From the IMG/VR virus record IMGVR_UViG_3300045988_093513, positions 4,841 through 68,840 of that record: a stretch of 64,000 nt of DNA; one strand, 5' to 3'. Every line of letters begins with the position of its first letter. The first letter of the stretch is position 1. The stretch comes from a virus. This document shows, piece by piece, positions 1 through 64,000 of this stretch. A program made the translations under genes and the position numbers. The notes under the pieces are model-generated. The model did not search any database and was not told the DNA's origin. It was given only the letters and a program-made list of their open reading frames with translations.

Positions 1-2012
1 GGTATTGGGTAACTATTCGTGGTGGCAAGTACGTAATCATAAGGCCACCGCTTAACTGTCCTGATAACATCGTTGTCCCATACGGTACGTTCTTTAACTC
101 CCGCTTCGTATTTCATGGGGACGACAGTTACCTATTTGAACCATCACCAGCAGCTCGTGTATTGCTTATTGGGAACAGTGAACTGACAACATATCAAGCC
201 CCAAGTTGCGGAGTATACGGACAGCTTGTACTTCACGAAGATGACGATAAAATGTATATGACATTGACACCAGTTTATCCAGATATCTTCGGTCGTAGGA
301 TTACACGTAAATACAATGACGTAAGCGGCTCTGTGTTTCAAGAATCTTCTTATGAATTCTGTGGCTCTTTGTCTTGTCGGTTCAATTTCAACACGAGGAA
401 TGACAGGTACGTAGATTGCTTAAATGGTGACACTCTTAACATCGGAGACCGCCCTGACATGTATAACGGGATGCCAACGAGAGGAGAAACATTTGACGAC
501 CATTTCGTGGTTGAAAATGGATTCATCCATTCTGTATGGCTTCGTATGATGTCTGTTGACGACGATGGCAATAAAGTATACAAGAATGTAGACACAGATG
601 ATTTCGTCATGAATCTGTTGTCTAATCCCGAACCACTGTCGGGACACGCTCTGTCGTATAAAGGAGAGAATTATCGGTGGGATGGTAGAAATGCTGCGTG
701 GATTCGTGAAGAGGATGCCATATACATTCCACCAGTGCTTAGGCATAACTCATTCGACGTATTCACACATTGTAGATTCGTCGTTTACACGACGTGTTCT
801 TTATGTCACGCAAAAACTATATACACCGAACGCACCGATAGGTATACGTTCATTTACTTCATCGATGGCAAGAGATACAGTAAGTCTCTGTGTGATAATT
901 GCCTTTATACAATTCTCCACGGTGGTATACTGGACATTCCGATTGAAGATGGTAGTGTGTTACACGTCAGTGAACGTGGACTGATTAGTTGCAACGAAGG
1001 GTATACATTGTCAAAGTGGTGGGTGTTAGATTCCGAAGAAGGAGTAGGAGAAGGTTTCATCGATGAACACGCAATATGGGACCATGAAAGGCAAGAATGG
1101 AAACTGGAAAATGATAACGACGGTGCATTACGTCTTACCTTAACGTCAGGCGGTTACGTTATTAGTGAACGCTACTGCACTCACGTAAACGGGTACTTCT
1201 ACAAACCTGACCCCATATTTTTCAAGGATAACAACGAGGACACGCAGAAGTTCTTCGGTATTGAACTTGAGGTTATGGATGGCGGTGAGAGTTCTCTAAA
1301 CGCTAAGCGGGTATGTCATAGCCACGAGGAACTGTACGCAAAGCACGATGGTTCACTTGATGACGGTATGGAATTAGTGTCCCACCCATGTACGGTTAGC
1401 TGGCACTTGACACATCTGTGGGATGACGTTTTATCAAAGCTCCACACGTTGCACTATCATGCCCGTAACGGCAGTGGTATTCATGTGCACGTGTCAAAGA
1501 AGTATTGGGAAAACAATGGTGGTCTTTGCCGTATCACAAACCTGATTACATTCTGTGACATAAACAGAGAAGCGTTAAGACTCTACGCAAATAGAGAAAG
1601 AGAGACGTTCGACCATTGGACACACGAGTACATGTCACCAAGTAATACGAAGAAAGTCGTTGTCAATGCATTGACTAATTTCGGTGATACCGAGGAAGCA
1701 ATGTGTGATTTATATGACAAATACTCCAGTGTTACCAACCATTATTCCGTAGTCAACCTGAGTAACACAACTACCGTAGAGATTCGAGCATTCGCAAGTA
1801 CACTAGATATACACCGCATGCACAGTATTGTCCAGTTCGTAGATGTATTGACGGAGTTATCTACTGAGGCAACATTGGGCAACCCAATCACGTTCCAGCT
1901 TATTCAGACACGAGCACAGAGCAAAGGATACACCGAGTTATTGCAGGACCCGAAGTTTATAAGGGCTATCGATGAAAGTAACTGTTATGTAGATACTCGT
2001 GTTTGTTCCTAG
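1..2012 (+). CDS. Hypothetical protein, 5'-partial (reading frame is open back to the window edge). N-terminal part is Cys/His-rich. C-terminal part resembles a glutamine-synthetase-like amidoligase (carboxylate-amine ligase).
   Basis: There is no in-frame stop between nt 3 and the annotated Met at 162. The motifs 'GIELEVMDGGE' (E-x-E) and 'GSGIHVHVS' (H-x-H) are spaced as in GCS2/amidoligase GS-like domains. Codon usage is coding-like throughout. Confidence 0.5.
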   Translation, partial: YWVTIRGGKYVIIRPPLNCPDNIVVPYGTFFNSRFVFHGDDSYLFEPSPAARVLLIGNSELTTYQAPSCGVYGQLVLHEDDDKMYMTLTPVYPDIFGRRITRKYNDVSGSVFQESSYEFCGSLSCRFNFNTRNDRYVDCLNGDTLNIGDRPDMYNGMPTRGETFDDHFVVENGFIHSVWLRMMSVDDDGNKVYKNVDTDDFVMNLLSNPEPLSGHALSYKGENYRWDGRNAAWIREEDAIYIPPVLRHNSFDVFTHCRFVVYTTCSLCHAKTIYTERTDRYTFIYFIDGKRYSKSLCDNCLYTILHGGILDIPIEDGSVLHVSERGLISCNEGYTLSKWWVLDSEEGVGEGFIDEHAIWDHERQEWKLENDNDGALRLTLTSGGYVISERYCTHVNGYFYKPDPIFFKDNNEDTQKFFGIELEVMDGGESSLNAKRVCHSHEELYAKHDGSLDDGMELVSHPCTVSWHLTHLWDDVLSKLHTLHYHARNGSGIHVHVSKKYWENNGGLCRITNLITFCDINREALRLYANRERETFDHWTHEYMSPSNTKKVVVNALTNFGDTEEAMCDLYDKYSSVTNHYSVVNLSNTTTVEIRAFASTLDIHRMHSIVQFVDVLTELSTEATLGNPITFQLIQTRAQSKGYTELLQDPKFIRAIDESNCYVDTRVCS

Positions 2013-3613
2013 AGAAATACCAATTAGATGGCGTTAATCTTATGAAGAGAAAGGACACATTCATACAGGCTGACAGTATGGGTATGGGAAAGACTGCACA
2101 AGCAATCGAGTACATGAGACAAACTACCGACTGTCACTTTGTTGTAGTGTGTCCTTCTTCTCTCAAGACTAACTGGTGTCGCGAAATCAATGATTGGTTA
2201 GACATAACAGTTCAACCCGATGTCTACACGGGGAATATTATTGTGACTAACTATGAGAAAGTAGGACGCATGATAGATATGATTGGTGATTATGTGTATA
2301 ATTTTAAGGGGGTAATATTTGACGAAGCACACATGATTAAAAACGTATACGCCGGCAGAACGTATGAAGCTAAACGTCTTGTTGATAAAGTTGGCAATCC
2401 AATGATGTTGACAGGAACACCAATATTAAACAGACCCAACGATTTGCTGGGTCTATTGTACGTTGGTGGCAAGCTATCAGAGTTCGGTGGTATTGACGCA
2501 TACACACGGCGATACATTCCCAATGTTGAGAAAGATAACGCCATTTTCTATTGTAACTTTGCACACCTAGACGAGTTGCACAAAAGGATAGAACCTTTTA
2601 TTTGTCGCCGTCGATGGTGTGATGTACACCGTCCAGTATTCCCGATTAAGAAAACGGAAGTTACACTAGGTAGTTTTTCTAACGTCCCATTATCATCAGT
2701 CAACATTACTAACATACAAAAGGTAGAGACTGAGGTAATGAAACGTAAACTACCATTAGTTGTACAATGGATTCAACGAGATTACGATACGCACCACGAG
2801 CCTCTGGTAGTATTTGCTAACCATAGGCAGATGATAGACGTATTAAATGCGGTGTTTCCTAATAGCACCGTAGTGTATGGTGGTATGACGTACAAAGAAA
2901 AGGAACAGAGCGTACAGAAGTTCCTTAATGGTGACGCCGATATTATCCTATGCTCACTAGCTTGTGCTGCTTGCGGACTTAATCTGGTACGTTCTCATAG
3001 AGTTGTGTTCGCTGAGTTCCCTTGGGCTAAAGGGATATACGAACAGGCTATTGCTAGATGTGCAAGACGAGGGCAGACCGAGACGATAGAAGTGTTCGCA
3101 TTGATTATGGAAAACAGTTACGATAGATATAGACTAGAACAAATGAGATGGAAGTCTGCGATAGCAGATGATATTATTGACGGACAGGACAAGAAAGATG
3201 GAAGATATTATCTCGGTAATTTACCGCATAGCGTTCTCGCTTGTCTTGAAGATGGTAGTATAGATACGTCACCATACTTTGGCATGGACATCTACTCCGA
3301 TGAATTTATAATAGCAGTCGCAGAGATGTCACGAGATTGGTTGCTTGCTAATACGCAAGTGAAAGATGACGAGGATATATACTGGGAATGTGTGTTCTGT
3401 TGTTTCACGCAGTATGTATTTGGTACGGCTGTTGACCTGTTGTTGCAAGGTTTACCATATGATTTATCTAACCTAAGCAACATGAATTTACTGGCAGATA
3501 TGTCTGGCTACGGTGTGAAAACATTGCAGACTAGATACACATGGTTTCTCAATCGTTGTAAACAGTTAGGGTTTGACCAGTCGTGGATATTCCTAGCTAG
3601 ATTTCTTACATAA
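2003..3613 (+). CDS. SNF2-family (DEAD/DEAH-like) ATP-dependent helicase
   Basis: Walker A 'SMGMGKT', DEAH box 'VIFDEAHMIKN', SNF2 motif 'MLTGTPILNRPNDL', and a helicase-C region 'LNLVRSHRVVFAEFPW...QAIARCARRGQTETIEVF'. Confidence 0.85.
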   Translation: MFLEKYQLDGVNLMKRKDTFIQADSMGMGKTAQAIEYMRQTTDCHFVVVCPSSLKTNWCREINDWLDITVQPDVYTGNIIVTNYEKVGRMIDMIGDYVYNFKGVIFDEAHMIKNVYAGRTYEAKRLVDKVGNPMMLTGTPILNRPNDLLGLLYVGGKLSEFGGIDAYTRRYIPNVEKDNAIFYCNFAHLDELHKRIEPFICRRRWCDVHRPVFPIKKTEVTLGSFSNVPLSSVNITNIQKVETEVMKRKLPLVVQWIQRDYDTHHEPLVVFANHRQMIDVLNAVFPNSTVVYGGMTYKEKEQSVQKFLNGDADIILCSLACAACGLNLVRSHRVVFAEFPWAKGIYEQAIARCARRGQTETIEVFALIMENSYDRYRLEQMRWKSAIADDIIDGQDKKDGRYYLGNLPHSVLACLEDGSIDTSPYFGMDIYSDEFIIAVAEMSRDWLLANTQVKDDEDIYWECVFCCFTQYVFGTAVDLLLQGLPYDLSNLSNMNLLADMSGYGVKTLQTRYTWFLNRCKQLGFDQSWIFLARFLT

Positions 3614-3625
3614 ACACGGCACACT

Positions 3626-3665
3626 AAAAGGGCGTAACTCACACGGGTTACGCCCTTTTTTTTAT
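3626..3665. terminator. Bidirectional rho-independent terminator between convergent genes
   Basis: The hairpin gggcgtaac-N7-gttacgccc is flanked by an A-run (5') and T8 (3'). It sits between the SNF2 stop codon and the stop of the minus-strand gene. Confidence 0.7.
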
Positions 3666-4156
3666 TCATTTTCTATCGTCGTGATATCTGGGTTGTGCTT
3701 ATCGCCCTCAAGCTCCAGTGTTCTAAAGCGTTGTAACAAGTCATAAGTAATCTTACTATCAGTAGATATAAACTTATTCTCTGTGACTTCTCTCTTATCG
3801 GGTGCAGCAAGTCCAGCCCTGTCTAGTATATCTTTACTTGCGTTAAACCTAACGAGTTCAGAACGTGCGTTAAAGGCTAGGTCTTTTAAGTTCTCATAAA
3901 TCAATGCACTATCATCAAGAAACTGCTGCCTCATTGCTTCCTGCTTATCAGTGATAAGTTCTTTCTGTACTCTAGTTAAACCTCCGGTTTTTCCTATCGC
4001 ACTTCTTGCCTTCTTAATTGGTACACCGGCTGATACCTGTTCGACTACTTGAATATCATCGTCAGTAACGTAGCGTTGATAGCTTCTCCCTTTCCTGCCA
4101 GCTTTCCCATCCTTACGGTTGAAATGTTTATCACCGTATTCTTTTAGTACCGACAA
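3662..4156 (-). CDS. Hypothetical protein
   Basis: A 164-aa ORF that fits tightly between the terminator and the next gene. Confidence 0.55.
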   Translation of the reverse strand: MSVLKEYGDKHFNRKDGKAGRKGRSYQRYVTDDDIQVVEQVSAGVPIKKARSAIGKTGGLTRVQKELITDKQEAMRQQFLDDSALIYENLKDLAFNARSELVRFNASKDILDRAGLAAPDKREVTENKFISTDSKITYDLLQRFRTLELEGDKHNPDITTIENE

Positions 4157-4168
4157 TAAATCACCTCC

Positions 4169-4972
4169 CTATATAGTCATGCCAGCATCCATTGCTAACT
4201 TTAACTGTTCATTCCACATAGGATTTAAAAATCTATTCTTCGTGTCGCCACTCATTTGGCATACAAAATATCCCATAGGTAACGGGCGTCCGCCACCCTT
4301 CTTAATGTAATCAGGATACGCCTGAAATGATGGCTGCTTAATCTCCCATACTGTTCTAACCACTGGGCATTTAGCAAACACGTTATGTTGAATACTAATC
4401 TTTGGCGTGGCTGATGGTGCGTGCCTATGTTCTTTCCATACACAATCAGCATTGAAGTAATCATACGCATCCTGTCTAACCATATGTCTATGTACAATGT
4501 AATGCACGTAACAATTCTTATTGACGTTGAAGTATACGATACCTTGGCTACCCTTATATAAATTTCTGTCACCTAATAGCGAGGCGACTACGCCTTCAAT
4601 ACTGATATATGTATCACTGTATACTCTGTCTGGATGATTACCAGATATAATTCCTAATAGTTTACCGCTATCATATAAAGGTTTAATATCATCAACGAGT
4701 GCATAGATTTGTTTATCGCCGCTCAATGTTTCCTCGATGATGCTACCTTTGCTATTCTTTGTCACCGTGTTAGTTGCATCACCGCCGATTACAACCTTCA
4801 CGTTATCAGGTAAGCCACTCAAGAACTCAACCTCTTTCTTAAAATAGTCTCTGTCATTTAGCCCTTCGTGTATGTCAGATAACACAGCGAGATAACCGAA
4901 ATCACCATTAACTCTACACTGTATTACGTGTTGCTTTAATGTCTCTTGAATAACTTTTTCTTGCGTAGCCAT
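4169..4972 (-). CDS. Calcineurin-like metallophosphoesterase
   Basis: Motifs 'LSDIHEG' (D-x-H), 'VIGGDATN' (GDxxD) and 'GNHP' (GNH) appear in the canonical order. Confidence 0.75.
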   Translation of the reverse strand: MATQEKVIQETLKQHVIQCRVNGDFGYLAVLSDIHEGLNDRDYFKKEVEFLSGLPDNVKVVIGGDATNTVTKNSKGSIIEETLSGDKQIYALVDDIKPLYDSGKLLGIISGNHPDRVYSDTYISIEGVVASLLGDRNLYKGSQGIVYFNVNKNCYVHYIVHRHMVRQDAYDYFNADCVWKEHRHAPSATPKISIQHNVFAKCPVVRTVWEIKQPSFQAYPDYIKKGGGRPLPMGYFVCQMSGDTKNRFLNPMWNEQLKLAMDAGMTI

Positions 4973-5385
4973 ACGTCCTCCAGATACTGTCTCATTCCTT
5001 TGCCATACTTACCACTGAGTAAGTCGCATCTAATGTCTTTAATCCACTTATCGTACTCTTTAGTGCACGGTTTATTTAATCGCTCCTGCCAATCCGGATA
5101 CCTTTCTTTAACCATTGAGATGAACATGTCCAACATGTCCTGCTCCTCTTGTTCGATTAAAGTTTCTTCTATGCTAGGTGTACACGGCTCCTTACACCTG
5201 TAATTCATGGGCATCTTGTTGAACATCTTGAGGGCGATTCGTGTTTCACCGTATGCCCACTGTCGTTCGTTAAGTCTAGTGATTCTTCTGATAGATGAAC
5301 ATACCCCTTTGTCGTTCAGCTTACCAGCTCGGTACTCCTCTATCATGCGATTCATAAACTTAACTGTATTAGGCCCCTTCGCCAC
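4936..5385 (-). CDS. Hypothetical protein
   Basis: 149-aa ORF packed against its neighbours; its end overlaps the downstream gene. Confidence 0.5.
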   Translation of the reverse strand: MAKGPNTVKFMNRMIEEYRAGKLNDKGVCSSIRRITRLNERQWAYGETRIALKMFNKMPMNYRCKEPCTPSIEETLIEQEEQDMLDMFISMVKERYPDWQERLNKPCTKEYDKWIKDIRCDLLSGKYGKGMRQYLEDVWLRKKKLFKRH

Positions 5386-5397
5386 TCACATCACCTC

Positions 5398-7599
5398 TTA
5401 TAGGGCACACACAGATGCGCCACACGAATCACACTGCCAGCAATGACCAGATAATTTCACGTTCTTACTGTGACACTCTGGACATTCCATATCCGTCTGT
5501 CTATCCTCAACTTCTACATCCTGTACAATAGGCTCATGTGAATCAAGTGTATACGCATCGTTCAGTGTCACGCCTACCGCAAACCCTACGCTATCTGTAT
5601 TCAGTTTAAACAACTGCTTAATGATAGCATCAATACTTACGCCGCACCGCATGGAAAGCGAGATAAGTCTAGTGATACCATCAACTTCATCCTTATGGCG
5701 CTCACTATTAACGAAAATCTCAAACATCTTATCGTCTTTCCAGTTAACTGTGATATACAATTTAGTACCATCACCCATTACCTGTGTATATGTTTTGCCA
5801 ACAAGTGTACCAATATCACCACGGCGTTCTGGTCTGATACTATCGTGAAGAATTACAGGCTTCTCTTCCTTCTTACTAAGTCCAAGGATATTACCTCTTG
5901 CACAATTATCTCTGAACACTGTGATACCTTTGCATCCTGCCCGCCATGCCGCATCATAGATAGCAAAGATTTTATCAGGTGTAGCAGACTCTGGCAGATT
6001 AACAGTAGAACTGATAGCATTATCTACATACTTCTGCATAATTGCCTGTGTCAATACACGCTTGATTGGTTCAATGTCATGAGACTCTACAACATACGGG
6101 AACATCTTCTTAATATCTTCGGCACTTGTATCCATTGGCAGTTCATTACGTTCGAGCAAGCCCTCAATAGAGTGTGCGAATACTCTGAATGACTTACCCT
6201 GTTCTTCAAGTTTGTGTGTAGTTCTTTCGTAATACAGTTTATAGATTGGTTCGCAACCACCAGTATATCTACCGGCCAGCAGACTAATACTACCAGTCGG
6301 GGCAACACTAATAATCTGACCATTAAGTAAACCATACTTCATAACACAAGCCTTTGTGTCATTATCAAGAGACTGGAAGAGTTCTGACTTAGCGGTCTTG
6401 TCATAGTTGTATTCGCCGAAAGTATTGAAGTAATCATTAGACAGGAAAGCAGACGCCTTCACTGCTTCATTCATTAAGCAACGGAACAACCTTTCAGTAA
6501 ACTCAAGTGCCTCTTCACTTCCGTATTCAAGCCCAAGTTCCACAAGCATATCTGCATAACCGAACACGCCCAACCCGATAGGTCTCCAGTCACGAATGTA
6601 CTTACGGTTCTCTTTATATGGCTGTTTATCATACGAGTAATCGAGTGCGTCATTCAATGCTCTAACTGCTACATGAACTGCGTCAATAAACAAACCCCAA
6701 GCAAACTTACCAGTTGTCATGTCTACGAATTTAGCTAAGTTGATACTGCCTAAGTTGCATGAACCCCACGCACCAAGAGGTGCCTCAGCGCAAGGATTTG
6801 TCGTAAGGATATGGAAGTTATCATATCCAGACAGAAGATTATATTCATTGAACCTATCAATGAACAATGCACCTGGGTCTCCCCAGTTCCACTGACATTC
6901 ACAAAACTTCTTAAAGAAATCACGGGCGTTAATTGTTTTCTCGATGTGTTCACCAGTAGCCTTCACATCAAAGTGTAACTTGTATGGTTTGTCACAATCT
7001 ACCGCAGTCATAAACTCATCTGTGAATTTAATAGACACATTCATAGACTGAAGTCTATCACCTTTCATCTTGACATCAAGCAGTTCTTCAATGTCTGGGT
7101 GGGAACAGTCGATAGATACCATCGTTGCTCCACGTCTTCCGTGCTGGCTAATAACATTACCAGTCTCGTTGAACAAGTCAAGGAACGACACTGCACCAGT
7201 AGAAGTATTAGCGGCATTGTTTACTTTAGCATTACGTGGTCGAAGAATAGAAATATCTGTACCAACTCCACCGCCTTTACTAAAGATACGTGCCATGTGT
7301 TTGTTAGCTTCATAGATTGCTTCGATAGTATCGTCTTCGATAGGGACTACGTAGCAATTACTACCAGCCGCATTGATTTCCTCTTTGCGTCCTGCAAGGT
7401 ACATAGTTCTTCCACCAAAGAAGAAAGTACCACTAGCTAACATGTTCTCAACTTTATCTCTAATACTTTCTTCGCAGATACTAGCTACTCTTTTACAGAA
7501 TTCAGCTGGGGTTTCTGCATCATCTTTCGCATACTTAGAACGGAACACGTTGTACGCTACCTCGTCATTTGCCCAGCTTACTTCGCTATCATGAATCAT
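5398..7599 (-). CDS. nrdJ: Class II (adenosylcobalamin-dependent) ribonucleotide reductase
   Basis: Active-site signature 'NPCAEAPLGAWGSCNLGSINL' matches the NrdJ consensus NPCGE...CNLGS. The N-terminal region is RNR-like, and the C-terminus carries a Cys-rich ribbon (CPECH...CWQCDSCGASVC). Confidence 0.85.
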   Translation of the reverse strand: MIHDSEVSWANDEVAYNVFRSKYAKDDAETPAEFCKRVASICEESIRDKVENMLASGTFFFGGRTMYLAGRKEEINAAGSNCYVVPIEDDTIEAIYEANKHMARIFSKGGGVGTDISILRPRNAKVNNAANTSTGAVSFLDLFNETGNVISQHGRRGATMVSIDCSHPDIEELLDVKMKGDRLQSMNVSIKFTDEFMTAVDCDKPYKLHFDVKATGEHIEKTINARDFFKKFCECQWNWGDPGALFIDRFNEYNLLSGYDNFHILTTNPCAEAPLGAWGSCNLGSINLAKFVDMTTGKFAWGLFIDAVHVAVRALNDALDYSYDKQPYKENRKYIRDWRPIGLGVFGYADMLVELGLEYGSEEALEFTERLFRCLMNEAVKASAFLSNDYFNTFGEYNYDKTAKSELFQSLDNDTKACVMKYGLLNGQIISVAPTGSISLLAGRYTGGCEPIYKLYYERTTHKLEEQGKSFRVFAHSIEGLLERNELPMDTSAEDIKKMFPYVVESHDIEPIKRVLTQAIMQKYVDNAISSTVNLPESATPDKIFAIYDAAWRAGCKGITVFRDNCARGNILGLSKKEEKPVILHDSIRPERRGDIGTLVGKTYTQVMGDGTKLYITVNWKDDKMFEIFVNSERHKDEVDGITRLISLSMRCGVSIDAIIKQLFKLNTDSVGFAVGVTLNDAYTLDSHEPIVQDVEVEDRQTDMECPECHSKNVKLSGHCWQCDSCGASVCAL

Positions 7600-7805
7600 A
7601 ACCTATCACTAATCCCTTTCTTGTACTTAATAACTTTAATAGAATCATCTGTCTTTGGCAGTGGATACACGTGTACTCGCAGGTCTTTGTTCGTCACGTT
7701 TTCATCTATCAACTGCTTTGTTTCATCATTGTCATCAGTTAACCCAACACATCTGGGCATGCCACTGGAATCAAAGATAACAACTGCGTATCCGGTACGT
7801 CGCAT
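7596..7805 (-). CDS. Hypothetical small protein
   Basis: 69-aa ORF overlapping its neighbours by ATGA/short overlaps. Confidence 0.4.
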   Translation of the reverse strand: MRRTGYAVVIFDSSGMPRCVGLTDDNDETKQLIDENVTNKDLRVHVYPLPKTDDSIKVIKYKKGISDRL

Positions 7806-8404
7806 TTTCTAGCCTCCACTAACTCCTTGAAATAAGGTAATCTTTTATACATCCAAGCGCAGAAGTATCTCCATTCATCTAACTGGTGGTGGATTCTCTG
7901 CGTGTACATTGTCATAAGTTGCAGGTAATTCGTTGTTACTCTTGCCTCTTCCAACATACCTACTGGCACAGAATAAATCAGCTCTCTCTTAATCTTAGGT
8001 GGAATAGGTTCTCCGTTATACTTACCAAGCAAGTCTTCTCTATACTTGATAAATGCATCAATCACTGGGCTTGTTGTACCAAGTGCGCCAATCTCACTCT
8101 GTGCAAAATGGTTTGGTGTTAATACGAACTTTGGGTTTGTAATACTATGCATGATTGACTGGCTCATAACAATCTGGAACCAGTGATATCTCTGTGCCTG
8201 CTGCCACCACTTGATACTGGCAACGATAGAAAACTGAACATTAACACCTGTAAGTACATTCGCCTCACCACTATTAAGTGGCATGCTAGCCAAACGTAAC
8301 ATCACGTTAACTCCACGGTCATCACTCAGTGGTGTACCATATGATAACCCAATAGCCTTAGCCGATTCTTTCAGCCCTGCCACTTTCTCGTTCTGAATAA
8401 TCAT
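7739..8404 (-). CDS. Hypothetical protein with a degenerate ThyX-like signature
   Basis: 'WWQQAQRY' resembles the ThyX 'SQQSQRY' segment, but the preceding RHR triad is absent. Confidence 0.5.
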   Translation of the reverse strand: MIIQNEKVAGLKESAKAIGLSYGTPLSDDRGVNVMLRLASMPLNSGEANVLTGVNVQFSIVASIKWWQQAQRYHWFQIVMSQSIMHSITNPKFVLTPNHFAQSEIGALGTTSPVIDAFIKYREDLLGKYNGEPIPPKIKRELIYSVPVGMLEEARVTTNYLQLMTMYTQRIHHQLDEWRYFCAWMYKRLPYFKELVEARKCDVPDTQLLSLIPVACPDVLG

Positions 8405-8640
8405 TCTGTTCCTACCTTCTTTCCTACTCTATCAGTTCTACCCTTGTGTCTAGGGTTACGTCCAAATCTAAATGCATGCAGTGGACATTTCACGTTAGGG
8501 CACTTGGCTACTTCATTCCTATCATAGCATGCACAGTCAAGACAGTTCAGTCTAATGGCTTTGAGTGGCGTTAGCTTACCACTCGCAATTTTCTGTAACA
8601 TATTTGCTCTTCCTGCTTCTTCCTTGCTCATCCTAGCCAT
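8401..8640 (-). CDS. Small Cys-rich zinc-ribbon protein
   Basis: 'CLDCACYDRNEVAKCPNVKCPLH' contains multiple CxxC pairs. Confidence 0.5.
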   Translation of the reverse strand: MARMSKEEAGRANMLQKIASGKLTPLKAIRLNCLDCACYDRNEVAKCPNVKCPLHAFRFGRNPRHKGRTDRVGKKVGTE

Positions 8641-8649
8641 TCAAATCAC

Positions 8650-9060
8650 CTATTCCTTTTCTACTTCGTATCTAGGTACTCCACGATTAAACGCTACGTT
8701 ATTCTTCATATCAAAATATACTCTGTTCAAAAACTTAATTGCAGCTTCGAGCAGTCTAATGGCATACTGTACTTCAGCTACCTTTTTCCATGCCTCCTGG
8801 CATTCTGTATCTGTAAGTGTATGCCTATCTCCTACTGCAACTTTGTCACTATACTCTGCCGACTTCTCAGCCGTCAATGCCTTTGCTTTCTGTTCTGTGA
8901 ACGCAAGCTCTTTATACATCCATGCAACCTTACTATCGAAAGTTTCCATCAGTTTGGATGCAGTAACCATCAGGCGATACGCACTAGCTGGGTCATTATC
9001 CTGCACGGTAGGGTATCTTTCTTTCACGGCGTTATACTGTTTCAGAAGTTCATCTTCCAT
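8650..9060 (-). CDS. Hypothetical protein
   Basis: 136-aa ORF with coding-like composition. Confidence 0.5.
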   Translation of the reverse strand: MEDELLKQYNAVKERYPTVQDNDPASAYRLMVTASKLMETFDSKVAWMYKELAFTEQKAKALTAEKSAEYSDKVAVGDRHTLTDTECQEAWKKVAEVQYAIRLLEAAIKFLNRVYFDMKNNVAFNRGVPRYEVEKE

Positions 9061-9085
9061 ATTGTCACCTCAATTGTTACACGTG

Positions 9086-9373
9086 TCAGTGTAAATACTG
9101 TAAATCAATCTCAGCCATCTTTTCTGTAGCCAACTCACCGTCACGAACCTTATCGGCTAAGTAGGATACGAACGCATCCTTTGCTTTGAGAAGATTCCGC
9201 CAACCCTCAAAGTCCTTCGGGTCACATGTCATGAAGTTGGAAATGATAGCCTGGGTATACTGCTCATCGAAATCGCCCAGCAATTCAAGCATCTTCTGTG
9301 CGTCATGTCCGAGCTGTTCGTCCAAGGCTAACTGTTGTTTCTCAGTCATCGAGCTTATTGATTTCCACGGCAT
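9086..9373 (-). CDS. Hypothetical protein
   Basis: 95-aa ORF. Confidence 0.45.
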   Translation of the reverse strand: MPWKSISSMTEKQQLALDEQLGHDAQKMLELLGDFDEQYTQAIISNFMTCDPKDFEGWRNLLKAKDAFVSYLADKVRDGELATEKMAEIDLQYLH

Positions 9374-9626
9374 TTACTTTGGCGGCAAGTTTCATAAGCA
9401 GCTTCTGTGCTTCTTCGTATGTCTTTACGACAGCCAGAATCTGTCCACGACTAGAACCATCTGGGATACCCATCAGCATATACCCAGTAATTTCATTACT
9501 TTCGCTATCCTTCATAGCCTTAATGTACATGTCTACAACTCTCATCATTTTGTTTTCTTTATCAGATACTACAAACATATTAAACACCTTTTGCCTTTCT
9601 GCAATTATAGAAGATATCGTATACAT
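9342..9626 (-). CDS. Hypothetical protein
   Basis: 94-aa ORF. Confidence 0.45.
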   Translation of the reverse strand: MYTISSIIAERQKVFNMFVVSDKENKMMRVVDMYIKAMKDSESNEITGYMLMGIPDGSSRGQILAVVKTYEEAQKLLMKLAAKVNAVEINKLDD

Positions 9627-10140
9627 CTTCTCTTACACAGTAAATATTATCCCTATAGTTATAACCCAAGACAACTATGTGACTGTTATCTTGATTGAAA
9701 AAATTATGTAACCACTTCTTACGCTTATCCTCTTTCTCAACTATGTTTATCTTGCCGCCACACAAGTAAGTCAAGAAAGCATCATCACTCATCATGTAAC
9801 AGAAACCTTTGTAGTGATAGCAGTCTACGCTTGGTAACTCATTGAAGAGTTTCTCGTGCGTAGACATATGCTTACATTCAATAAGGTACTTCTCATCCTT
9901 AATCTCCACCTGTAAATCAGCCGCTAAGCTATTCCGCAGGCAAGGGATTAAACAGTTGGACTTGAGTGCGCCACTCATTGGTGTCTTGTAAACTGGCAAA
10001 CCCATGGCAATCATTCGAGCCAGCACTCTACGTTCAAACGTCCTACCACTACGTCGGTTTCGCTTACCCGTTGCGACTCTTAGCGGGTCCTTTCGGCGAA
10101 CCATATGTATACTCCTCTCCAAGATAATCAAAATAATCAT
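9580..10140 (-). CDS. Putative PD-(D/E)xK nuclease (Holliday-junction-resolvase-like)
   Basis: A basic N-terminus is followed by 'ADLQVEIKDEKYLIECKH', a D...E-x-K catalytic pattern. Confidence 0.4.
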   Translation of the reverse strand: MIILIILERSIHMVRRKDPLRVATGKRNRRSGRTFERRVLARMIAMGLPVYKTPMSGALKSNCLIPCLRNSLAADLQVEIKDEKYLIECKHMSTHEKLFNELPSVDCYHYKGFCYMMSDDAFLTYLCGGKINIVEKEDKRKKWLHNFFNQDNSHIVVLGYNYRDNIYCVREDVYDIFYNCRKAKGV

Positions 10141-10588
10141 ATACTTCGTTATCCTTGAGTGCGTATAGAGCCATTAAATCATATACGATGCAGTCGATAA
10201 GTTTATCTTCTACATCCTTACAGTAAACGCCATTACGAAGAATAGCAATATCATTCTTGTCTTTCATCGTGATGATGGTACGGAATAATTCATCCCTTGT
10301 TGGCATCCTACCTACACGTCTTACAGCCGCGTCATATACAGCGTCAAGTACATTACCTTTACCTACGTATTCTTCACCCTTAATTACAATCTTGTCAAGG
10401 ATATCGTCAAACAGTCTCGCAACGAAGTCGTAATACACATACAAATCATTCGGTACTTCAGTCTCGCCGTTCTCGTCGTCAACCATACCATCGTTCGGGT
10501 TCCCCTTCGTCTTACAAAGGCTCGCAATAGCTGGTGCTAACATAATCATTAACCTCATGTATTCCTGCTTATTCATTTGTATTAGCAT
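10064..10588 (-). CDS. Hypothetical protein
   Basis: 174-aa ORF. Confidence 0.5.
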   Translation of the reverse strand: MLIQMNKQEYMRLMIMLAPAIASLCKTKGNPNDGMVDDENGETEVPNDLYVYYDFVARLFDDILDKIVIKGEEYVGKGNVLDAVYDAAVRRVGRMPTRDELFRTIITMKDKNDIAILRNGVYCKDVEDKLIDCIVYDLMALYALKDNEVYDYFDYLGEEYTYGSPKGPAKSRNG

Positions 10589-10799
10589 TCCCCTTTCTCT
10601 TTCCAGTATACTTATTAAGAACTCTTACAACGTCTGCTACTTCTTCGTTGTCTTCGATACCGAGCATCGTCAGAAGTCCACCGACCAATACCTGCGCAGC
10701 ATCGTTACCATCCACGTTGGTATCAAACGAGATGTACGCACTACCATCTTCTGCATCTTTCCACGTCACTGTTACTGTTTTAGTTGATGTATCCTTCAT
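10569..10799 (-). CDS. Hypothetical small protein
   Basis: 76-aa ORF. Confidence 0.4.
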   Translation of the reverse strand: MKDTSTKTVTVTWKDAEDGSAYISFDTNVDGNDAAQVLVGGLLTMLGIEDNEEVADVVRVLNKYTGKRKGNANTNE

Positions 10800-11040
10800 G
10801 TTTATGTTCTCCTTTGTTCTTAAATTCTTCTACCATATCAGCCATTGTTTCAAAGATTTTGGTAGCTTCTTCTTCTGTCATTTCGTATGTTGCCATCAGA
10901 GCAAGGAACAATGCAGTAGCAGTCACCGGCGTATCCACGTCAGAGTCTACTTTGATATCTACTCCCTGTTTAGAAAGCACAGCCTTTACCTTAATATTCA
11001 TTGTTGTTTCGTCTTTAAGTTTACTCGTTACGTTATCCAT
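10780..11040 (-). CDS. Hypothetical small protein
   Basis: 86-aa ORF. Confidence 0.4.
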   Translation of the reverse strand: MDNVTSKLKDETTMNIKVKAVLSKQGVDIKVDSDVDTPVTATALFLALMATYEMTEEEATKIFETMADMVEEFKNKGEHKHEGYIN

Positions 11041-11041
11041 T

Positions 11042-11959
11042 TTATATCTCCTTTATGTTTGCATATGGGCATTTATCTTTTACGTTACAGAACCTCTCAC
11101 ATTTCATACCTCCCCAACGCTCTCTGTAACTACACTGCTTTGGGAGTAGCCCTGTCTCCATTGCGTGTACTAAGTTGTCTGCTTTCGCTTTCATATATTT
11201 GCTAACCCAGTGGTCGCTAATCTTGTTTACCTCTACCAGATAGGCTGGTTGCATAACGCCACGGGATTCAGCCATGTAAGTATTACCATCTCGAACAATC
11301 ATCTCACATATCATCTTCTTAGCTGTCTTGCCAAGACACTTCTTTAGCTTCATGCGATAATCATTCAGCTGTATTGCGAGGTCAAGTCTACCGCTACCAT
11401 GTACTCCATCATATGTGAAGTATGTTCTATACTTTGGTTTACCATTCTTGTATAAACCAATCTGCTCCTTATGCTTTACAGCGCCAAGAACCTTGGCTGC
11501 TTTGTAACTGCCATATGTTTTATCGTCGTACAGGTAGCCAGTGTTTTCCTCGTCTGTTGCTTCTTCATCGAAATAGTCAAACGCACCAGTAGAAACCCCG
11601 TCGTCTAACCGTTTCTCCGTCATTGCGTTTCCTTCTGTGTTTTCTTCCAGTGCTTCATGTATTGCAGTACCGTGTAGTGCGAACACCGACTGCATCGGGT
11701 CAATCGTATATGGCTCTGTAAGCTTCAAGTATTCTTCCAGTGTACCGTTAAGTAACTGTGTCGTACTGGGCTTCCCAGTCCATCTACGTTCAGCGGCGAT
11801 AGCAAGTAGTGCTCTCCTAGATAAGCATCGACCGCATGGTACATACAGCATACCAGTTGTAGGGTTCAGCTTACCCTCTAACCGGCAATGTTTTAAGCAC
11901 TCGTTCACAGGACATTCTCTTCCGTCTGGACATCTAAAATGTGTAAGTGGCATTAGCAT
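11042..11959 (-). CDS. Putative Cas4/RecB-family exonuclease with an Fe-S cysteine cluster
   Basis: N-terminal cysteines (CPDGRECPVNECLKHC) plus a C-terminal C-x3-C-x5-C (CERFCNVKDKC) match the four-Cys arrangement of Cas4/AddB nuclease domains. It carries 'GRLDLA' and 'EVNK' motifs and sits next to a primase-helicase and an annealing protein. Confidence 0.4.
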   Translation of the reverse strand: MLMPLTHFRCPDGRECPVNECLKHCRLEGKLNPTTGMLYVPCGRCLSRRALLAIAAERRWTGKPSTTQLLNGTLEEYLKLTEPYTIDPMQSVFALHGTAIHEALEENTEGNAMTEKRLDDGVSTGAFDYFDEEATDEENTGYLYDDKTYGSYKAAKVLGAVKHKEQIGLYKNGKPKYRTYFTYDGVHGSGRLDLAIQLNDYRMKLKKCLGKTAKKMICEMIVRDGNTYMAESRGVMQPAYLVEVNKISDHWVSKYMKAKADNLVHAMETGLLPKQCSYRERWGGMKCERFCNVKDKCPYANIKEI

Positions 11960-13938
11960 TCACCTTCGCAATCTTCTAACACGCTCTTGTCTCTGTTCCA
12001 CTTCATCATGAATCTAGTAGAGCCTAACTGATAACCTCTAACTTTCGCAAGATTAAATCGTGTGATACCGTGCCATTTCTGCTCTGCCTCAAGGCCAATC
12101 CCTGGTCTTAAGTCTGGTCTCCACATGAGTAAACAGATGTCGGCACTCGCTTCAATGTCACCAGCCCCTTTCAGTAAATTCATTGTTGGTTCTTCGTACT
12201 GATTACTCTGACGATTCAACTGACTCAGCATTACGAATATTAAGTCTTTGTCTTTTGCGATTCTCTTCATCGCCTTTGCCTGCTGAGCAGCACCATCATA
12301 CTCTTCAGTACCTTTCAGATATTGGAAGTAGTCACAGACAACCATGTCAACTGGCCTATCGAACAATCCCTTGGCATTAATAGCTGAGATAGTTCTGTCA
12401 ATCTCATCCATGGTTACTCCGTTCTTATCTATAATTATAAGCCTATTTCCAATTTTGTCAAGTTGTTTTTTTATCTCTGCGGAATCTGTAAAGTATTCTC
12501 GTACTTTGTAGAACGGACAGCCGATCAACTTAGCCAGTATCCATTCAAGTACATTACCTTTACTCATCTCCTGCGAAAAGAATACAACTCGCATATCATT
12601 ATTTAAAATACTCTTTAAAATATAGTCGATAGCGAAAGAAGTTTTACCGCTTCCGCTATACGCTCCCACGACAACCACCTGTCCTTTCATGATACCACCA
12701 ACACAGGTATCAATACCAGTAATACCAGTCTTGAATATTCCTTTTTCGTACAACTTACCAAGGTCGCCCAAGCAGTCGTACAACGTAGCCGCATTGTCGG
12801 TTAATGTATCTACTTCTTCTACGTCAAGGTCAAACGCTTCTTTCAAATCTGTTACGTCTTTGCCCCAACGCTTAGCTAAAATATCAATCAAGTCTGCCTT
12901 TACCATCTGGCTCTTTACAGTTTTCATAAACTCTGTAGCATATGAATACTGGTCCTCAATGGAATTACATTCATCCAACTTACGGACAAGAACAAACTGG
13001 TCGATATATACTGTCTGTAACGCTTTAACATCTACGCCATTGACTAGCGCATCGTTCATATCCTTACACCCATCGGGTAAAGGACAAACCCTTACGTTAA
13101 AATTTGTTATACTATTGAACCTATCACGAACTCTGTCGATATGTTTCAACCCAGGTTCGTCCATATCTGGTACAAGTATAATCTGCGTGTTGGGTGGAAC
13201 CGTTCTATTCAATAGCTGAATCTGTTCCTTGCCAATTTCCGCTCCACAATATCCGGCGGTAGGTAATCCCATTTCGGTACCAGACATTACGTCAAAGTAT
13301 CCTTCCACCAGATAAAGAACATTACCACCAACCTTGCGAGATACATTCAATCCGTACAGTGTTTCACTCTTATCAAACACTTCACTGTTCTTTGAGTTCT
13401 TGTACTTATATTTCGCATTGAAGTACCGTTTAGCGATAGCTACTGGCTGGTCATTAACATTGTAAATAGGAATAACCAAACTACCGGACGCCTGCTTATC
13501 TGCTCCGAGATGGAATAGCTTAGCTACATCTTCTCCAATCTTTCTCTTACGCAGATAATCTTTAAGCTCTTCGTTTGATTCAAGATTGCGGCTGGCTGTT
13601 ACCACTCTATGTCTATAGGCTTGAATCAAATCTCTCTGCCTTACATATTCTACATTAGTTGATACGTCAATGTTCAACATATCAGCTAGCTTTTCAGTAG
13701 CGGCTTCGTATGTTACGTGCTCGTATTCAGCAACAAAGTTAATTACATTGCCGCAAGCACCGCACGAAAAGCAATAGAATGTTCCGTGCGGAAATACGGT
13801 AAATGCAGAAGCATTCTCTCCGCCATGGATTGGACAAACGCCTCTCCACGTGTTGCCTGTTCTCTTGAGTGTTGTGTACTGACTAACATAATCTGCCAAA
13901 TCTACTTTCGCTTTAATAACACTTTCGAGATTACTCAC
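11953..13938 (-). CDS. Bifunctional DnaG-like primase / DnaB-like helicase (T7 gp4-type)
   Basis: N-terminal CHC2 zinc finger 'CPIHGGENASAFTVF...CFSCGACG', a TOPRIM-region, then Walker A 'GAYSGSGKTSFA' and Walker B 'MVVCDYFQYL'. Confidence 0.85.
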   Translation of the reverse strand: MSNLESVIKAKVDLADYVSQYTTLKRTGNTWRGVCPIHGGENASAFTVFPHGTFYCFSCGACGNVINFVAEYEHVTYEAATEKLADMLNIDVSTNVEYVRQRDLIQAYRHRVVTASRNLESNEELKDYLRKRKIGEDVAKLFHLGADKQASGSLVIPIYNVNDQPVAIAKRYFNAKYKYKNSKNSEVFDKSETLYGLNVSRKVGGNVLYLVEGYFDVMSGTEMGLPTAGYCGAEIGKEQIQLLNRTVPPNTQIILVPDMDEPGLKHIDRVRDRFNSITNFNVRVCPLPDGCKDMNDALVNGVDVKALQTVYIDQFVLVRKLDECNSIEDQYSYATEFMKTVKSQMVKADLIDILAKRWGKDVTDLKEAFDLDVEEVDTLTDNAATLYDCLGDLGKLYEKGIFKTGITGIDTCVGGIMKGQVVVVGAYSGSGKTSFAIDYILKSILNNDMRVVFFSQEMSKGNVLEWILAKLIGCPFYKVREYFTDSAEIKKQLDKIGNRLIIIDKNGVTMDEIDRTISAINAKGLFDRPVDMVVCDYFQYLKGTEEYDGAAQQAKAMKRIAKDKDLIFVMLSQLNRQSNQYEEPTMNLLKGAGDIEASADICLLMWRPDLRPGIGLEAEQKWHGITRFNLAKVRGYQLGSTRFMMKWNRDKSVLEDCEGEC

Positions 13939-13949
13939 GACATCACTCC

Positions 13950-14729
13950 TTAATTATCAATCATTGCCAGCATAGCGTCTCTAAGTTTCGGGTCTAACCT
14001 ATCCATGTTATTCAGGCACCACTGCATGTATTCTTTCGGTACTTCACTAAGATGTTTGCCCTTATGTTTACCAAACGGGAATACCATATCTCCTGCTGGG
14101 GAAGCTCCGTTATCTTCTGTAAACGGATTTCCGTCATCAACAGATGGAGCCATATCATCGAATGCACTTGTAACTGTAGCGTCATCCATACGTGCGTTAC
14201 TCGTTTCCTGTTCCTGTGGCTGTACGTATCCTTCTGGCAGTGCCCATAAAGGAAGGTTCGGCTTACGAATTACATTGCCCCAGTTATCAATCGGTGCCCA
14301 AGTTACAGGCAGGTCATACAGGTATCTACCAATACCCCACGCCGATGCCGCTCTCTTAAACGCACCAGACAGTCCGCCCTTAAATGCTTCAAAGTCTGTG
14401 AGGTTTGCGCCATCTTCTCTAGTGTACTTCTCGCCACCGTTATAGAGAGTAATCGAACAGATAAAACCTTTAATAGGTTCTTCGGTATCAAACCCACGAC
14501 GCTGTCGCTTAATAACACCCATGTCGATTGGCCTGTAATCTACGCTCCATCCGTCAATCAGATTGCGTTCTATAAGTTCATCCAGTCTATTAGAAATGGC
14601 TCGTGCATCGATATACGCCATAGCCATGCCTTTAGTACCGTCTTTACTCTTCTTCTGGATACGCCACTCAACATACTTTGGGTCAAAAGGTTTCTTTAAT
14701 TCTTTAATTACGTCTGCAAATAATGCCAT
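13950..14729 (-). CDS. Rad52-like single-strand annealing protein (Sak-type)
   Basis: The N-terminal segment 'PFDPKYVEWRIQ...MAMAYIDARAISNRLDE...GWS' matches the Rad52/22 family signature. Confidence 0.6.
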   Translation of the reverse strand: MALFADVIKELKKPFDPKYVEWRIQKKSKDGTKGMAMAYIDARAISNRLDELIERNLIDGWSVDYRPIDMGVIKRQRRGFDTEEPIKGFICSITLYNGGEKYTREDGANLTDFEAFKGGLSGAFKRAASAWGIGRYLYDLPVTWAPIDNWGNVIRKPNLPLWALPEGYVQPQEQETSNARMDDATVTSAFDDMAPSVDDGNPFTEDNGASPAGDMVFPFGKHKGKHLSEVPKEYMQWCLNNMDRLDPKLRDAMLAMIDN

Positions 14730-14748
14730 GTTTATTCTCCTTTATCAT

Positions 14749-14820
14749 TTAGAAAAAAATATCACAAATCTTAATACCAACAATAGTTCCGATTAATGCA
14801 CAGATGAAGTTCTCAATCAC
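14749..14820 (-). CDS. Possible 23-aa hydrophobic micropeptide (VIENFICALIGTIVGIKICDIFF)
   Basis: A GTG start sits 8 nt after the strong SD 'GAAGGGGGTGG', directly downstream of a consensus minus-strand promoter. It is below the ORF-track size cutoff. Confidence 0.25.
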   Translation of the reverse strand: MIENFICALIGTIVGIKICDIFF

Positions 14821-14844
14821 CTTGCCACCCCCTTCACTATAAAC

Positions 14845-14873
14845 ATTATACCACACTTGAACCAAATTGTCAA
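14845..14873 (-). promoter_or_regulatory. SigA-type promoter (-35 TTGACA, 17-nt spacer, extended -10 TGTGGTATAAT)
   Basis: The reverse complement reads cTTGACAatttggttcaagTGTGGTATAAT. The same architecture recurs at 18247-18275. Confidence 0.65.
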
Positions 14874-14882
14874 GCACTTTTT

Positions 14883-17783
14883 CTAAACTTTTTTGATGGC
14901 TGGGGTGAAGTCAACAATCATCGTCCCACGAAGCTTCATAAGATAAGTCCTACCAACTTCCAGTGAGCTTCCTTTATTATCAAAGATAACTAACTCTTTG
15001 ACAGTATCATTTACAACACCAGTAACAAAGTGCATAGGCTTACCTTGTTTAGTCTTATGTGCTTTACGTTTAGTTACTGTTACAAGGAAAATAGTCCTAT
15101 CATCGCACAAATCAGACACATAATCGTCCACAGAAGAAAAAGAATATCCGATAGATGCAAGTTCCATCTCTCCATTAGACTGGACATCTTCGTGATGTAC
15201 GAACTTAAACGGTGGCTTACTCTTCCTAGAATCTTTGACCCAATCAATGTACTGTAACAACTCCTCTCTATTGCCTTCAACTGCACCAGCTTTCACTATA
15301 GACTCAAGTACCCTACGGTTAACACTCTTATTGTCCTCTATCCACTGCTTACCATCGTGATTGAACGTCAAAGTATCAAACGCATTTCCTACGTATTTTA
15401 ACATGTCAAATCCTAGGGTTATATGATTAGACATCGGAACGTAGGTATGTTTAAAAACGTCGTTATTTAACGGTGTTTTTGAGCATTTTAACGATTTTAT
15501 ACTTGGTGGTTCTACCTTAATGTGCAGTTGTAAAGAGTGTGAAATGTACTTTGATACCTTCGCTCTGTCGTCTTTGTTGTACTCAAGTAGTGAAGCCATG
15601 TAATACTCTGGATAATTAGCTTTAAGATAAGCTGTTCTCCATGATGTTAACCCGTATGCAACTGCATGCGACTTATTGAATAGGTAATTAGCCGACTTGC
15701 TTATGCTATCGGAAAGATAATCAATGACATCTTTAGGAACCCCATGCTTAAGCCCTTCTTCTTTGAACTTATTCATAGCCGGTTCCATTTCTGAAACAAC
15801 TTTACGTCCGATAATCTTACGTAGAATATCCGCTTCACCAAGTGAATACCCACACAAAGCCTGCGCTATCTGCATTACCTGCTCTTGATATAAGATTACG
15901 CCATATGTTTCTTTGGTAATCTCATCATAGGCCGGATACAAACTCTTGACTGACTTACGTCCAGTTCTTCTATCCACGTAGTCCTTAGCCATACCACTAT
16001 CGAGTGGGCCTGGTCTACATAATGCCATGACTGGTATTAAGTCTTCTGCACCATGAATAGTAATAGAACGGATGAAACCTTTCATCGCCGCTGACTCAAT
16101 CTGAAAACAACCTTCTGTCATTCCACTATTCAACAACTTACATGTTGCATCATCTTTCTCTGGTATATTATTCCAAAGTTTCTGTGCATCTGTACCCATC
16201 ATATCAGCCATTCTATGTACAATAGATAACTGCATAAGCCCAAGCATATCAAGTTTAAGGCACCCCTGTGCTTCAAGGTCGTGATAATCAGTTGCACAAA
16301 CAAAGTCGTCTCCCTGTTTCTCTATCGAGCACCATTCAGTAGGGTCTCTAGGGAATACCATAACGGCACTGGCATGCATACCATAAGACTGTAAACGTCC
16401 AAAGAAATGCTTAGCAAGCGTTCTGAGTCTCTCGTCTTTTACTCCTTCCCATGTTTGAAAATTGGTACTAATCTTATTGACGTAACTGGAAGGTAGCCCG
16501 AGAGCTTGCCCAGCTCTTTTAACAGCCGCCTTCTCCTGCATGTAGTTCATAGTACGTACATGATAAACATCACCATACTTCTGACGTACATACTCAATCA
16601 CTTCATCACGTCTATCGCTTTCAAAGTCGACATCTATATCGCAAGGAGTTACACGCTGTTCATTACAAAAGCGCTCGAAGACGTTATGCCACCTTACGGA
16701 ATCTACCTGAGTAATACCCGAGAGATAAGCTGTACAACACCCACCAACAGACCCGCGACCCAACCCAGTAAGAATACCATGCTCATTGCAATAACCCATA
16801 ATATCTTTGATAATGCAGAGATAATTGAGATAATCGCATCGCCGAAGCACAGGTAACTCTCGTTCAACTCGTACCACATAATCGCTTTTATTGGGCCTGG
16901 CTCCCATGTGTAACCGTTTCCACCCTTCGTTACACCAGTCACGAATCTGTCTTTCAGGGTCTTTAGTGTTGTACTTAGGATAATTGTCACCCCCTTCTGG
17001 AATTACAACATTACACTTGTGAATGATGTTACTGGATTCTTGAATCATGGCGTCAACCTGTTCTCTGCCGAACCCATCTTCCATCATTCTCTGTGTAACT
17101 TCTTTGCCATCCATCATGTAAAAATCTTTACTACTATAGGCATCATTAGTTCCTCTTACGCTTACCCACATATCGTGATAAACAGCATCAGCAGGATTGG
17201 AATAATGACTATCATTAGTAACAAGGACATTGTAACCGTGAGACACAGCATAATCGTAAACCCTCTTATTATACTCTCTCTGTTCTTTGAATCCATGTGG
17301 CTGTACCTCCATGTAGAAATCATCGCCAAACAAATTAGCGATAGTATCAACAACATCGGGATATCGATTAAAGAAGCCAGCTATACATGCGGTAGTACAA
17401 ATCAATCCTTCGTGGTACATCTCTAAATCTTTAATACCAATCCTAGGTTTTCGATAGAACTGACGTGCCGCAACAGTAGACAGTTTATACAAGTTCCTAA
17501 GTCCGTTAATATCTTTAGCTAACAGTATGATATGTGCATTCTCTCCGCTCTTCATCTCTGGTTCTGGACAAAAATAACCTTCCATACCAAGTATGGGTTT
17601 GATACCCGACCGCTTACACTTGTGATAAAACGCATACAACCCAGTAGTTGTACCATGGTCTGTTAATGCTACCGCTTCATATCCAAGTTCTTTACCTCTT
17701 TGAATAATCTCGTCAATAGTACAATACCCATCTCCTATAGAATAGTCGGAATGCTGATGTAAGTTTGTAAATGTACTACTCAT
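14883..17783 (-). CDS. dnaE: DNA polymerase III alpha subunit (DnaE-type, N-terminal PHP domain)
   Basis: PHP motif 'FTNLHQHSDYSIGDG...VALTDHGTTTG'. Start is likely the Met at 17783 (MSSTFTNLH), which has SD AAAGGAAG 8 nt upstream. The longer ORF call from 17810 lacks an RBS. Confidence 0.85.
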   Translation of the reverse strand: MSSTFTNLHQHSDYSIGDGYCTIDEIIQRGKELGYEAVALTDHGTTTGLYAFYHKCKRSGIKPILGMEGYFCPEPEMKSGENAHIILLAKDINGLRNLYKLSTVAARQFYRKPRIGIKDLEMYHEGLICTTACIAGFFNRYPDVVDTIANLFGDDFYMEVQPHGFKEQREYNKRVYDYAVSHGYNVLVTNDSHYSNPADAVYHDMWVSVRGTNDAYSSKDFYMMDGKEVTQRMMEDGFGREQVDAMIQESSNIIHKCNVVIPEGGDNYPKYNTKDPERQIRDWCNEGWKRLHMGARPNKSDYVVRVERELPVLRRCDYLNYLCIIKDIMGYCNEHGILTGLGRGSVGGCCTAYLSGITQVDSVRWHNVFERFCNEQRVTPCDIDVDFESDRRDEVIEYVRQKYGDVYHVRTMNYMQEKAAVKRAGQALGLPSSYVNKISTNFQTWEGVKDERLRTLAKHFFGRLQSYGMHASAVMVFPRDPTEWCSIEKQGDDFVCATDYHDLEAQGCLKLDMLGLMQLSIVHRMADMMGTDAQKLWNNIPEKDDATCKLLNSGMTEGCFQIESAAMKGFIRSITIHGAEDLIPVMALCRPGPLDSGMAKDYVDRRTGRKSVKSLYPAYDEITKETYGVILYQEQVMQIAQALCGYSLGEADILRKIIGRKVVSEMEPAMNKFKEEGLKHGVPKDVIDYLSDSISKSANYLFNKSHAVAYGLTSWRTAYLKANYPEYYMASLLEYNKDDRAKVSKYISHSLQLHIKVEPPSIKSLKCSKTPLNNDVFKHTYVPMSNHITLGFDMLKYVGNAFDTLTFNHDGKQWIEDNKSVNRRVLESIVKAGAVEGNREELLQYIDWVKDSRKSKPPFKFVHHEDVQSNGEMELASIGYSFSSVDDYVSDLCDDRTIFLVTVTKRKAHKTKQGKPMHFVTGVVNDTVKELVIFDNKGSSLEVGRTYLMKLRGTMIVDFTPAIKKV

Positions 17784-18216
17784 CTGACGCTTCCTTTCTC
17801 TGCTTCTCAAGTGTCATCTTCTCCCACTCTTTACGTGCGGACTCTTTCGCTTCTTCCATCTTCTTGAGGTACAGGCCATAATATGTATCACTCTTCTGCT
17901 TCATGTAGTTAGATACGTAATCTTCGGAATCAAGACTCTCACGTATTCTATCATTCTCTTCCGTGTGTTCGCCAGTGTACTCTTCAACAAGTATCTCTAC
18001 TGGATATGCACATAAATAAATATGGAATGGCGTTTCTACGTAGGATAAACACTCACGACCATTAAGGTTGTTCAATACCTGGTTAGGCATAGGAGCATTT
18101 GTTTTGCTTGTCATACGTCTCATTGTATGTTTCTTACCTGCTCCATATAAACCAAGTACATCTGCCTTATGAATATATACACCGAAACCAAGGTTCATTA
18201 ATTCTTTATCCTTCAT
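17776..18216 (-). CDS. Hypothetical protein (start revised to the internal Met, MKDKELMNLGF)
   Basis: The promoter at 18247-18275 lies inside the longer ORF call. SD 'AAAGGGGGTGAG' precedes the ATG at 18216. The gene overlaps dnaE at ATGAGTAG. Confidence 0.5.
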   Translation of the reverse strand: MKDKELMNLGFGVYIHKADVLGLYGAGKKHTMRRMTSKTNAPMPNQVLNNLNGRECLSYVETPFHIYLCAYPVEILVEEYTGEHTEENDRIRESLDSEDYVSNYMKQKSDTYYGLYLKKMEEAKESARKEWEKMTLEKQRKEASDE

Positions 18217-18246
18217 CCGGCTCACCCCCTTTCCAACTCTATTTGA

Positions 18247-18275
18247 ATTATACCACAGTTCCAAAAGTTTGTCAA
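18247..18275 (-). promoter_or_regulatory. SigA-type promoter for the leftward operon (dnaE and downstream)
   Basis: Reverse complement: cTTGACAaacttttggaacTGTGGTATAAT, with a 17-nt spacer and extended -10. Confidence 0.65.
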
Positions 18276-18377
18276 GGGGGTTTTGAAAAAATTTTTCGGC
18301 AAAAACTGTTGGCAAATTTCAATGGCCATTATCTTATATTATTGAAAGAAACTTTTAAAAACTTTAAAATAAAAAGC

Positions 18378-18406
18378 TTGACAAGGTTTCTCTTTTGTGG
18401 TACAAT
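18378..18406 (+). promoter_or_regulatory. Rightward promoter P1 (TTGACA-17-TGgTACAAT), preceded by an A-rich UP-like tract
   Basis: cTTGACAaggtttctcttttgtggTACAAT, read directly from the sequence. Confidence 0.6.
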
Positions 18407-18446
18407 AATGTCAGAAAGAAATTTCAAAAACTTCAAAAGAAAAGAC

Positions 18447-18475
18447 TTGACAAAGTTTATCTTTTGTGGTATAAT
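18447..18475 (+). promoter_or_regulatory. Rightward promoter P2 (TTGACA-17-TGgTATAAT), a tandem duplicate of P1 ~69 bp downstream
   Basis: cTTGACAaagtttatcttttgtggTATAAT. It is a ~68-bp direct repeat of the P1 unit. Confidence 0.65.
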
Positions 18476-18479
18476 AATG

Positions 18480-19060
18480 TTGTAGAAAAGTGGACAACTA
18501 AATATATGAGTAACCGTTACATTGCGAATACATCTCAGACAATGTAACACGGTGTTGTAAATACAATTGTTGACCGAAACTCAATCATGTAGCAAGACAA
18601 GGTTACAGGAAATCAGGGTACTTTATGTATTGGTATCTCAGCGAAGGCCAGAAGTAATCCACACTTCATGGGGGTCAGGCGCAAGTAATGTCCGTTAAAG
18701 GGAGAAACTTTATGGTGGGTTAAAATCCACCCCCAAAATATTTAGGCAGGAGGCTCAAGTCGAAAGACGGCGTTGGACAACCACTTACCAAGGGTTGAGT
18801 GAGGTTAAGTTCTTTAAGAACTAGGTGTGTTGTCACCTTGAACGACCGAGGCGATGGGGTTCATTCCATTATCTCTGTTAAGACGCTACGTACTGACCGT
18901 GAAGTATACAACTTTTACGGTTTAGTATGCGGCGTCTACCTCCTCACTCCCTCAGCTCCGAGGTTCATTCCCGCCCCGACAGGGCGAATGAACCAAGGAG
19001 CCATGAGAGGGAAAGATAAAATATCTATACTTAACATTAAACTTTAAATAAAATATATCT
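18480..19060 (+). ncRNA. Candidate structured non-coding RNA (unclassified), ~0.55 kb, downstream of the tandem promoters
   Basis: No credible ORF is present (the only one, 18799-19047, lacks an RBS). The locus is GC-enriched relative to its flanks. It contains a long imperfect hairpin, ggttcatt...aatgaacc, at 18962-18995, and the palindrome agttctt-t-aagaact. Confidence 0.25.
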
Positions 19061-19066
19061 TACCTC

Positions 19067-19095
19067 TTGACAAATATTGAATAATATGATATACT
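19067..19095 (+). promoter_or_regulatory. Promoter of the DUF3310 gene (TTGACA-17-TATACT)
   Basis: cTTGACAaatattgaataatatgaTATACT, then SD AAAGGAG at 19123-19129 and ATG at 19139. Confidence 0.55.
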
Positions 19096-19138
19096 ATACA
19101 TATATTAGAGATAGTGAGAATGAAAGGAGAGATATTAA

Positions 19139-19660
19139 ATGACTGAATCTAAGTTTAAAGTAGGTGATAGAGTATATGCTCCATTCCGTGGTTACGGTAC
19201 TGTAATAAGGGCAAAGGATGATTACGCTGTCTACCCAGTGGTAGTAAAGTGGGATAAAGGTAGTGCTGAGGACATTAGCACGTTTACTTCAGATGGTCGT
19301 TTATCTATATATATTAACGACGATTATACTTATACAATTACAGATGAAGAGCACACACTTAACAAAGAGGAGAAAGATTCTAAATCAGACAAGGAGGTTA
19401 AAGCAATGGCTGATAACAAAGTAAAGATTGAGTATTCACCGATTAACCCTTCTCATTATAGGGTAGATGGTATCCCAGAGGCTATTGATATTATGGAACA
19501 TCTCATGACACAGGAGCAGTTTAAAGGATTCCTTTGGGGTAATATTATTAAATATGCGTATCGATATGGACGCAAGGGAGATGAACACGATACAGCGGGT
19601 AAGATTGAGTGGTACGCAAATAGACTTAAGGAAGCGTGTGGAGAAAAGGGGAAGTCGTAA
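19139..19660 (+). CDS. DUF3310-like phage protein (small N-terminal beta domain plus C-terminal DUF3310 motif)
   Basis: 'NPSHYRVDGIPEAIDIMEHL...FKGFLWGNIIKYAYRYGRKG...KIEWYANRL' matches the PSHY...GF.GN.iKY..R.G.K...KakhY pattern of DUF3310 proteins. Confidence 0.65.
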   Translation: MTESKFKVGDRVYAPFRGYGTVIRAKDDYAVYPVVVKWDKGSAEDISTFTSDGRLSIYINDDYTYTITDEEHTLNKEEKDSKSDKEVKAMADNKVKIEYSPINPSHYRVDGIPEAIDIMEHLMTQEQFKGFLWGNIIKYAYRYGRKGDEHDTAGKIEWYANRLKEACGEKGKS

Positions 19661-19975
19661 ATGAAACTAAAAGAGTATTTATATTGCTTAGTTGCCGACC
19701 AGCCAGTGGCTATTGAAGATGCGGAAGAAGACACTAGCATAAGTTGGCTTGATAGGGATACTACATTTGCGGATAAAACGTTAATCCCTAAAGAGATTCT
19801 TGATTTAGAAGTGTATAAGTTTTGCGGCAATACCTATTACCCTGGTAACTTCTGTTCAGAAGAAGATGAATGCTTCTATGACCCTTATGAAGATTGGTAT
19901 GGATGTGTTAAGTTTTATGTTAAGGGTTTTCAGAAAGTAAAAGACAAACTAGGATTTAAAGGAATGGTTAAGTAA
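19661..19975 (+). CDS. Hypothetical protein
   Basis: 104-aa ORF translationally coupled to the upstream gene (TAAATG). Confidence 0.55.
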   Translation: MKLKEYLYCLVADQPVAIEDAEEDTSISWLDRDTTFADKTLIPKEILDLEVYKFCGNTYYPGNFCSEEDECFYDPYEDWYGCVKFYVKGFQKVKDKLGFKGMVK

Positions 19976-19977
19976 AT

Positions 19978-20013
19978 AAAAAAATAGGGAGGCGAAAGCC
20001 TCCCCTTTTTTAT
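19978..20013. terminator. Bidirectional rho-independent terminator
   Basis: gggaggc-gaaa-gcctccc hairpin, with an A-run upstream and T6 downstream. It separates the plus-strand island from the convergent giant gene. Confidence 0.75.
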
Positions 20014-20017
20014 TGGT

Positions 20018-23000
20018 TTAATTCAGTAAGTTACCAAGTGCTCTTACGTTAGAACGTACAATATCAGCTTCTTCATTATCCGATTTAGTTACCATCTTTT
20101 CCGCCTGTTCTGCTGTAACCTTTGGCTTAATATATTTATCTACTGCTTTGTGCGCCTGTTCTGGTGTCTTGCCATAGGATTGCAGTTTTCTAAGATTAGC
20201 TTCTGTCGGATTGTTAACGTAGGCAATCATTACGTCTTTAGCACTGTTAGAGTAATCTTGGTTAATATCTGTTACAAATCTGTTGAGGTCTGTATTAAGT
20301 TTATTCTCGATTGGGTTAAAGCCCATAATGTTTTTAGCTCTATCTACATCACTCATAGACTGGTACTCTGTCTTAGGCATTAACTTACTGTAAGAATAAT
20401 ACTGTCCTCTTGCCGCCTGTAACCATCTTGATGCCGCTGGTACTGCTTTCAACCAAGCAAACATCAGTTGGTCTGTTGTATACTTATCATACATGATGGC
20501 ATCGAAGCTTGCACCAGCAGCAGAACTAAAGTCGATAGCTGTACCTAACGACGGGCCACCAAGGTTACGTAGGTCTGTCGGGTCTTTCATGATATCGGAA
20601 AGACCTACCTTCTTACTGATATCTACACCGAACACCGGAGCTGCAATACCGTAGCACAGTGCTTCACCGATATCACGTGAGAACTGGTCGTTTCTTCTTC
20701 CAGCTGCTTTCAGAATAAAAGCCTTTATCCAATCTTCTGGGTTTGTACCAGTGATTGCTTGGCTCATACCAGAAATCATAGTCATCATCGGGATACCGGA
20801 AATAACACCAGAGAACAACATCATTGTTCCAAGGAATCTCTTGAGTTCTGTACTCTTCTTATTCTTAAGCATCCAGTACATAAAGTGGAATGTCTGGAAT
20901 CCGTAAGATGCAAACTGGAATACACACTTAGCAAGCTGTCCGCCTTTAGCCAAGAGTAGTGGGTCTGTTGCTCTGTTGAAGTTAAAGTTCGTGCGATATA
21001 CGAAATCTCTAATTGTAGCCATACGCTGTGCGTTATATTCTTCTTCGCCAATCTCAGACTTGCTTTCTCTGAACGCCTTATACTTAGGACTGGTATCAAT
21101 GAGATTCTGTGCTACAAGTGCAGCAAACAATCTACATGCAAGGTCTGCACCTCTGAATCCACTCATACTTAAATCAAGAATCTTCTTACCTGTCTTTGGC
21201 ATCTTGTCGATAATACTTTCGCCTTCGTATGCACTACCAGCGTTACCCAACTGAGTAGCCATATCGTTCATAACCGATTCACCGTCTTTGCCATTCAGTG
21301 TATCGAGCATTTCGTCGAACACTTGCAGTTCGATAGCTGTCTTATCTCCCCGTTTTATAGCTTCGTCAAATGCCTTTTCACCTTCTTGTTCAAGTAAGCT
21401 CTTCCCTTTCTTAGTAAGGTACAGGTCTGCCATTACCTGCTGAATTTCTTTGCCGTATTGGCTTACGTCAAACTCGCCTTTCAAAATATCAGACGGCTTA
21501 TGTGCCTTAGTTAAGATACCTGGCATCTTCTTCATTGCATAAGCAAACGCACTTTCTCCCCCGAGTGCATACACGTTAGCTAACTGTGCATACTGTGCGA
21601 GTGCCGTACTCACGTTGAACATACCAAGTTTTAAGTATACGTTGACAGCGATACTGTTATGAAGTAATGCGGGAAGCCACATGTCTGGGAGGTATACACC
21701 ACATGCATTCAAGATATTACGCATACCAGGAACCGCATAGATAGCATCAACCACCATAACACTGAGTCTTCTCATGAATGCATCAGCCGGCTTATCTCTA
21801 CCATTCATATTATCTACGAGTTCGCACATAATATTGTATGGAGAATAGTAAGAGTCTCTCCTAGTTCTATCATAGTTTCTTCCTGTGTACTTGTAGATAG
21901 TCTGCGTCATATCTCTATAGAATGGAGTGAGTGCTTCTACACTATTCACGGTGTGTAAATAATGTTTGAGAGAACCGATAACGTCATGGGAATACAGTCC
22001 GCTATTAGATGTACGTTCACGGGCGTAGTTAGCCGCTAAATACTGTGCACCATTTGCTTTTAAAGCGTCGCTAACTTGTCTGAATGTCTGCACTTTATCT
22101 TTGCCAACACGAATCATCCTGGCTGTCTGAATCAAACGTGGCTTATACTTACCAAATTCTTCCTCGTCTTCTTTATCCATATTGCGAAGAGCGTTAACAA
22201 CTCTTTCGATACTATCGTCGCCCTGCCATTCTTCACTATCATTAAATTTCTTGCGAATAAATTTTGCAAGTCTACCAGAGATATCTGTTTCGGCTTCTTT
22301 CTTACCTCTGCTAACATCCTTCTCTGTGAGAGTACCAATAGATGTATCAACGTTACCGACAATATCTGTACGACCGCCGCCCTGTTCTTGCAGCCATTCA
22401 TCACGTGTCTTTTCTACATATCGTTCGTTCTGTCCGATAGGATGTTCGTTTCTGTATTTAGACCTATCACGTTTGCTTTCAAAAGAACCAATGCTATATG
22501 TAATAACGTGATAATACTTATCGCCTCTCTGGACGATAAAGCCTTCGTCTTTAGATTTCTCATTCTTGTTGGCCTGCTCCTCTGTAATCTCGTGCCATAC
22601 TTCTTTCTGTAGAATATATCTAGCATAGTATCTCGGTGCGTATGCATGCAAGAACCCAGTATGTACACGATTGATGATATCATCATTCTGCAAAGCTCTC
22701 TTCTGTTCTCTTTCGTATGCGTTCATCAGTAACGCACGATATAGTGCTTGGCTTGCGATAAACCCATCGATGACAGGTTGAGCGTATCCTCTCTGTTTCA
22801 TGAGTTTACGTCTGAATTGTTCGCATTCTCTTAATACCTGCTTTTGTAATCTAGCTCTCATGCGAGCCTGACCTTCTACGCCAGTGCCATCTTCGTTCGA
22901 TGGATATGCAATGAACAGGTTCTTGAACTTACCGTTCTGCATGCGTTCATCTTTACATGCATAGAATACCAGTGTACCAGTATCTTCTCTGTACCAGAAG

Positions 23001-26000
23001 GCTTGATTCTTGTAGAACTTTTTCTTTTTCTTGTCGTAATATTCTTTCATCTTTTCAATCTTGTCGTTCATTTTAGCCATGGCTGTAGCCTTATCTGGCT
23101 GATTATGCAGAACAAAGAATATGTCATCATCGTATACTTTAAGCATAGCATTCTTACCAGAAGAAGAGCGATTCTTACATCTTTCGTCCTGCCCAGCTTC
23201 GTATGGAAGGTCGAACAGTTCGACAAGGTCTCTACCTCTATCACTGTTGACATTGATTTCAGTATTGAAGTACTGTCTCAATGCCTTGGTCTGTAACTCG
23301 TTTCCGTCAATGGTGAGGAGCTGTTGCAACTGCTTAACGTATGCGTCACTCTTTGCATTTAATTCCTGCTGATAAGCGATAGAACGCTGCGATTCATCGA
23401 ACAGTCTGTCTGCGTCTTCTTTGTTAACAAGTTCTTCCAACCATCTCATACCTGGAATCAATGCGAGCTTAATGTCCTTGGCATGGTTAAGTCCACTGGT
23501 GGATGTCTGAGAGAATGTCTTGTTGCGTTTGTTTGCGATAGCGTACAGTAATTGCATGAACTTACCACGTGGAGAACCAGCGTCATGAGATACATCTCGT
23601 GCATTGGTAATAACACCCTTGCTAGTACCAACGTCAACCTTCTTCTTTTCCTTTTTCTTTTTAACTGTTGCGTGCTGATTAGTCTGCGTTTTAAAGTTGA
23701 GTACACCAAAGTTAGAATTCGATGTAAGTTCACTTATAGATTCTGCCGCCTTCTTTAACTGTTCTCTCATTCTCTTCTTGTCTTTATTTCTGATTTCATG
23801 TTTTGGGTCTTGTACATCTAACTCACGAAGCAGTTCTGCAGATTTATAAAGCCATGTAGTCATGAAGGCTGAAGAATCGCTTCCTGCGATATTTCTTCTT
23901 TCATTATCGCCAGTGGTATTCGGTGGCGTTGTATCCAAGTGACTATACGTTTCTGTAATTAATTGCTTCGTCGAGTAGAATAATGGTATTTCTTTATTGA
24001 CTGTTTTAGCACCGAATATAATACTTGGTAATATCATACTCATGACTAAGGTTTCATAGTTGCTTGCATCAACGTTTTTGTAGAACATACCAAGTGTGGT
24101 CGCCCCGACTTTGCTGACGAATCTAGCGTCACCAGTCTTAGTACCATCATATCCGATTAAGTTTGCTATAGTCCACATAGCCGCTGTATCTTCGACAAGT
24201 TTATTTACATCTACAAGTTCTGTAATTGCCAGTATTTGTCCCGCTAACAAACTATCGTTATTATTTAAAATCTTGAGAGACTTTTCAAGCTCTTTTTTAA
24301 GTGCTCGACCGATAGCTTCTTCGGCATCGTCCTTTAAATCCTCTGGAAGTTCCTGTGCGTTTCTATCTACGGCAAGACCTCCAAACTTCTCATCTTTCCA
24401 GTTTGCGTCACTAGGAAGTGCAAGTCTATACTTACCTTTTGCTACGTCAATCGTTACTGCTTCATCGGTGAATGCATGCATTAACTCGTGGTATACTGTA
24501 GAACGATGGTCGTCTGCTACTATCCTACCCATAGACTCTTTATATCCACTATCTTTATTCAGCCGGCTTGCAATATATGGAGCTACACCCAACGTGTTGC
24601 TTGCTCTATTTACAAACAGTGTGTGTGCAAATTGAACATTTACATTTTTATCCAGATGTCCTTTGAGGTTAGCGCCCAAGAACGCCGTGTTTTCTTTACT
24701 CATTCTAATAACATCTTCTTTTGGCGTCCCTAAGAGTTCTGAACTCAAATCTCTGATTGCATCTACGGTTAACGGTTTCAGTTCGTGTAACTGTTTGCCA
24801 TAGATTATATCGATTGCATTCGGTAAATCTACATTCTTTACACTGTAAGACTGGTTAGAATTAAAGAGCTCTGGTCTTGTAGTTACACTTTTAAGAAGTT
24901 TATCAAGGATGTCTACAGTTTTGTTTGCAGAATCAAGACCTTTTAATCTTTTCGATGCTATTGTGAATAGCGAACAAAGGTTAGCAATATCAGTGTACGA
25001 TAACTTATCTTTCTGTGCAAGTTCGTAGCTGAATGTATGTAACGATGTGATTAAACCATCACTGCCCATCGCACTATCGTTATGCGCCATCATCAGATAG
25101 TTATAATTTGGGTCCGCCATTAAGTCTTCAATGGTGTATGGAATATCCTTACCGTACTCTTCTTTTAAGTCCGACTTATCTACAGAACCCATGTACTGCA
25201 ATAAAGTAGCGATAGGGTTTTCATATGGTTCGAGCTTGTTCTTTGCTTTCCACTTTGTAGAATCTATATCATGAATATCAACTCTACCTTTGATATTCTT
25301 AATCGGAGAGCTATCGGTGATATCAAGTTTCTTGACAACGTAATACCCATCCTGATAGTCCATGATGTTTAAAGCACCAAGGATTGCTTCCCTAAGTTTG
25401 GTGTACGCCCACGAATTAATGTACCCGCTTTCTTTTGTCTCTTCGTCGCTATAGTCAAACTTCGGCTTCTTGTTTACAACAACGAATCTCTTATCTTTTT
25501 TATCTACTCGAAGAGAGATTGCGTTAACATCGTCACGGAATTCATTTGGCCCTTCGGAAAATATTGGTTTGTTTTGAGGGTTGTGAGAAGTTCCAAACTT
25601 TTTTATCAAAGATGTGTTTCTAGCTCTCCCTGCAATTTCCATCTGCTCGAGATGAACAAATCTATTAACGTCCGCCTTAATCTGTTTCATAACTCGCTCA
25701 CGCACTGTTGCTTCCGATTCGTTTTTCTCTTTTGCTACCTTTTGAATGTATCCATTAAGGCCGTTATTGATAAGAGCTTCTTTAGGAAGCGTATTGTTTA
25801 TAGCTAATACTGCCTTTACAATAACGTTGTTAGAAATACCAGATTCGTCGATGTTAAAATAGTCATGTAACAATGTAGTGATGGCACCAACTACAGTACC
25901 AGACGACTGCAGAACACCGTGGTCCGTGGAATAATTAGTGTCACCAGGTTTAGAACCTTCTTTCTTGGCGAAGAATTCTGTAACGTTACCTTTAACTAAG

Positions 26001-29000
26001 TTAGGTTCTACTTTTTCTTTTCCGAGAGCTGCGTTTGCTGCGCTCTCTTCACGGACGGAAGTAATTACCCAGTTATCTGCCCGACAAAATTCTTTGAGTT
26101 TAGCGAGTCTATCCTCTTCTTTGTTAGCTCCTTTATATTCTTTATACTGTTTGTCCGTTAACAGGTACTTATTTCCTTTGTAGGATACGACACGTTCTTC
26201 GCTTCTCTCTGCTGCGAACTTTCCTTTGTTTGTTCCGTATGCGTAGTTGTATACTACTTTACTAAGCTTTACATCTCGATGGCCAGGGGCTGCCTTATTT
26301 GGGTCTACCTTATGTTCTCTCTTCATCTTATCGGCGATACTTTCAATCTTAGCTTCGAGTGCTTTCGATAACAGTATCGCATCTACTTTTGTGACACCGT
26401 GTTGCACAGCAAACCCTAACTTCAGAGCTACACTACTATCCGTCGGATAGAAATGCCCAGCACCCATCATGCCAGCAGAGAGTACACCACGCTTTGCCTT
26501 ATTAATAGCGTTCTTCCACCTATTAATAAAGTTGTCTTTTGTTTTGTTGTATTTATCCTCGGTCTTAACTTTTTCTATATACCCTTTGCTACACTCTTCC
26601 CACAGGTCTTCAATCCACTTATCTGTAAATTTATTCAACCCGCTGATTGTGTCTTCGTCGTATCCGAGCACTTTCATAATCTGTTTATATTTTTCTACGG
26701 TTACCTGTCTACGTTTCCCGTTTTCTGTTACGATAAGAGACATATCGCTGATATTAATATCGTCAATGCTGGACTTGTTATCGGCTATATACTTACCAAC
26801 AAACTTACTTTCTTCAAATTCGCTTTCTGGCATCATCATTGCCGTGGTTTTAGTGTTAAGCCACGGGAATTTAGTGGTACGTCTATTTACAAGTTTATTA
26901 ACTTCCTGACCATCGACATGCATCTTGCTGATAATGTTATGGCTATAACTTAAGCCAAATAGTTTTCTACCTCTTTGGTCTTTTTGAACGTCTTCGCAGA
27001 TTTGTTTAAGCCCTTGTTCAAAGTTTCTCATGCTAACATACCAATGGTCTCTATCAAGACCTTTAGTTTCAGCGGTAGGGAATAAGCCGTTAATTTTTTT
27101 GATTAAATCAATAGCGTATTCTCGAACATTGTCTGCGTCAGAACTATCTTTATGTTGTGCAAATTCAGATTCACCAATGTCGCCATAGTTATCTCTTACT
27201 GTTCTTACGATAAATGCAATCATAAGATTTGCTTTTTCAGTAGAAGACAGGAATGCGCCATCCTGGTTCTGCCGCTTCAACATATTTTTATAAAGCCCCG
27301 TATCCAGTTCATTACATAACTGAATCTCGAATGATGTAATGGCAAGATAACGAGCTGCTTGGGCTGCTACCGCATAATCAAAACTTCTTTCGAGTGTAAG
27401 GTTGTTGTTGTCTATATAGTCGTGGTGAATTGATGTTACTGCATTTTTTTCGTTCTCCACGCCATCGCCAGTTTTATCTTGACTCTTATCTCCGATATCG
27501 TCATCGTCTTCGCTATGCTGTTCTTTACTGCCTTTGGTTTTCTTCTGCCTATTCGTTTTAGCCTCTTGCTTTTTCACGTCTTCGTTATCTACCTGCATAT
27601 ATTTATCCTTAGCTGCTTCAGCTAAGGCAATAGCTTCTGCTATTATATTGGCTTTTGAAACCGCAACAGCTCTACCATTCTTAGTTAAGAGTTCATTTCC
27701 GGCGACATTGTTTATAAATGCATCTCGTGTGAGACCAATATAATCGGAAAGTTCAATATCTGGTTGCGATACCTTATCGCTTTTTTTAGAATTACCATAC
27801 GCTGCTCGCAGAATAAATGTCTTGCCATATTCGTTTGCCTTCAGCTCAACATCTTTCGGTACTTTACTTAATGATTCTACGATATCTTCTTTAATATTAC
27901 CAAGCTTCTGCATCATTCGATATGCGTTCCAAGCTTCCTCGCCCTTATCTGTATTCACTACAGAAAGGAAAGCATCCGAGAAGGCGTAAATAAACTCACG
28001 AGTGTAGTCTTCAAAGTCTTTATCAGTACCAGTTTTCTTAAAATTATTCAGTAATTCTCTCAGGTGTTCTGCGTATGGCCCACGAACCATTTCGTTATTA
28101 ACTGCGGCGATAATTTCCATACGACCAGTGGATTTAATGCCTTGTTGTGGCTGAGCATATTGCTCTAATAACCATGGAAGTGCATCTGCAAACTTTTCCA
28201 TTCCGTATTCGTGGAGTTCTTTCGGCATACTATATGAAGACATGTCCTGAACCAACCGGTACGCTGTCTGCTTGTCCTCATCCGCACCAACAAACAGGTC
28301 GCCAGTTACGGAGTAAAGCTGTCTAGGTGTAAGCTTTGCCAGAATAATACTATTTCCACCACGGTCTACTATGTATTGCTGATATTTGCTATTCAAAACG
28401 TACCAGAACCATGTGTTTAAGCTAGCGACACCCTTAGAATTCTCAGGGTCTTGCTCCATCTTAACACGTACTCCATCATACGTTGCGATAGCTGTATGAA
28501 TAGCGCCAGGTAAGATATCGAGCAGGTCTGCGTAGGCACTTCTAAAGTCGGTCGGGTTGTCAAAATCAACAACACCATTACGGTTTGCACCGTTAGCTAC
28601 CGTCATTTTATCACGAAGCAGGTTGATACCATAAGACGCAAGAGCACCAAAGGCAGCCATGTATTGCATCTTGGCATGGAACTCTTCTTCTTTACTCTTA
28701 AATTTATGAGCTCCACCAAGAAAACTAATATACTGTTTCGCCTCTGGTAATATGGTCACTAGATTAGCGAAAGACATCCTGTTGATAGTACCGTAGTGTT
28801 TACCAACAACGTCTTTTAATTCTTTATATAACTTCCCTTTACGATACTCATTGTAGCGTTGACTTGCTTTAACGTCTACGGAGTCCTGAACAACTCCTGT
28901 CTGCACAAACTTTAACGTGGGCAGGTCTTTATCTTTTGGTAACTCCTGTGCATTATTCGCTTCACCGTTACGGCTAGCAATAATGTCGTTTATTCTATTG

Positions 29001-32000
29001 AAAGTGGCGTTCAGACTATCGAGTTCGTCCAAGAGGTCGTCTTCGCTAATATCATCTTCGTCCATAAGGTCGTCTTCGATATGAGTTTCATCCTCACTAC
29101 CTTTGTCTGGTGTACCACCATCTTCTTTGAACAGCGGGCTATCTTCTTCCTGTAATTTATGTGCTATTTTTTTCTTGTCAGTTTGTTTTGTACTGGTTTC
29201 GGAACTTTCGGTTTCGCTGCTCGTGCCATTGTTGTCGAACCGCCCCTGTTGATGTGTGTTCCTCCCAGCTTCTGTCCTGGTTTCTGTTTTGCTGTCCGTA
29301 CTACCTTTGGCATTCTTGGGTGGCTGAGTGTTTTCATTTTTCCCTCCTGTTGAAATCTTTGTAATCGAATCGTTAGATTGCACTGGCTGTTGCTGTGTAT
29401 TGCCAGTTGTATCTTTCGGTGTATTAGTATTGTCCTGCTTCTTAGGGGTGACAGCGACATTGTTATTGTTTTTGTTGGTAGCACTATTTGTATTGTCTTT
29501 TGCGTTTACACCAATGACGCTATTATAAACATCATCTGGAATGCTCTTTAGAATAGTAACGGCTGCTGGTTTTGCGGCGTCATCATCGGCTCTTCTGAAA
29601 ACTTCCAAGGCAGGTTTTGGAATATTGAGAGCATTTCTCTTATCAAGCTTGTCGATAATGTTCCGTGCTCTATCTAATCCGTTTGGTGTGTTAATATTTG
29701 CGATAACATTAACCCTTGAATTTCTATCGTTATTTACACTGTCTTCTACTGGATTGGTAGTTTTACCTACGTTCTCCGGCTCTTTCATTTCCGCCGTTAA
29801 ATAACGCTGATTTGCAGCATTTTGAACGTTTTGCACTTGCGGCTGTACTACCTGCTGTGCCACCTGTGGTCTTGCCAGACCACCAAGTGGAGACGTGTTA
29901 AGTCTATCAGTGTGTACTGGTGCTTGTGTCTGTTCTACTCTCTGCTGTGTAACTGCTTCTTGTTTTGTCATGATAGGCTTCTGTACTACTGGGGTCTGCT
30001 GTTCTGTCTGTACTTTCTGTGCTGCCTGTTCCTGCGGCTTCTGTAATTTCTGCTGAGTTTCTTCTACAACCGGTTGTTCTACCAGTTCTTCCACCGGTAC
30101 ATCAGTAACATCTACAACAGGCTGCTGTTCCTGTGTTCTTTCCTGTCTATTCTTCGCTTCCATATAAGCGTTAGGGTCAACGGCTCTAAGTACATCTCTG
30201 ATAGCATTAGTATCATCATTGTTCGCTCTATCAAGAAGTTGCTGATTAACTTTCAAGAATCTGCTCTTGGTTTTATCAGCCAATTCTTCTGCCTTACCGT
30301 TCGGGGCAAGAGAGCGAATAATTTCCTGTGCTCTCTGGATAGCTTCTGTATCAGCGTCTTTCTTTCCAACACTTTTAATAACATTTTTAATATCATTCTT
30401 TACTGCGTCTAATTCCTGTTTTGCCTGTTCAGCCTGAGCTTTCTTTTCGTTATTACGTTCTCTTACGGCATTTACTACGTTCTTTCTATCAAGGTTAGAC
30501 AGAATATAGTAAGCGGCGTTAGTGTCACCGTTTACTGCTTTATTTAACAATTCAGGAGAAAGCTTTGCATTCCCATCTGGAATATTTTCATTGATTGCAT
30601 TAATGTCTGCATTGTTATATGCTCTAGTGAGAATATCTGGCAGGTCTGCCATTTTAGCTCTAGTATCATCAACGAACTGAGACATTGCATCGTTATGTTC
30701 AATAGGCTGCGGCTCTTTTTCTACTGGAGTTGTAATTGCATTTTGCAGTACAGGTGCTTCCTGTGTGACGGTACTTGGCATAACTGGCGCTGTATTACCC
30801 TGCTGTGGCATTACAGTATCACCAGTCAGAGACATAGTATTGTCATCAACTACGTTCGGCATAAGAGGCTGTTCTACTGGTACTTCGTGTCCAATATAGT
30901 CGGACAGGTCTGTACTATCTGCCATAGCATTAGCAATACCAGTTGTCTGCATTAGGTTGTTATAGTCGTTCTTAGCTTCGGCTGTCGGGCCAAGAGAATC
31001 AATATTGTTATACAGGTAACGTCCTGCATTACGCACACCGGCTACACCTACACCAGAGACAAGTGTTGGCAAAAATGCGGAGTTGAACGAGTTGATTTCA
31101 TCGTCAGTAAAGTTGCCTCGGTTGCCATTAGCAATATCACGGAAGAAACTGCCAGCGTCAGCACGGTCATCGTCAAACTTATTAGACATTGCGTCCTGTA
31201 CACGCTGCTGCCATGCTTCCTGAAAGCCTTCGCCAAACGCATTCGTCAGTCTGTTGCCGATAAAGTCGATTGGTTTACTAGCTGTTGACAATCCATACGC
31301 AGCTCGCCCAAGCATAGTATCAGCACGTGCAGTGTCGCCTAAAAGTGCGCTAGCTACTTTACCGCCATTAGAAGCTAATGCATCGGCAATACCAGCCTTC
31401 GCAAGACCTTTTCCGGCAAGAGAGAATAAACCACCAGTAGCACCAGTAGCTACATCAATCGCAGTGTCCATGAAAGAAGAACCAATAAGTTCTGCATTCT
31501 TATATGGGTCACCTGTAAAGCTATCCCATGCCGACTGGTCAATAGTACCATCGTATACGGTGCCAATAGGTCTCTGACCAGCTGCAATCTGTGCTTCCAT
31601 GTTGTCTCTCTTGGCGTCCATATAGTTTTGACCGAAGTTAGCACCAATTTCAAGACCAGCGCTACCTAAGATACCAAGAGCAGGAAGAGCCATTCCACCG
31701 CCAGCTGCTAATGCTGCACCTGCTAACATACCCGGTGCAGAAGAACCAAGCATAGTACCAGCGTCACTGGAAAGACCATGCGGGTCAATAAGGTATCCGA
31801 GAGACCAACGAGACTTGTCTGGGTTATTATCATAGTCATTAGCCCAGTCAGAGTATCTTGCCGCCTGTCTTGTAAGGTCGCCACCAACACCAGCTAACCA
31901 TGGGCTATCTGCTACTACCCCAGCAGCAGTTAAAGCTCCGCCAAGCGTAGACTCGGCAGAGCTTGTAAAACTGTCCCAAAAACTTCCAATGGCCCCTTGG

Positions 32001-32122
32001 TCTAGGTCACGTTCAGACGGAACCCAACCAAGAGCCAGCTTATCTTGGTATTGTCTGTCTGCCTGGTCTAACGCAGCAGCGAGCTGTGCCCCTGGCTGAT
32101 AGTTATTAAACCTTACTGCCAT
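20018..32122 (-). CDS. Giant virion-associated protein (4034 aa); candidate tape-measure or ejection/polyvalent protein with a zincin-like HExxH motif
   Basis: A single uninterrupted 12.1-kb ORF. It has Gly/Ala-rich and Q/T/N-rich low-complexity linkers and long helical segments. 'VYHELMHAF' is encoded at 24476-24490. Hydrophobic stretches occur near the C-terminus (FLGTMMLFSGVISGIPMMTMISG). It is the last gene of the tail-gene run. Confidence 0.8.
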   Translation of the reverse strand: MAVRFNNYQPGAQLAAALDQADRQYQDKLALGWVPSERDLDQGAIGSFWDSFTSSAESTLGGALTAAGVVADSPWLAGVGGDLTRQAARYSDWANDYDNNPDKSRWSLGYLIDPHGLSSDAGTMLGSSAPGMLAGAALAAGGGMALPALGILGSAGLEIGANFGQNYMDAKRDNMEAQIAAGQRPIGTVYDGTIDQSAWDSFTGDPYKNAELIGSSFMDTAIDVATGATGGLFSLAGKGLAKAGIADALASNGGKVASALLGDTARADTMLGRAAYGLSTASKPIDFIGNRLTNAFGEGFQEAWQQRVQDAMSNKFDDDRADAGSFFRDIANGNRGNFTDDEINSFNSAFLPTLVSGVGVAGVRNAGRYLYNNIDSLGPTAEAKNDYNNLMQTTGIANAMADSTDLSDYIGHEVPVEQPLMPNVVDDNTMSLTGDTVMPQQGNTAPVMPSTVTQEAPVLQNAITTPVEKEPQPIEHNDAMSQFVDDTRAKMADLPDILTRAYNNADINAINENIPDGNAKLSPELLNKAVNGDTNAAYYILSNLDRKNVVNAVRERNNEKKAQAEQAKQELDAVKNDIKNVIKSVGKKDADTEAIQRAQEIIRSLAPNGKAEELADKTKSRFLKVNQQLLDRANNDDTNAIRDVLRAVDPNAYMEAKNRQERTQEQQPVVDVTDVPVEELVEQPVVEETQQKLQKPQEQAAQKVQTEQQTPVVQKPIMTKQEAVTQQRVEQTQAPVHTDRLNTSPLGGLARPQVAQQVVQPQVQNVQNAANQRYLTAEMKEPENVGKTTNPVEDSVNNDRNSRVNVIANINTPNGLDRARNIIDKLDKRNALNIPKPALEVFRRADDDAAKPAAVTILKSIPDDVYNSVIGVNAKDNTNSATNKNNNNVAVTPKKQDNTNTPKDTTGNTQQQPVQSNDSITKISTGGKNENTQPPKNAKGSTDSKTETRTEAGRNTHQQGRFDNNGTSSETESSETSTKQTDKKKIAHKLQEEDSPLFKEDGGTPDKGSEDETHIEDDLMDEDDISEDDLLDELDSLNATFNRINDIIASRNGEANNAQELPKDKDLPTLKFVQTGVVQDSVDVKASQRYNEYRKGKLYKELKDVVGKHYGTINRMSFANLVTILPEAKQYISFLGGAHKFKSKEEEFHAKMQYMAAFGALASYGINLLRDKMTVANGANRNGVVDFDNPTDFRSAYADLLDILPGAIHTAIATYDGVRVKMEQDPENSKGVASLNTWFWYVLNSKYQQYIVDRGGNSIILAKLTPRQLYSVTGDLFVGADEDKQTAYRLVQDMSSYSMPKELHEYGMEKFADALPWLLEQYAQPQQGIKSTGRMEIIAAVNNEMVRGPYAEHLRELLNNFKKTGTDKDFEDYTREFIYAFSDAFLSVVNTDKGEEAWNAYRMMQKLGNIKEDIVESLSKVPKDVELKANEYGKTFILRAAYGNSKKSDKVSQPDIELSDYIGLTRDAFINNVAGNELLTKNGRAVAVSKANIIAEAIALAEAAKDKYMQVDNEDVKKQEAKTNRQKKTKGSKEQHSEDDDDIGDKSQDKTGDGVENEKNAVTSIHHDYIDNNNLTLERSFDYAVAAQAARYLAITSFEIQLCNELDTGLYKNMLKRQNQDGAFLSSTEKANLMIAFIVRTVRDNYGDIGESEFAQHKDSSDADNVREYAIDLIKKINGLFPTAETKGLDRDHWYVSMRNFEQGLKQICEDVQKDQRGRKLFGLSYSHNIISKMHVDGQEVNKLVNRRTTKFPWLNTKTTAMMMPESEFEESKFVGKYIADNKSSIDDINISDMSLIVTENGKRRQVTVEKYKQIMKVLGYDEDTISGLNKFTDKWIEDLWEECSKGYIEKVKTEDKYNKTKDNFINRWKNAINKAKRGVLSAGMMGAGHFYPTDSSVALKLGFAVQHGVTKVDAILLSKALEAKIESIADKMKREHKVDPNKAAPGHRDVKLSKVVYNYAYGTNKGKFAAERSEERVVSYKGNKYLLTDKQYKEYKGANKEEDRLAKLKEFCRADNWVITSVREESAANAALGKEKVEPNLVKGNVTEFFAKKEGSKPGDTNYSTDHGVLQSSGTVVGAITTLLHDYFNIDESGISNNVIVKAVLAINNTLPKEALINNGLNGYIQKVAKEKNESEATVRERVMKQIKADVNRFVHLEQMEIAGRARNTSLIKKFGTSHNPQNKPIFSEGPNEFRDDVNAISLRVDKKDKRFVVVNKKPKFDYSDEETKESGYINSWAYTKLREAILGALNIMDYQDGYYVVKKLDITDSSPIKNIKGRVDIHDIDSTKWKAKNKLEPYENPIATLLQYMGSVDKSDLKEEYGKDIPYTIEDLMADPNYNYLMMAHNDSAMGSDGLITSLHTFSYELAQKDKLSYTDIANLCSLFTIASKRLKGLDSANKTVDILDKLLKSVTTRPELFNSNQSYSVKNVDLPNAIDIIYGKQLHELKPLTVDAIRDLSSELLGTPKEDVIRMSKENTAFLGANLKGHLDKNVNVQFAHTLFVNRASNTLGVAPYIASRLNKDSGYKESMGRIVADDHRSTVYHELMHAFTDEAVTIDVAKGKYRLALPSDANWKDEKFGGLAVDRNAQELPEDLKDDAEEAIGRALKKELEKSLKILNNNDSLLAGQILAITELVDVNKLVEDTAAMWTIANLIGYDGTKTGDARFVSKVGATTLGMFYKNVDASNYETLVMSMILPSIIFGAKTVNKEIPLFYSTKQLITETYSHLDTTPPNTTGDNERRNIAGSDSSAFMTTWLYKSAELLRELDVQDPKHEIRNKDKKRMREQLKKAAESISELTSNSNFGVLNFKTQTNQHATVKKKKEKKKVDVGTSKGVITNARDVSHDAGSPRGKFMQLLYAIANKRNKTFSQTSTSGLNHAKDIKLALIPGMRWLEELVNKEDADRLFDESQRSIAYQQELNAKSDAYVKQLQQLLTIDGNELQTKALRQYFNTEINVNSDRGRDLVELFDLPYEAGQDERCKNRSSSGKNAMLKVYDDDIFFVLHNQPDKATAMAKMNDKIEKMKEYYDKKKKKFYKNQAFWYREDTGTLVFYACKDERMQNGKFKNLFIAYPSNEDGTGVEGQARMRARLQKQVLRECEQFRRKLMKQRGYAQPVIDGFIASQALYRALLMNAYEREQKRALQNDDIINRVHTGFLHAYAPRYYARYILQKEVWHEITEEQANKNEKSKDEGFIVQRGDKYYHVITYSIGSFESKRDRSKYRNEHPIGQNERYVEKTRDEWLQEQGGGRTDIVGNVDTSIGTLTEKDVSRGKKEAETDISGRLAKFIRKKFNDSEEWQGDDSIERVVNALRNMDKEDEEEFGKYKPRLIQTARMIRVGKDKVQTFRQVSDALKANGAQYLAANYARERTSNSGLYSHDVIGSLKHYLHTVNSVEALTPFYRDMTQTIYKYTGRNYDRTRRDSYYSPYNIMCELVDNMNGRDKPADAFMRRLSVMVVDAIYAVPGMRNILNACGVYLPDMWLPALLHNSIAVNVYLKLGMFNVSTALAQYAQLANVYALGGESAFAYAMKKMPGILTKAHKPSDILKGEFDVSQYGKEIQQVMADLYLTKKGKSLLEQEGEKAFDEAIKRGDKTAIELQVFDEMLDTLNGKDGESVMNDMATQLGNAGSAYEGESIIDKMPKTGKKILDLSMSGFRGADLACRLFAALVAQNLIDTSPKYKAFRESKSEIGEEEYNAQRMATIRDFVYRTNFNFNRATDPLLLAKGGQLAKCVFQFASYGFQTFHFMYWMLKNKKSTELKRFLGTMMLFSGVISGIPMMTMISGMSQAITGTNPEDWIKAFILKAAGRRNDQFSRDIGEALCYGIAAPVFGVDISKKVGLSDIMKDPTDLRNLGGPSLGTAIDFSSAAGASFDAIMYDKYTTDQLMFAWLKAVPAASRWLQAARGQYYSYSKLMPKTEYQSMSDVDRAKNIMGFNPIENKLNTDLNRFVTDINQDYSNSAKDVMIAYVNNPTEANLRKLQSYGKTPEQAHKAVDKYIKPKVTAEQAEKMVTKSDNEEADIVRSNVRALGNLLN

Positions 32123-32139
32123 GTAACCTCCTTCATATA

Positions 32140-33615
32140 TTAAAAGAATCTATTAACAATTTGTCCTTGTGATACCATGTTTTCTGTCGCGTTCATAGAG
32201 TTCTGTACATCACCTAATGTCACGGGTTTTCCATCCGCAGTAGTGCCAACAATTGTGTTAGTGAACGTATCAAGCAGCCCTTGGTTTACATTGTTCTGTG
32301 CGTCTTGGTCTGCTGGGTTTGTACCAGCTGGATGTGACATCTCCTCAGACTGAGAAATAATTGACGCGGCGATGTTATCAATCAGCTCATTAGCTGTACC
32401 TCTTCTACCAGTCTGTTCCATCATCATGCCATAGTCCGCTATCTTCTTTAATGCGGACTGTGTGGCGAGGTTACGAGCTTCGGTAGTAGAGCTTGGGTCC
32501 CAGATAATATTCTGAGCCTGTTTGAACTCTGGACTATTTACTAACTTATCAACATTGTTTTTGATACTATCCTCGTCTTCCACTACATACCCAAGAGGAG
32601 AACCGCTGCTGCCAGCAGAAGCAGTACCACCTTTTCCTTTACTATAAGAACCGCCATTATTTTGTATGATTGCTAGCTTCGCTTTTGCCAATTCAAATTC
32701 TCTATCCTTATTTGCTTGTTCCTGTGCTGCTTTATACGCATTATTGTTAAGTGTCATCTGTTGTCCAATCATTGCACCAAGGTCTGCCAGCTTCTTACTA
32801 TTCGGGTCAAACTGTACGCCAGTAAGAGCTGCACCAAGTTTAGCAAGAATGGCAATGTTAGCGGTGTTGTTACTCTTTGCAATTTGGTCAGCGAACTGCG
32901 CGGCCATTGTTTTTTGCATGTTCTTGTTATCGATGGTGGCACCAGTATGAGTAGTATCGGCAGACATCTTGTTAATCAAATCGAAGAAACGCTGGTTGCG
33001 ATTGTGAGCGCCCATAGCTGCCGCTGTAATTTCTGGAGCCTGTCTACCTAAATAATCGTTGAGGATTCTACGCTCTGGGTTGATGGTCGGCTGGTTCACC
33101 ATTTTGTTGATGAAATCCATTGGCAGTTGTTCATTCGGGTCGTTGAACTTACCGCCAGATTTGATGTAAGCGCCAATCAGATTTGTCTGATAAGGAGAGC
33201 CATTACTAGAAATAGAGTTTGGATTTGCACCAAGCATATTCATTACATCCGACGTGTATTGGTCAATAGATGTTCCATTACCATCAGTGAAATCTCCATT
33301 ACCAACGTTGCCTTCGCCACCAAGCCACGCTTGTACGGCCCCCTTGACACCATATTTGCCAATCAAATCTCCCATGTATGCTCGCGCTACTGCCTCTTGG
33401 TTTGATGGAGACCAGTCTGTACCATCAAGACCATGTTGTTCCGCAGCTCCTTCAAACGTAGATGGCATAAACTGGTACTTACCACGAGCACCAGAGTCAG
33501 CAATAACGTTATATGGGTCTTCTTCGCCGCCAGATTCTCTCTGGGCAATAGCTTGAAGCACCGAATCAACAACGTTGTATTGCTGTCCTTCGTTAAAGAA
33601 ATCTGTAGCTGCCAT
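32140..33615 (-). CDS. Tail-associated lytic transglycosylase (SLT domain) protein
   Basis: 'AIAQRESGGEEDPYNVIADSGARGKYQFMPSTFEG' is the SLT catalytic signature (E-S...G..Q(F)). Confidence 0.8.
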   Translation of the reverse strand: MAATDFFNEGQQYNVVDSVLQAIAQRESGGEEDPYNVIADSGARGKYQFMPSTFEGAAEQHGLDGTDWSPSNQEAVARAYMGDLIGKYGVKGAVQAWLGGEGNVGNGDFTDGNGTSIDQYTSDVMNMLGANPNSISSNGSPYQTNLIGAYIKSGGKFNDPNEQLPMDFINKMVNQPTINPERRILNDYLGRQAPEITAAAMGAHNRNQRFFDLINKMSADTTHTGATIDNKNMQKTMAAQFADQIAKSNNTANIAILAKLGAALTGVQFDPNSKKLADLGAMIGQQMTLNNNAYKAAQEQANKDREFELAKAKLAIIQNNGGSYSKGKGGTASAGSSGSPLGYVVEDEDSIKNNVDKLVNSPEFKQAQNIIWDPSSTTEARNLATQSALKKIADYGMMMEQTGRRGTANELIDNIAASIISQSEEMSHPAGTNPADQDAQNNVNQGLLDTFTNTIVGTTADGKPVTLGDVQNSMNATENMVSQGQIVNRFF

Positions 33616-34730
33616 TAGAACAATCCTCCATACCCATTATTACGAGCGAAAGACCTAGTGTAATCACCGACACGATATCCCATAGGCTGCGTCAAGGAAT
33701 AGTTCTGCCAGTTGTCCATCGGGTTCTGTACCATAGTCTGTGTATCCTGTGTCCCAGCCGCATCGTTTCCTTTCGTCGCATCATGGATACCCTGATACGC
33801 GCCGTACAACTGTCCAAGTCCCCCAAGCTGGCTGAGACCATAATTCTTAGCACCATTCAAAGCACCAGCCCAACCAGAGCCACCTGTAGCAAGACCTACG
33901 ACAGCACCTTTAAGCATAGAACCAAGGAGCCCTGGCCCTTTATTAGCAGCTTCCATCCCTTTATTTACGGCGTCCTGCGTAGCTTTTTGCCCTTCCTCCT
34001 GAGACGCTTTACTCAGTGTACTGTCTCTAGTTGGAAGGCTGGTCTGGTCTACCTGTGTAGCACTCTGCATCAATTGACCTGCATCTGGTGTCGCGACATT
34101 GTTAGTAAGTGGCTGACCAGTAAACGGGTTAGTCATTGGGTAATCGCCAACAGTGGGGAACAGTCCTGGAGCAGGGTCGCCAATAGTCGGTGTAGATGAC
34201 GTGCTCTGGTTTGGATTCGGGTAAAATTTATTTGGATTATAACCCTCATACGGGTTTTCGTTATACTCCTTCAGCGTATGCTGCTGTGCATAGCCCATGT
34301 TAGCATGCTCACCGAACCTATCTTTCCAAGAGTTCGAGTTAGTCATAATATCTGCAAGTCTATTATTGTCAACGTTTGTAATACCATAGTCAGCAAGTAG
34401 CCCCATAACACGTGGGTCAGCCTTCAGTTTATCAACATCGTATGTACCATCATCGTTACGGTACTGTCCAACACCATTGATAATGTCATTTGCCTGTTTA
34501 AGTCCAGCAGTAACATCGGTGTCGTAGCGAATCTTAGCGTCATCGCGGTTGTGTCTACCTTGCATGAATAAACCAATCAGTCCACTCTTTCCGTCGCCAC
34601 CGTTGGCGGCATTAAGGGCATTAGCTACCTGCGTTAAGAAACCGTAGCCACTACCAGAGAGTAGTCTACCAAGCCCACCAAGCGGCCCGTGAGATACTTC
34701 CCAGTTATGAGTAACAGGAGCAACAATCAT
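33615..34730 (-). CDS. Hypothetical tail/baseplate protein
   Basis: 371-aa ORF with a Gly-rich C-terminus, lying in the structural gene run. Confidence 0.55.
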   Translation of the reverse strand: MIVAPVTHNWEVSHGPLGGLGRLLSGSGYGFLTQVANALNAANGGDGKSGLIGLFMQGRHNRDDAKIRYDTDVTAGLKQANDIINGVGQYRNDDGTYDVDKLKADPRVMGLLADYGITNVDNNRLADIMTNSNSWKDRFGEHANMGYAQQHTLKEYNENPYEGYNPNKFYPNPNQSTSSTPTIGDPAPGLFPTVGDYPMTNPFTGQPLTNNVATPDAGQLMQSATQVDQTSLPTRDSTLSKASQEEGQKATQDAVNKGMEAANKGPGLLGSMLKGAVVGLATGGSGWAGALNGAKNYGLSQLGGLGQLYGAYQGIHDATKGNDAAGTQDTQTMVQNPMDNWQNYSLTQPMGYRVGDYTRSFARNNGYGGLF

Positions 34731-34746
34731 TTATATATCACCTCTC

Positions 34747-35481
34747 TTAGAATAACCCAGTTTTAGACCGAGTGTTTGTGTTAGTCGCAATATACGATGC
34801 GTTATTGTATACGTTACCAACGGAGTTAAGTGTGTTATTGCCAGAAGTATTCACGCCACTAGCAAGAGCGAGCCACTGTGCAGGTAAGTACATACTGTTC
34901 GCCTGAGTAGAGGAGTTAAGGTTGTACTTATCGTTAGCGTTCTGAACCTGCGAATTGATAAGGTTAAGGTTCTGACCAAGCGTATTGTTGGTAAGATTAG
35001 CAGCTTGATTAAGATTATTAGCGTAATCTTGTGCCATCTGGTTAGACAGGTTCTTCTGAATCTGATTGTTGGCACTATTTAGTGCAGAAGAATTGATTAC
35101 GCCACGACTAGCGAGATCATTAAGTCCCGCACCCATGCTGGTTTTGTACATGTTATTATACACCGTCTGCATGTTCTGTAAATACTGTTGCGGTAATTGA
35201 CCATTACTAATCTGGTCTAACTGGTTGGTGTATCTATTCAGTCCCTGAATCTGACTTGCCGCATTACCGAGAGCGGAAGACATGTCGTTGTGAGCCTTAT
35301 TCCAATCTGGTTGATATACGTTACCAATAGAACCATTAGCTTTGTTGACCAGTTTGTCAACAGCAGGTTGAATACTCTGCATATATCGGGTCTGCGCCGC
35401 GATAAGTTCTTTTTCTTCCTTCGATAATTCTCTTTGTTTTACTTCCTGAGAGGAAGAAGAGCTAGAGTGTCCACCACCCAT
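34747..35481 (-). CDS. Hypothetical N/Q-rich structural protein
   Basis: 244-aa ORF rich in N/Q/L; likely coiled coil. Confidence 0.55.
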   Translation of the reverse strand: MGGGHSSSSSSQEVKQRELSKEEKELIAAQTRYMQSIQPAVDKLVNKANGSIGNVYQPDWNKAHNDMSSALGNAASQIQGLNRYTNQLDQISNGQLPQQYLQNMQTVYNNMYKTSMGAGLNDLASRGVINSSALNSANNQIQKNLSNQMAQDYANNLNQAANLTNNTLGQNLNLINSQVQNANDKYNLNSSTQANSMYLPAQWLALASGVNTSGNNTLNSVGNVYNNASYIATNTNTRSKTGLF

Positions 35482-35891
35482 TAGTTCACGTCCTTTCTGA
35501 TAATAGCGTATCCGTCTTGCATAGAAATAAACTTACTATGCGTTAATCGTGTATACGCTTTGTAGTTCCTATTTGTAAATGTATAGCACGTTTTGATATT
35601 TAAGATACGACATATAGTACAAACGTATTCCCAAATTGCTTGCCATTTACAATTAGATGGCCCAATCTGCAAATACTTTTCGTAAATATTAAACAAGAAG
35701 AAACTACCGTCATCCCAAAACTTAACGTACTTAAACTTCTTACACTCTTCACTTAATATTTCTCCAGTCTTTTCTTCATACCGTTTAATCTTAGCTGGCA
35801 GTTTCTTCTTGTCAAAATCAACGGGAGTTAATTGCGTCAGCGAGAGAAGTCCACTGTCCTGTGTTTCCATTGTTTCTAGCCCCACTTCCAT
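35481..35891 (-). CDS. Hypothetical protein
   Basis: 136-aa ORF; overlaps the upstream gene by 74 nt. Confidence 0.45.
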   Translation of the reverse strand: MEVGLETMETQDSGLLSLTQLTPVDFDKKKLPAKIKRYEEKTGEILSEECKKFKYVKFWDDGSFFLFNIYEKYLQIGPSNCKWQAIWEYVCTICRILNIKTCYTFTNRNYKAYTRLTHSKFISMQDGYAIIRKDVN

Positions 35892-37359
35892 CTGTACTTG
35901 TAATCACGGTTGCTGACAAATGTTCCAAATTGATACGGTTTGTCGTGACCAGTGAATATTGCAGTGTTTCGTCACGAATTTGCGAACGAACATGTTTAGT
36001 TGTAGTGTTAGAATCAAGTGTAGCAAACACATGTCCGTTACATGAAGCTTCCGTATTACCATCGCCCATACTTGTACTAATGTTTACGTTGTTAATATAA
36101 GAACTTAACAAATCGTAATCATGAATAACCCTAGAAGAGTAAGACTGGCTAATAGGGGTTGTATTAAAATCCTGAACAATGGTATCGCTAAGATATGCCA
36201 AGAAGCCTTGATTACCGTGTTCTCCGCACACAAGTACACCATTCTGCGTTTCGGTCATACCGTTTACGGTAATGTCTTTGAAGTTCCATTTAGTAAACGC
36301 ACCTAGATTATAATGGAACACGTAAAGGTCGTCATAATTGTTCTTAGCGATTACCATTTGTCGTCTATCTCGAAGGTCTGCAATCCATGGGTTAGACACG
36401 CCATCCATAATACTTGGATTACACTTTTGTCCAAACTCTTCTGTGCTGTAGTTACCATAAGTAGCACTGTTAGTCAGCTTACGCAACCCTTGTGTTGATA
36501 CAAATGCGATGTCGTTTGCGAACGGTACAATAGCGTTAGCTCCTACCGCATCAGAGTTTGTACCAACCAATGAGATATACCAGTTCGGAGCTTCACCAGA
36601 AATAGTATACACGTTACCAGATGTTTTGAATACAACGATATCGGTAGACATCGGCACGATAGTCAAGAACTTACCAGCGTCATCTGCACCTACATTTTGG
36701 ATGTACTTGGCGGAAGACTCGTCGTCTGGGTCGTCATAGGCAATACCAATAGCTTTTTCGCTAAGAGCGTCACTGACTGCGGAATAGTAAATCGTATCAT
36801 CGCCGCTAGCTGCACATACTAATCGCCCAGACTTATAGTACAGTACGTCTACATTTGGGCTATTGTTAAGTGTACCACCAGCAACACTAGAGCCATCGAG
36901 CGTTACTAGTTTGTTACGCTGCGATACCAGCCATGGGGGCGGTTGCATTAAGTACGCTTGCAACTTACGTCCACTAGCAAAGAATATATTACCACCAAAG
37001 TTCAAACATTTTGGTTTATCAATAGTTCCGCTAGTCTGACCGAGTGTAGTAACGACGCCAGCACCATTTAACATCTTGATAGTCTTCTTGCTACCACTAT
37101 GTCCGACAAAGAAAAACGTAATTCGAGTAGAGGCATCATACCACAAATGGGTAACTGGTGTTGACTCTGTGTCGATTGGGTTATCAATAGCCGGCCTTGT
37201 ACAGAACTTACCTGAGTAAAAATTAAATTGGAAGTTAGTGGCATCAACACATTCGTTGTCGGCAATTTTATCTGGCTCTCTCGAGATGTTAATGCCACCC
37301 GTATTATCGCTAAACTCAAGCTGCTGTTTAGCTTCATGTTTACGTACTTGATATGCCAT
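35818..37359 (-). CDS. Hypothetical structural protein
   Basis: 513-aa ORF. Confidence 0.6.
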   Translation of the reverse strand: MAYQVRKHEAKQQLEFSDNTGGINISREPDKIADNECVDATNFQFNFYSGKFCTRPAIDNPIDTESTPVTHLWYDASTRITFFFVGHSGSKKTIKMLNGAGVVTTLGQTSGTIDKPKCLNFGGNIFFASGRKLQAYLMQPPPWLVSQRNKLVTLDGSSVAGGTLNNSPNVDVLYYKSGRLVCAASGDDTIYYSAVSDALSEKAIGIAYDDPDDESSAKYIQNVGADDAGKFLTIVPMSTDIVVFKTSGNVYTISGEAPNWYISLVGTNSDAVGANAIVPFANDIAFVSTQGLRKLTNSATYGNYSTEEFGQKCNPSIMDGVSNPWIADLRDRRQMVIAKNNYDDLYVFHYNLGAFTKWNFKDITVNGMTETQNGVLVCGEHGNQGFLAYLSDTIVQDFNTTPISQSYSSRVIHDYDLLSSYINNVNISTSMGDGNTEASCNGHVFATLDSNTTTKHVRSQIRDETLQYSLVTTNRINLEHLSATVITSTDGSGARNNGNTGQWTSLADAINSR

Positions 37360-37366
37360 ATATCAC

Positions 37367-37798
37367 CTACAGTAATTTGTAAAACAATCCAATGAAGTCT
37401 TTATTGCCAACAACACTGACATCGTGGTATTCAATGTCAATAGCTGGCTTGACTTTATCGTCTAAGTAAACCAAGCCGATACTAGCGTTGACTGTTTTCG
37501 GCTTCAACTTTTTCAATTCTTTCTTCGATTCTGTCAAGGATTTCTGAAGTTGATTGTTCGACTCTTCTGCTTTCGTCAACGCTATCCTCGATTCGTTCAG
37601 TTGTTTCTTTAGCGTCGTCAACTCCTGACTCTGCTTTTCCAATGTTGCCAGCTGTTTCTTGTTGTTGCTCTTCAGCTGTGTCAAGTCTTGTTTGAAGTCT
37701 ATCCAATCTTTCTGACTGATAGTCATATCCGCAGCTGAAGCCACTGATGAAGCAGACAAGAGCAAGCACGAAGATAACAATAGCACGTTTAATTTCAT
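37367..37798 (-). CDS. Secreted coiled-coil protein (cleavable signal peptide)
   Basis: 'MKLNVLLLSSCLLLSASSVASA|AD' is a signal peptide with an AXA cleavage site. It is followed by heptad-repeat sequence and lies adjacent to the lysis genes. Confidence 0.5.
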   Translation of the reverse strand: MKLNVLLLSSCLLLSASSVASAADMTISQKDWIDFKQDLTQLKSNNKKQLATLEKQSQELTTLKKQLNESRIALTKAEESNNQLQKSLTESKKELKKLKPKTVNASIGLVYLDDKVKPAIDIEYHDVSVVGNKDFIGLFYKLL

Positions 37799-37805
37799 TA
37801 GTCAT
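37482..37805 (-). CDS. Alternative-frame ORF: N-terminal TM helix plus acidic coiled coil (fully overlaps 37367-37798)
   Basis: 'AIVIFVLALVCFISGF' TM segment, then an E-rich coiled coil. It could be a frame artefact of a coiled-coil coding sequence. Confidence 0.25.
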   Translation of the reverse strand: MTNEIKRAIVIFVLALVCFISGFSCGYDYQSERLDRLQTRLDTAEEQQQETAGNIGKAESGVDDAKETTERIEDSVDESRRVEQSTSEILDRIEERIEKVEAENSQR

Positions 37806-38382
37806 ACCATTCCTCTACGTCATAATAATCATTGCCAATTTTATAAGAATCCGAATACTGCCACATCTTAGCTGGACGTTCTGGATGTTCATCGTTCCAG
37901 TAGTTAGTGTTACTATAGTTAGCTACCCACAGCTGTACATAATCTGGTAGTGCACCGACATCAATGTCGTCAGTCAGTCCATAGTATCCAGAGTACACAC
38001 CGACTGGAACATCGTGCGTATACTCCGTGATTACATTCAGAAAAGCCATGATAATCTCTGCTCTTTCAAAAGGAGTTGCATCTGGCATGTTTGATTCTTC
38101 CATATCGAACCAAATACCAAGAGACAGGTCAGCTCCCTCGTATTCATCCAGTTTATCAACGAGAGCCATAGCTTCCTGTTCCGCACGGAGTTTATTTCGT
38201 GCGTGCGTAAAGCAATATACACCGACTGGTACACCTTGGTCAAGTGCATTGTTCATGTGCCTATCGAAGTCCTCGTCAATGTCAGCCCCTTCACTAATCT
38301 TGACGATTATTCCCTTGATTGGGTCTGGAGCCTCCTCGAGGTTTGGATTCTCCCTCCACCCATTCACGTCGATTACCTTCAT
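37798..38382 (-). CDS. GH25 muramidase (endolysin catalytic domain only)
   Basis: 'MKVIDVNGW...KGIIVKISEGADIDEDF...GVPVGVYCFTHA...LWVANYS' follows the GH25 pattern. Confidence 0.85.
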   Translation of the reverse strand: MKVIDVNGWRENPNLEEAPDPIKGIIVKISEGADIDEDFDRHMNNALDQGVPVGVYCFTHARNKLRAEQEAMALVDKLDEYEGADLSLGIWFDMEESNMPDATPFERAEIIMAFLNVITEYTHDVPVGVYSGYYGLTDDIDVGALPDYVQLWVANYSNTNYWNDEHPERPAKMWQYSDSYKIGNDYYDVEEWYD

Positions 38383-38677
38383 TTTTACCCTCCAAAAAAT
38401 CTGGTATTTTATTACCGTCGTTATCAGTTTTAATTTTTAAGAACATCAGTAATGCAGCCATCGCAGCGGGTGAACACATGAGCGTACCCAATGCAATTAA
38501 ATCGGACAACACTACTTTCCCCAATACAAACCACATCCACAACCAAGCCACGTTATATACCACGAAGAGATATACGTAAGCCCACAGGATTACATTTACC
38601 CACCGATAGTTCTTAGGTGTCTTGCCAATGTCAATGGTGCGTTTGATTGCTTGCCTTAGCGTATTCAGAATGTTCAT
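38294..38677 (-). CDS. Putative holin (2-3 TM helices, charged C-tail)
   Basis: Hydrophobic segments VNVILWAYVYLFVVYNVAWLWMWFVLG and LIALGTLMCSPAAMAALLMF, plus a highly charged C-terminus. Its 3' end overlaps the lysozyme start by 89 nt. Confidence 0.6.
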   Translation of the reverse strand: MNILNTLRQAIKRTIDIGKTPKNYRWVNVILWAYVYLFVVYNVAWLWMWFVLGKVVLSDLIALGTLMCSPAAMAALLMFLKIKTDNDGNKIPDFLEGKNEGNRREWVEGESKPRGGSRPNQGNNRQD

Positions 38678-38943
38678 TGTCGTCCCTCTAGTTTATGAAC
38701 CTCTGTCTCAAGAGCGTCAAGGCGAGTCTTGTTAATTGAATGTGCCTCTTCCAGTCTAGCAATACGTTTATCCAAACCGCGTCTATCCACAGCGCTGCGC
38801 TCAAGTTCCTTGCGAAGTTCTTCCAGTAAGTTGTTATTCTGTGCAATAGCCGTCTTCAATGGGCTAAGTACAACAAAATTAAATGCTCCGCTGACGAACG
38901 TAGCAATAGAGAGCACAGCTAAAATATCGTCCCAAATAAGCAT
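38674..38943 (-). CDS. Small TM + coiled-coil protein (holin/antiholin or XhlA-like lysis accessory)
   Basis: N-terminal TM 'ILAVLSIATFVSGAFNFVVL' followed by a coiled coil. Confidence 0.5.
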   Translation of the reverse strand: MLIWDDILAVLSIATFVSGAFNFVVLSPLKTAIAQNNNLLEELRKELERSAVDRRGLDKRIARLEEAHSINKTRLDALETEVHKLEGRQ

Positions 38944-38951
38944 AGTCCTCC

Positions 38952-39374
38952 TTACGTCCCTTCTGTCTTCGATACATACAGACCGTCGGCAGTAGAACGA
39001 GTAATATATCCAGAATCGTTAGTTAATTGAGATACCTTTGTTGGTACAGCAGGTACAGCTGGGATATCTGTTTTCTTTGCGTACCCTACGTCATTCGCAA
39101 GTGCAGACAGTTTGGTAGGTACTGTTGGTATATCAGACTTCTTAGCGTACGTAGTGAGCATGCCACTCAGTGCATCAATCGTCACGTACTGAGCTTCTGA
39201 TGCTGGCGATGTCTCGTAGTTAATGATAGCAGCCACATACCTAGAATCGCCAATAGTTACTGGATATACGTTCATAATTTTATATCCAGAACCAACCAAT
39301 GTAGTAATCCTATCGTTGATTGCCTGGGCTAGAGTATCTGTTTTCTGTGCTGTTACACAGTCTACCTTATACAT
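38952..39374 (-). CDS. Hypothetical structural protein
   Basis: 140-aa ORF. Confidence 0.5.
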   Translation of the reverse strand: MYKVDCVTAQKTDTLAQAINDRITTLVGSGYKIMNVYPVTIGDSRYVAAIINYETSPASEAQYVTIDALSGMLTTYAKKSDIPTVPTKLSALANDVGYAKKTDIPAVPAVPTKVSQLTNDSGYITRSTADGLYVSKTEGT

Positions 39375-39391
39375 ATTACCTCCTTTAATGT

Positions 39392-39421
39392 AAATAAAAA
39401 AGGGGGCGTTACCGCCCCCTA
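39392..39421 (-). terminator. Rho-independent terminator (minus-strand sense)
   Basis: gggggcg-ttac-cgccccc hairpin, followed on the minus strand by T6. Confidence 0.65.
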
Positions 39422-39430
39422 AATTGTGTG

Positions 39431-40093
39431 TTATGTCGTAGCCGTTGGAGTTGCATACGGGTTAGCTACCGTATACGCTGGCTGAGGAAATGGTCTCAGC
39501 TGATTAACAATCATGACAGTCTGTGCACACTGCCCGACATTAAACTGAGCGGCCTGTAATTCTCTATCTTTTTCTGCCAGCTTATCACGAAGTTCCTGCA
39601 TAGTGTTTGCAGTAATCAGAGCACGAGTCTTCTCTGCCTCTTCGTGAATAGCGCTTGTAATAGTGCAGGTATTCTGATAGTTCTCTGCCTTCACAGAATC
39701 AATGTTGCGATTGGTTTCGCAGCAGCACTGTTGCTGTGCAAATCTATTCTCTGCAAGCTGGCTACCAAGGTCGTAGTTACCCTGCATGATAGTCTTTTCC
39801 AGTCCAGCGCGAGTGTTCAAAATAGAGTTATTAAGAGCAAACGTAGAATCAGAAAGCCCATAAGTAACGCCGCGAATCTGTCCCATTTCGTCCTGATGAT
39901 TAAACCCTGCTTGCATCTCTGCCTGAGTAAGACCGCTGCCACGGTTCCCCCAACCGAAGCCACCGCCACCCATAAGAGCAAAGATAGCAATCATCCACAT
40001 AAACCACATGCCACCGCCATTACAGCCAAAACCGTCTCCGTATCCGCCATTGACAGGCATTACGGGCGTAATCCCAGTACCTTCCATAAGCAT
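39431..40093 (-). CDS. Hypothetical membrane/Gly-rich protein
   Basis: 220-aa ORF with a Gly-rich N-terminus and a TM segment (FMWMIAIFALMGGGGFGWG). Confidence 0.55.
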   Translation of the reverse strand: MLMEGTGITPVMPVNGGYGDGFGCNGGGMWFMWMIAIFALMGGGGFGWGNRGSGLTQAEMQAGFNHQDEMGQIRGVTYGLSDSTFALNNSILNTRAGLEKTIMQGNYDLGSQLAENRFAQQQCCCETNRNIDSVKAENYQNTCTITSAIHEEAEKTRALITANTMQELRDKLAEKDRELQAAQFNVGQCAQTVMIVNQLRPFPQPAYTVANPYATPTATT

Positions 40094-40139
40094 ACCTCCT
40101 AAAAGTAGAACAAAGGTTGGAATTTTATATAGACCCTAG

Positions 40140-40355
40140 CTAGAGGTTTAAGCCATACTGCGATAAAAACTGATTAAGCTGTTCCTTACTCATCCCAGCA
40201 CTGTTACCTAGGTTCTGTACAATGCCAGCAAGTTCTTCAGGAGACTTACCTTGGCACATATCGAATACTCGTTTGGCGATGGGGTCAGACTGTACCCGAC
40301 TCATGAACTGGTTGTACATCACCCGCTGGGGATTCATTGGCTGCTGTTGATACAT
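40140..40355 (-). CDS. Hypothetical small protein
   Basis: 71 aa. Confidence 0.4.
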   Translation of the reverse strand: MYQQQPMNPQRVMYNQFMSRVQSDPIAKRVFDMCQGKSPEELAGIVQNLGNSAGMSKEQLNQFLSQYGLNL

Positions 40356-40644
40356 TTACATCCGCTCCTTTCATCTGAGCAACAATACTTTCAAGGTTCG
40401 CAATCCGTTCCTCGATTGTTTTGTTATTAGATGGAGTTTCCTGCAGAACGTATTTGCGAATCACAGCCTTGCCATTCATATCAATAAACTTAGTGCAAAT
40501 AGCACTGTTATCATTCAGCGCGAAATACGATACACGTCCGTCCAGTGGAACACGGCAAGCAGAAACCGCGTCTACATTTGGGACACGCTGGATGACCTCA
40601 TAACCATAATTAGCGTTTGGATAGACATAACCATCAAGGTACAT
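40285..40644 (-). CDS. Hypothetical protein
   Basis: 119 aa. Confidence 0.45.
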   Translation of the reverse strand: MYLDGYVYPNANYGYEVIQRVPNVDAVSACRVPLDGRVSYFALNDNSAICTKFIDMNGKAVIRKYVLQETPSNNKTIEERIANLESIVAQMKGADVNVSTAANESPAGDVQPVHESGTV

Positions 40645-40685
40645 ATTACCACTCCTTTCTTATACCCTCTCTATTGATATAAGAA

Positions 40686-41141
40686 TTAGATGGTTGCTAC
40701 GTACTGTTTGAACAGTTTGCCTTCTGGCATATCTGGGTCATCCCAATAGAGGGCTTTAGCTACTGCGATATACTTTTCTGGGTCTTTGCCTAAGACGTTA
40801 GAGAGGTCACTATACAGCATGTTAATCGCGTAATACAAATCCGCAGGATGTTCAATGTTACGTTTCTTCGCTTCCTCCTCCACTTCTGCAAACGTCCAGT
40901 GCGGGCCAGTAGTACCATCAACGTTCTCCATGTGGGCTACCGCTTTGATGGCGATATCGTTATCAAAGTACGGGCCGCAATCCAGTTCGTGCAGTTTAAG
41001 CAGTAGATGTTTTGCCTTCGGGTCTGCGGTTTCCAAAGTAAGACTATCCAAGTATTCACAGATAGCATTATGCAATTCGCGAGTCTTCGTACCGTCCAAG
41101 GCGTCCGAAGACATGTCAAGATATTTCCTAGCAGTAAGCAT
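40686..41141 (-). CDS. Hypothetical protein
   Basis: 151 aa. Confidence 0.5.
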   Translation of the reverse strand: MLTARKYLDMSSDALDGTKTRELHNAICEYLDSLTLETADPKAKHLLLKLHELDCGPYFDNDIAIKAVAHMENVDGTTGPHWTFAEVEEEAKKRNIEHPADLYYAINMLYSDLSNVLGKDPEKYIAVAKALYWDDPDMPEGKLFKQYVATI

Positions 41142-41157
41142 ATTAGCCCCCTATATA

Positions 41158-41424
41158 TTAAGAAATTTTAGACACATCAATCTTCTGATTCTCAAATTTC
41201 TTGTAAGCATCTAAGTACACCTCATTCTTATCCCCATTAAACGTGACTTCATAATACATGCCGTCTGGCAAATCGGTTGAAACAAGTGCTTTCCAGTTCT
41301 GCAAAGTTTTGGAAAACCATACCACATACACATTGTCTAACGTCATGTACATATTATCACTTTTGTCAATGTGTTCATTTGCGTAATCAAGCACGATTTT
41401 TCTTGCAATTTTCTGATATTCCAT
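41158..41424 (-). CDS. Hypothetical protein
   Basis: 88 aa; SD AAAGGGGAGAG lies upstream. Confidence 0.5.
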   Translation of the reverse strand: MEYQKIARKIVLDYANEHIDKSDNMYMTLDNVYVVWFSKTLQNWKALVSTDLPDGMYYEVTFNGDKNEVYLDAYKKFENQKIDVSKIS

Positions 41425-41564
41425 ACAATTACTCTCCCCTTTCTCTCTGCTGTTAAGGACAATTCATATTAGTAGAATGCTTATTTATTTCAGGCGACCA
41501 ATAAAGTGTTACATCTTGTGAAATATGAGGCACTGCAGTCCAGGAATCAGAATCATGGTGTGTG

Positions 41565-42056
41565 TCACATCTCATAAACCACACTACATTCTCTCCCCCA
41601 CATTAAACCTGTTCCATCTGGAGAAGCACTAAATGTCATATCGCTATTGATTACCCCCCCCGTCGAAACGTTCAGCGTATAGCCATCAGCAGCGATAACT
41701 TCTGCTTCATAGGCCGTACCTTTGGGGATAGTGAAGGAGGATGTGTGGTCTGTGCCACCATTCTTTTTTGGGGTGTATACATGGATCGTCTGATTAGCAC
41801 TTTGTGTAATTGTTACGTTGACATAAGTGACGGCTTCTTTCCATGCAGCATAAGTAACGCCATTCTTTTCTACTCTCAAGTTAGTTGCGTTAGCATCAGT
41901 AGTGCTTCCCAGTTTTACATACCCTTTTGTTCCGTCAACTTCAAGGGCAAGATAAGGACTACCACCCACTTCTTCTGGGGTTGTATAAATGTCACAGGCC
42001 TCTTCCGTTCCGCCTGTTTTTAGAATGTGCAGTTTTTTAGTAAGTGTCCCCATCAA
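41565..42056 (-). CDS. Hypothetical structural protein
   Basis: 163 aa. Confidence 0.5.
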   Translation of the reverse strand: MMGTLTKKLHILKTGGTEEACDIYTTPEEVGGSPYLALEVDGTKGYVKLGSTTDANATNLRVEKNGVTYAAWKEAVTYVNVTITQSANQTIHVYTPKKNGGTDHTSSFTIPKGTAYEAEVIAADGYTLNVSTGGVINSDMTFSASPDGTGLMWGRECSVVYEM

Positions 42057-42104
42057 GTCCTCCTATTTTACCCATATTTGTTTACCATCAATATCTAACA
42101 CGGT

Positions 42105-42233
42105 ATCGTGGTCAAGCGCTTCCAGTTTATCTAGCTCTACGTACAAACGGTCGCGTTGGAGTTCGACGGTACGATACTCGTCGGCGGTATATCCGCCTAG
42201 CCAATGTATGATGGCGTTTTTTATTTTATCCAT
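42105..42233 (-). CDS. Possible 42-aa small protein (MDKIKNAIIHWLGGYTADEYRTVELQRDRLYVELDKLESA)
   Basis: SD GGAGGTAAAGT lies immediately upstream of the ATG at 42233. It is below the ORF-track size cutoff. Confidence 0.3.
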
Positions 42234-42553
42234 ACTTTACCTCCAGGGATGGTTAATGATGTGGATACCTTAACATCAGTGGCCGTTACTACCCCAGTGA
42301 AAGCTGGAGAGGCTTTTGGTGCGTACATATTGAATTTACTGTTGATTACTTTGTTTTGCACTGGGTTGGTACTCGTACCAGATAATGCATTATCTACAGT
42401 TATGCTATTATCTGTAATATCAGCCTTGGTAGCAATCTCCTTACCTTTGTATCTGGTAGTATTCTGTAAGTCAATCTCCCCAGTGAATGTGACTGGGTTG
42501 GTTCGTATACCTTTCCAAAATCTCTTTAGATTATCGAACGTAATCCAAGACAT
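42221..42553 (-). CDS. Hypothetical protein
   Basis: 110 aa. Confidence 0.45.
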   Translation of the reverse strand: MSWITFDNLKRFWKGIRTNPVTFTGEIDLQNTTRYKGKEIATKADITDNSITVDNALSGTSTNPVQNKVINSKFNMYAPKASPAFTGVVTATDVKVSTSLTIPGGKVWIK

Positions 42554-42557
42554 TTAA

Positions 42558-43436
42558 TCACACTCCTTCTGCGGTAAAGAGTCCATCAATATCACCATCT
42601 GTTGCAGAGGCAATCACAAACGCGCCGCCGTAGTTATCCCAACCAATACCGTTCCATACTACGTTATCGCCAGCCTTAATCGGAGAACCGTTAGCATCAG
42701 TGCCACCTGCCGTAGTGATATTGTACATGTCGCCTGTTTTATTCTGTGCATCTGCAGGAAGGTCGGTAAATGCATCAACAATGCCACGATAGATGACGGC
42801 CTGAGAGATGTCAGACTTCTTAGCATAGTCGGTCAGCGTAGTGGTCAGAGAAGTCTTGGATACATAAGTGTTCGCGGCGTTGACCTTAGTTTCAAACGGA
42901 GTAACGTCAATAGTACCCTGTACTGCACTAAGTACCCCATCTACCATCTGCAAGTTAGCGCCAACTTTAATACCACCAGATGTAGTAGCGGATGCTACTG
43001 GCAGTATATATTTATTAGCGCCAACTGCTACCCCAGCCAGCTTGGTTTTTTCAGCAGAGGTGAAATCCTCTGTAGACAACTGCTTACCTTCTGCTTTGTC
43101 AACCTTTGTAGCGAGGTCGGTAGCGGCAGAAGCCTTAGTGTAATACTTGCCATCAGCAGTTGCAGTCTTCTGGTACGCAGACAGGTCAACAGACATTACA
43201 CCTTCTGCACTAATAGCAACATTATCGCCACTCTTAACGCCACCAAGTGTAGTAGAATCTGCGGTCGGGAGCACGTACAAGTTTGCACCCGTGGCGATAC
43301 CAGCCAGCTTAGTCTTCTCGGCAGTGGTGTAGTTGTTATCGGAAAGAACTTTAGTACCGTCTTTCTGCACAAAGATTTCCTTAGACTTCTCAAGGAAACG
43401 AGCCATTTGTGGGAGTTTAACAAATTTATCTTCCAT
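42558..43436 (-). CDS. Tail fibre protein with phage tail-fibre repeats
   Basis: Duplicated 'YTTAEKTKLAGIATGAN' / 'FTSAEKTKLAGVAVGAN' units match the phage fibre repeat (..EKtKLdgI..gAn.Y). Confidence 0.7.
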   Translation of the reverse strand: MEDKFVKLPQMARFLEKSKEIFVQKDGTKVLSDNNYTTAEKTKLAGIATGANLYVLPTADSTTLGGVKSGDNVAISAEGVMSVDLSAYQKTATADGKYYTKASAATDLATKVDKAEGKQLSTEDFTSAEKTKLAGVAVGANKYILPVASATTSGGIKVGANLQMVDGVLSAVQGTIDVTPFETKVNAANTYVSKTSLTTTLTDYAKKSDISQAVIYRGIVDAFTDLPADAQNKTGDMYNITTAGGTDANGSPIKAGDNVVWNGIGWDNYGGAFVIASATDGDIDGLFTAEGV

Positions 43437-44947
43437 TAAATTTTCCTTTCAGCAAACAGTAAGTCAATGTCATCGTTAGTCGCGACATTGTTTGTGATAT
43501 CATCAACATACTTAATAATAGTAGAGTTGTTCTGAACAACTTTATTGTCAGTGTAACTAGTGGCACGGGTATACCCTTCAATGTCACCCGTCTCTCTATT
43601 CTGAACTTCGGTGTCCAACCTATCAGACAACGCCGTATCGGAAGCCTGTAGATTATCAACCTGTGTTCTGATGTTGGCGTTAATCTCATCGTCAGATGCC
43701 TTACGAGTGTTAATCTCGCTAGTAAGGTTACTGGAGAGTTCGCCAATCTTTTTGGTGACATTAGCGGCTACGTTAGCATCGTTGCCAAGAGCGTCAGCTA
43801 GTTCCTTCAAGGTGTCAAGTGCTTCTGGGGCACCGCCTACCAGACTAGCAACCTTCTGGTCTGTATACAGTTTAGCAGTAGACAGAGACTCGGCAACTTT
43901 ATCAGATACCTGAGCAGAAGTGTCTGCACCCATCTCAGCCAGAGTGATATCTTTCTCCGTGTTGTCGAGATACAGTACATGTAATGCACCTTTAGTTTCA
44001 CCCGTCAGTTCCTTCGGTGGGTTCTGCAGGTTGTTCAACTTAGATGCCAAATCGTTAGCAGTGTTTGTTGCAGTTGTAACAGCTGCATCAACTCTCTTGG
44101 CATCAGCCTTGGCGTTTTCCATGTACGCTTCTGTGGTCTTCTCAGATTCTTTCGCAGCTTTCTGCGAAGCACTAGCGGCGTTCATGTAGTCCTGAGTGTT
44201 CTGTTCGGAAGCCTGAGCCCTACGCAGCAGTTCTGCCACGTCGTTCTTCATGTTGGACACGTCCGTCTCGTTATCCTTGATACCCTTCAAAGTATCAATG
44301 GCTTCCTGCACTTTCTTCTTGGAGTACAAAGCCCAAGAGCGAGAGGATTGCGTTAGTCCAGTAGGAGATTCAAAGTCTGGCTCTCTGTCTGGGGTTGTTT
44401 CAGATACCGCCCATGCCTCAGCTTTATTGACACTGCGTTCGATATCAACCATTGCATCGTCATGCGCAGTCTTGATTTGTTCAAGAGAGTAGGTACGCAC
44501 CTTATGAATTTTATCTTCAGCGTCACGTTCCCACTGGTCGATATTAGCTTTAGCCTGTGTCAGCAAAGAGTTGAATGTACTGGTCATGTACGTCATCTTT
44601 TCAGAGACCAGCGTGTTGATAGTGTTTACACCAGACGTACTAGCACTCTGTGTATCCTGTAGTGCTTGCTGTGCCTTCTCCGCATTTGTCTTTGTGGAGG
44701 CTTCGAGTTTCGTTACGTTCGCTTCAGAGGCTTGAATCTTTTTATAAGTAGAGTCAATGCCATCCTTGATGGAAGTAACGTCACCAAGTGCGGCACCAGC
44801 GTCCTGCGTCTTACCGTCATCATACGTAACGATAAGATGGGCTTGTTTATCTAATGCTACACTGGAGATACCGATACCACGTTCCCCTTTCTGTCCGTAA
44901 CGTAACGTTACTTTGACAGGAGAACTGGATACAGTTACATGATTCAC
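43436..44947 (-). CDS. Fibrous coiled-coil tail fibre/needle protein
   Basis: 503 aa, mostly heptad-like, located between fibre genes. Confidence 0.55.
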   Translation of the reverse strand: MNHVTVSSSPVKVTLRYGQKGERGIGISSVALDKQAHLIVTYDDGKTQDAGAALGDVTSIKDGIDSTYKKIQASEANVTKLEASTKTNAEKAQQALQDTQSASTSGVNTINTLVSEKMTYMTSTFNSLLTQAKANIDQWERDAEDKIHKVRTYSLEQIKTAHDDAMVDIERSVNKAEAWAVSETTPDREPDFESPTGLTQSSRSWALYSKKKVQEAIDTLKGIKDNETDVSNMKNDVAELLRRAQASEQNTQDYMNAASASQKAAKESEKTTEAYMENAKADAKRVDAAVTTATNTANDLASKLNNLQNPPKELTGETKGALHVLYLDNTEKDITLAEMGADTSAQVSDKVAESLSTAKLYTDQKVASLVGGAPEALDTLKELADALGNDANVAANVTKKIGELSSNLTSEINTRKASDDEINANIRTQVDNLQASDTALSDRLDTEVQNRETGDIEGYTRATSYTDNKVVQNNSTIIKYVDDITNNVATNDDIDLLFAERKI

Positions 44948-45348
44948 ATGCTACCTCCTTGAGAAATACCTGGGGAAATGAATGCTTTACCGTTACAGAT
45001 TCGTTTAACGTCGTGTCCGTCAAACATATTAACGTCCCAATAAAGCTCTTCCCATTCTTTATAAGAATTACCACCAGTATCAATGGAAGCAGTTTCTTCC
45101 GCACTCAGTGATAAATTAACAATACCATTTTTAGGGTCTACATCTACCTGATGCATCTTTGCAATAACCGTGGTATCCTCGGCTGACGCTTTTACACTAG
45201 CGTAAAACTTGTAATCACTAATATCAATAGGTGTATCCTTTTCTCCCTCAAGGAGTTCAAACTGAATATCAAAGTCTGCCCCCTGAGCGATAACGATATC
45301 AACTACTGGTACTAGCGGTGTTGCATTGTCACAGTTATGTCTGAGCAT
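44944..45348 (-). CDS. Hypothetical protein
   Basis: 134 aa. Confidence 0.45.
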   Translation of the reverse strand: MLRHNCDNATPLVPVVDIVIAQGADFDIQFELLEGEKDTPIDISDYKFYASVKASAEDTTVIAKMHQVDVDPKNGIVNLSLSAEETASIDTGGNSYKEWEELYWDVNMFDGHDVKRICNGKAFISPGISQGGSM

Positions 45349-46283
45349 TGTTCACCTCCATAATTTTTATACAAAGTGTCTATCACTCCTCCGTAATAGG
45401 CGCGTACAATCGGGCATCTACGTAAGGTTGCTTCGTCAGACATTAACGAGCATCCACCGCCACAGAACCTAAGCATATCGCATTTTGCACACATGCCCTG
45501 CTGTCTTTTAATTGTCTTATCCCATTCGCGAGAATATTCGCTTGGCTTACTCTCGTCATGGCAATTATACAAACTCCCATCTAGGTCTATATTGATAACT
45601 GTAGTTCCGTTACCGCACTTGTTGCCATAATCATATTGCCCTGTTAGTTGATACAGAGTTGAGAATATCATCGATGCTTCTGGTACTGTTGCCGTACCGT
45701 TAATGAACCTTTCTGTACAGGTACACATGTCTTTGTACAACTGGTCAACATCGACTTCCTCGAACTCCAACTGACTACTCGTAAAATTCAGAGGGAAATC
45801 AAAGTTCAAGCTAAACTCTTTATCTGGTAACAGCTCGCTTACGCGATTGATTACATCATGTACGACCGTCCATTTTGTTAGCACTGCCGAGATGCATAAG
45901 TTGTCAACGTCTTTAATGTTTGGGTTCTCTTGAAGAACATCGTATCCTCTGGTTTTCTTACTAATTGGTCCATCCCAAGATACAGTTACACCGACATCAT
46001 ACTTATTCAGCCATTCTACTTTATCTTTATCTAGTAACTTACCGTTCGTTATAATGCCGTAACATAAATCAGAACGGTGAGACATGATTTCTTTAATGGC
46101 ACCAAAGTACAACAGAGGCTCCCCGCCAAAAAATACGACAGGTGTTTTCGGCGGTATGGAATGGAAGTATTCCCAGAACCTTGGTTTAATAGCTCTCGGG
46201 ATTTGTCTTTCTTTAATCTGTCTCTGACAACAGTATGTACATTGTAAGTTGCAATCATTCCCTAGAATTACGAACAGTTTCAT
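45312..46283 (-). CDS. Radical SAM enzyme with a C-terminal SPASM/twitch domain
   Basis: 'CNLQCTYC' (Cx3Cx2C), 'FFGGEPLLY', and C-terminal 'CAKCDMLRFCGGGC' (Cx2Cx5Cx3C). Confidence 0.8.
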   Translation of the reverse strand: MKLFVILGNDCNLQCTYCCQRQIKERQIPRAIKPRFWEYFHSIPPKTPVVFFGGEPLLYFGAIKEIMSHRSDLCYGIITNGKLLDKDKVEWLNKYDVGVTVSWDGPISKKTRGYDVLQENPNIKDVDNLCISAVLTKWTVVHDVINRVSELLPDKEFSLNFDFPLNFTSSQLEFEEVDVDQLYKDMCTCTERFINGTATVPEASMIFSTLYQLTGQYDYGNKCGNGTTVINIDLDGSLYNCHDESKPSEYSREWDKTIKRQQGMCAKCDMLRFCGGGCSLMSDEATLRRCPIVRAYYGGVIDTLYKNYGGEQCSDITVTMQHR

Positions 46284-47430
46284 ACGTCTTACCTACGCAA
46301 GCTGTAACAACTTCGCCACCCTGAATATTAAGGACGGTACGAATCAAATCCATGATATAATCTGTTGCAAACAAGAACGTTACCGCTTCCAGTGGAATAC
46401 CAACGGCTGCAAAAATAATTGCACAATCCATGAGCGTCCCGCCGATAATACCTGGAGCACACATCAAAGCTACAGTGGTTAATAACAATACCGTTACAAT
46501 CGCCGCTACGCTTAGAGGTACTCCAAAGATGGATGAGGCGTACATAACATATACACCCACGCAGACACACGAACCGACACGCATCAATACAGAAACGATA
46601 GGGGTGAGGTAATCAATCACTTCATGTGGAATGTCTGTATCTTTTTTCAATAATACGATACGATTTCCGATAGTATTGGATGCGCCACCAGCAATAGCGT
46701 TAGCAACGTCCTCTACAAAGATAGCTCTCAGGAACGATGCCCCATCTACTTTGTGCAAGTAAAGGACGGGAAGTGACGCAAGTAAAGTAAACAATACAAC
46801 CCCAACAATCAGTGTACCAAACATGCATACATAACTCTGTAATACGCCAAGACCAAATTTAACCACAACAGGGTACAGCAATGCGAATACTCCAACAGGT
46901 GCGATATACATGATGCAGTTAGCAATTTTCAGAAAGACGTGCTGGATAATACCAAGGGCGTGTGCGATAGAACTCTTATATGCACTTGTCCGCCCAACTA
47001 AACCTACCATGATTGCTAACGTTACAATCTGTAACATGTTACCCGTCGCAAACGAGTGAACAATATTGACAGGGATACAGCCGTTGATGAACGACAGCAC
47101 TGTAGGAGCCTGTACAGCGACCGTATTTGTTGCGGTTACGACAAACGTAGGTACACCAATTACCCACGTTAATCCTAACCCTAACGCGACACCAATTACA
47201 CTCAAGCCAAACATTAAGATAAAGGCGTGTACCGATACCTTTTGTCCATCATGCATATCGATAATCGCTTTCGCGATAGACGCAAATGCTAACGGAACAA
47301 CACACACCTTGAGTAACGACGTAAACATAGTGCCCAATTCTTTGAGGGGGTACTGTAACCACGCGACATCTCCAAACACAAGCCCTAAACAAAGTGCTAA
47401 CGCAATAGAGATTGCAATATTCCTATACAT
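46255..47430 (-). CDS. Polytopic membrane protein, DAACS/SDF-family symporter-like
   Basis: About 8-10 predicted TM helices. C-terminal 'GIPLEAVTFLFATDYIMDLIRTVLNIQGGEVVTACV' matches the GltP-family lGlP...D.i.Dm.rT.vNvtGd motif. The 'IAPVGVFALL' motif is present; NMDGT is not. Confidence 0.55.
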   Translation of the reverse strand: MYRNIAISIALALCLGLVFGDVAWLQYPLKELGTMFTSLLKVCVVPLAFASIAKAIIDMHDGQKVSVHAFILMFGLSVIGVALGLGLTWVIGVPTFVVTATNTVAVQAPTVLSFINGCIPVNIVHSFATGNMLQIVTLAIMVGLVGRTSAYKSSIAHALGIIQHVFLKIANCIMYIAPVGVFALLYPVVVKFGLGVLQSYVCMFGTLIVGVVLFTLLASLPVLYLHKVDGASFLRAIFVEDVANAIAGGASNTIGNRIVLLKKDTDIPHEVIDYLTPIVSVLMRVGSCVCVGVYVMYASSIFGVPLSVAAIVTVLLLTTVALMCAPGIIGGTLMDCAIIFAAVGIPLEAVTFLFATDYIMDLIRTVLNIQGGEVVTACVGKTYETVRNSRE

Positions 47431-47438
47431 GTATCCTC

Positions 47439-48425
47439 CTATAAATCTAACGCTTGCGCAACGTCACTCCACAATAACTTTGGGTTTTCGAGCCCAATAG
47501 AAAGTCTAGCACAGAACCCTTGCGGATACCGTTCCTTACTTCTGAAGAAATCAGCGATAGAGTAAGTGCACCCGAAAGTTCCAACAGTCTTAAACTGTTT
47601 CAATCGCTTGCAGAACTCTTCTGTTTTTCCTGGTAGTGTAATTAAGCCACCACATCCAGGCCACAAGCAATCTACACCAGCTTCCTTGAGATTATCATAA
47701 ATGTATGCTGCGCCATCTGTGTGCATAATCATTCTGCACGCCAATGTCTGCAACCCACGACTAACCATGTACGCTTTATCTGGAGATACGCAGTTACCAC
47801 GATGGGCGATAACCCACGACAAGTTATCCTGTCCTGGGTTTGCGAGTGGAACTGGCTTCTGTTCTAACCATCGCATGGTATCGGCAAAACATAAACCACC
47901 TGCCACTACATCGCCATAACCGCACACATATTTAGTATAAGACTCAATACATACATCGGCTCCATTCTTAATTGGATTCGAGTAATGGAGAGACACGATT
48001 GAGTTGTCTACCGCCAAGATACCGTTATAACGATGAGTTGTATCCGCCAGTGTTTGTACGTCATACCACTTAGCAAATGTTGTTGGGTTATCAATGATTA
48101 CTAACACAGTTCCTTTAGAGGTGGCTAGAACGATTTCTAGGTCAGGCAACTGACCGACATCTTTTAATTGAACGGTATTGATATTCTTATAGTGCAACCA
48201 ATCACGTGTTTCAAAATATGTTTCGTCGTCGACAATAACTACATCTGGTTGCAAAATATCTAGGAGGGTTACAATAGCCTCCTGACCACTGTTACACAAA
48301 ACTGTACGCCATCCTCCATAGAGTTTTGTCAGTTCCTCTTCCACCTGCCTAATAGGCATGTTGTGTGTTCTTACATATCGTCCAGTATTGTCACTAACGA
48401 CGTTCATGTCAATAGTTGGTAACAT
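47439..48425 (-). CDS. Cys/Met-metabolism PLP-dependent enzyme (cystathionine gamma-synthase/beta-lyase family), N-terminally short
   Basis: 'LCNSGQEAI' (SGM/QAAI), PLP-lysine motif 'ESYTKYVCGYGDVVAGG' (SxTKYxxGHxD), and C-terminal 'RLSIGLE'. Confidence 0.7.
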   Translation of the reverse strand: MLPTIDMNVVSDNTGRYVRTHNMPIRQVEEELTKLYGGWRTVLCNSGQEAIVTLLDILQPDVVIVDDETYFETRDWLHYKNINTVQLKDVGQLPDLEIVLATSKGTVLVIIDNPTTFAKWYDVQTLADTTHRYNGILAVDNSIVSLHYSNPIKNGADVCIESYTKYVCGYGDVVAGGLCFADTMRWLEQKPVPLANPGQDNLSWVIAHRGNCVSPDKAYMVSRGLQTLACRMIMHTDGAAYIYDNLKEAGVDCLWPGCGGLITLPGKTEEFCKRLKQFKTVGTFGCTYSIADFFRSKERYPQGFCARLSIGLENPKLLWSDVAQALDL

Positions 48426-48433
48426 ACATTCTC

Positions 48434-49396
48434 CTATTCAATTCCATAATCGGCTTTGTCTACTTTGTCAAAGTTGGGGTAGTTGTCAAGTAATGCATTA
48501 AACCATTTCTCTAGTTTGTTTGTAGTAGTTGTCGACAAATAAAACTCCTCGGCATGACCACTAGCGTTAGACGTGAATCTTCCACTATACAACTGCCCGC
48601 TACCCCATACAAATATGGTATACAATGTAGCATACTTCTCATTAACTGTACGTAAATATTGTTTTATTTGATAATTAACATACGCTCTGGGCATGTACTT
48701 TTTGAAGGTATCGCCATAGCGCATTTTAATTTCACAGTTCGAGCAAACACCACATTGCTGTGGTAATGTTGTACAGCATGTTCTACACAGCGGGATTAAA
48801 TCATCATACCCCCATTCGTGCAACGCCTGTAGCTCGTCGATAGCATTGATATGTACCATACAGAATTTCATGTTACCGAATATGGTATACATATCTTTGT
48901 TCCCGTCTTTGTCTAATGTAAGTGTACCGTCATCTGCAATTTTGATGCCATAACTTGTAATGGCTTCCTCCGTCTTGCCGATGTTGTTTGACCTGGTGTT
49001 TGGAGGCGGTGCCTCTATCCCAATCATAATACCTGGATATCGTTTTGCAAGTTTACCAAGTGAACGATACATATAATGTTTAGAAAGAATATCTTCGCTA
49101 TACATGTGCTCATATGCACTTTCAAACTCCGCGTCTTGTGGAATATCTTCCTCTTTAATTTGAATCGGTTTTAGAATTGTGGCGGTGATACCGTCCTCTG
49201 CACGTATGAGTGGTAGCAAGTTGTTCTGCGCACTCATTTCTAGGTCTGCTGCTCCTCTTTCGCTTGTCTCTGGGAAAATAATATACACAGGTTGTATTTG
49301 TTCCGCAGTGTTTCTCGCCGTTTTACATAGCAGATAAGTACTGTCTAACCCACCTGACCAATATATATATTGCATTATAACCTCCTCAACAGTCAC
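48434..49396 (-). CDS. PP-loop ATP pyrophosphatase, QueC-like, with a ~90-aa C-terminal extension
   Basis: 'YIYWSGGLDSTYLL' (SGGxDS PP-loop) and 'CRTCC...CGVCSNCEIKMRYG', a QueC-type zinc cluster (CGxCxxCxxR). Confidence 0.65.
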   Translation of the reverse strand: MTVEEVIMQYIYWSGGLDSTYLLCKTARNTAEQIQPVYIIFPETSERGAADLEMSAQNNLLPLIRAEDGITATILKPIQIKEEDIPQDAEFESAYEHMYSEDILSKHYMYRSLGKLAKRYPGIMIGIEAPPPNTRSNNIGKTEEAITSYGIKIADDGTLTLDKDGNKDMYTIFGNMKFCMVHINAIDELQALHEWGYDDLIPLCRTCCTTLPQQCGVCSNCEIKMRYGDTFKKYMPRAYVNYQIKQYLRTVNEKYATLYTIFVWGSGQLYSGRFTSNASGHAEEFYLSTTTTNKLEKWFNALLDNYPNFDKVDKADYGIE

Positions 49397-51344
49397 AATT
49401 GCAGTTTATAAAACCAGTAACAGTGCTATGTGTTGCGCCCAAGGAGAATGTAACGGATTTTCTTAACAATGTGTTAATAATATCTTGAAGCGTATATGTT
49501 CCGTTCTGAAACATAGGAGTAACATCCAGTTGATTCCACGCTACCCCGCGACTGAGTCCGTCAGGGTGTCTATTATCACTGCGAAAATTAGCAGTAATAA
49601 CATACCCTGGATTGGTCTGCCCGTCTAGTGTATATGGAGCTCCCAGACCTCCACTACCATAGACCGCACCATTTACATTCAAATCCCCATTGATAGTAAC
49701 ACCATTATTAAAACTAGTAGCACCAGCAAAATACGCGCTACCGTTTTCATTGTCAATCCATGCTTTGTTTTCTTTTCCAACGCCATTAAAGTATGTCCTT
49801 TTACCCCTTAACACAAGACCATAAGTTTCTGAGCCGTTATCCTGCCACGTTTCTTTTCCAACACTTGGGTTTTCTGTGGTGCTATCATTGACCGTAAACA
49901 CGATTTTGTTTGCGTTAATCTCTCCAGTTGTACTAATTGTGCCATTACTAATAATACGGTTCGCTGTAATCATACCGTCAGCCCCATCTGTCGGGGACAT
50001 GTTCATGTATGTTAGCGTACTAACATCAGCCGTCCCTAACGTAGCATCAACTGCATTGACAGTGTCAGCAGTGAAGTCACGGATAGAACCGCTATCTGCA
50101 CTCAACTCTTTTGCTTTAATTCGATTAGACTCTACGGCATCGGCTACGATAGTGTCGTTGATAGTAAGAGAGTCTACCTCGATAGTATCACTATGTAAAG
50201 ACTTTGTGTTAATCTCGTTAGTAGTAATATCTTTGCTTGTTATCCTATTACTATGAATATCTATGAACGTATTTAAGTCAGAATGCCGTGGATTACTTAC
50301 ATCAACAGCTACGGAAGTAGAGTGATTGGACTCACCAATACAGTCGAAGTACGTTAAACTAATAGTGTCGTGTTCTTTCGTTGTGTAATAGGTGAAGGAA
50401 TGTTGGGTATTATCAACTGTAAACTTCACATTATTAACATAGATATTAGTACCAAGTCCATACGTAGGAGCTTTGAACTCAACTATAATTTTGTACTGGT
50501 CTTCGTTATCGTTAGTATCAACTTTTACCGTCGGAGCTTCTGGTGTGGTTAGCTGGGGGAACGAGTAAGCAGACTCGAGAGACGTAGAATATTTCTCGCT
50601 AATACCGAAGTTCGCTGCATAGATTGTCCCGTTACGCTCTTTAGGTACATACAAGTAAGACTTGCCACGAGACCTAGTTAGTAACCCGTCATCAACGCCG
50701 AAGTTATTATTACCATCACGTAACTCTGTGTACGTGTAGAAAGCGTTTGGCTGCTGTGTCCATTCGATTAGAAGACCTTTTGCAGTCGCTGCAGTGGTCA
50801 ACGACGCTGGCGGTGTCGTATCTCTAACTTGTACTGGAATGAATGTAATGGCACTAGGTGCTTTACTTTCCTCAGAACGTTTACCATCATCGGTCACACC
50901 GATGGCTACAACTCTATAACGATAGCCTGGCAATACGTTAGGAATCGTAGCGGTCAGTGCGCCATCCTTTGACTGGTAGATACGTGACCCCACCTGATTC
51001 CAATTTACGGATGCGTTACCCTTCTGAGGAGCTTGCTGGAGATTTAACAGAGCGTATTTATAGACACGAGCTTCGTTAAAGCTACCAGTTTCCCACGTAA
51101 CCGTAAGGTTATAATAGTCTCCAGATTTCTCGTAAGTTATTTTAACGTTCGATAATTGGTTACTGATGGTAGTTACAGTGGTTCCATCTCCACCGCCACC
51201 ACTTCCGCTACCTGTACCTGCATACGTTGCGATATAATTTAACGACTTGCGCACAGCATCGGCAAACTTACGACCATCACCTTGGGAGTCTGTTGGAATA
51301 GCGGCTACAAGGCGAGCCGCTTTCTTGTTAAAGTCCGTTGCCAT
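49386..51344 (-). CDS. Receptor-binding/tail fibre protein with Ig/FN3-like central region
   Basis: 652 aa with a Gly-rich hinge (GTGSGSGGGGDG) and beta-rich repeats; located in the fibre region. Confidence 0.55.
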   Translation of the reverse strand: MATDFNKKAARLVAAIPTDSQGDGRKFADAVRKSLNYIATYAGTGSGSGGGGDGTTVTTISNQLSNVKITYEKSGDYYNLTVTWETGSFNEARVYKYALLNLQQAPQKGNASVNWNQVGSRIYQSKDGALTATIPNVLPGYRYRVVAIGVTDDGKRSEESKAPSAITFIPVQVRDTTPPASLTTAATAKGLLIEWTQQPNAFYTYTELRDGNNNFGVDDGLLTRSRGKSYLYVPKERNGTIYAANFGISEKYSTSLESAYSFPQLTTPEAPTVKVDTNDNEDQYKIIVEFKAPTYGLGTNIYVNNVKFTVDNTQHSFTYYTTKEHDTISLTYFDCIGESNHSTSVAVDVSNPRHSDLNTFIDIHSNRITSKDITTNEINTKSLHSDTIEVDSLTINDTIVADAVESNRIKAKELSADSGSIRDFTADTVNAVDATLGTADVSTLTYMNMSPTDGADGMITANRIISNGTISTTGEINANKIVFTVNDSTTENPSVGKETWQDNGSETYGLVLRGKRTYFNGVGKENKAWIDNENGSAYFAGATSFNNGVTINGDLNVNGAVYGSGGLGAPYTLDGQTNPGYVITANFRSDNRHPDGLSRGVAWNQLDVTPMFQNGTYTLQDIINTLLRKSVTFSLGATHSTVTGFINCNCDC

Positions 51345-51353
51345 CTATTCACC

Positions 51354-51860
51354 TCATTTCGGAAGTAATTTTGCAATACCTGTAGCAAAGTCCATCTCAG
51401 ACCCCATATCAAACCCATGATTCTGCATAGCTAAAGCGATGACAATTTGTGCCATAAGGTTGGCAAGAGCTGGTTTCATGAAGAATGAGTCCGTTGGGAG
51501 TGTACTCGTCAAAGTGTCAACTCTCGGTGGTTGTTTCCAGTACCTGAATGTACACGGCAAATCTCCATAGCAAGTAAGTTTATCCCCGTCTCTACATACT
51601 GGTGGTTTACCAGTGGGAGTACCATACCCATCTGGAATGTACATCTCCGTCTCGTTCATCGTGAGCCAGCCAGCAGCTTCATCATAATCATTTTGTACCA
51701 TAACCTGCCAAATCATATTGATTGCATCATTCACGTAGGCAATCAGCTCTTGGTCAGTGTAGGCGGTCTCAATGGCGTCTGAAAGTCTCTCTCTAATCGC
51801 AAACCTTCGAATAAACATTTCAACGGTCATGTTCTTGAGATAGTCTGGTTTTTCAGCCAT
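51354..51860 (-). CDS. Hypothetical virion protein
   Basis: 168 aa; head-tail joining region. Confidence 0.5.
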   Translation of the reverse strand: MAEKPDYLKNMTVEMFIRRFAIRERLSDAIETAYTDQELIAYVNDAINMIWQVMVQNDYDEAAGWLTMNETEMYIPDGYGTPTGKPPVCRDGDKLTCYGDLPCTFRYWKQPPRVDTLTSTLPTDSFFMKPALANLMAQIVIALAMQNHGFDMGSEMDFATGIAKLLPK

Positions 51861-52318
51861 TAACTACCAGCCCCCTGTCCCTGTTGCATCTGCTGCCCCT
51901 GCATTGGGTCTGCCTCAAGGACAGTAGCATCAATAAGACGTTTAAGTTGCCAGTCTCTATAGAACGGAACCTTATCTGTCAGAAGTTTAATCTTCGGACG
52001 TATAGCGAAATATCGAACAACCATAGGACACGGATACTCTTGGTCTAGCAATTCCATATTTACCGTCTCCCCTTCTTCAGTAAAGGCGATAGGATACTGC
52101 CCCACAAACTCAATGAAATCACTTGGACGTTCCATTGCCTGTCCAGCTTCAATCTGAAACTCTTTAACAAACTCTGGAGTTTTACTATCCGAACATTCAA
52201 GGGATACCGTATCAATAGCGTTGTTAAGGCAATAGATAAGTTCTTCATCAGAGTATTTCAACTTGGACATATCGTTAAGTTTCTGACGCGCCTTAATCAG
52301 TAGTTGGTTTACTGTCAT
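51860..52318 (-). CDS. Hypothetical virion protein
   Basis: 152 aa; ATGA overlap with its neighbour. Confidence 0.5.
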   Translation of the reverse strand: MTVNQLLIKARQKLNDMSKLKYSDEELIYCLNNAIDTVSLECSDSKTPEFVKEFQIEAGQAMERPSDFIEFVGQYPIAFTEEGETVNMELLDQEYPCPMVVRYFAIRPKIKLLTDKVPFYRDWQLKRLIDATVLEADPMQGQQMQQGQGAGS

Positions 52319-52330
52319 TCAATCACCCCT

Positions 52331-52864
52331 TTACAAATAGAATGGAAGTTCTCTTGTGATTTCATAGTCATTGGCTTGACCATTGGTCTCAGCGGAAACG
52401 GCGTTAGCGATGTCGTCATCAGAAATAGAGCCATTGATATAGCCAATACACAATCTAACCAAGAGAAGATAAAAGAAATAAGGAAGTTCAATGATTTCAT
52501 CCAAGTGGTGAATCAACGGGACGTGTCTAAAATAAATCATAGTGTCATCGGTGTCGGTGTAAATCTTTGTGCCACGGATGTGCCACTTGATTTTCTTGCG
52601 TTCGCCCTCTGGTAGTTCTTCATCGGACAACCACCCAGAGAAGTTGATATAATCGTCTGGTAACTCTACACCATACTTGCGCGCTTTAACTGTAGTCTCT
52701 TTTTTAACATACGGAGAGTTAAGCCGAACAAGTTCAAGATTCACATATGTTAGTACATGGTTAATAGCTGTCACAAGTTCTTCATCAGAGTGACTACGAT
52801 TATACAATTCGTTGAGTCCCATCAGGATGTCATTGGACAACCTTCTTGCACGAATGTACTCCAT
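52331..52864 (-). CDS. Hypothetical virion protein
   Basis: 177 aa. Confidence 0.5.
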   Translation of the reverse strand: MEYIRARRLSNDILMGLNELYNRSHSDEELVTAINHVLTYVNLELVRLNSPYVKKETTVKARKYGVELPDDYINFSGWLSDEELPEGERKKIKWHIRGTKIYTDTDDTMIYFRHVPLIHHLDEIIELPYFFYLLLVRLCIGYINGSISDDDIANAVSAETNGQANDYEITRELPFYL

Positions 52865-52873
52865 AATTCCTCC

Positions 52874-53233
52874 TTACATGTGGTCAACTGTCATAAACTC
52901 TGGGTTGTCCTTCAGCCACTGTTTGATATACTTGTTGAAGCTCTCGTGGTCGCCACACGCCATAGCTTCTTTAGCACACTGGAGTGTGAGCTCTGTCGGG
53001 TCGTTCCAGCATTCATAAGGGATACGCCCAAGCCTTCGCCCACCTTTATGCTTCCCGAGATACGGGTCTTTCTTTCTATCCTCGTAGCAGGAACGCATAA
53101 TGTCAGTTGCGTCCCAAGTATTAGTCAGTGACCAGTTACCATGTTTATCGACATCAACGTCTTGTCTTACAATGTTATTACTCATGTTATCTCCTTTTGA
53201 TATAAGAAAAAAGGGGAGCCATAGGCTCCCCAA
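52874..53233 (-). CDS. Hypothetical virion protein
   Basis: 119 aa. Confidence 0.5.
   Translation of the reverse strand: MGSLWLPFFLISKGDNMSNNIVRQDVDVDKHGNWSLTNTWDATDIMRSCYEDRKKDPYLGKHKGGRRLGRIPYECWNDPTELTLQCAKEAMACGDHESFNKYIKQWLKDNPEFMTVDHM
53203..53233 (-). terminator. Rho-independent terminator after the capsid gene
   Basis: ggggagcc-ata-ggctcccc hairpin, followed on the minus strand by T6. Confidence 0.65.
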
Positions 53234-53254
53234 TCTTCTATACGAGAACCTCCG

Positions 53255-54216
53255 TTACGGCGCAACGGTTGGAGTAATAGTCTCCACGACAACTGGTTTC
53301 GGGTTAACCTTACCAGTCAGGTTCTTAATACGAGCGTTAGCATTCGGTGCGGTACATTCGATAGATGCTACGCCAGTGATTACCTTTTCCTTATAAGTAC
53401 CGACTCTCGGCGGTTCTTCAGTATGGAACGGAATAAGGTAGCCAAGTTTCCAATACTGCGGGTCGAGCAGGTCAACCACATCGTCAGAGTACATACGATG
53501 GGCTTCCAGACGAAGAGAACCAAAGTCAGTCTCGATGATTTCGAGAGAGGTGGTGATACTCTTGTCACCTGCCTGGCGAATCGGCAGTGCACCCTGAGTA
53601 AAGTCGGCGCATCCACGCTTATTACGTGCGGACATAATAGCGACGGACGGGTCGCCACCACGCTGCCAGGTCAGCTGCATTGCGTCATTCAGAAGGTCGA
53701 AAGTAAGGTTGCCCTTAGCAACGTCCTTCGCTGCGTCAATGCAGTTCTGGAATGTGATGGAGCCCATCTTAGTTTCTTTAACTTTACCTTCACCGCTGGA
53801 AACACCATGACCATTTGCGTCATACTTGACGGAGTTCATAGCGCCTTCCGGAGTGTCATACAGATAGAACGTATTAGCGTCCTTAACTGCTACGTAGTAG
53901 GCAACGTTTTCTTTACATACAGCACCACCACGAACGATGAGGGCATCGCCGTTTACAAAGCCGTGGTCGTTCAGAGTGAACTCACCAAAAGCTACGGTTA
54001 CACCTTTCAGTTCATCTTCAAGGAAGTACGGAATACCACCAAAAGTACCAGCAACGTTTTCAGACATCGGGGTTGCAGTGGTGTTGTTTACGATAGCATA
54101 TTCAAGGTCACCTGCGATTTCCTTGCCAGCCTTAACGAACTGGTACGCTACTTCGTCACGAACACCGTACTTTTTGATAGCCTGAGTGATATCAGAGATG
54201 TTATCGTTTGTGTTAA
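53255..54216 (-). CDS. Major capsid protein, 3' exon (the frame continues upstream of the annotated Met with no start codon)
   Basis: The in-frame upstream sequence 'VNTNDNISDITQAIKKYGVRDEVAYQFVKAGKEIAGDLEYAIVNNTTATP' precedes MSEN, and there is no ATG or RBS. A TGA lies at 54218-54220. The gene sits after the scaffold gene in a portal-scaffold-capsid order. Confidence 0.6.
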
Positions 54217-54972
54217 CTCATACTTTCATATGAGACCAGACTATATTATACTTAATCGGTGTTATCGTATAGTCGTTGGGATTTCATACGCTTTTCACAG
54301 TAATTATTTAACCTTTTCTGTTTACGTAAAATATTGAACTTTAGTCCAGATTCTATAAATGACTTTAGGTTCATAGTGAAACTCAGTTGTACTTTGTTTT
54401 TGGTTCGTATTTCTCTTGTCTTACCACACGATACACCAAAGGATTGTAGCATCCTTTTTATATCGTATGTCCAAGAGTATGTAGTTCCGTACCCCATCAT
54501 CCAATTTGTATTACCATTTGGATTGGCACGCTGTGAGACCCAACCATCAGAATCAAGTACACCTTCTAAAAATTCTTTCTTTAACTCTTTGTCCCATTGA
54601 TACACATAGTCTGGGATGTATCTACATCCAGCTGTGTCATCAACGAATATCTTAAATTCTTTAGAACATACTTGAAGATAGTATTTGTTAGTCCCTACCC
54701 TTTGGTGGACTTTCACATCTCTATTGATAAAACGTGATAAGTAATCAGCAACTTTACCAATAAACTCTTTATCAATACATTCAAATGAGTATGCGTACGT
54801 GTTCCCTCTTTTGAAAACACTAGCATCTCCAAAGTAACAACCAAGTAAATAAGCGTATGTCTTATCTGCGGGTTTCCTATTCATAATACATATCCTTTCT
54901 ATTTTTACACTTTGGTAAGAAGGGCTTTAAGGGTTTCCTGCATATGGATAACTTTTATATGGGCAAACATTT
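54217..54972 (-). mobile_element. Putative group I intron interrupting the capsid gene (boundaries approximate)
   Basis: Proposed 5' exon ends in U after ...CATGGG; proposed intron ends in G before TTAACACAAAC. It carries a free-standing LAGLIDADG ORF. Confidence 0.5.
54252..54884 (-). CDS. LAGLIDADG homing endonuclease (double-motif), intron-encoded
   Basis: Motif 1 'AYLLGCYFGDASV' and motif 2 'FLEGVLDSDGWVS'. Confidence 0.8.
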   Translation of the reverse strand: MNRKPADKTYAYLLGCYFGDASVFKRGNTYAYSFECIDKEFIGKVADYLSRFINRDVKVHQRVGTNKYYLQVCSKEFKIFVDDTAGCRYIPDYVYQWDKELKKEFLEGVLDSDGWVSQRANPNGNTNWMMGYGTTYSWTYDIKRMLQSFGVSCGKTREIRTKNKVQLSFTMNLKSFIESGLKFNILRKQKRLNNYCEKRMKSQRLYDNTD

Positions 54973-55279
54973 ACCCATGCATGAACTGCTGAACAGTGTT
55001 GTACATCCAACGTCTCGGCACGGTTTCCGTGGTATCGAAGTTGATAACTTCAGGATGCTTGTTCACCATTGCCGGACGGAGAGAATCTCTCAGCCATTCA
55101 TGTTTAGTGGATACTACGGTAGTTTTACCGAACATCTGTGTAAGTTTAGTTTTATCTGGGTCGAGGTTGGTAATGAAGTCAGACATATCTCTAACAGTAC
55201 CAACGACGTTATAAGAGCGAAGGGCAGAACCTTTATTATGCGGGGCTGCTGCACCTGTAGCTGGCATACCTACTGCCAT
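54973..55279 (-). CDS. Major capsid protein, 5' exon
   Basis: SD AAAGAGAGG lies upstream of the ATG at 55279. The ORF terminates just inside the proposed intron, and its reading frame joins the 3' exon if the two are spliced. Confidence 0.55.
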
Positions 55280-55302
55280 TGAGCTGTTACCTCTCTTTCA
55301 AT

Positions 55303-56048
55303 TTATACGCCAAGCTCTTTCGCAAACCTAGATACGTATGCCGCCTGTTGGTCGTTAGTCATCTGACCAAGCGCAGCGTAGTCCATAGTTTTCTGTGCCT
55401 GTGGCATTGCACCACGGTTATTTGTCGGTTCGACATACGGTGGACGTACCTGCGGCTGGACAGGCCGAGGCATAGGCTGCGGAGCCTGCTGTGGCTGGTT
55501 GCCACGATGATAATACATATTCGATACGGCCTGCATGTAATTGTCAAGCACTTCCGCGTTACCAGTCTTGAGAGCGTCCTGTACTTCCACATACATTTTG
55601 TACGGGAGGTTCTGGAGACTACTCAGAGCGAGCTGGTTAATCGTGTCGAAGTTCGGGTCTTGTCTGTATTTATTAGCAACAGATGCAATTCTTTGAGAAG
55701 CAGCTGCCTTTTCGGCTTCCTGCTGTTTCATTTCGTTAACCCTCTGTAGGGTGGCTGCTTTGACATTACCAACTTCATTGACATATGCTGCCATATGTTT
55801 ACTGTTGTACTCGTCAAAATCTTCACCAAAGAGCTGTTTAACTCGGTCTTTGCAATACGTATCAACCTGGTCGAGGTACGCTCTCTGGTCAGCCATAGCA
55901 CGCTGCTGTACTTCTTCTGGGGACATCTGCGGCTGCTGGGGCTGAACATTCTGGGGCTGAGGGTTGTTCGCAAACTGCTGCATCATCATCTGTCGCTGCT
56001 GTTCGAGAGCCTGACGCTGAGCTGCGAGTTCCTGTGTTTTCCTAGTGT
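55303..56048 (-). CDS. Scaffolding protein, Q-rich C-terminal part (annotated ATG at 55989 plus a ~20-codon in-frame upstream extension)
   Basis: There is no SD before the ATG at 55989. Upstream in-frame 'DTRKTQELAAQRQALEQQRQ' continues the Q-rich repeat pattern up to the TAA at 56050-56052. Confidence 0.5.
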
Positions 56049-56332
56049 CTTAACCTTCGAGTAAAGTCGTTAATTTTACCCCGTCATTCCACAGGAGAAT
56101 GACTGCTGCATATTTCTATGCAGAAGAGACTATTTCTTCACCTTCTCCTTTCAGAGGTCAGGTGTCTGGCACTTCCGTCCACTTGGACGTACTCCCTGCA
56201 ACGGGATAGTCGTTACGGGTTCCCAGCATAGCTGGGCTTCCCACGAGATTGCCCTCGTCTTTACGTTAGGGTGTTCCTCGTTTTCACCAGATTTAAATCA
56301 AGGATTTCTCCAAGAAGTGACCTATTTTGTTA
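56049..56332 (-). mobile_element. Possible ORF-less group I-like intron in the scaffold gene (boundaries approximate)
   Basis: A ~285-nt ORF-free, GC-enriched spacer containing at least four stable hairpins (cccagc/gctggg, cgtcca/tggacg, ctgcat/atgcag, cattc/gaatg). The exons on each side look like halves of one scaffold protein. Confidence 0.35.
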
Positions 56333-56672
56333 AGTCAGCCTGTCGCATATAACCATTACGCATTTCATCCATAGAAACCTGTACGTCCTGTCCATCTACA
56401 CGGACAGTCTGCATTTCCGGCTGCGGCTGTGGTACTTCCTGCGGCTGTTCTTGGACGGGTTCTGGTTCATCATCATAGTCGCCTGTCGGTTCTCCGAAAA
56501 AGGCGTCGGCAAAAGTGACGTCCCCGTTCTCGTCAATACCAAATGCAGGTTCATCAGCGTCATTGTTCTGCGGTGCAGTCTGCGCATCCGGTGTTTCCAC
56601 TGGCGCAGTTGTTGCAGGAACAGGTTCCTGAGCTGGTTCTACCATTGGCATTCCGTTCTGCATTTCTTCCAT
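56322..56672 (-). CDS. Scaffolding protein, acidic N-terminal part (start at MEEMQNG; SD AAAGGAGG)
   Basis: SD AAAGGAGGAATTT precedes the ATG at 56672. The protein is acidic and P/Q-rich. The longer ORF-track call begins upstream of the SD. Confidence 0.55.
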   Translation of the reverse strand: MEEMQNGMPMVEPAQEPVPATTAPVETPDAQTAPQNNDADEPAFGIDENGDVTFADAFFGEPTGDYDDEPEPVQEQPQEVPQPQPEMQTVRVDGQDVQVSMDEMRNGYMRQADLTK

Positions 56673-56789
56673 AAATTCCTCCTTTTTGCACTCCGTAAAG
56701 GTTGGTGCAGTAAAATATATATACGCCAATAACCATGCAAAATTTGTTCGTTAAATAACGAGGTTTTACACGGTTTTGACGAAATTAAC

Positions 56790-56865
56790 TGGCACGGATT
56801 GCTAGAATCGAACTAGCGAATTGCTGGGTCAAAGCCAGCCGCCTTCACCACTTGGCTAAACCCGT
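56790..56865 (-). tRNA. tRNA-Gln (anticodon UUG), with CCA encoded
   Basis: Hand-folded cloverleaf. Acceptor stem ACGGGTT/AATCCGT has one G.U pair. U8 and A9 are present. D-arm is GCC-aagtggtgaa-GGC with G18/G19. Anticodon stem is GCTGG/CCAGC with loop CTTTGAC. T-arm is GCTAG-TTCGATT-CTAGC. Discriminator is G, then CCA. Confidence 0.8.
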
Positions 56866-56886
56866 ATCACTATTTGTATAAGAAAA

Positions 56887-57723
56887 CTACCTATTATTCT
56901 GGTTGTATGCACGCAATGCATTAAATCCACGGATAAGTGGGTCGTGTTCATCGTGATATGCAGACGGGTTTGCATCCCTGTATGTCTGAGCATCAAGCTG
57001 ATAATAGTCAGCAGGGCTAGGCTGTGCATAAGCGTTATCCATAGCGTAGTAGTCTGCTACGGAATTACCTGGCATATCGAAGCCTTCAGAAGAACCAGTG
57101 GAACCAGAGTCATCTGGTACACCAAGCGCCATAGCATCCTGAGCAGCTGCCGGTCCATAGTTCTGCCGCATAGCAGCTTCATACTCCATCTGCTTACGAA
57201 GTTTTTCTCTTTCATACGCTTCATACTGAGCCTGTGTATGGTCGATACCACCATTGTTTACAAGGTATTCATGCATACCCCAGTTCATCGGTGTCTTATC
57301 ACGGTTAGCAATTTGTTCGTCTGTCCATCCTGCGTCTTTCATAAGCTGAATACCTCTATCGTTGATAGTATCGCCAGTATTAGCATATGTCAGCGGTGCA
57401 TTAGGTGTACCAGAAGGTAAATTACGTGTAGCAAATTCATAAGAACCGGCCTTAGGTGTCGGCTTCAGCTGACTACCGTTATCGATAGCTGCCTGCCCAC
57501 GGTTAGCGGACCGTACCCAAGCGTTACTATCATCACGGGTCGGTGCCATAAACCTATTACGAATACGTTCACGCTCTTTGTCATATTCAGACATGGGAGC
57601 GTTTTCCTGTGCAGTTGGCGTACTGCCATGAATCTGATTGTAAACATCTGTGAGAGCTTTAGCTGCTTCATATCTTTGAACATCCGCCTGTCGAGGGATA
57701 CTCCTCGTATACTTAATTGCCAT
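56887..57723 (-). CDS. Hypothetical head protein (between the portal and scaffold genes)
   Basis: 278 aa; start overlaps the portal stop. Confidence 0.55.
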   Translation of the reverse strand: MAIKYTRSIPRQADVQRYEAAKALTDVYNQIHGSTPTAQENAPMSEYDKERERIRNRFMAPTRDDSNAWVRSANRGQAAIDNGSQLKPTPKAGSYEFATRNLPSGTPNAPLTYANTGDTINDRGIQLMKDAGWTDEQIANRDKTPMNWGMHEYLVNNGGIDHTQAQYEAYEREKLRKQMEYEAAMRQNYGPAAAQDAMALGVPDDSGSTGSSEGFDMPGNSVADYYAMDNAYAQPSPADYYQLDAQTYRDANPSAYHDEHDPLIRGFNALRAYNQNNR

Positions 57724-60700
57724 TAATAACCTCCTACTCCATTAGTCGGTTCAGCAGGTGCGCCATTAGGAACCCTATTATCGGCTGGCTGCTGACCAAT
57801 TTGTTTGTCTGGAGAGAGGGCGTCACTACCTTGTCGCACAGTAGAAGTGACCGCTCCTCCTGCTCCTTGTGGTGCAGATACATTCTGCATAGGAACCGTA
57901 CTCTGACCAGTGTTGTTTGTATTTGTTGGTAACGTATGATTCAAGAATACTACCTGCACATAGGGGGGGAGTGAGTAGAGAACCTGAATCGGTAACGAGC
58001 CATACTGGAAGTAGTAAGCCACAACATCAGGGGGGAGAGTCTGAAGTGTTGCCTGAATGATTTGTGCTTCAAGCATAGTACGCTGTTGCGCAACAACAGG
58101 GTCAGTAATATAGTCACCTGTATTTTTAATACCCATATTTTCCATCCAACGTTTCGTGATGTTATAAATGTTATGTGGAGTTGCAACCGCAACACCAGTA
58201 GCGTTTACTTGCATGATAGCAGTCATGAGCGTCTGAAGCTGGGTATTCATAGCTTCTTTACTCTGGATGGAGAGACCAGCGTTTACAACCAGATCGAAAG
58301 AGCCAGACAAGTCATCTGGTTTGATTTCCATTGGTTCCCCTGTTAATCGAATAACAGTGTTTTGGTCAATAAACTTTTGGTTCAAAGATATAAGAAAACG
58401 ATATAGTTCATATACACCCGTTTCAGCAAACATACGAGCAATAAGTTCCAGTCGCTGATTAGATGCATTCATGATGGTATTGATACCGCTTGCTGTGTTA
58501 TGTGTTACGGTATAGTGTTTGCCTACGCAGAACTGACCATCTTCGGCATCAACAGTTAAACACCGCATTGGAATAATATCGGTCGGTTCGATTAATACTA
58601 TTTTAACCCTATCAACACTACGTTTAGACTGTACATACTTGTTTGCTTTTCGGCTTAATCTAAATGGATTATCGAGGCAACTAATAGTTAAATGCCAATA
58701 TGTACGACCTTCTTTAGCTAACTTGCCAGGGAATTGCTCTGACTTAGAATAATTCCAGCCAAAGGAACAAATCAAGCGTTCTACATCGTCCAATAACTGC
58801 CCGTTTGCTTGAGAGAAAATAGCCAACGAACCAGAATGGTGACAACCATCAGTGTCCATAAGTCCACGAAGAAGTTCCATACGCTGTCTATAAGAAGCAC
58901 TAAAGAAAATCTCCGGTATGTGTTTACAGTTATCTTTCATGTCGTCGTATCTTGCATCGCGGGCAATGTGTAGTTTTCTAAGGATGGTGTGCAAGTCTGT
59001 GCCAACTATGTCATACGTAATAGCCTTTCCTGCGTTTTGGTGTGAAGACGGTCTGATAAAACCACCTCTGAACTTTGCCCATTCGGACATGGCGTCCACT
59101 ATTTCTTTATCCATTGAGGTAAAGCGATTGGTGTGTAAGCAGCCGTCGCCCAAGAACACACCGAGGATATACGGGTCTATTGGTAATTCAATATCACCGT
59201 TGTTATCAGGACGGTATACCCTGTCAATAAACAATGGCTGTTTATACTTGTGCGCCAACTGGAACAAAGTGTCGGTATCAATGGTTTTACGTTTCCTATG
59301 AGGGCCAAACACTGTCCACAAATGTTCTCCGCCCGCTTTAAGGACTTCGCCGTTAGAGAACTTGATTTCATATGCTCGTTCTGGGTCATGAATAGTATGG
59401 GCTTTAATAACCATGGTCGGTTTACCATTCTGCCCAACAATCATATCACCGTCAACAATGTCTTTTAACAGCTTACTGGAACCGTTGGCCATCGGGACAG
59501 GCGTATTGATGTCTAGCATTTTATTCAAACTGGAAGCATCAAGACCTTGGTTATATCGCGTGACGCCTGTACGCTGTTCCTTCTGTCCCTCAGTCCATTC
59601 GAGAAAGTTGAACGTATAAGGAGCAATCTGGTTGACAGGCATAGACATTGCAACGTCATTCATCTGATACCCTGGCTTCTTACGAATGACGGCACGACCT
59701 TTGTTGAAGTCATCAACATTGATTGCGTCTGGTGCCAGAATCATCTTAGGGTCATTCGTCAGTGCTAGGTTGTGGATAATCTGACGAATCAGTGCCACCT
59801 TCAAATTCTGGATTTCACCAACGAGTTCGGCATAAGAACGCTTAGACCAAATACGGTGTGGGTCTTGTGTCGGGGAAATAGCGAAGAATGGATGTCTACC
59901 CATATAGTTTGGTTCGCAACGAAGGATATGGTCTTGGCACAGTGTGATAATCATATCCTCAAGGATACCATCACCATTAATATCAATTTTCGTATAACAC
60001 TCGTACAGAGTAACCTCTTCACGGGCTTCTTCTGCGGCAGAGTGGAAACCATAGTATTGATCGCCAAGCACCTCTTCCATTTCTGTATCAGCTTCATCGA
60101 GTCCGTATTTTGAGTGCCAATGCTCTGACTTTATCTCATCAACGTTAGCATATACGCCCTGTCGTTCCATCTTTCTGAGGTAAGACATAGTAACCCGTTT
60201 CTTATGAGCAACAAAGTTTGCTTCATCAAGAGTTTTTGCGTCTGGCGAATACAAGAAATCAGAAATAAGAATGTTCTCAATCTTTGGAGCATTCTTCAAA
60301 TAAAACGTGGAGTCGTAAATAACAGTATAATCGCCATACTTATCGGGGGCAGAGATAGATTCGACCTTTACACCAGTGTTAATCAGGGCTTGTAAGCTCT
60401 GAAAGTTGAGAACACACTGTACAGGTTCATAGCCCTCCTCTCTGTCCCAGTAACATTTAACAACACCAAGACCAGTAATGAGTGCATCTTTCATCCAATT
60501 ATACAGAATCGGGTAGAAATGGTTCTGTCTCTGTAACTGGAAAGAAATAAGGTCTTGCATAATCTCTGCGTTATGGTCATCCTGCGCATCTACACCAGAG
60601 ATACTGATTACACTCTCCCCGCCGGTAAATACCTTCATGAGCGATGGCAATGCCCATTCAATAGTATCTGTTACATCGGTAGATACTATAGATGATGTTT

Positions 60701-60770
60701 TACTAAGCTTTGGGAACATCTTTTTGTAATATTCTTTATCGGCAAAGTAAATCTGATATCGCTCTTTCAT
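57723..60770 (-). CDS. Portal protein carrying a ~328-aa LAGLIDADG intein
   Basis: Portal-like N- and C-terminal regions with an inserted intein (see the mobile_element entry). The annotated ATG lacks an SD, and a strong SD lies 114 nt upstream in frame. Confidence 0.75.
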   Translation of the reverse strand: MKERYQIYFADKEYYKKMFPKLSKTSSIVSTDVTDTIEWALPSLMKVFTGGESVISISGVDAQDDHNAEIMQDLISFQLQRQNHFYPILYNWMKDALITGLGVVKCYWDREEGYEPVQCVLNFQSLQALINTGVKVESISAPDKYGDYTVIYDSTFYLKNAPKIENILISDFLYSPDAKTLDEANFVAHKKRVTMSYLRKMERQGVYANVDEIKSEHWHSKYGLDEADTEMEEVLGDQYYGFHSAAEEAREEVTLYECYTKIDINGDGILEDMIITLCQDHILRCEPNYMGRHPFFAISPTQDPHRIWSKRSYAELVGEIQNLKVALIRQIIHNLALTNDPKMILAPDAINVDDFNKGRAVIRKKPGYQMNDVAMSMPVNQIAPYTFNFLEWTEGQKEQRTGVTRYNQGLDASSLNKMLDINTPVPMANGSSKLLKDIVDGDMIVGQNGKPTMVIKAHTIHDPERAYEIKFSNGEVLKAGGEHLWTVFGPHRKRKTIDTDTLFQLAHKYKQPLFIDRVYRPDNNGDIELPIDPYILGVFLGDGCLHTNRFTSMDKEIVDAMSEWAKFRGGFIRPSSHQNAGKAITYDIVGTDLHTILRKLHIARDARYDDMKDNCKHIPEIFFSASYRQRMELLRGLMDTDGCHHSGSLAIFSQANGQLLDDVERLICSFGWNYSKSEQFPGKLAKEGRTYWHLTISCLDNPFRLSRKANKYVQSKRSVDRVKIVLIEPTDIIPMRCLTVDAEDGQFCVGKHYTVTHNTASGINTIMNASNQRLELIARMFAETGVYELYRFLISLNQKFIDQNTVIRLTGEPMEIKPDDLSGSFDLVVNAGLSIQSKEAMNTQLQTLMTAIMQVNATGVAVATPHNIYNITKRWMENMGIKNTGDYITDPVVAQQRTMLEAQIIQATLQTLPPDVVAYYFQYGSLPIQVLYSLPPYVQVVFLNHTLPTNTNNTGQSTVPMQNVSAPQGAGGAVTSTVRQGSDALSPDKQIGQQPADNRVPNGAPAEPTNGVGGY
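58497..59480 (-). mobile_element. Intein with LAGLIDADG endonuclease domain in the portal protein
   Basis: N-terminal Ser, block B 'GEVLKAGGEHLW', LAGLIDADG motifs 'LGVFLGDGCL' and 'LLRGLMDTDGCH', and C-terminal 'TVTHN' followed by a Thr +1 residue. Confidence 0.65.
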
Positions 60771-60924
60771 GGTGGGAATGATAACAGCATTCTGGTAATC
60801 TTCTGCTTCTCTGATATCTGACTTAACGATGTCAATAATGCTATCGTTCAGGTCACTGATATCAGTAATCTTTTCATTATCTATTTATATTACCTCCTTT
60901 CATTGACTCCTAGATATATAAGAA

Positions 60925-62376
60925 TTACAAACCACCTGCAAGCTCGATATCATCACCTGCTACGTTTTCCCAAGCAGACACAGGAGCTGTCGCAATCTGG
61001 TCTACATACGCTAATGCATCTGGAATATCGTCATGTAAACCTTTAGGGAACGTAAGAAGTTCTTCCTGTAGTTTAGTAACCCAATCCATACCGACAGGGA
61101 ACCAAATAGAACCCTGTGAAAATCTTGGCTGCAGCGCCGTCTGGATACGAAGTTCCTTCTTTTCTTTCGCAGCAAGGTTTTCAATATAGAACCAGATGTT
61201 ACGTCTAGGCATTTCCTTCTCTACGAAGTGTTTCATCGCAGCCTGAAATGCAACCTGTTCGATACCAACTGACACGGGATGATACTTAGACACATAATCG
61301 AATAGGACATTGATGGATTCTGATGGGTCCATACGTTCAGCGGTGCAGTCGATAAGGAACCACTGGTTTGCAGAATTGACAGCGGTGACAAGAATAACCG
61401 TATCATCAGCAGTCTCTTTCTTACTTACAGCTAAGTCCATCGTGATGTATATATTACAATCATGCCAATCAAACTTAGACAAATCAAAGTAACGGAAGTA
61501 TTTCTTTTTGAAGATAGCCATCTCTGGAGATAATGCGATACACATTTTCTCTCGTTCCCAGATATCCAGCTTACCAAGTTTAGTGAAGTTATCACGCTCG
61601 TTAGCGATATCATTCACTGGAAACATCTCTGGCCAGTTACTTTCACCAGCTTCGTTAATGATAGGCACACGCATAAACGTAAAGTTTAGTTCATCGGGCT
61701 GTAATGCCACACGTTCAATGATACATTTAGCACCAAGGTTATTGCCAATCATAAAGATACGGCAGTCTTTACCAAGGGAGAAGATATCGGAAAGGAACCA
61801 GTCCCAGTCTTTATCCTGCACCGTGTCGGACATAGAGTCTTCCAGGTCCTGCGGGTCATCAATAACTACAATAGAAGGTCTAAGGTCATGCCAGTTCAGA
61901 CCACGGACAGAAGAACCTTTACCATATGCCTCCATATGAATGGTCATTGTCTGTCTTTCCCCGTCAACCTCTTCACCGGTGTAGACTTCAACTTCAAATA
62001 CGTCCTGGCTCTGCTGATTAACCTTACATAAGTTAAGGTTCAGTAATGAGTTATGCAGATATTCGTCTGCAATTTCTTTTAATCGTGCGTTAGCACCTCT
62101 CTGTGTACTTTTAATAAGCACTACATACTGTCTTTTCTTATTTGGGAATACCAAACAGTACAGTGGGAACGCTCTAAGTACGATAGAAGATTTAGCCGAC
62201 TGTCTAAACCCCTCTACAGCGTAGTTTGATTCACCATTTAACAGGATATCACTCCATTTATAGTGATACCAAGGAGATTTTACGTCATCATCCAGTGGTA
62301 GAAACAGCCTTCTGAATGCAACTAGGTTACTTTTTGCTGCTTCATACGCTTTTTGCAGCTCTTCCAGCTGATTCAT
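60925..62376 (-). CDS. terL: Terminase large subunit
   Basis: Walker A-like 'FRQSAKSS', Walker B 'IVVIDDPQD', and nuclease-domain motifs 'ITMDLA...' and 'GLHDDIPDALAY'. Confidence 0.85.
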   Translation of the reverse strand: MNQLEELQKAYEAAKSNLVAFRRLFLPLDDDVKSPWYHYKWSDILLNGESNYAVEGFRQSAKSSIVLRAFPLYCLVFPNKKRQYVVLIKSTQRGANARLKEIADEYLHNSLLNLNLCKVNQQSQDVFEVEVYTGEEVDGERQTMTIHMEAYGKGSSVRGLNWHDLRPSIVVIDDPQDLEDSMSDTVQDKDWDWFLSDIFSLGKDCRIFMIGNNLGAKCIIERVALQPDELNFTFMRVPIINEAGESNWPEMFPVNDIANERDNFTKLGKLDIWEREKMCIALSPEMAIFKKKYFRYFDLSKFDWHDCNIYITMDLAVSKKETADDTVILVTAVNSANQWFLIDCTAERMDPSESINVLFDYVSKYHPVSVGIEQVAFQAAMKHFVEKEMPRRNIWFYIENLAAKEKKELRIQTALQPRFSQGSIWFPVGMDWVTKLQEELLTFPKGLHDDIPDALAYVDQIATAPVSAWENVAGDDIELAGGL

Positions 62377-62383
62377 TGCAGTT

Positions 62384-62659
62384 TTACACCCCTTTCTTCA
62401 AACTTTCTAGGATAAAACGGGCGAATTGGTCCATACAACTGGTGTTTCTTTTCCCACATTTGTGTCCCAGAAACATAATTGCAACAGTTTTAGCGTCTTT
62501 TCCGTCTAAAATCTTGGCGATGGCAGATAAATTACCCTGACAACCGCCGGTAAAGGAAATATTTTTAAGCTTCCCGTTGATAATATCGAATGAAACTTCT
62601 TTACTACATACGTTATTTGGTTTATAAGTGTACATTTTACCCCTCATATTACCCCTCAT
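62384..62659 (-). CDS. Standalone TSCPD-domain protein (start at the first of three tandem SD-ATG units)
   Basis: 'FTGGCQGNLSAIAKIL...LGHKCGKRNTSCMDQFARFI' matches the TSCPD pattern GGC.G...Ai..l...C....SC.Dq.A. SD AGGAGGGG lies 7 nt before the ATG at 62659. Confidence 0.65.
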   Translation of the reverse strand: MRGNMRGKMYTYKPNNVCSKEVSFDIINGKLKNISFTGGCQGNLSAIAKILDGKDAKTVAIMFLGHKCGKRNTSCMDQFARFILESLKKGV

Positions 62660-63091
62660 ATTACCCCTCCTAAGTAATATAAGAATAGATAAAGATAGAG
62701 ACACAGAGATATATGGAGATTCCTTATTGAGAACGTATGTAAATACCGTTATATATTCTTCTTGAGACTTTCAACATATGTAAATACCGTTATATATCTT
62801 TCTTGAGACTTGCATCTACGCCGTCCCGTACGACTATGGACGCCCCAGACTGAAGCCCCACCCCCACAGTGGGGGGTAGGCAGGGTGTGTAGGCGTGGTG
62901 TCTGGAGGCGACTGTATGATAAATATTATATACGTTGACATTCTACACTTGAACATACATAGTGACTGGGGGATTATACCCTTTTTTACTGCCAAAAAAA
63001 TTACAGGTTAACAATCCGCACTTGAACGTACATAGTGATACAGGAAAGGAAATATCTTTCCCTTATTATGCCGATGTTTATCGGCGTGGTT

Positions 63092-63110
63092 TATCCCTAA
63101 AATAGGGATA
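63092..63110 (+). promoter_or_regulatory. Perfect inverted repeat tatcccta-aaa-tagggata (candidate operator) overlapping the -10/RBS region of the rightward gene
   Basis: Two 8-bp arms with a 3-bp spacer, located 18 nt upstream of the ATG at 63128. Confidence 0.45.
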
Positions 63111-63127
63111 GGAAGTGAGGTTTTATC

Positions 63128-63559
63128 ATGGAAAAAAATAGCAGCTTTACTGGGAATGTCGACCGCGCAATCGCCCTGTCAAATTGGGAAGAAATTGCAC
63201 ACTTGACAGCCGAACATCCGACTAAAGTAGTATCCCGCGACGGCGCGACGTTATTTACAGTTAAAGTCGGCGTCATTGTTGATACCAACTTCCCAACGAA
63301 GGCGGGAAACACGACTACCGCCGTCGTTCTTGTTCCGTTAGACGGTGCAAGGGATTTCCGCATTGACGGTGCGACACTGAAAATGAACGGCGTATCGCCG
63401 TTCATCTATCAAGGACGGGGAATGAGTCAAGTCTTTACTGTTTTGAATGACGCCGGAGACGTCGTAAAGCGTCACAATGGACGTAGATCCGCCGCAAGTG
63501 AAGTAGCGGATATGAAAAAACAGCTTGATATGATTATGGCACTGTTAGCCAAAAAGTAA
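63128..63559 (+). CDS. Hypothetical protein (isolated rightward gene)
   Basis: SD GGAAGTGAGG precedes the ATG. It has its own terminator. Confidence 0.6.
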   Translation: MEKNSSFTGNVDRAIALSNWEEIAHLTAEHPTKVVSRDGATLFTVKVGVIVDTNFPTKAGNTTTAVVLVPLDGARDFRIDGATLKMNGVSPFIYQGRGMSQVFTVLNDAGDVVKRHNGRRSAASEVADMKKQLDMIMALLAKK

Positions 63560-63571
63560 CACGTACGGAAA

Positions 63572-63600
63572 TTGGGGGGTTTAATAACCCCCCTTTTTTC
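63572..63600 (+). terminator. Rho-independent terminator
   Basis: gggggg-tttaataa-cccccc hairpin followed by T6. Confidence 0.75.
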
Positions 63601-64000
63601 GTGCCTGTCAACCAAACATTTTTTCTCCAAAACAGTTTTTCCATAGAACAGTTTTTCCAGAGAACATTTTTTTATTCTGTGCTCAGCCATTCTTCTACTT
63701 CATTTTCCCCTGACTACACGCGGGCGACGTGCCACGCGTAGGACCAACTATCAGGCTAGGGTTGTATTCAGGGAGTAGTAGACGTCTACACGGGGGGAGG
63801 ATAGTATAGTGATATTTGTGAGATGGAATAGGTTTTTTACACTAAAATTGCTATTTTTTTAGGTTTTTTGGATTCAGAATCAGCAGTTAGATAATCGTAG
63901 AGGAAAGTCACAACATAATAATAATATAATAAATAATTGAATATGGCTAACTAATTACTATTCACAACTTACTATTCATATACTACTCTCATATACTACT

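Follow-up and report, generated by a model that had tools for sequence, protein, structure and literature searches.

The locus examined here raises the question of whether two neighbouring open reading frames (ORFs) in the head module of a phage are independent genes, or the two exons of a single gene that is interrupted by an intron. The window, i.e. the whole stretch of DNA that was analysed, has a length of 64,000 nucleotides, and the genes across 52-61 kb of it all lie on the minus strand. According to the ORF list, the upstream frame (56672..56322, minus strand) encodes 116 amino acids from its ATG, or 135 if counted from a TTG at 56729, and the downstream frame (55989..55303, minus strand) encodes a Q-rich protein of 228 amino acids. 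The first-pass annotation had proposed that these frames belong to one scaffold gene split by a small structured intron without an ORF, partly on the grounds of their translation signals, and these signals are as it described them. A strong Shine-Dalgarno-like AAGGAGG (56678..56684, minus strand) is read from the sequence 6 nt upstream of the ATG at 56672, and no such sequence precedes the ATG at 55989, where the upstream letters are GCGTCAGGCTCTCGAACAGCAGCGACAG. The frame of the 228-aa ORF remains open for exactly the 20 further codons that had been counted (56049..55990), until a TAA at 56052..56050. No promoter-like or terminator-like site was found on the coding strand between the two ORFs.

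A search with the 361-aa product of the joined frames against 5.8 billion proteins revealed that the best homologue, P0001, is an uninterrupted protein of 361 amino acids that is 94% identical over 100% of the query. It is followed by further full-length homologues, the identity falling to about 30%. In the close relatives the scaffold gene encodes one continuous protein of 346-375 amino acids, and the arrangement that would speak for separate genes, with the two halves encoded independently, was not borne out by the comparison. The junction predicted for the spliced product, NGYMRQAD-Y-TRKTQELA, is identical to that in the uninterrupted homologues. An alignment of 18 homologues places it within the most conserved motif of the family, where it cuts a codon mid-way; the motif G-Y-x-R-x-x-D/A-Y/F-T-R/K-K is read through in 17 of the 18, and the remaining sequence, P0009 (228 aa), corresponds to exon 2 alone. 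Exon 1 (56333..56672, minus strand), whose limits follow from the ORF list and from the junction fixed against intronless homologues, comprises 113 codons from the ATG at 56672 plus the first base (T) of Tyr-114. Exon 2 (55303..56048, minus strand) begins AC-ACT-AGG, completes Tyr-114 and continues for 247 codons to a TAA, and it is 96-97% identical to exon 2 of intronless relatives. The 116-aa ORF had been taken for the N-terminal half of a scaffolding protein; it does constitute the N-terminal part, but amounts to a third (113 of 361 codons) and not to a half.

The function of the product is indicated by a profile match and by the position of the gene. Residues 39-140 of the spliced product, a region that spans the junction, match PHROG 3927 ('head scaffolding protein') with an E value of 1.2e-14. 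The gene order is portal, 278-aa gene, tRNA-Gln, scaffold gene and major capsid protein (MCP), in which the portal and the MCP belong to SU10 Pfam families; no Pfam family was found for the scaffold protein itself. Together, these comparisons support the assignment of the 116-aa and 228-aa ORFs as the two exons of one putative scaffolding-protein gene.

Two other features lie between the portal and the scaffold gene. The 278-aa gene (56887..57723, minus strand), for whose protein no Pfam family was found, is conserved in position, with 271-272 amino acids in the relatives L001 and L003. The second feature, a tRNA-Gln(UUG) gene (56790..56865, minus strand), separates the scaffold gene from the 278-aa gene and is conserved in L001. 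The idea that this tRNA serves the Q-rich scaffold gene was considered and the link found to be weak, because the gene has 48 CAG codons against 4 CAA codons.

Neither megablast of positions 55000-57000 nor tblastn with the spliced protein matched any of 50,697 GenBank phage records, and a search with the capsid exons returned only matches of 24-28% identity in LUZ24-like and other podophages, so that there is no usable cultured relative. When the window's 228-aa ORF was looked up in the assembly index as an exact match, nothing was on record. The phage is a member of an uncultured human-gut lineage.

The sequence between the exons is a group I intron of 284 nt without an ORF (56049..56332, minus strand), which starts UAACAAAAUAGGUCAC and ends GGUUAAG. 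The structure-based scan gave a match to Rfam family RF00028 over the full length of the model (model positions 1-253; 56341..56106) with 84.5 bits and an E value of 6.5e-21, the curated gathering score being 50 bits, and this is the sole RF00028 match at the gathering threshold within the 64-kb window. Most of what the first-pass annotation had said of this spacer is in agreement with the analysis. It contains no minus-strand ORF of at least 30 amino acids, and it is packed with stable hairpins, as its minimum free energy of -90.4 kcal/mol compares with -71.7 +/- 4.7 kcal/mol for 200 shuffled sequences (z = -3.95), none of which is as stable. The GC enrichment ascribed to it holds with respect to the window (46.1% versus 42.4%) but not with respect to the flanking exons (52.1% and 50.0%).

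A secondary structure comprising P2, P3, P4, P5/5a, P6/6a, P7, P7.1, P7.2, P8/8a, P9, P9.1 and P9.2 was drawn by hand, and all of its pairs are canonical except for two U-U mismatches in P2. P1 is formed between the exon sequence UGACU (56337..56333) and the internal guide sequence GGUCA (56318..56322, minus strand; intron nt 11-15, read from the sequence), and the wobble pair U56333-G56322 marks the 5' splice site. An in-frame UAG (56324..56322), 9-11 nt into the intron, is shared between the P1 loop and the guide, which it overlaps. P6a is a hairpin, CCCAGC-UAU-GCUGGG (56222..56236, minus strand; nt 97-111). P7, the presumed guanosine-binding helix, consists of a 5' strand GACUA (56207..56211, minus strand; nt 122-126), aligned to the conserved GACUA block of RF00028, and a 3' strand UAGUC (56128..56132, minus strand; nt 201-205), aligned to its conserved AUAGUC block. 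A P10 pairing between the start of exon 2, ACACUA, and the bases 5' of GGUCA was sought by hand and none was convincing; P10 is weak in some phage introns.

Two additional hairpins, P7.1 (UCCC/GGGA, nt 127-140) and P7.2 (CGUCC/GGACG, nt 144-157), are located between P7 and the 3' strand of P3. Their presence at this place counts as the criterion of Michel and Westhof, from 1990, for subgroup IA, to which the introns of T4 td, nrdB and nrdD belong. Judged by these hairpins and not by a subgroup-specific model, the predicted fold has the P7.1/P7.2 layout of subgroup IA and is T4 td-like.

The proposed helices are supported by covariation. A covariance model, R1, was built from three close sequences (those of the window and L007 and the copy in L004) and yielded 65 matches in IMG/VR loci fetched by a core 17-mer, many of them in phage contigs of 120-160 kb. 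In an alignment of 57 distinct sequences, 92.2% of the cells pair, compared with 37-44% when the partners are slid by 1-3 columns; because the alignment was fitted to R1, these percentages lean high, but the gap to the controls is still large. Changes on both sides were found in 66 of the 72 pairs, and none of 500 shuffles reached the observed values. P7.1 and P7.2 are paired in 98.4% and 97.8%, respectively, among the 57 relatives, and each of their pairs shows compensatory changes. A composite of L002 whose 5' end had been borrowed was left out of the model and of the statistics.

Some of the IMG/VR contigs recovered through the core 17-mer harbour several related group I introns, three or four of them within 1-5 kb. 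In L089 (4450-5457) three are arranged in tandem, and four are found in L073 (2226-3362 and 6861-7220), a locus from a 162-kb contig. At low stringency in blastn, the P7-P9 core is similar to introns that adjoin genes for HNH endonucleases, thymidylate synthase and ribonucleotide reductase in many cultured phages; among the cultured phages of INPHARED, none matches more than 74% of the intron length in blastn.

The splice sites can be assigned to the nucleotide. The last letters of exon 1 are ...GCT GAC T (56333) and those of the intron ...GGUUAAG (56049), after which exon 2 opens with AC ACT AGG (56048), and this is the single pair of sites that gives both an open frame and a G-terminated intron, i.e. 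a 284-nt intron and a 361-aa product. The 3' splice site follows the terminal guanosine (omega-G, 56049..56049, minus strand), assigned from the intronless homologues, since G56049 provides the only junction yielding GAC-TAC-ACT (..AD-Y-TR..) as they have it. With U56333 as the last exon base and G56049 as the last intron base, the junctions conform to the U...G rule that had been invoked for them. In L001, the contig that encodes P0001, the DNA reads gct gat tat act agg aag, and the window reads gct gac t (intron) ac act agg aaa. The spliced junction predicted for the window is GGCTGACT/ACACTAGG (the slash marks the splice site here and below) or, in a longer form, ATATGCGACAGGCTGACT/ACACTAGGAAAACACAGG. 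It differs from every intronless allele seen, which are GATTATACTAGGAAG in L001, L003, L005 and L006, and GACTACACGAAAAAA in L004.

A comparison of relatives at this site reveals three states. The site is empty in L001, L003, L005 and L006, and in the more distant L009/L008. The ORF-less intron occupies the same scaffold site in L007 (99.6% identical) and L106 (100%), and in L002 and L107 the same intron at the same site carries a 167-aa NUMOD4/HNH_3 ORF in its P6a loop. The L107 sequence includes the 5' junction, and the L002 contig begins inside the intron. No intron-encoded endonuclease is present in the 284 nt of the window's copy, and tblastn with the L002 ORF detected no homologue of that HNH protein, either cognate or free-standing, in the 64-kb window.

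Individual relatives show further variation around the site. L003, which is intron-minus, has a free-standing 108-aa HNH-like ORF (2470..2796) that lies between the scaffold gene and its 271-aa neighbour. Over 45 amino acids this ORF shares 42% identity with the intron-encoded HNH protein of L002, and it is absent from the window. The scaffold gene of L004 (3334-3365) has no intron, yet displays the intron-type flanks GAC T/AC, and just downstream of the site it reads ACG AAA AAA (TKK in place of TRK). This allele could be the result of precise intron loss, or it could be endonuclease-resistant. L004 also has a sister copy of the intron in its capsid gene.

The exon sequences next to the intron bear on its mobility. 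Intron-plus alleles have in common three synonymous differences, at -2, +2 and +11, with respect to L001, L003, L005 and L006. Between the window and L007 there is 1 mismatch in the 284 intron bases and none from -39 to +62, in exons that otherwise amount to 62 mismatches in 1086 bases (about 6%); the chance of such an island of identity is about 4e-9 (binomial). The island around the intron is homing-like, as it resembles the footprint expected of homing with co-conversion, or of recent recombination, and it shows that the intron moved between diverged genomes. Presence and absence at one exact site, combined with apparent co-conversion of the flanks, and the sister copies in other genomes mark the intron as a mobile element.

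The covariance model, the uninterrupted homologues, the presence and absence at the exact site and the covariation support the reading proposed at the outset. We consider it very probable that a late head-scaffolding gene is interrupted in the window by a group I intron of 284 nt that lacks an ORF and shows the P7.1/P7.2 layout of subgroup IA.

The alternative that survives best, to which we give a small chance, is that of a decayed intron that has lost self-splicing, so that the gene is broken, or a helper protein is needed, or the parts work separately. Splicing is indeed a prediction, and the intron has neither an endonuclease ORF nor a clear P10; however, every core helix is intact apart from the two U-U pairs in P2, and the score lies far above the threshold. 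Copies that are identical or nearly so are found in at least two further assemblies (L007 and L106), whose head modules are otherwise intact. A scaffold protein is normally essential for head assembly, so a dead copy in its gene would be lethal.

It is scarcely credible that the two ORFs are independent genes, one for a small acidic protein and one for a Q-rich protein, with a structured non-coding spacer between them that acts as a regulatory RNA or processing site. Against such an arrangement stand the close homologues, which are single proteins of 346-375 amino acids, the most conserved motif of the family cut within a codon, a second ATG without a Shine-Dalgarno sequence, and a spacer that the covariance model recognizes as a full group I intron. 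These outweigh the facts that both ORFs start with ATG and were called mechanically, and that a public gene caller predicted the 228-aa ORF separately in a relative (P0009). Joining of the ORFs by the ribosome through translational bypassing or frameshifting, as in T4 gene 60 and without RNA splicing, would accommodate their different phases and the stop that closes the first ORF right after the junction, but we regard it as extremely improbable, given that the 284-nt gap is far longer than the 50 nt of gene 60 and constitutes a canonical ribozyme, whose splice site has the U-G pair and whose last base is G.

For the scaffold gene interrupted by a group I intron, we infer the following course of splicing from the anatomy described above. 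The late transcript would fold such that exon UGACU pairs with the guide GGUCA in P1, the U-G wobble marking the splice site, and a free guanosine bound in P7 would attack after U56333. G56049 of the intron would then take the place of the guanosine, and exon 1 would be ligated to exon 2, which would recreate the TAC codon of Tyr-114 and produce the mRNA for the 361-aa scaffold. Unspliced RNA is predicted to yield merely the 116-aa fragment because of the in-frame UAG near the start of the intron. As for its spread, the window's copy would probably be mobilized in trans by the HNH protein of sister copies during co-infection, or else by recombination of the flanks.

A second location of this intron lineage was found in relatives. 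In L004/L083, L104, L105 and L108, an ORF-less copy of 275 nt that is 82% identical to the scaffold intron interrupts the major capsid gene (L004 4417-4691 = L083 6671-6944), and it scores 313 bits with model R1. This degree of identity and this score show that the scaffold intron and the capsid copy share ancestry, and the lineage thus uses two genes. The two targets, GCTGACT/ACACTAGG in the scaffold gene and CATGGCT/ACAACATC in the capsid gene, both split a Tyr codon as T/AC and have 7 of the 8 bases between -5 and +3 in common, and they are alike only over the few bases that pair with the guide (TGACT/ACA versus TGGCT/ACA). The guide reads GGUCAC in the scaffold copy and GGUCAU in the capsid copy, which matches its own exon, AUGGCU, with one extra A-U pair; the guide of the capsid copy therefore differs from that of the scaffold copy in accordance with its own target.

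Because the resemblance of the targets is confined to the guide-pairing bases, the pattern expected of ectopic transposition, the lineage may have jumped between the neighbouring scaffold and capsid genes by reverse splicing, and not by means of a homing endonuclease that recognizes a long site. We put this forward tentatively, as a possibility on the doubtful side. If it is true, the lineage would provide a natural system in which the same ribozyme occupies two sites, with and without an HNH protein, and in which the mobility routes would be directly comparable.

The window itself contains two other insertions in its head module, both of which had been named in the first-pass annotation and were recovered here. 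An insert of 768 nt (54205..54972, minus strand) divides the capsid gene (Pfam SU10_MCP) into exons at 55279..54973 and 54204..53255 and carries a 210-aa LAGLIDADG ORF (54884..54252). The junction CAT GGG T/AT AAC ATC encodes ..FMHG-Y-NISDI and matches the capsid protein of L002, which is intact at 418 aa. A pairing of the exon end AUGGGU with GCCCAU in the insert is feasible and would place a U-G at the site, and the last base of the insert is G. The Rfam score of this insert is just 17.5 bits and concerns its 3' end (54217..54352). Membership of the window's capsid insert in the lineage of the scaffold intron was considered and rejected, given this low score, the fact that R1 matches only the scaffold intron, and the finding of no second copy by blastn. 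The nucleotide of the capsid gene at which it resides hosts the sister copy in the relatives, so that one site is used by two unrelated introns.

The portal gene (57723..60770, minus strand) encodes 1015 amino acids, of which residues 418-758 form a 341-aa insert; the 701-aa portal of L001 lacks this insert, which contains a LAGLIDADG_3 domain at residues 630-697. The insert starts Met-Leu-Asp, with no Cys or Ser at position 1, and ends THN/T. The motifs GGEHLW, MRCLTVD and TVTHN, read by eye, look like the Trp-Cys-Thr signature of class 3 inteins. The portal intein, the scaffold intron and the capsid intron amount to three selfish insertions in the head module, as anticipated, and they are located within about 7 kb.

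The scaffold intron can be compared with those of known phages. The group I introns of T4 td, nrdB and nrdD/sunY belong to subgroup IA2. They have P7.1/P7.2, a U-G pair at the 5' splice site that is soon followed by an in-frame stop, and a final G, and their endonuclease ORF, when present, is looped out of a peripheral helix; I-TevI is a GIY-YIG enzyme. In the same manner, the element of the window is a group I ribozyme of small size that resides in a protein-coding gene of a phage, and its lineage has the T4 features listed. By contrast, its host gene encodes a virion scaffolding protein, whereas those of T4 encode enzymes of nucleotide metabolism; the window copy has no ORF, and the endonuclease of the sister intron is of the NUMOD4/HNH type and not, like I-TevI, of the GIY-YIG type.

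Introns in late structural genes have been described elsewhere. Cluster J mycobacteriophages have group I introns in capsid and tail genes, and lactococcal phage Tuc2009 has one in its capsid gene (PMC3706429). The Cluster J introns are present in some members of the cluster only, one of them has a homing endonuclease, and they are reported to splice during late expression (PMC3706429). The scaffold intron shares with these the location in a late structural gene and the patchy presence, but it belongs to another lineage with other hosts, and the genes concerned there are capsid and tail genes, no scaffold-gene intron being described (PMC3706429). A literature search for a group I intron in a scaffolding gene found no report. 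Uncultured crAss-like phages of the human gut are rich in such elements, and core genes of theirs (MCP, TerL and PolB) carry group I introns and inteins, the introns having been found through their endonuclease domains (PMC7886860); an ORF-less intron like that of the window would escape a survey that relies on such domains. The window resembles these phages in having an MCP intron, a portal intein and a scaffold intron within about 7 kb, but it is not itself crAss-like: its portal and MCP belong to SU10-type Pfam families, and its relatives have genomes of about 65-70 kb.

The intron is an ordinary kind of phage element and not a new kind; what had no precedent in the literature search is its host, a scaffolding gene, in an uncultured lineage, which extends group I introns to the gene for a scaffolding protein. 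For annotation, it means that gene callers break the gene up into two 'hypothetical protein' entries of 116 and 228 aa, as happened in the public relative P0009, and that ORF-less introns of this type are invisible to surveys that seek endonuclease domains. The relatives form a compact natural series that begins with an empty site, passes through introns first without and then with an HNH ORF, and ends with a copy in another gene, where the target looks similar, and this series is suited to the study of how phage introns spread and how they lose their endonucleases.

Follow-up and report, generated by a model that had tools for sequence, protein, structure and literature searches.

The portal gene and its insert

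The window, meaning the whole 64,000-nucleotide stretch of DNA that was analysed, belongs to a ~69-kb human-gut phage that carries an intein in its portal gene. The features of the gene are collected in Table 1. The 1015-aa portal ORF reported by the initial annotation was recovered and matched Pfam SU10_portal (PF23899) with an E value of 1.2e-143 and 480 bits (cutoff 30) over profile positions 29–584, the match being broken by a large insert. An in-frame extension upstream raised this match to 492 bits and positions 2–584; because of this improvement, the true start of the portal probably lies upstream of the called ATG, at about 60884. The PDB portals 9nwm (Pa223) and 7sxk can be aligned to the sequence that flanks the insert on either side. 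The papers on the SU10 and Pa223 portal structures give no residue numbers for the insertion region, and the insertion site was not placed in three dimensions by an AlphaFold monomer model of the spliced portal (P0002 with 23 homologues), which had a mean pLDDT of 41.6. No match to the portal gene was returned by megablast against 50,697 phage genomes, and tblastn of deposited phage genomes found only portals of up to 30% identity, none of which covered 80% or more of the precursor.

Table 1. Coordinates of the portal gene, the intein and its motifs (positions in the window; a slash marks a splice junction)
Feature	Motif	Position	Strand	Residues	Remarks
Portal precursor ORF		57723..60770	(-)	1015 aa + stop	Called from first ATG; SU10_portal match
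N-extein coding region	ends ...DASSLNK	59520..60770	(-)	ORF aa 1-417	Lys417 is the -1 residue
Intein		58497..59519	(-)	1023 bp / 341 aa, Met1...Asn341	Hint domain split by LAGLIDADG homing endonuclease domain
Intein block A	MLDINTPVPMANG	59481..59519	(-)	intein aa 1-13	Aligns to residues 1-13 of 6bs8 and 6rix
Intein block B	GEVLKAGGEHLW	59316..59351	(-)	intein aa 57-68	His66 (B10), Trp68 (B12)
LAGLIDADG motif 1	DPYILGVFLGDGC	59139..59177	(-)	intein aa 115-127	Catalytic Asp D125, 60/61
Endonuclease block D	CKHIPEIFF	58902..58928	(-)	intein aa 198-206	Conserved Lys K199, 61/61
LAGLIDADG motif 2	MELLRGLMDTDGC	58842..58880	(-)	intein aa 214-226	Catalytic Asp D224, 61/61
Intein block F	IPMRCLTVDAEDGQFCV	58524..58574	(-)	intein aa 316-332	Cys320 (F4); aligns to vPvRCveVD of 6bs8/6rix
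Intein block G and +1 residue	HYTVTHN/T	58494..58517	(-)		Thr339 (G5), His340, Asn341, Thr+1
C-extein coding region	begins TASGINTIMNASNQRLE...	57723..58496	(-)	ORF aa 759-1015 + stop

The limits of the insert were read from empty-site alleles, using an intein-free reference set of at least eight clusters of 674-aa portals in which Lys and Thr are joined directly. Members of this set (P0002–P0007, P0009 and P0011) are 93–97% identical and read ...DASSLNK/TASGIN...; since the two residues are contiguous in these homologues, the intein comprises Met418–Asn758 of the 1015-aa ORF. In DNA alignments, a clean 1023-bp insertion was seen between AAA (Lys) and ACG (Thr), and this indel recurs between the same two codons in three lineage pairs that are independent of one another (window/L001, L005/L007 and L002/L003). 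The site lies within the motif RTGVTRYNQGLDASSLNK/TASGI, nearly all residues of which are invariant among portal homologues of at least 60% identity.

That a LAGLIDADG intein interrupts the portal, as first proposed, is borne out by every test made: the empty-site alleles, the fold with its Hint and LAGLIDADG parts, and the conservation of splice residues. The block B and the two LAGLIDADG motifs listed in that proposal were found at ORF aa 474–485, 532–544 and 631–643, and its 3' boundary of 58497 was right, with TVTHN followed by Thr+1 at ORF aa 754–759. Alignment of the exteins to the intein-free portals showed the 341-aa insert to be precisely absent from the 93–97% identical homologues. 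The N-terminal boundary had to be moved: a start at Ser431 (58497–59480) had been given, and comparison with intein-free homologues places it 13 residues earlier. The measured insert is accordingly 341 aa rather than ~328 aa by the 1023-bp indel, and the homologous intein-free portals are 674 aa, not the ~685 aa predicted after removal of the insert. The 13 residues formerly given to the extein, MLDINTPVPMANG, are intein block A and align with residues 1–13 of class 3 DnaB-1 inteins; counted from Met418, Ser431 is residue 14 of the intein, and 49 of 61 homologous inteins have a gap in its column. For structural models and mass-spectrometry searches, the mature portal should thus be taken as 674 aa from the called ATG with a K417–T759 junction, the predicted junction peptide after splicing being ...YNQGLDASSLNK/TASGINTIMNASNQR.

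Fold, splicing residues and intein class

An AlphaFold2 model of the intein had a mean pLDDT of 92.5 and a pTM of 0.89. By Foldseek against the PDB, the best match was PI-SceI (E 8e-18, TM 0.72), with the TliVMA and PI-PfuI inteins next; the DnaB, Prp8 and gp41-1 inteins were also matched. The Hint part superposes on class 3 DnaB inteins with an rmsd of about 2 Å, and the endonuclease domain matches I-DmoI. When the PDB was searched with phmmer, the Hint part was closest to 6rix/6riy (MchDnaB-1) and 6bs8 (E 5.5e-9 to 7.7e-7), the latter entry being titled 'The class 3 DnaB intein from Mycobacterium smegmatis' (solved class 3 DnaB-1 relatives: PMC7664689). Met418 of the window ORF pairs with chain residue 1 of the solved DnaB-1 inteins, and ...RC..VD...THN pairs at the C terminus. 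Of the Pfam profiles, LAGLIDADG_3 scored above its cutoff at ORF aa 630–697 (26.9–30.5 bits against 22.5), Hom_end_hint was matched weakly and below cutoff (17.6–19 bits against 32.1), and no intein-splicing model fired. The LAGLIDADG_3 score, the PDB intein hit and the Foldseek match to PI-SceI are too strong to have arisen by chance. Intein-containing families were sub-threshold only in an NCBIfam search.

Splicing residues were compared across 61 homologous inteins, which are 25–98% identical and reside in many host proteins. Position 1 is Ala in 33, Gly in 15, Met in 10 and Asp, Gln or Ser in one each, with Cys or Thr in none; Met, the non-nucleophilic residue at this position of block A in the window intein, is thus a minority state (10/61). 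Further along block A, T6 is kept in 60/61 and G13 in 59/61. The block B His (B10) is found in all 61, and the residues of the WCT triplet are kept almost without exception (Trp 61/61, Cys 60/61, Thr 60/61), the His and Trp columns of block B being invariant in alignment A1. At the C terminus, His is present in 58 and Asn in all 61, followed at +1 by Thr (32), Ser (26) or Cys (3). In the window intein, the triplet is formed by W68 (B12), C320 (F4) and T339 (G5), after which come H340, N341 and Thr+1. Position 7 of its block B is Gly and not the usual Thr or Ser; the residue at this position is dispensable in the class 3 prototype (PMC2807308).

Class 3 inteins are defined by a missing N-terminal nucleophile, a WCT triplet at B12/F4/G5 and Ser or Thr, rarely Cys, at +1; the triplet co-varies with the lack of an N-terminal nucleophile, and the role of the block F4 Cys is established (PMC2807308). 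The window intein shows all three: its position 1 is not Cys, Ser or Thr, it has the WCT triplet, and Thr follows at +1. The canonical blocks and starting Ser originally described give way here to Met at position 1, with no N-terminal nucleophile, and to the triplet. The general marks of an intein are also in place, namely an in-frame insert absent from orthologues, a Hint fold and His-Asn followed by Thr+1, and the Cys, Ser or Thr at position 1 that would identify class 1 is replaced by Met. By analogy, Cys320 (F4) is predicted to be the initiating nucleophile. Class 2 (KlbA-type) inteins have neither an N-terminal nucleophile nor a WCT triplet, and in them Cys+1 attacks directly; this class was ruled out, since the window intein has the triplet and Thr at +1. 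We read 58497..59519 (-) as encoding a class 3 intein of 341 residues that lies in frame between Lys417 and Thr+1 of an SU10-type portal, with a probability of about 0.9.

The class 3 prototype MP-Be DnaB, from mycobacteriophage Bethlehem (PMC2807308), shares the missing N-terminal nucleophile, the WCT triplet, Thr+1, a LAGLIDADG domain and phage origin. By the numbering of that paper and through homologues, its His65, Trp67, Cys320, Thr339 and Asn341 correspond to His66, Trp68, Cys320, Thr339 and Asn341 of the portal intein; it differs in its host, the P-loop of a DnaB helicase, and in having Pro1 after Gln(-1) where the portal intein has Met1 after Lys(-1). MsmDnaB1 (6bs8) and MchDnaB1 (6rix/6riy) (PMC6195587, PMC7664689) are 26–29% identical to the portal intein Hint part, with an rmsd of about 2 Å over 80–85 columns, and show the same pattern at their termini (xLxxxTPxPxxxG ... 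RCxxVD ... THN). These are, however, bacterial mini-inteins (PDB chains of about 139–146 aa) in the DnaB P-loop, without an endonuclease domain. The two-domain Hint and LAGLIDADG architecture is shared with PI-SceI (VMA1) and other endonuclease-bearing inteins (1vde, 1lws, 7qsu and 1dq3), which differ in being class 1 inteins with Cys1, of 425–454 aa, only 12–16% identical and with an extra DNA-recognition region. The nearest non-portal relatives, at 28–36% identity over 341 aa, are class 3 inteins of phage and metagenome TerL, Cas4-like exonucleases, helicases and dCTP deaminases; the WCT triplet, Lys at -1 and Ser or Thr at +1 are held in common with these, whereas their insertion sites are GK/[ST] P-loops or D[YF]K/... 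nuclease motifs.

Portal inteins as such have been described before, and the window intein is not made novel by rarity alone. Those of cluster C1 mycobacteriophages and other actinobacteriophages (PMC5050341; bioRxiv 10.1101/2025.01.02.630785) are likewise sporadic in a phage portal gene, although portal family and hosts are unrelated. Both surveys bear out the expectation that inteins are less often found in portals than in terminases: only six portal inteins were listed in mycobacteriophages, most inteins being in terminase large subunits (PMC5050341), and 293 of 784 actinobacteriophage inteins were in terminase large subunits (bioRxiv 10.1101/2025.01.02.630785). Class 3 inteins occurred in only four extein types in the latter survey, which suggests, though the survey does not say so, that its portal inteins are class 1.

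Endonuclease domain and distribution of alleles

The central domain has the make-up of a two-motif monomeric LAGLIDADG endonuclease, with both motifs, D125 and D224, and with Foldseek matches to I-DmoI and to the endonuclease domain of PI-SceI. In alignment A1, the columns of motif 1 are invariant or nearly so, as are K204 and P207 (A1 numbering) of block D, both invariant. Values of dN/dS were 0.027–0.056 for the endonuclease domain and 0.008–0.063 for the Hint parts, the endonuclease being as low as the portal exteins. Judged from sequence, both motifs are intact, each with its catalytic Asp, as is the Lys of block D, and the endonuclease is under purifying selection.

Presence of the intein is polymorphic. 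Three phage lineages each have intein-plus and intein-minus alleles at the identical site, and the intein is carried by ~37 of the ~420 member sequences in the group of at least 93% identity. The exact precursor protein was found on at least six ~68.9-kb contigs from different samples, human gut metagenome included. Identities of intein and exteins are discordant. Between lineages, intein allele A is 84% identical in nucleotides and 91% in amino acids, with exteins at 64–71% and 72–77%, respectively; allele B (L005) is 61% (nucleotides) and 62% (amino acids) identical, with exteins 80–82% identical in nucleotides. In an NJ tree (no support values), the portal inteins group as a clade of their own. 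From the pairwise identities and this unsupported tree, we infer that the intein may have been transferred horizontally between lineages; such transfers would not be very recent, because allele A differs by 16% of nucleotides between them. When co-conversion tracts were sought in the extein DNA beside the junctions, no clear pattern emerged, and the window holds no direct repeats of 60 bp or longer. A recent jump from the adjacent terminase found no support, as the TerL of the window (483 aa) has no intein and the portal inteins are a deep clade, at most 36% identical to TerL inteins. Near-isogenic phages with no intein or with either of two diverged alleles of it offer a natural system for the study of homing dynamics.

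Several other accounts of the insert were weighed against these data. It could be a class 1 intein of 328 aa that begins with an N-to-O acyl shift at Ser431 and leaves a ~687-aa portal retaining MLDINTPVPMANG. Ser431 and Ser432 do follow directly on ...PMANG, Ser is an accepted class 1 nucleophile and a C-terminal HN/T occurs in all classes, yet this model is refuted by the empty-site alleles: intein-free homologues have no MLDINTPVPMANG and are 674, not 687, aa long. These 13 residues align as Hint block A with the first 13 of solved inteins, the Ser column is mostly gapped among homologues and reads Thr-Trp in allele B, and the co-variation of WCT with a missing N-terminal nucleophile (PMC2807308) also argues against it; we give it practically no credence. 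A self-splicing group I or II intron, with an endonuclease ORF in frame and removal at the RNA level, would suit the presence of two group I introns within 4.5 kb, one of them with a LAGLIDADG ORF. Its probability is nevertheless negligible: no Rfam family reached its gathering threshold over 58497–59519, the ORF runs unbroken into both exteins, the ends of the insert code for Hint blocks A, B, F and G within a confidently predicted Hint fold, and in all three lineages the insertion is a multiple of three in length and lies on codon boundaries. The insert might instead never splice, and be either an accessory domain that stays in the portal for good or a dead intein that a surface loop tolerates, as Hint-like domains that do not splice (BIL domains) are known. 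This we hold to be highly improbable, given that the insert breaks an essential portal motif near-invariant down to 60% identity and is missing from 97%-identical portals, that H66, W68, C320, T339, H340, N341 and T+1 are all present and kept at a dN/dS of ~0.02, and that the phage circulates in several samples.

The remaining alternative accepts class 3 splicing and supposes that the LAGLIDADG domain no longer cuts, the intein being inherited only vertically or the domain being kept for folding or another role. Decayed endonucleases are common in inteins, and both the 16% nucleotide divergence of allele A and the lack of an evident co-conversion tract at the junctions would fit. Against this stand the intact catalytic Asp pair and block D Lys, kept in 60–61 of 61 homologues, an endonuclease dN/dS of 0.03–0.06 that is as low as that of the portal exteins, sporadic presence in three lineages and an intein identity exceeding extein identity, which together make loss of cutting unlikely.

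Proposed splicing and homing

For the class 3 reading with a functional endonuclease, a splicing pathway was modelled by homology on inteins that have been characterised (MP-Be DnaB, Dra Snf2 and Msm/Mch DnaB-1). Translation would give a portal precursor of at least 1015 aa, after which the Hint domain would fold. With Met as its first residue, the intein would rely on the internal Cys320 of block F, aided by His66 and Trp68 of block B, to attack the peptide bond between Lys(-1) and Met1 and give a thioester branched intermediate. The N-extein would then pass to the side chain of Thr+1, Asn341 would cyclise with the help of His340 to release the intein, and an O-to-N shift would join the exteins seamlessly into a portal of 674 aa (counted from the called ATG), able to form the dodecamer. 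The central residues, about 200 in number, are predicted to act as a two-motif LAGLIDADG homing endonuclease cutting intein-free alleles (...TTGAATAAA/ACGGCAAGCGG...) during co-infection, whereupon repair of the cut portal allele would copy the intein in. The empty-site DNA of L001 reads CAAGGGCTTGACGCTTCCAGCTTGAATAAA/ACGGCAAGCGGTATCAATGCTATCATG.

The class 3 DnaB-1 intein of M. smegmatis is sensitive to oxidative stress (PMC6195587). By analogy, and because a near-invariant motif is interrupted and splicing would rely on a single internal thiol, Cys320, splicing could conceivably act as a redox- or condition-sensitive checkpoint gating portal maturation, and hence procapsid assembly, in a phage whose hosts are anaerobic bacteria of the gut; we regard this as a long shot. 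Were it so, the coexistence at the same codon of intein-free alleles and two 62%-identical intein alleles could reflect balancing selection and not simple homing.

The window intein is of a well-documented and ordinary class 3 type, and current understanding stands. Class 3 inteins are best known from P-loop ATPases and Cas4-like nucleases; to this host range is added a clade that is fixed at a single position in the SU10-type portals of phages from the human gut. The two group I introns mentioned above lie in the adjoining scaffold and capsid genes. Together with the intein, they make the phage head module a region densely colonised by selfish elements, because of which automated pipelines split or mis-size head genes.

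Boundaries of the portal intein

The 1015-aa ORF was identified as an SU10-type portal (Pfam PF23899, E 1.2e-143), the match spanning residues 12–903 and being broken by a large insert. In phmmer searches against the PDB, the portal of Pseudomonas phage Pa223 (9nwm) and 7sxk aligned to ORF residues 23–416 and again from residue 757/758 to 916, with a target gap of only 1–2 residues between the blocks; this two-block alignment indicates an insertion of ~341 aa that starts well before the Ser previously proposed as intein residue 1.

The extein, spliced at the predicted junction, was used to query 5.8 billion proteins. Intein-free portals of exactly 674 aa and 93–97% identity (homologues P0002–P0007, P0009, and P0011) were recovered, together with an intein-free portal with a longer N-terminus (P0001) and intein-bearing portals of 1015–1060 aa (P0008, P0010, P0012, P0013, and P0016). 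With the junction marked by a slash, the intein-free homologues read ...RYNQGLDASSLNK/TASGINAIM... and the intein-bearing ones ...DASSLNK/MLDINTPVPMANG...HYTVTHN/TASGIN.... At the DNA level, a clean 1023-bp indel, flanked by a Lys or Arg codon on one side and ACG (Thr) on the other, was seen in three independent pairs of lineages (window/L001, L005/L007, and L002/L003; L numbers denote loci of related phages). The intein–portal junction is unambiguous, and removal of the intein leaves a mature portal of 674 aa. The intein sits within RTGVTRYNQGLDASSLNK/TASGI, a motif in which almost no residue varies among 24 portals with identities as low as 60%; inteins are typically located in motifs of this kind.

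The initial annotation, a LAGLIDADG intein in the portal, was right in kind, as borne out by the intein-free 674-aa alleles, the fold, and the splice residues. The motifs it quoted (PMANG, GEVLKAGGEHLW, two LAGLIDADG motifs, and TVTHN/T) were all found where described, and its 3′ end, 58497, coincides with the empty-site junction. Its 5′ end, 59480, falls 39 nt short of that given by the intein-free homologues and the indel (59519); the lengths of ~328 aa for the intein and ~685 aa for the spliced portal become 341 and 674 aa, respectively. The Ser is intein residue 14, in a column gapped in 49 of 61 sequences.

The in-frame stretch upstream of the called ATG encodes the conserved portal N-terminus (...IVKSDIREAEDYQNAVIIPT), also found in P0001 and P0008, and when it is added the SU10_portal match begins at profile position 2 instead of 29 and scores 492 rather than 480 bits. 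No ATG, GTG, or TTG occurs within this stretch, but an ATA codon (60882..60884) is preceded, at a distance of ~7 nt, by a strong AAAGGAGGT Shine–Dalgarno sequence. Translation of the portal probably begins at a non-canonical codon upstream of the called ATG, in which case the precursor would be ~1053 aa.

Features of the portal region and other genes of the window
Feature	Coordinates	Strand	Evidence or remark
Portal precursor ORF, 1015 aa	57723..60770	-	ORF call
Upstream in-frame stretch, 38 codons, no stop	60771..60884	-	before called portal ATG
Intein, 341 aa, ORF Met418..Asn758	58497..59519	-	empty-site homologues and 1023-bp indel
Lys at position -1	59520..59522		
Group I intron in head-scaffolding gene	56049..56332	-	Rfam RF00028 at 56106..56341, 84.5 bits, E 4.6e-20
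Scaffold gene part	56322..56729		phrog_3927 'head scaffolding protein'
Scaffold gene part	55303..55989		
Insertion in major capsid gene (SU10_MCP), 768 bp	54205..54972	-	absent from intact 418-aa gene of L001
Capsid N-fragment, 102 aa	54971..55279		
Capsid C-fragment, 270 aa	53255..54067		
LAGLIDADG endonuclease ORF in capsid insertion, 210 aa	54252..54884		Pfam E 5.8e-12
tRNA-Gln, anticodon TTG	56790..56865	-	between gene downstream of portal and scaffold gene
ORF, 4034 aa	20018..32122	-	
Small ORF	62384..62704	-	directly upstream of terminase

Splicing class and fold

Intein residue 1 is Met, which is unable to make the acyl shift that begins class 1 splicing. The residues of the class 3 triplet are present as W68 (block B12, GEHLW), C320 (block F4, PMRCLTVD), and T339 (block G5, TVTHN), along with His-66 (B10), His-340, Asn-341, and Thr at +1. 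This Trp/Cys/Thr (WCT) triplet defines class 3 inteins (Tori et al., PMC2807308; repeated in PMC5050341). From portals, terminases, Cas4-like nucleases, methylases, helicase loaders, and dCTP deaminases, 61 homologous inteins (25–98% identical) were extracted. His B10, Trp B12, and the C-terminal Asn were found in all 61, and Cys F4 and Thr G5 in 60 each; position 1 was Ala in 33, Gly in 15, Met in 10, and Asp, Gln, or Ser in one each, and the +1 residue was Thr (32), Ser (26), or Cys (3). Met at position 1 and the WCT triplet correct the mechanistic class, and we put the probability that 58497..59519 encodes a class 3 LAGLIDADG intein at about 90%.

Lys occupies position -1 in 59 of the 61, despite the unrelated hosts (GK/[ST] P-loops, D[YF]K/ nuclease motifs, RAYGK/ methylase, and SLNK/ portal), which suggests that a K/[ST] junction is needed or targeted by this class 3-type family.

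The best PDB sequence matches to the Hint part were the DnaB-1 inteins of M. chimaera (6rix/6riy) and M. smegmatis (6bs8), which are class 3 (PMC7664689 and PDB title). Met-418 of the window ORF pairs with chain residue 1 of these inteins, and at the C-terminus iPmRCltVD...tvTHN aligns with vPvRCveVD...vpTHN. Pfam placed LAGLIDADG_3 at ORF residues 630–697, above cutoff, and Hom_end_hint, weakly, from residue 422. An AlphaFold2 model of the intein with five flanking residues on each side, built from a 50-sequence alignment, had a mean pLDDT of 92.5 and a pTM of 0.89. Its top Foldseek match in the PDB was PI-SceI (E 8e-18, TMq 0.72), followed by the TliVMA, PhoVMA, and PI-PfuI inteins; the DnaB-1 inteins matched the Hint part (26–29% identity, rmsd ~2 Å) and I-DmoI the endonuclease domain.

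Mobility and distribution

The catalytic Asp is kept in both LAGLIDADG motifs (D125 in 60 and D224 in all 61 homologues), as is the block D Lys, K199 (KHIP; 61/61). Nei–Gojobori dN/dS values for the window against L006 or L002 were 0.027–0.056 for the endonuclease domain and 0.008–0.063 for the Hint parts, comparable with the portal exteins (0.025–0.038). Between lineages sharing one intein allele (window, L006, and L002), the intein is 84% identical in nucleotides and 91% in amino acids, and the exteins only 64–71 and 72–77%. A second allele (L005, P0010, P0012, and P0013) differs from the first in its intein (61% nt, 62% aa), whereas the exteins are 80–82% (nt) and 91–94% (aa) identical. In the portal group of at least 93% identity, ~37 member sequences carry the intein versus ~386 that do not; among the matches listed for the 59–62% identity group (~100 clusters, 698–716 aa), none carries it. 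This pattern of presence, absence, and identity is as expected of a homing intein, for which cleavage activity is predicted. The L005 portal (10001..13048) has the identical codon junction and keeps all catalytic residues, and L007 is its near-isogenic intein-free partner (97–99% nt).

The exact 1015-aa protein occurs on at least six contigs of ~68.9 kb, of which one comes from a metagenome of the human gut. Portals ~61% identical carry a Veillonella label in NCBI records, a weak hint that Veillonella may be the host.

Inteins have been described before in the portals of cluster C1 mycobacteriophages (six cases; PMC5050341) and other actinobacteriophages, and in a 2025 survey just four types of extein contained class 3 inteins (both bioRxiv 10.1101/2025.01.02.630785). 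Among 50,697 deposited phage genomes, no record covered at least 80% of the precursor, and all intein matches were at most 33% identical, most of those listed belonging to terminase, exonuclease, and helicase genes. No class 3 intein seems to have been described at this site of an SU10-type portal; the present one is a straightforward addition to the known class. The portal inteins, together with more distant portal fragments such as P0122, formed their own clade in a neighbor-joining tree that carried no support values.

Introns and other genes

Just downstream of the portal, a group I intron breaks the scaffold gene and a probable second one the major capsid gene. The scaffold gene of L005 is unbroken (361 aa); the window has a 284-bp insertion, following a T and ending in G, with no ORF inside. 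In the intein-free relative L001 (13076..14986), the gene is split into 116 aa, a 167-aa NUMOD4/HNH_3 endonuclease ORF, and 228 aa, so some phages have an HNH homing endonuclease in this intron, whereas the window's copy lacks one. The capsid insertion, too, is preceded by a T and has G as its last base; its Intron_gpI match is weak (17.5 bits, E 0.27), and a group I intron containing a homing endonuclease gene is its probable identity. The split capsid gene is also found in L005 and L006. The 4034-aa ORF is very large for a phage genome of ~69 kb, and the small ORF beside the terminase corresponds in relatives (L008, 112..387) to a TSCPD-domain product (PF12637).
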